Part shown: in pieces, positions 1 through 12,204 of the stretch
How positions within the stretch are numbered: position 1 is the first letter of the stretch
Layout: the number at the start of each line of letters is the position of its first letter
Origin: Fibrobacteria bacterium
GTDB taxonomy: Bacteria; Fibrobacterota; Fibrobacteria; UBA11236
NCBI GenBank assembly: GCA_043732185.1
Contig: JAYTHY010000069.1
Span: forward strand, 1-12,204
DNA length: 12,204 nucleotides
Direction of reading: 5' to 3'
The notes under the pieces: model-generated
The model's database searches: none
What the model was told of the DNA's origin: nothing
Seen by the model: only the letters and a program-made list of their open reading frames with translations
Translations under genes and position numbers: made by a program

Positions 1-3000
1 CCAAGATTGCAATTCCCATCCCGCGGCGGAGTTTTGATAATACTCTCGAAAATAGGTGATGGAACCGATTAAAGGGCTATGAAGACCATAGGGTCGCAAT
101 TGTGCGTCAATGCGAAACAGCTTGCCATGCAATCCCGGTTCGCTAGCCGCCGCGACAAATAGCCGAGCCCAGGCTTCCAGCGCCACCTGTTGAGCACTCT
201 CGATTTTGTCCGCATCATAAAGAAACACGATATCGATATCTGAACTGTAATTGAGTTCATTGCCGCCAAGTTTTCCTAAGGCGATAATAGCCATCGCATG
301 CGCCATAGGATCCGTCCCGGCCTTTACCATGGTCAGCTTGAAAATGGCATGTACCAAAGCATTGGTCAGCTGACTGATTTCCGCGGTAATCCTTTGCAAA
401 GGTTCACCCAGAAAAATATCCCGTAAGCCAATGCGTAAATATTCTCGATTGCGGTAACGACGTAAGTTTTCCAGGGCCAAGTCAAAATTCCGGTCGTCTT
501 CCTCGCTTTCAGCCTCGGCAACCGGAATGTCTATCCAGGTTTTGATTTCGTTTTGAAATTCCGACCACAATTTTGGTTTTTCCAAAGCGCGCGGAGTACC
601 CAGTGCGAGCAGGTATTCCGGCTGTTGCAATAAAATCTGTGTGAGATATTCGCTATGCCCAAAGGCTTTGATCAATATGGCATGCAAATGGGGATGGTTC
701 AACATCTGGCGTATGAAATAATCCGCATCTGGAACAACTTCCAAGAATTCGCCCAAATGCTGTAGTACGCCTACAGGATCCGGACTCGCTCGTAATCGGG
801 ATTCCGACACGACTAAGGCTGCGCACAAAAGGCCTTTTTCCTTAACATTTTTAAACAAAGTGTCGATCAAATTTTGAGGGCTTGCGACTTCATGCACTCC
901 TAGCCGGTCGAGCGCATTGCTTAATTGTTCAGTAGTTGCCGCCGGATCCAGAAAAATTGCTGTCAAAGAAGTTGCGTCGGAATCTAGTTCCGTTGACCCT
1001 TGGAATCGAGAGGCAAATACGGAACGGACCTTTCGCAAGGTTTGCTTAAGGTCCCACGCCATTTGGGAATCGGGTTGGAATCGCGCGGTTGGAAGGTAAC
1101 CCATGCGTTTCGCCAAGGTCTGAAATTCCGGTGTGCTTTGGGCCGGGACCCATAAATCGCGGGAATGTCCATGAACCATGCGTAACGCGTTGATTAGACG
1201 TCGGAGAAAAACATACCCGTGATACAGTTTCTCGAATTCTTCCGGTGATAATATGCCTTCGGCTAGGAGCACTTCCAAGGCCTTTTCCGTATTGGCTTCC
1301 CGTAAAGAGGAGATCCTACGACCGTGTTGCAATTGTAAAAACTGAACGGCATATTCAATTTCCACTAATCCACCAGGGGCATACTTGGCATTGATCAAGC
1401 CAGTGCCATCCGTATTATTATTTGCTTTTAACTCTATTTGCTTAGCACGCAGCAATAAGGTCTTGTCGATGCCAATTTTTCTTTCTCCAAAAACCAAGGC
1501 ATCTCTAGCGCCCATCACTCGCGAGGCAAACCCAGGTGTAGCGGCAATGGGCCTTAGCTTTAGCAGGGCTTGGCTTTCAAACTCCAGTGCGCCGCCATCT
1601 TCTCCATAATAGGCCACCCAACTGTCGACGGTTGTGGCCAGAGGTCCGGCATCACCATGGGGTCGCAAGCGCAGGTCCAGTTCGAAAATACCATCCTTTC
1701 TAGCCACGATAAGGATTCGAATCTCCTGAACCAATAAGGAAAAGAATTCCGCATGGCTAATGGTGTTTGCGGTACCAACCGTTTCGCCTGAATTGCCGTA
1801 GAGCATTTGTAATTCCAGGTCCGAAGCATAGCCAAGTTCACGCCCCCCCAGCTTGCCCTGCGCGAAGAGTCCAAAATGGCAAGGGCTGGCCTGGGACCCT
1901 TCCGAAACCGGTGCCATCGGTTCTCCATAAATACTGCGGAGGTGATCATAGCCGATCCACATGGCGTTTTCCAATATGACATCAGCCAAGTCGCTTAATT
2001 CACCGGAAAATTCTTGCAGGGTTTTGTGCGGATGGATGAGATAAACCACATCCAATCGAAACAATTGCAGGTCCTTGAATCGATTTAAGGTTAAAACCTT
2101 TTCGGGATAGGTGGGTTGTTGTACCAGCTTCAGAGCCAAGATTTTATCCAGCTCTTCACGTGTGGAAAATTTTTGTCTCTCGTCTCTATCGCGCAAAATC
2201 TCGATCAGATCCGGCATCGGAATTTTGATCAATTCTTCCCACAAATAAGGTCCGGCGCTGAGAAGCTTAGCCAATGTGGAGAGGGTGGAAAAATCTTCGA
2301 AGGTCGGTAAGTCCGGCCGTTCATTTGTGTTTTCCATCAGGGTGTTGATGAATGCATTGAAGGTTTGCACAGCGGCCGGGTAATCGGAAGCCTGGGGCAG
2401 GGTAGAGGTAAAACGCTCCATCAAAATAATGGCGACCTTGAGCCGTTCCAAAGTATCGACATTTGCAATAGGGCGACTCTGGCTATCGGTTATATAGATG
2501 CGATCTTCAAAACGATCCGCCTCGGATGTGGTGAGGAGTTTTTGGATGGATACGCCTTGCAGCATGAGGGCATTGCTCAGCGAAAAAAGCAGGGCCTTGT
2601 GGTCCGTGCCACTCACGGTGAGGACGGTTTGTTTGTCGTCATACTCGTAATGGATATCCAGTGGAAGCCGCGATGTTTCCAATTTGGAGGCGTTTCGGCT
2701 TAAATAGTCGCCCATTCGACGGTATAGATCGAGCTGTAATTCTTGAGTCTGCCGGGATTTCAAAAGTTGGATTAAACGGTCCAAGTCGGTGCCGATTTTG
2801 GTTTTCAGCGCGTCAGTCAAGATTCCAGGAATGGCGTGCTGCAGAACCAGATAGTCGAGGATGCGAACCTGTTCTCGACCTGATTTTTCAGCGGTTTCCG
2901 AAAAGTCCGAGCCTTTTGAATAGGTAAATACCTTACCGATGCGAATATCAAAGTCATAGCTGGCAATTAAACCCGTGAGGGCCGCAAAAAAGCCAGGAAG

Positions 3001-3240
3001 GTCCTCGCCGATTATGGTTAACCCACAATTCAAGTCGTCCAGGGGAACAAAATCGAGAGCGAAGGATCCGGGAATTTTTAGGGTCCTGATCTTTTCCAGA
3101 TGGAGAATAATTTCTTGCGGGGTAAACTCGTTAAAATAATCCGAGTCCAAGTATTTCAAATGATCGGCTACCAAGCGGGAGGGCAGGTCCGCTCCCAGCT
3201 GCAAGACCTGGGTTTTCTTTTCGAAGGGAGTTAAAGGCAT
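1..3240 (-). CDS. glnE: Glutamine synthetase adenylyltransferase/deadenylyltransferase (GlnE) with two N-terminal ACT domains; 3' end lies outside the window
   Basis: I translated this frame by hand. ATG at 3240 (MPLTPFEKKTQVLQLG...) is followed by 1080 codons with no stop before the window edge. There are two GlnE NT motifs: QGKLGGRELGYASDLEL (aa ~461-477) with FELDLRLRPHGDAGPLA, and ALGKLGGNELNYSSDIDIVFLY (aa ~987-1008) with FRIDAQLRPYG. A helical-domain motif NAKYAPGGLVEIEYAVQFLQL...GYVFLRRLINALRM is present. The gene lies directly downstream of glnA. Confidence 0.95.
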   Translation of the reverse strand, partial: MPLTPFEKKTQVLQLGADLPSRLVADHLKYLDSDYFNEFTPQEIILHLEKIRTLKIPGSFALDFVPLDDLNCGLTIIGEDLPGFFAALTGLIASYDFDIRIGKVFTYSKGSDFSETAEKSGREQVRILDYLVLQHAIPGILTDALKTKIGTDLDRLIQLLKSRQTQELQLDLYRRMGDYLSRNASKLETSRLPLDIHYEYDDKQTVLTVSGTDHKALLFSLSNALMLQGVSIQKLLTTSEADRFEDRIYITDSQSRPIANVDTLERLKVAIILMERFTSTLPQASDYPAAVQTFNAFINTLMENTNERPDLPTFEDFSTLSTLAKLLSAGPYLWEELIKIPMPDLIEILRDRDERQKFSTREELDKILALKLVQQPTYPEKVLTLNRFKDLQLFRLDVVYLIHPHKTLQEFSGELSDLADVILENAMWIGYDHLRSIYGEPMAPVSEGSQASPCHFGLFAQGKLGGRELGYASDLELQMLYGNSGETVGTANTISHAEFFSLLVQEIRILIVARKDGIFELDLRLRPHGDAGPLATTVDSWVAYYGEDGGALEFESQALLKLRPIAATPGFASRVMGARDALVFGERKIGIDKTLLLRAKQIELKANNNTDGTGLINAKYAPGGLVEIEYAVQFLQLQHGRRISSLREANTEKALEVLLAEGILSPEEFEKLYHGYVFLRRLINALRMVHGHSRDLWVPAQSTPEFQTLAKRMGYLPTARFQPDSQMAWDLKQTLRKVRSVFASRFQGSTELDSDATSLTAIFLDPAATTEQLSNALDRLGVHEVASPQNLIDTLFKNVKEKGLLCAALVVSESRLRASPDPVGVLQHLGEFLEVVPDADYFIRQMLNHPHLHAILIKAFGHSEYLTQILLQQPEYLLALGTPRALEKPKLWSEFQNEIKTWIDIPVAEAESEEDDRNFDLALENLRRYRNREYLRIGLRDIFLGEPLQRITAEISQLTNALVHAIFKLTMVKAGTDPMAHAMAIIALGKLGGNELNYSSDIDIVFLYDADKIESAQQVALEAWARLFVAAASEPGLHGKLFRIDAQLRPYGLHSPLIGSITYFREYYQNSAAGWELQSW

Positions 3241-3262
3241 CGGAGAGTAAAAAAATAGAAAT

Positions 3263-3291
3263 AAAAAAAAGCCTCCCCCTGGGGGGAAGGC
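3263..3291 (-). terminator. Intrinsic (Rho-independent) terminator after glnA
   Basis: The minus strand reads GCCTTCCCC-CCA-GGGGGAGGC-TTTTTTTT: a GC-rich 8-9 bp stem with one G-U pair followed by U8, about 50 nt after the glnA stop. Confidence 0.85.
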
Positions 3292-3341
3292 CGCTACACA
3301 TTTGAGGAAAACCTCGAACTAGAAGTGAAGTGTCCGCGGTT

Positions 3342-4742
3342 TTACCCGTGGTAATACAACTCGAATTCAAAGGGATTCGGGCGCAATTTCATAGGTTCAA
3401 TTTCTGCCGTGCGCTTGTAGGTCATGTAGGACTCGAGCATATCGGCGTCAAATACATCCCCAGCCAATAGCCATTCCTTGTCCTTTTGGAGTTCGGCATG
3501 CGCTTCCTCTAGGTCCTTGCAAGTAGACGGAATATTCTTTAATTCTTCCGGGGGCAACTCATAGATGTTCTTATTAGCCGGTGCACCTGGGTCGATTTGC
3601 TTTTTGATGCCATCGATCATGGCCATCAGCATTGCAGCAAAGGTCAAGTACGGCGAACCCGAGCTGTCTGGGCAACGGAATTCAAACCGACGAGCCTTGT
3701 CACCCTTGACATGCGGAATGCGAATGGAAGCGGATCGATTGGTTGCCGAGTAGGCCAGATTAACGGGCGCTTCATACCCTGGCACCAAACGGCGGTAGCT
3801 GTTAACGCTGGAGTTGGAAAAGGCCTGAATGGACTTGCCGTGTTTGATAATTCCGCCGATGGCCCAAATGGCTTGCTTGCTCATGTTGGCATAGCCGTCG
3901 CCGGCAAAAAGGTTTTTGCCTTCTTTCCAAACTGAGGTATGCACATGCATGCCGCTGCCGTTGTCGCCCCACATGGGCTTGGGCATGAAGGTAGCCGTCT
4001 TGCCGTATTTGGCAGCCGTATTTTTAACTGCATATTTGAGCTTGTGTACTTGATCGGCAGCGGAAATCACGGTTCCGAACTGCACGCCGATTTCACATTG
4101 GGCCGTTGCCACTTCATGATGGTGAATTTCTGGAGTGAGTCCCATCTTGATGAGATTTTGAACCATTTCACTTCGGATATCGAACAAGGTATCCTGTGGC
4201 GAAGTGGGGGCGTATCCGGCCTTAAAGCCAACTTTATGACCAAGGCTGCCTTCGGCGCTGCTGGTCCAGGGGCCTTCGCCTGTTTCAATGACGTACATGC
4301 CCTGACGGGGATCGCTATTGTAGCGGATGCCGTCAAAGATGAAAAATTCGGGTTCTGGACCCATGAAGGCCATATCGCCTATGCCCGTGCTCTTTAGGTA
4401 TGCGAGAGCCTTGGATGCGATGGAGCGTGGGTCGCGATTGTAAGGCTGTCCGGTGCGTGGTTCGATAATGTCGCAGAACATGCCCAAGGTGGGGATGGTG
4501 CGGAACGGATCCACAAAAGCCGAACTGGGGTCGGGTTTCATAATCATATCAGACGCTTCAATTCCCTTCCATCCACGTATGGAGGAACCGTCGAATGCCA
4601 TTCCATCTTTGAACATATCGTCATCGAGGCGGCTTACCGGAAAAGTGAAATGCTGCAAAGAGCCGAACATATCTCCAAACAACAAATCCACAAATTGGAC
4701 GCTGTTTTCTTTGGCTAGTTTAATGACATCGGATGGGGTCAT
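3342..4742 (-). CDS. glnA: Type I glutamine synthetase (GSI-beta), 466 aa
   Basis: Signature motifs FDGSSIRGW, GPEPEFFIFD, HHHEVATAQCE, TATFMPKPMWGDNGSGMHVH, YRRLVPGYEAP, NRSASIRIP and RFEFRCPD. The adenylylation loop NKNIYELPPEE (Tyr394) corresponds to E. coli DKNLYDLPPEE. Purine-rich AGAGGAAAAGAAG lies upstream of the ATG. Confidence 0.99.
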   Translation of the reverse strand: MTPSDVIKLAKENSVQFVDLLFGDMFGSLQHFTFPVSRLDDDMFKDGMAFDGSSIRGWKGIEASDMIMKPDPSSAFVDPFRTIPTLGMFCDIIEPRTGQPYNRDPRSIASKALAYLKSTGIGDMAFMGPEPEFFIFDGIRYNSDPRQGMYVIETGEGPWTSSAEGSLGHKVGFKAGYAPTSPQDTLFDIRSEMVQNLIKMGLTPEIHHHEVATAQCEIGVQFGTVISAADQVHKLKYAVKNTAAKYGKTATFMPKPMWGDNGSGMHVHTSVWKEGKNLFAGDGYANMSKQAIWAIGGIIKHGKSIQAFSNSSVNSYRRLVPGYEAPVNLAYSATNRSASIRIPHVKGDKARRFEFRCPDSSGSPYLTFAAMLMAMIDGIKKQIDPGAPANKNIYELPPEELKNIPSTCKDLEEAHAELQKDKEWLLAGDVFDADMLESYMTYKRTAEIEPMKLRPNPFEFELYYHG

Positions 4743-4852
4743 ATCTTCTTCTTTTCCTCTTGCAAATGGTGGTTCAAAAATAAATTCAGGTCAAATTTTT
4801 CTAGCAGTTTCGGAAAGTAGCAAAAAAGCTTTGGAGGTAATTGATGGACAAC

Positions 4853-4900
4853 AATTGACATTTGTTAACATAAAATTACAAATAGCCATTTTTGTCAAAT
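4853..4900. promoter_or_regulatory. AT-rich dyad element (candidate operator or leader hairpin) in the glnA upstream region
   Basis: ATTTGT-N12-ACAAAT (4860-4883) is nested within inverted TTGACA (4855-4860) and TGTCAA (4893-4898). The latter is a perfect minus-strand -35 hexamer with only a weak -10 (TTTTAT at 17 bp). Confidence 0.4.
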
Positions 4901-4943
4901 TGAATCGCTCCATATCTGGCCTATTTTGCCACTTATAGTCATT

Positions 4944-4961
4944 AAGCGAATCATATGCCAG
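4944..4961 (-). promoter_or_regulatory. Candidate sigma-54 (-24/-12) promoter for glnA
   Basis: Minus strand CTGGCATATGATTCGCTT has exact GG-N10-GC spacing (GG at 4959-4958, GC at 4947-4946). It resembles enterobacterial glnAp2 (TGGCACAGATTTCGCTT) and is correctly oriented upstream of glnA. Confidence 0.65.
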
Positions 4962-4965
4962 GCCA

Positions 4966-5541
4966 CTAAACTCCATCTTTAAAATCCTGAAACAGCTTAC
5001 TTGCCTGGGGAGCCCGTTGCTGGGTGTACTTCCCTTTATAGTAGCTGATTTCACCTTCCGGCATCATGAAGTAGACTTGGCCGATGCGTACGTTAGGGTA
5101 CACCCGAATCGGGTGAACGACTTCGATTTCCAGCGTCCATGTTGGGTATTGGCAAACAAGTTGACCCTCCGCATTCGGTAGATAACCCCAGCCCACATCC
5201 CCAAAACCCGCCGTTATATGGGTGTTAATTCCCAAGCGTCCAATAGAACTTCGGCCTTCAAACATAGGCACAAAGCGATGACTGGTGGCCGTTTCATTGC
5301 TGCATCCCAAGTAGAGTGTTCCGGGTTGGAGAACCAGTCCTTCTTCAGGAATCGTCACCGATAGCGTGGGATTATCCTGCTTCATATCTAAAACGTTTCC
5401 CGCAGGAAGGTCATACACAAGCAGCTTGGGATGGAGTGACACATCGTAGGAATTCGGACCCAGATGAGCGGGAACGAATGGGGAAATATGGATAGCGCCC
5501 AGCTCCATCTGACGCACAATTTCATGACCCGTCAAAACCAT
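4966..5541 (-). CDS. dcd: dCTP deaminase (trimeric dUTPase superfamily), 191 aa
   Basis: Motifs PNSYDVSL, GLVLQPGTLYLG, EGRSSIGRLGINTHITAGFGDVG, WTLEI, PIRVYPNVRIGQVYF and YKGKY. Shine-Dalgarno GGAGGT precedes the ATG. Confidence 0.92.
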   Translation of the reverse strand: MVLTGHEIVRQMELGAIHISPFVPAHLGPNSYDVSLHPKLLVYDLPAGNVLDMKQDNPTLSVTIPEEGLVLQPGTLYLGCSNETATSHRFVPMFEGRSSIGRLGINTHITAGFGDVGWGYLPNAEGQLVCQYPTWTLEIEVVHPIRVYPNVRIGQVYFMMPEGEISYYKGKYTQQRAPQASKLFQDFKDGV

Positions 5542-5624
5542 TTTTACCTCCGTTCGTAAAACTTAAAAATTATAGAGATAGCTTGGGACTTTGCCCAAGG
5601 ACGCTTTGCTTTTAACTTAAGGGC

Positions 5625-6857
5625 ATGAGGATGTTGATGATTGTCATAGGGTTGGCATGGGTCCACTTGTATAGTGGCGTATGCACCTACCTTGAATTTC
5701 AGTTGCCACGGCGGCAAGCGGACACTATTGGAAGGGAATTGCCGTACTACCTCGCTTTTCCTGACAGTGTGGCATTGGTTTCCGTTCACGCATTTCTACA
5801 GGCAACGGACTCACAGGCGAAAGCCATGTTGCAAAAGGTGGACTGGCAGGCGAAGTCGTTAAATAATAAAGAACGTCGGTTTTTAAACGCCATGCGGTAT
5901 TTTGTCGACGGTAAAATTCAGGAAGCAGGGACAGAAATGGCGGCTATTTCGACCCAAGTTCCGACAAAATTACGGTCGCCTTTGTTAATCGATCGCGGGC
6001 TTCTTTTGTTGCTAGGTGGGTTTCCTCTGGATGCAGAAAACACCTGGCGACGAATGCTAAAGGCAGATGCGGAGGGTCAGCCTTGTGCCGAAGGGGCTTG
6101 GCGCAATCTTTACTCGTTTTATTTGGACAGCCATGATTTTAAAAATGCCAACGGCCTTGTGGAACAGGCTTTGAACGTTGCGCCCAAAAATAAATGGGCG
6201 AACTTTGCAAAGGGATTTCTGCTGCGAATGCTGGATCCGGGGGACGGCTGGGAAAACTTTCTAAGGGAAAAATCCTCTTGGCAGGATTCCTTATTTGAAA
6301 TACAAATTGCCTATGGAAAATTTCTTAAAGAAAGGGGCCAACTTTCTGAAGCGGCCAAGTATTACAGCCGAGGATTAGAAGGCTCACCTAAAAATGGTCC
6401 AGGCTGGTTGGATTTAGCTGAAATTTATTATCGGTTGGACTATCTGGTTTTTTCCGAAACTTGCCTTCGGCAATCTTTTCGTTTTGGAATTGCGGATCCT
6501 TACATTTATGAATTATACAGTCGGCTGCTTCAGTCCGGCAACCCGGATGCAGAAGGAGGTGCGGAACGCTGGCAAGCCGCAGAACGGGTTTTGGAAGCGG
6601 GATTTCCTCACGATTTTCAGAGCCGCAGTATGGCACAACTTTTATACCATGTTTACAGCCATAACCGAAAAGTTGACGCAGCTGCAAATCTCCGAGACCA
6701 ATTTTGGTTCCATTTTCAAGGCCCCAGGCGCGTACATCAAATGGCTTTAGTCGGCATGCGGACGCGTGGCAAGCTGCAGTTACATATAGCACTGGACGAA
6801 GTGAGCTTTCCGCTTATTCGGAGTCTAAGTACAACCGATTTTTACGAAGCTTTTTAG
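5625..6857 (+). CDS. Tetratricopeptide-repeat-like protein with hydrophobic N-terminus (likely exported), 410 aa
   Basis: Long ORF with a hydrophobic N-terminus (MRMLMIVIGLAWVHLYSG). TPR-like helical units include AWRNLYSFYLDSHDFKNANGLVEQALNVAPKN and IAYGKFLKERGQLSEAAKYYSRGLEGSPKNGPGWLDLAEIYYRL. Confidence 0.75.
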   Translation: MRMLMIVIGLAWVHLYSGVCTYLEFQLPRRQADTIGRELPYYLAFPDSVALVSVHAFLQATDSQAKAMLQKVDWQAKSLNNKERRFLNAMRYFVDGKIQEAGTEMAAISTQVPTKLRSPLLIDRGLLLLLGGFPLDAENTWRRMLKADAEGQPCAEGAWRNLYSFYLDSHDFKNANGLVEQALNVAPKNKWANFAKGFLLRMLDPGDGWENFLREKSSWQDSLFEIQIAYGKFLKERGQLSEAAKYYSRGLEGSPKNGPGWLDLAEIYYRLDYLVFSETCLRQSFRFGIADPYIYELYSRLLQSGNPDAEGGAERWQAAERVLEAGFPHDFQSRSMAQLLYHVYSHNRKVDAAANLRDQFWFHFQGPRRVHQMALVGMRTRGKLQLHIALDEVSFPLIRSLSTTDFYEAF

Positions 6858-6910
6858 TACATTTGGCCAAGTCGCATTTTGAATCATAAAGTCTGGCGGG
6901 AGGACTTCAC

Positions 6911-8155
6911 TTGGGCATAAAAAAACTTTTCCCCATTGCAGGCATTCTGTTTTTTGCAGCATTAAATTTGCCTTGGGCTCGCTCTCAAACAAATGTGTGT
7001 CCTGAAGCGGATATTAACGCCAACTCTGCAAACTTAGTGGTACAAACTCCGGCGCTAAAATATACCGTCACCAACTTCGATCCAAGTTGGTTCGACACCG
7101 ACCATCCTGAAAACTCACCTACCTTGTTTACCCTCATGATTTCTCCAACCTTGGCAAAATATGCTGACGTTCTGAGGTTACGAGTACAAATCCTCGCGGA
7201 CACTTCACTAGGCCGTGGGGGAGGGCAAACCGGCATTCCCGCTTTCGATAAAGTCACCACTGTTCTCGATGGGACAAAAATCGGCACCGTATTGCGCTCG
7301 CAGGATGTTTTCGCTCTCAATTACCTCCCTGGAGGACTTTCCTTTCAGAAAAGCGAACTCTTTGACATTATTCTGAATAATCGAGTGGCTCCAGAGATGA
7401 ATCTGTTATTCAAATTCAATTTGACTTGCGAAGATGATGCTGTTTTAGCTGCGACGACGGCTACTGTTAAGCTTGGAGACGACGGTCGCCTGCGCTATGT
7501 CAAAATGATTCAGGCTCTTTATCCCGGTACGCAAATAACCAACCCAGTTCCTGTGCCTTTGTATACCATGACTCCAATATTCAAGGTCGCTTCTGAATTG
7601 TTTAACGCCAAGATTTTCGATTACCCACCAGACCAATCTAAAATCGAAATTTTCCTCTATGAGTTGCCTTCCGGCGTGTCACCTTCGGATGCCATGGACG
7701 GTTTGGAATTTGCAAAATTCGGAATAAATAATGAGTCGCCCACGCCTTATCCACCCGGCTTGCCGCGATTAGAGCCTGGCGTGAAATATATTTGGAGGGC
7801 ACGTGCATTACTGCGCGGGCCAACGTCGGATTATCTTTATTCTAACCCACTTTATTTCAAAGTGGATGAGCGTTTGGAAGGGGGCTCCTCCGTACCACCT
7901 TCCGAGATTACGGACTTAAAATCGCTTGAACAGCAGATCAAGTATGGCGACGATTACTCCAAACGCGTTATGGCCGCGCTAAAAATCATACTTGGTGATA
8001 ATTTTGAAATCTTTGAAATGTCGCGTACAGGAAAGGTTCCTGCCAAAGGTCAAATACGCCTTAATGGACATCCCTATTCATTGGAAGAGTTAGAACGGTT
8101 GGCTCGGGAGTTTCATCAAAGTAGGCATAGCTTAACCCGTTTGAGGTTCCAATGA
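6911..8155 (+). CDS. Hypothetical secreted protein, beta-rich, with an Ig/FN3- or DUF928-like segment, 414 aa
   Basis: TTG start after a GGAGGA Shine-Dalgarno. Signal-peptide-like N-terminus GIKKLFPIAGILFFAALNLPWARS-Q. The segment YPPGLPRLEPGVKYIWRARA resembles the LxPGxxYxW motif of FN3/DUF928-type strands. Its stop overlaps the next start (ATGA). Confidence 0.75.
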   Translation: MGIKKLFPIAGILFFAALNLPWARSQTNVCPEADINANSANLVVQTPALKYTVTNFDPSWFDTDHPENSPTLFTLMISPTLAKYADVLRLRVQILADTSLGRGGGQTGIPAFDKVTTVLDGTKIGTVLRSQDVFALNYLPGGLSFQKSELFDIILNNRVAPEMNLLFKFNLTCEDDAVLAATTATVKLGDDGRLRYVKMIQALYPGTQITNPVPVPLYTMTPIFKVASELFNAKIFDYPPDQSKIEIFLYELPSGVSPSDAMDGLEFAKFGINNESPTPYPPGLPRLEPGVKYIWRARALLRGPTSDYLYSNPLYFKVDERLEGGSSVPPSEITDLKSLEQQIKYGDDYSKRVMAALKIILGDNFEIFEMSRTGKVPAKGQIRLNGHPYSLEELERLAREFHQSRHSLTRLRFQ

Positions 8156-8847
8156 TGCATGTTTTTTATCGCAGGAAAAGCCTGTTTTTGCTTTTGCATA
8201 CAGCTTTCTTAATGCTGGCTGCAGGGATGGCATGTGCAGATGTCAATGGCGTCGGTGTCGTGCGATCCACCAAGGGTTCTGTCCATGCAACCTTGGGCGG
8301 TGTCGAAACAGATTTAAAAGGTTCAGAACTTTTGGGTACGGGCGTTCAAATTGTTGCTGGCGCGGATGGAAAAGCAGTTTTGCGCTTGTTGCCTGACCAG
8401 GCTTTTATGGATATACATCCAAAAACAAATTTCGTTATGAAGCGGGTCAAGGCTAAGTCCAAAAGAATTCGACGCATAAAACTCGACCTTGGCGAAGTGG
8501 TTTTTGGCTTGAAGAAAAAAAGTGAACCCGTTCAGTGCGAAAGTATGCACACCCTGGCAATCGCACAGGCAGGGCGATTTGCGTGCAAAACGGATGAAAA
8601 GGGTGTAGCGACAATTTTGGTCCAAGACGGTGAGGTGTCCGTCTACAACCGGCCGAAGGATTTAACCACCCTTGTTCGATCCGGACAAAAGGCCGTGTCC
8701 GATATCAATGGAATCAAGGTGTCTGACGCATCCGACTCTGAATTGGAACAGGTTGGGTTTAGGCAAAATATTATTGAAGTAGACTTTGTGAATCCGGAAA
8801 CCGATGCGTATACGACTTTGGAAGTGGAATATGAAACCAACTTTTAA
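8152..8847 (+). CDS. FecR-domain-like secreted protein, 231 aa
   Basis: Signal peptide ending MACA-D. FecR-like beta pattern GVVRSTKGSV...LLGTGVQIVAGADGKAVLRL...IKLDLGEV...ATILVQDGEVSV...TLVRSGQKAV. ATGA overlap with the upstream gene at 8152-8155. Confidence 0.75.
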   Translation: MMHVFYRRKSLFLLLHTAFLMLAAGMACADVNGVGVVRSTKGSVHATLGGVETDLKGSELLGTGVQIVAGADGKAVLRLLPDQAFMDIHPKTNFVMKRVKAKSKRIRRIKLDLGEVVFGLKKKSEPVQCESMHTLAIAQAGRFACKTDEKGVATILVQDGEVSVYNRPKDLTTLVRSGQKAVSDINGIKVSDASDSELEQVGFRQNIIEVDFVNPETDAYTTLEVEYETNF

Positions 8848-11131
8848 ACTGTTTGTCGGAATCCGGCACATTCTTGTTTTTGGAATAATTTTTATTGGCA
8901 CTCATGTATGGGCACAAGTGGCAGCGACTCCAGATGCGGGTGGAGACACCTTGGATACGTCTACGCCTGCACCCGCTGGGATTGAAGCGGCACCTACACC
9001 TGCCACAGCACCGGCCAATCAAGTGGATAACGAATCCGACGATTTTTCAGTTGAACCAGAAATAGGTGGATTCCTTGTTCCTATTGAAGGCGACGTATTT
9101 TATGAACCCGACGTCCGGGTCTTGGTCTCTTTACCCGGTGCACCGCCAGCAAGTATGGTGCTTTTGTTGGATGGCCTTCCAGTGTCGAGTCCGCTGGCCA
9201 TAAAGGAAGAGTTGCTAACCGTGACCATTCAAATTCACAAATCCGGTGCCCATCAACTCAGTCTATTGTTGTTTAATGAGCACACGGAAATAACGGCTAA
9301 ATTGGAAACACGCTTTTTTGTCCGATTGCCAGAGCCACAACGGGCGATCCGCAATTCCAATTTCAAACAGTTCGGACGGGTAGTGGCAAAAGTCGACTGG
9401 AAAAATGGTGAAGCTAAAGGCAGAATCTTGTCCCAAAGTGAATTGAGTTTGAAACCCGACACCCGGGATACACTTGTGGCCGGTAAAGCGGAAGCACCGG
9501 TTTCACAGGAATTGGATGGAGCAACGGAAGCCGCATATAACATCAAATACAAACAGGTGCAGGCCTTTGGAAAAGTTCTGCTAAGGACCGACGAAAATCG
9601 CTTTCGACAGCCCGCTCACCGCATTACTACCAGCTTGAAATATGGCCCTTGGGCCGCATTGAAGGCCGGGGATATTTATCCCTTGTATAATTCACTAGTG
9701 TTAAATGGTACGCGCGTGCGTGGAGCCGAAGCCATGATGAATATTGTTACGAGTGAAAAAAAATGGGCATCATTGCGCGTGGTTCGTGGCGAAAGTCGTC
9801 GGGAAGTGCCCGCTTACCTAGTCAAATATGACACTGGAAATGGAACTCGTACGGACACTGTTACGGGAACCTATGGTCAGACTTTGTCGGCGGCGAGACT
9901 TGGGTTAGGTGGAGGACCCGCTTTTGAATTGGGCTTTTCACTATTGAAGGCGTCTGATCATGAAGGTAGCGCGGATAGAGAACAAGTAAATTCCATGCTC
10001 CATGGACTCCGGCCTGCAGATAATTTGGTGCCGGGCATGGATTTGCGTATTGGAATTTGGGATGGTCGCATCCAAATATTTGGAAACTCTGCTATGAGTC
10101 TTTACACGCGTGACCGCTCTTTAGGCGCCTTTCATCCCGACACATTTGCCGTGGCTATTAATCCGGAAAATTTTAAAAATGTCTTTATTTTCAATGCGAC
10201 CACGCGAGGCTGGCAATATTTACTGAGTAAGAAGGCCACGAATACCAGCCCTGATGTACTTGGTTTTATGGGGACCAACAGCGCTTACGAAGGTGGCGTT
10301 GTTTCCTCTTTGCCTTTTGCAGGAGTAGTGGCAGAAACTGAGCTGCGCTATTCCCACTTAGGTCTCGATTACCATAGTGAAGGCAATCCATTCCTGGGGG
10401 GCAATCCCGGTGATGGATTTACATTGCTGCAGAAATTAATAGTCCTCGAAAATAAACTTTCCTTGGGTCTGGAATTGGGAAACTATGCTCAGGACCTTGG
10501 AATCACTAAGACTATACAGCGAAATGTAAAAGCGGAGATTCGCTTTACACCTGGTCCATACCAACCAAGTTTATGGATCGGTGGCGGTTATTCCAATATC
10601 GTGCCCGATGGAAGCTTTGTGCACCAATTCCGATCCAGTTTCCTCAACTTCAATTCCGGAGGGTATCACCAATTTCAAGTTGCGGATGGAAAAATGTATA
10701 CGACACTCCTTTACGGCTTTACCCAAAGCAAATACTCACTTGAAACACAGGATCCCACTGACACGTCACAAAATTTCCCGACAACGCGCACCAATATCGT
10801 GAATGCCATGTTGCAGTATAAAATGCACAATACCGAATTTTTGCCGCGGCTTGCGTATACTTTTTCGCATAACGGGATTCAATTGCCAACCAATGCCATA
10901 AGTATGGGTTTTCTTCAGCCCTTCTTAGAAAACACGGTACGGCTGGATCTTTCCAGCACCATTGGTCAGTATCCTGAGTCCAACAAAAAGAATGACTTGA
11001 GCCTAGGCGCTGCGGCCGCAGTGGAATATGTTTTAGGCCCGCAACAAACGTTTCGCATTCGCGAGCGCTGGATTCAATACGGCAAACGCCGCAGCTTGCT
11101 CCTCGGTGCCAACTACGAAATGTTCTTCTGA
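8831..11131 (+). CDS. Putative outer-membrane beta-barrel protein with a Pro/Ala/Thr-rich linker and an N-terminal Ig-like domain, ~766 aa
   Basis: The in-frame ATG at 8831 gives a plausible signal peptide (MKPTFKLF...IFIGTHVWA-QV) and a 17-nt overlap with the FecR-like gene; the ORF-track start at 8804 is less likely. There are many amphipathic strands (e.g. LRYSHLGLDYHSEGNPFL, LSLGLELGNY) and a C-terminal beta-signal-like end, LLLGANYEMFF. Confidence 0.8.
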   Translation: MKPTFKLFVGIRHILVFGIIFIGTHVWAQVAATPDAGGDTLDTSTPAPAGIEAAPTPATAPANQVDNESDDFSVEPEIGGFLVPIEGDVFYEPDVRVLVSLPGAPPASMVLLLDGLPVSSPLAIKEELLTVTIQIHKSGAHQLSLLLFNEHTEITAKLETRFFVRLPEPQRAIRNSNFKQFGRVVAKVDWKNGEAKGRILSQSELSLKPDTRDTLVAGKAEAPVSQELDGATEAAYNIKYKQVQAFGKVLLRTDENRFRQPAHRITTSLKYGPWAALKAGDIYPLYNSLVLNGTRVRGAEAMMNIVTSEKKWASLRVVRGESRREVPAYLVKYDTGNGTRTDTVTGTYGQTLSAARLGLGGGPAFELGFSLLKASDHEGSADREQVNSMLHGLRPADNLVPGMDLRIGIWDGRIQIFGNSAMSLYTRDRSLGAFHPDTFAVAINPENFKNVFIFNATTRGWQYLLSKKATNTSPDVLGFMGTNSAYEGGVVSSLPFAGVVAETELRYSHLGLDYHSEGNPFLGGNPGDGFTLLQKLIVLENKLSLGLELGNYAQDLGITKTIQRNVKAEIRFTPGPYQPSLWIGGGYSNIVPDGSFVHQFRSSFLNFNSGGYHQFQVADGKMYTTLLYGFTQSKYSLETQDPTDTSQNFPTTRTNIVNAMLQYKMHNTEFLPRLAYTFSHNGIQLPTNAISMGFLQPFLENTVRLDLSSTIGQYPESNKKNDLSLGAAAAVEYVLGPQQTFRIRERWIQYGKRRSLLLGANYEMFF

Positions 11132-11135
11132 AAAC

Positions 11136-11188
11136 GACCAAGACCGTGTTATGCAGAGCACAGCGGCTTTGCGTAATGCCTATTGGTT
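11136..11188 (+). other. Long RNA hairpin in the convergent intergenic region (possible 3'-end stabiliser or terminator)
   Basis: GTGTTATGCAGAGC (11146-11159) pairs with GCTTTGCGTAATGC (11166-11179) as a 14-bp stem with 4 G-U pairs. An outer GACCAA/TTGGTT stem extends it. There is no U-tract. Confidence 0.55.
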
Positions 11189-11199
11189 CATAGCTTAGT

Positions 11200-12204
11200 T
11201 TAAGCCGGAAATCGGCTCAATCCCTGACGACGCCATGGCTGGAATGGGTCCAAGGGTACCGGGGTTCTGTCTCCATTTAATAAACTGACCATGCACTTGG
11301 CAGCCAGCGGTGCCATGCTGATGCCGCATTTATAATGCCCGGCGCAAATCGCCCAGCCCCTATCAGAATCTATCCAACCCATCCAGGGCAGTCTGTCTCG
11401 CGTGCGGGGCCGGAAGCCGGCCCAGCTTTCTTTGGGTTCTCGGTTTACTTCTGGTAGCAGTTCATTGAGATGCCGCGTAAAGTATTCCTGGCCAATGGCA
11501 TCAAACCCCGGACTCCAAGTTTTAGGTTCCGTGGTCGCGCCGACAATTAAACTGTCCCCGCGAGGGACCAAATAAATGTCCTCGTTAAAATGCACCATGC
11601 AGTTTTCCGCGTAGAATTTTTTAAGTCGGAACATCTGGCCTTTGACAGGAATCATCGGAGCCGCGATGCCTATCGATTTTAGAAATTCACCTGTCCAAGC
11701 CCCTGATGTCAGTAATATTTTTTTTGTTTTGACTTGGCCTTCCGGGAACTGCAAAGATGTTTTCCCGGCCTGATATTGCCATGCACCCGTGGGAGTGCTT
11801 GCCATGAACGTGACCCCGGATTTCCGACATGCCTTTTCTAATGCCGAAAGCAGATCTCTATTTTGGACATACGCTTCAGACGGAAAGTGTAAGGTCTTTA
11901 CTTGTTTCAAAGGGCAATGGGAATTGAGAAACGCCGGTAGTGTGTCAGAAATACTGTAGTCCCGGGCGTGCTCCCTTTCCAGCTGTTTGACCTTGGTTCG
12001 ATATTGCTCTTCGCCCACCGGAGTTTCCAAATTGTAAATCTGATAGTCTCCGTGCCGATGCAACGCCACAGTTTCTCCAGAGAGTCGGGAAATGTCGGAA
12101 AGCCAATCCGGATAGAGATGAATGGACCGGACATAAAATTCTCTGAAGGGAGAAAGAAAAACCTGCGCGTCGCGTGTGACTAGAATTCCTGCCGCCGCCC
12201 ACGA
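11200..12204 (-). CDS. thiO: Glycine oxidase ThiO-like FAD-dependent oxidoreductase (DAO family); N-terminus lies outside the window
   Basis: The frame is open from the right edge: SWAAAGILVTRDAQVFLSPFREFYVRSIHLYPDWL... continues into the ORF-track protein (335 codons including the stop). Motifs SWAAAGIL, TSGAWT, PVKGQ, YLVPRGDSLIVGATTE, WAGFRP and GHYKCGISMAP. The family is clear, but the exact ThiO function is less certain. Confidence 0.75.
   Translation of the reverse strand, partial: SWAAAGILVTRDAQVFLSPFREFYVRSIHLYPDWLSDISRLSGETVALHRHGDYQIYNLETPVGEEQYRTKVKQLEREHARDYSISDTLPAFLNSHCPLKQVKTLHFPSEAYVQNRDLLSALEKACRKSGVTFMASTPTGAWQYQAGKTSLQFPEGQVKTKKILLTSGAWTGEFLKSIGIAAPMIPVKGQMFRLKKFYAENCMVHFNEDIYLVPRGDSLIVGATTEPKTWSPGFDAIGQEYFTRHLNELLPEVNREPKESWAGFRPRTRDRLPWMGWIDSDRGWAICAGHYKCGISMAPLAAKCMVSLLNGDRTPVPLDPFQPWRRQGLSRFPA

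Follow-up and report, generated by a model that had tools for sequence, protein, structure and literature searches.

Whether a GlnE can read the nitrogen status of the cell directly is the question raised by one locus in the genome of a Fibrobacteria bacterium. The control of glutamine synthetase (GS) by adenylylation is the textbook bicyclic cascade, which has been worked out almost entirely in enterobacteria, and even there the site of glutamine action on GlnE is poorly defined. The window, the stretch of 12,204 nucleotides analyzed here, carries a glnE gene whose product begins with a region resembling the C-terminus of GlnD. No paper on a GlnE with an ACT domain was found in the literature covered, which does not include subscription journals and bioRxiv supplements. 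In E. coli, according to one report, the C-terminal half of GlnE adenylylates and the N-terminal half de-adenylylates, both under the control of PII and PII-UMP (PMC12409994).

The glnE gene and its neighbors

The GlnE protein is encoded by a minus-strand ORF starting at 3240, whose reading frame is broken off by the contig end after 1080 aa (Table 1). The full protein is 1278 aa long; an identical full-length protein (P0003) is known, and the missing 197 aa were located on C18:3-596. In a PF03710 profile search, the window gene was the only GlnE copy of the host genome. The full P0003 contains two stretches of PF03710 (264.8 bits) and two of PF08335 (139.9 bits), and both nucleotidyltransferase halves consist of a PF03710 domain followed by a PF08335 helical domain. 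The same two homologous halves make up E. coli GlnE (ATase, 946 aa), and the window protein matches 1v4a and 3k7d, the N-terminal AR domain and the C-terminal R+AT part of the E. coli enzyme, at E 1e-24 to 1e-30. Unlike E. coli GlnE, the full protein scores below the NCBIfam GlnE equivalog cut-offs (PRK11072, 463.2 against 487 bits; PRK14109, 401.1 against 625; PRK14108, 305.6 against 724).

Table 1. Features of the glnE-glnA locus, in window coordinates.
Feature	Position	Strand	Evidence
Pre-ACT segment, four helices, GlnE aa 1-53	3082..3240	-	AF2 helices 5-15, 21-30, 33-38, 41-53; contains LDSDYFNEF..EI..H; aligns with the GlnD region before ACT1
ACT domain 1, aa ~58-162	2755..3069	-	AF2 strands 60-66, 71-79, 98-108, 125-134; helices 84-94, 143-161
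Inter-ACT helical linker, aa 165-188	2677..2748	-	AF2 helices 165-182, 184-188
ACT domain 2, aa ~193-280	2401..2664	-	AF2 strands 195-200, 205-212, 231-240, 243-251; helices 217-227, 261-279
ACT-linked nucleotidyltransferase half, aa 286-770	931..2385	-	PF03710 nt 1528-2280; PF08335 aa 616-743
Second nucleotidyltransferase half, start only, aa 850-1080 of 1278	1..693	-	PF03710 nt 4-675; gene leaves contig
glnA, type I GS, 466 aa, presumed substrate	3342..4742	-	TIGR00653 610 bits, cut-off 429
Terminator-like hairpin and T-run, after the stop of glnA and before the start of glnE	3260..3292	-	10-pair stem (7 G-C), then TTTTTTTATT

The gene adjoins a GS gene, as an earlier sequence-only reading of this DNA had stated: in the window, glnA is found directly upstream of glnE and in the same orientation, an arrangement shared by 11 of 12 related loci, the twelfth being truncated at the end of its contig. 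The window GS has Tyr394 (nt 3561-3563), the adenylylation-site tyrosine (E. coli Tyr397), within the stretch NIYELPPEE, which aligns with knlydlppee of the solved GSI 9n4x. When 13 related GS genes were searched with the pattern IY[DE]LPPEE, the tyrosine was recovered in 12. The position next to a type I GS in which this tyrosine is conserved is a further likeness to E. coli GlnE. Terminator-like sites are more frequent in 3100-5100 than in shuffled sequence (6 observed, 2.4 +/- 1.3 in shuffles). The sigma-54-like site upstream of glnA at 4945-4960 on the minus strand (2 mismatches) is not above chance: the window holds 12 such matches against 7.3 +/- 2.5 expected, and 12 were reached in 14 of 200 shuffles. 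As to expression, none of the 20 sequencing runs found is listed as containing RNA. The neighborhoods of this gene in relatives hold amtB-glnK, GSIII, PtsP-like and sigma-54 activator genes, and its genomic context is strictly nitrogen assimilation.

A GlnD-type module at the N-terminus

The reading made from the letters alone had described the first ~270 aa as a GlnD-like ACT module, on the basis of three stretches that are all present in the translation of window 1-3240 (minus strand): DSDYFNEFTPQEIILHL at aa 32-48 (nt 3097-3147), LTIIGEDLPG...GKVFT at aa 74-106 (nt 2923-3021) and TVLTVSGTDHKA...SQSRPI at aa 205-258 (nt 2467-2628). It had placed the module at 2420..3240; the location holds, and the extent is slightly larger (aa 1-285, nt 2386-3240). 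NCBIfam GlnD models, an alignment with the host's own GlnD and an AF2 model agree in placing a GlnD-type pre-ACT helix segment and a tandem ACT pair at the N-terminus, fused to GlnE.

The GlnD models match this region collinearly at E 1e-16 to 1e-19. Positions 678-920 of 940 of PRK05092 match aa 10-272 (E 1.2e-16), and positions 619-845 of 850 of TIGR01693 match aa 23-271 (E 6.7e-16 on the 1080 aa and 2.4e-19 on the full protein). BLASTP against the host GlnD gave one collinear alignment of 255 columns (21% identity, E 8e-8), and a profile of the module finds the same GlnD at 57.5 bits (E 6e-20). The Pfam ACT models PF01842 and PF13740 stay under their gathering thresholds on the isolated N-terminus (20.0 against 27 and 20.1 against 23 bits), with a weak ACT match at aa 75-100 of GlnE, so a Pfam-only domain scan would leave the module unlabelled. 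Some homologues carry a precomputed PF01842 annotation.

The module is foreign to canonical GlnE, as had been claimed: E. coli GlnE has no ACT match in Pfam, and none of 12 canonical GlnE scores above 1.9 bits with the module profile. All homologues recovered with the N-terminus (34 of 34) are themselves GlnE. Two aspartates, D80 in the GEDLPGFF loop of ACT1 and D213 in GTDHKALLF of ACT2, are invariant in 33 of 33 alignment rows. Both lie in the beta1-alpha1 loop, where both ACT domains of GlnD also have Asp, and ACT2 of the window protein aligns with the stretch SDRIGLLF of GlnD ACT2. The module family forms a clade of its own, with a single canonical GlnD (P0168) among the best 150 representatives, and outside this clade its sole relatives at the sequence level are GlnD C-termini. 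The GlnD-like fusion is genuine and conserved, and the homology, collinear over the whole module, is well beyond chance. In other respects the window protein departs from GlnD: the 285-aa module, which is extra with respect to E. coli GlnE, precedes a GlnE-type half, whereas in GlnD it follows the HD domain; the window protein has no HD domain; and its ACT region is a family of its own.

The AF2 model of the module, built on a 33-row alignment, has pLDDT 89.2 and pTM 0.86, and predicts four helices followed by two units of beta-alpha-beta-beta-alpha type. The predicted structure matches tandem ACT folds with Z up to 12.1, the best match being the aspartate kinase 3l76_B (rmsd 3.0, 145 aligned), a tandem-ACT regulator. 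Further matches are the regulatory domain of threonine dehydratase 9d2s_A (Z 9.0), CASTOR1/2 (Z 7.3-7.7) and L-GDH180 (Z 7.0), and aa ~193-280 give single-ACT matches at Z 4-6.4. According to this model, the module carries two ACT folds.

The first-ranked Foldseek match of the module is L-GDH180 (E 1.4e-5), a Mycobacterium smegmatis glutamate dehydrogenase of 180 kDa (7a1d, 7jsr), which was also the one match in a sequence-profile search of the PDB (E 0.0078). It too joins helices and ACT units to an enzyme of nitrogen metabolism, but the enzyme is a different one and the module similarity is weak (10-14% identity). We know of no glutamine role for the N-terminal ACT-like domains of L-GDH180.

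Order of the catalytic halves

The ACT-GlnE design is found in several phyla in three layouts. The module stands directly before a half of putative AT type in 34 proteins with the module at the N-terminus, in 22 with the module in the middle and in 21 single-half proteins. The single-half proteins, forming 21 clusters of 680-830 aa, consist of the module and the ACT-linked half only. The half that follows the module is thus of one kind in every layout.

By position, the ACT-linked half would be AR and the second half AT; this assignment was dropped, as the tree, the profile scores and the motif signatures point the opposite way. In a tree of 87 halves, all ACT-linked halves (36 of 36) form one clade (SH-aLRT 100), and this clade lies on the same side of a branch (support 96.7) as 10 proteobacterial canonical C-terminal (AT) halves. 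Profiles of the canonical halves were consistent with this placement: 27 of 27 halves not linked to ACT score higher with the N-half (AR) profile, by a mean margin of 51 bits, and 32 of 36 ACT-linked halves are classed as AT type by a mean of 15.6 bits, 4 of 36 scoring opposite. The canonical GlnE used for comparison were 11 diverse ones from PLSDB records; the 120 listed relatives of E. coli GlnE are all at least 88% identical and thus too uniform for this purpose. Held-out actinobacterial controls were placed rightly in 4 of 4 cases. The second half of the window protein scores 201.6 bits with the canonical N-half profile and 170.5 bits with the C-half profile, and its ACT-linked half is nearly tied on the two (155.6 and 152.9 bits).

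The alternative grouping of the halves stays unrejected in the AU test (p 0.217, lnL difference 15.9). Single-sequence comparison with 1v4a and 3k7d does not discriminate (94.9 and 88.6 bits, 52.2 and 64.2 for the partial second half, 108 and 98.9 for the full protein), and the mapping of the halves on NCBIfam GlnE models is mixed, the N-terminal part of PRK14109 attracting even the AT half of E. coli. We therefore favor, as most likely rather than proven, an ACT-linked half of AT type and a second half of AR type, so that the window protein would run AT then AR, unlike E. coli GlnE (AR then AT).

The G-X11-D-X-D motif that GlnE carries in both halves was found in the second half only of the window protein (GKLGGNELNYSSDID, aa 989-1003, nt 232-276). 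The ACT-linked half has GKLGGRELGYASDLE (aa 462-476, nt 1813-1857), that is, G-X11-D-X-E. Neither the swapped order (ACT-AT-AR) nor this D-x-E motif appeared in the earlier reading. Relatives show the same division: D-x-E was found in every one of 82 ACT-linked halves, and D-x-D in each of 63 others. As both halves of E. coli GlnE have D-x-D, catalysis in the ACT-linked half could be altered. A glutamate at this place is still able to bind metal, and the polymerase-beta-type motif allows D or E there.

GlnD and PII in the host and the phylum

The earlier reading had suggested that the GlnD-PII-GlnE cascade may be collapsed into this one protein. For the present organism this does not hold, because its genome keeps a full-length GlnD (900-aa frame, 611 bits against a cut-off of 519) and two PII proteins over the cut-off, whose T-loops GHTELYRGSEY and GHSEVYRGAEY both have Tyr51. 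Regulation in the host can be accounted for without the module, since the GlnD-PII system is complete.

A survey of 121 genomes of the phylum found GlnE in 17, and in 17 of 17 it carries the ACT module. GlnD was not found in 9 of these 17 genomes, and is present in 8 of 8 from the window's own family. Tyr51 is absent from all 11 PII sequences read from the GlnD-less genomes (3 Phe, 7 Ile, 1 Lys), which come from 7 of the 9, none having been read in G047 and no PII match having been found in G027. Elsewhere in the phylum, the proposed replacement of the cascade is thus in keeping with the missing GlnD and Tyr51; the persistence of PII genes close to ACT-glnE, even in the GlnD-less genomes G073, G075 and G069, argues against it, as PII may be an input there too.

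Possible role of the ACT pair

Precedents for such a sensor have been described. GlnD depends on its ACT domains to respond to glutamine (Zhang et al. 2010, cited through PMC11190351). The Chlamydomonas alpha-amylase AMA2 has a GlnD-like ACT unit N-terminal to the enzyme that confers a glutamine response (PMC11190351), and Arabidopsis ACR11 is tied to the control of GS2/GOGAT in two reports (PMC3173338, PMC4944146). AMA2 and ACR11, likened here by description, belong to algae and plants, another kingdom, and have other catalytic partners, and AMA2 has one ACT domain only.

On balance, we lean slightly towards a bifunctional GlnE in which GlnD-type helices and two ACT domains precede an AT-type half with D-x-E and an AR-type half with D-x-D, the ACT pair acting as an input of nitrogen status. 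The pair would, as has been reported for GlnD, bind glutamine or another amino-acid nitrogen signal, and once bound it would drive the adjacent AT half allosterically, such that at high glutamine GS would be adenylylated and switched down. Since the module and the GlnD ACT domains share only 21% identity, glutamine as the ligand is a guess by analogy with GlnD. In the host, the module would let a metabolite act directly on an enzyme still open to control by PII and PII-UMP, because the genome has GlnD and PII with Tyr51; in related GlnD-less lineages, the module may be the main switch.

A stronger proposal, that ACT-GlnE is already in the host a self-contained glutamine sensor-enzyme which replaces the GlnD-PII-GlnE cascade and works independently of PII, appears improbable. 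The fusion of a GlnD-type sensor to a GlnE adjoining glnA would suit it, as would the lack of detected GlnD in 9 of the 17 genomes and of Tyr51 in their PII, but the host itself has a full GlnD, two Tyr51 PII and a single GlnE, GlnD occurs throughout the window's family, and PII genes lie near ACT-glnE even where GlnD is missing. Restricted to lineages without GlnD and with Tyr51-less PII, a related idea is possible, though doubtful: there the ACT pair would be the glutamine sensor, and one polypeptide would flip between adenylylation and de-adenylylation of GS in place of GlnD and PII-UMP. The host would then be an intermediate with both systems, and ACT-AT, whether alone, before AR or after it, would be the basic building module.

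The module may also sense another effector (another amino acid, a nucleotide or 2-oxoglutarate), or serve mainly oligomerization or docking to GS or PII, which we regard as rather unlikely. The ligands of ACT pairs are diverse, the matches by structure are Thr/Lys-, Ile- and Arg-sensing modules, and the low identity to the GlnD ACT domains and the separate clade of the module family fit such a role; against it, the sole sequence-level relatives beyond the family are GlnD C-termini, and the gene context is strictly that of nitrogen assimilation. Very improbable, finally, is a degenerate, non-catalytic ACT-linked half with regulatory function, the single activity coming from the D-x-D half. The uniform D-x-E of the ACT-linked halves, set against D-x-D in all other halves and in both E. 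coli halves, would agree with it, but Glu can bind metal, and the remaining motif and the half are strongly conserved. The 21 clusters in which the module and this half stand alone argue that the half by itself is an enzyme.

Meaning for nitrogen control

Automatic annotation hides this module, as the protein falls under both the Pfam ACT and the NCBIfam GlnE equivalog cut-offs. A widespread GlnE with a separable GlnD-type sensor beside its putative adenylylating half opens a direct way to study how this class of enzymes reads glutamine, and genomes without GlnD and with Tyr51-less PII are a natural test of whether PII-UMP is dispensable. The ACT-GlnE module is also a compact sensor-enzyme part for the engineering of nitrogen assimilation. 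In the host, this design may let the enzyme that modifies GS read nitrogen status directly, alongside the classical GlnD-PII pathway.

The GlnD-Type Module and Its Locus

The sequence-only reading proposed that the GlnE encoded beside glutamine synthetase (GS) in the window is fused to a GlnD-like tandem ACT module, and this was confirmed by GlnD profiles, alignment with the genome's own GlnD, AF2 modeling and structure search. The three stretches that it cited are present in the translation (aa 32-48, 74-106 and 205-258). In the profile comparison, aa 10-272 align to the final ~230 positions of the NCBIfam GlnD models (PRK05092, 678-920 of 940; TIGR01693, 619-845 of 850), with an E value of 1e-16 for the part in the window and 2e-19 for the full protein. 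The genome's own GlnD gives a single collinear BLASTP alignment with the module (E 8e-8, 21% identity), which covers the pre-ACT helix, ACT1, the linker and ACT2. The AF2 model, based on a 33-row alignment (pLDDT 89.2, pTM 0.86), places two ACT-type units after an initial set of four helices. Its leading neighbors in an all-against-all structure search are tandem-ACT regulators, including aspartate kinase 3l76_B (Z 12.1, rmsd 3.0, 145 aligned), the threonine dehydratase regulatory domain (Z 9.0), CASTOR1/2 (Z 7.3-7.7) and L-GDH180 (Z 7.0), the last being also the best Foldseek match (E 1.4e-5). Many single ACT domains match aa ~193-280, and the Pfam ACT models stayed below threshold on the module. 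Canonical E. coli GlnE indeed lacks ACT domains, its Pfam content being GlnE and GlnD_UR_UTase domains only; on 12 canonical GlnE the module profile gave none above 1.9 bits, vs 57.5 bits for the genome's GlnD.

The contig (C69) belongs to a 4.46-Mb genome in 139 contigs, and the window is its first 12204 bases. The missing 197 aa of glnE were found at the start of another contig, C18. Both contigs start inside one glnE codon, with a single base absent between the two ends, and the join is confirmed by the identical full-length protein P0003 (1278 aa, 26-kb contig). Because a strong terminator-like hairpin, only ~30 bases from the glnE ATG, lies between glnA and glnE, partial read-through at a level below that of GS is suggested for glnE transcription.

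Coordinates and members of the features described
Feature	Location or members	Strand	Detail
Module	window 2386-3240	-	helical segment and two ACT domains
glnE ORF	window, start 3240, open to contig end	-	101 bases downstream of glnA
glnE, missing part	C18:3-596		
G-X11-D-X-E motif	window 1813-1857	-	ACT-linked half
glnA	window 3342-4742	-	466 aa product; TIGR00653, 610 bits
Intrinsic-terminator-like hairpin and T-run	window 3260-3292, hairpin 3292-3270	-	glnA stop/glnE start interval; 10 pairs, 7 G-C
dCTP deaminase-like gene	window 4966-5541	-	
TPR protein gene	window 5625-6857	+	
414-aa protein	window 6911-8155	+	no Pfam match
FecR-domain protein gene	window 8152-8847	+	
775-aa protein	window 8804-11131	+	no Pfam match
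FAD-dependent oxidoreductase gene	window 11200-12204	-	cut
GlnD, window's genome	C136:5342-7858		611 bits, above cut-off
Divergent PII-like gene, window's genome	G000:C46:16348-16653		33.8 bits
PII without Tyr51 (related loci)	L032:9791-10132, L032:14433-14774, L033:4856-5197(-), L034:12323-12664, L048-L054		
ACT-glnE in two frames, genome G075	C1:58805-62238; L033:6653-9406		937 and 578 aa
GS III and amidotransferase region, genome G069	L034:396-5300		
AR-ACT-AT layout	P0076, P0084, P0098 etc.		~1130-1260 aa; e.g. Anaerolineae
Stand-alone ACT-AT layout	P0035, P0057, P0080 etc.		~680-830 aa; e.g. Abditibacteriales, Nitrospirota

Order of the Catalytic Halves

A PF08335 helical domain accompanies each of the two PF03710 nucleotidyltransferase halves that follow the module. 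The reference set consisted of E. coli GlnE plus 11 diverse canonical sequences drawn from PLSDB records, each cut into an N- and a C-terminal half on the basis of an alignment to E. coli. Against these were set 36 ACT-linked halves, directly after the module, and the 27 other halves from ACT-GlnE proteins. In the resulting tree (87 rows, 437 columns, LG+G4), the 36 ACT-linked halves all fall in one clade (SH-aLRT 100), which shares one side of a branch of 96.7 support with ten proteobacterial canonical C-terminal (adenylylating, AT) halves; the other halves group with the canonical N-terminal (adenylyl-removing, AR) halves. Two actinobacterial C halves fall on the AR side of this branch. The N and C halves of actinobacterial GlnE (Tsukamurella, Nonomuraea) pair with each other (support 94), not with their proteobacterial counterparts.

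Profiles built from the proteobacterial canonical halves classified the held-out actinobacterial halves correctly (4/4) despite the tree grouping. All 27 other halves prefer the canonical N-half profile, by a mean margin of 51 bits, and 32/36 ACT-linked halves were scored as AT (mean +15.6 bits); for the first half of the window protein, the two scores are nearly tied (155.6 vs 152.9 bits). The motif ELGYASDLE of the ACT-linked half resembles the canonical AT motif ELGY[SAG]SDLD, and ELNYSSDID of the other half resembles the AR motif ELN[FY]SSDID. Since tree, profile scores and motif agree, the order ACT-ACT-AT-AR is favored for the window protein. The assignment of the second half as AR is well supported by these comparisons, and that of the first as AT is favored, not proven: the opposite grouping survived an AU test (p 0.217), and per-half PDB and NCBIfam comparisons were ambiguous on type. 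E. coli GlnE carries D-X-D in both halves, whereas the ACT-linked half carries G-X11-D-X-E in all 82 proteins with the motif found and the other half D-X-D in 63/63. The D-X-E of the ACT-linked half is a clean subfamily signature.

Distribution and Layouts

A word-indexed search with the N-terminus as query gave 34 protein clusters, all GlnE, 32 of which span 1239-1336 aa. The four organism-named clusters are Fibrobacteres/Fibrobacterota/Fibrobacteria MAGs, and the related loci in named genomes are all from Fibrobacteria-type MAGs (12/12). An exhaustive search of representatives (50% identity clusters) gave 350 at an E threshold of 1e-3, of which 115 also pass a threshold of 1e-10. The best 150 of the 350, together with three proteins from the N-terminus search, were classified by local profiles: 34 are full-length with an N-terminal module, 22, also full-length, carry it between the two halves, 21 consist of the module and the ACT-linked half only (680-830 aa), only P0168 is GlnD, and the remainder are shorter fragments. 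In all 22 middle-module proteins, the AR type precedes the module and the ACT-linked type follows it, the module taking the place of the central regulatory region of E. coli GlnE. As judged from sequence, the module thus always stands directly before the same, probably AT, kind of half (ACT-AT-AR, AR-ACT-AT and ACT-AT). The Anaerolineae middle-module form is named 'ACT domain-containing protein' or GS adenylyltransferase by NCBI; no paper on an ACT-bearing GlnE was found in open-access full text.

GlnD and PII in the Window's Genome and Across the Phylum

The sequence-only reading further proposed that the fusion collapses the GlnD-PII-GlnE cascade into one protein. This is not supported in the window's organism, whose sole GlnE is the ACT-GlnE and which also encodes GlnD and two above-cut-off PII, both with Tyr at position 51, the uridylylation site. 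A weak third PII is divergent, its T-loop region reading GFGNEHQPK, with the usual motif absent.

Among 121 sampled genomes of the phylum, GlnE scored above cut-off in 17, and strong module matches in GlnE-length frames came from the same 17; no GlnE without the module was found in this sample. (Near) full-length GlnD is present in 20 genomes and PII in 102, and 12 have GlnD without GlnE. Within the window's family, GlnD accompanies ACT-GlnE in 8/8 genomes. The proposal is partly supported across the 17 fusion genomes: no GlnD was found in nine (G027, G047, G073, G075, G109, G043, G045, G063 and G069; completeness 88-96%). PII is kept in eight of those nine. In the nine, the best TIGR01693 matches range from E 4e-8 to 3e-12, and in the eight genomes with the place listed they fall on the fusion's own ACT part. 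Tyr51 is found in none of the 11 PII sequences examined from seven of these genomes (3 Phe, 7 Ile, 1 Lys), and Tyr46 is retained in 10. The T-loop G[AC]GQQxGYTE[SH]YRG occurs in 10/11, the 11th (G043c) being a divergent PII-like sequence.

In G073, G075 and G069, ACT-glnE has PII genes no more than a few kb away, and the neighbors include amtB, GSI, GSIII, a GAF-PtsP-like gene and sigma-54 activators. The G069 locus is a compact nitrogen-assimilation cluster. There, a type III GS and a class-I glutamine amidotransferase are encoded just upstream of the GSI-ACT-glnE pair, and a 408-aa ORF without Pfam match, amtB, glnK and a GAF-sigma-54 activator follow downstream. The two open frames of ACT-glnE in G075 may reflect a frameshift or an assembly error. 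The GS adjoining ACT-glnE keeps the IY[DE]LPPEE tyrosine in 12/13 loci under a strict pattern, with no match in locus L024.

Proposed Working of the ACT Module

A GlnD-type tandem ACT module stands directly before one particular GlnE half, next to GS, and is conserved across phyla and layouts. In E. coli, the AT reaction is directly stimulated by glutamine. The E. coli enzyme is also PII/PII-UMP controlled, with a C-terminal half that adenylylates and an N-terminal half that de-adenylylates, according to passages of PMC12409994, and a passage of PMC11190351 cites Zhang et al. (2010) for the requirement of the GlnD ACT domains in its glutamine response. By analogy, the ACT pair of ACT-GlnE may bind glutamine and, when bound, would activate the adjacent AT half and/or tip the AT/AR balance, so that GS would be turned down at high glutamine. 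In the window's organism, this input would work alongside GlnD-PII. Since GlnD-less relatives would have no PII-UMP at Tyr51, the ACT module may be their main nitrogen input.
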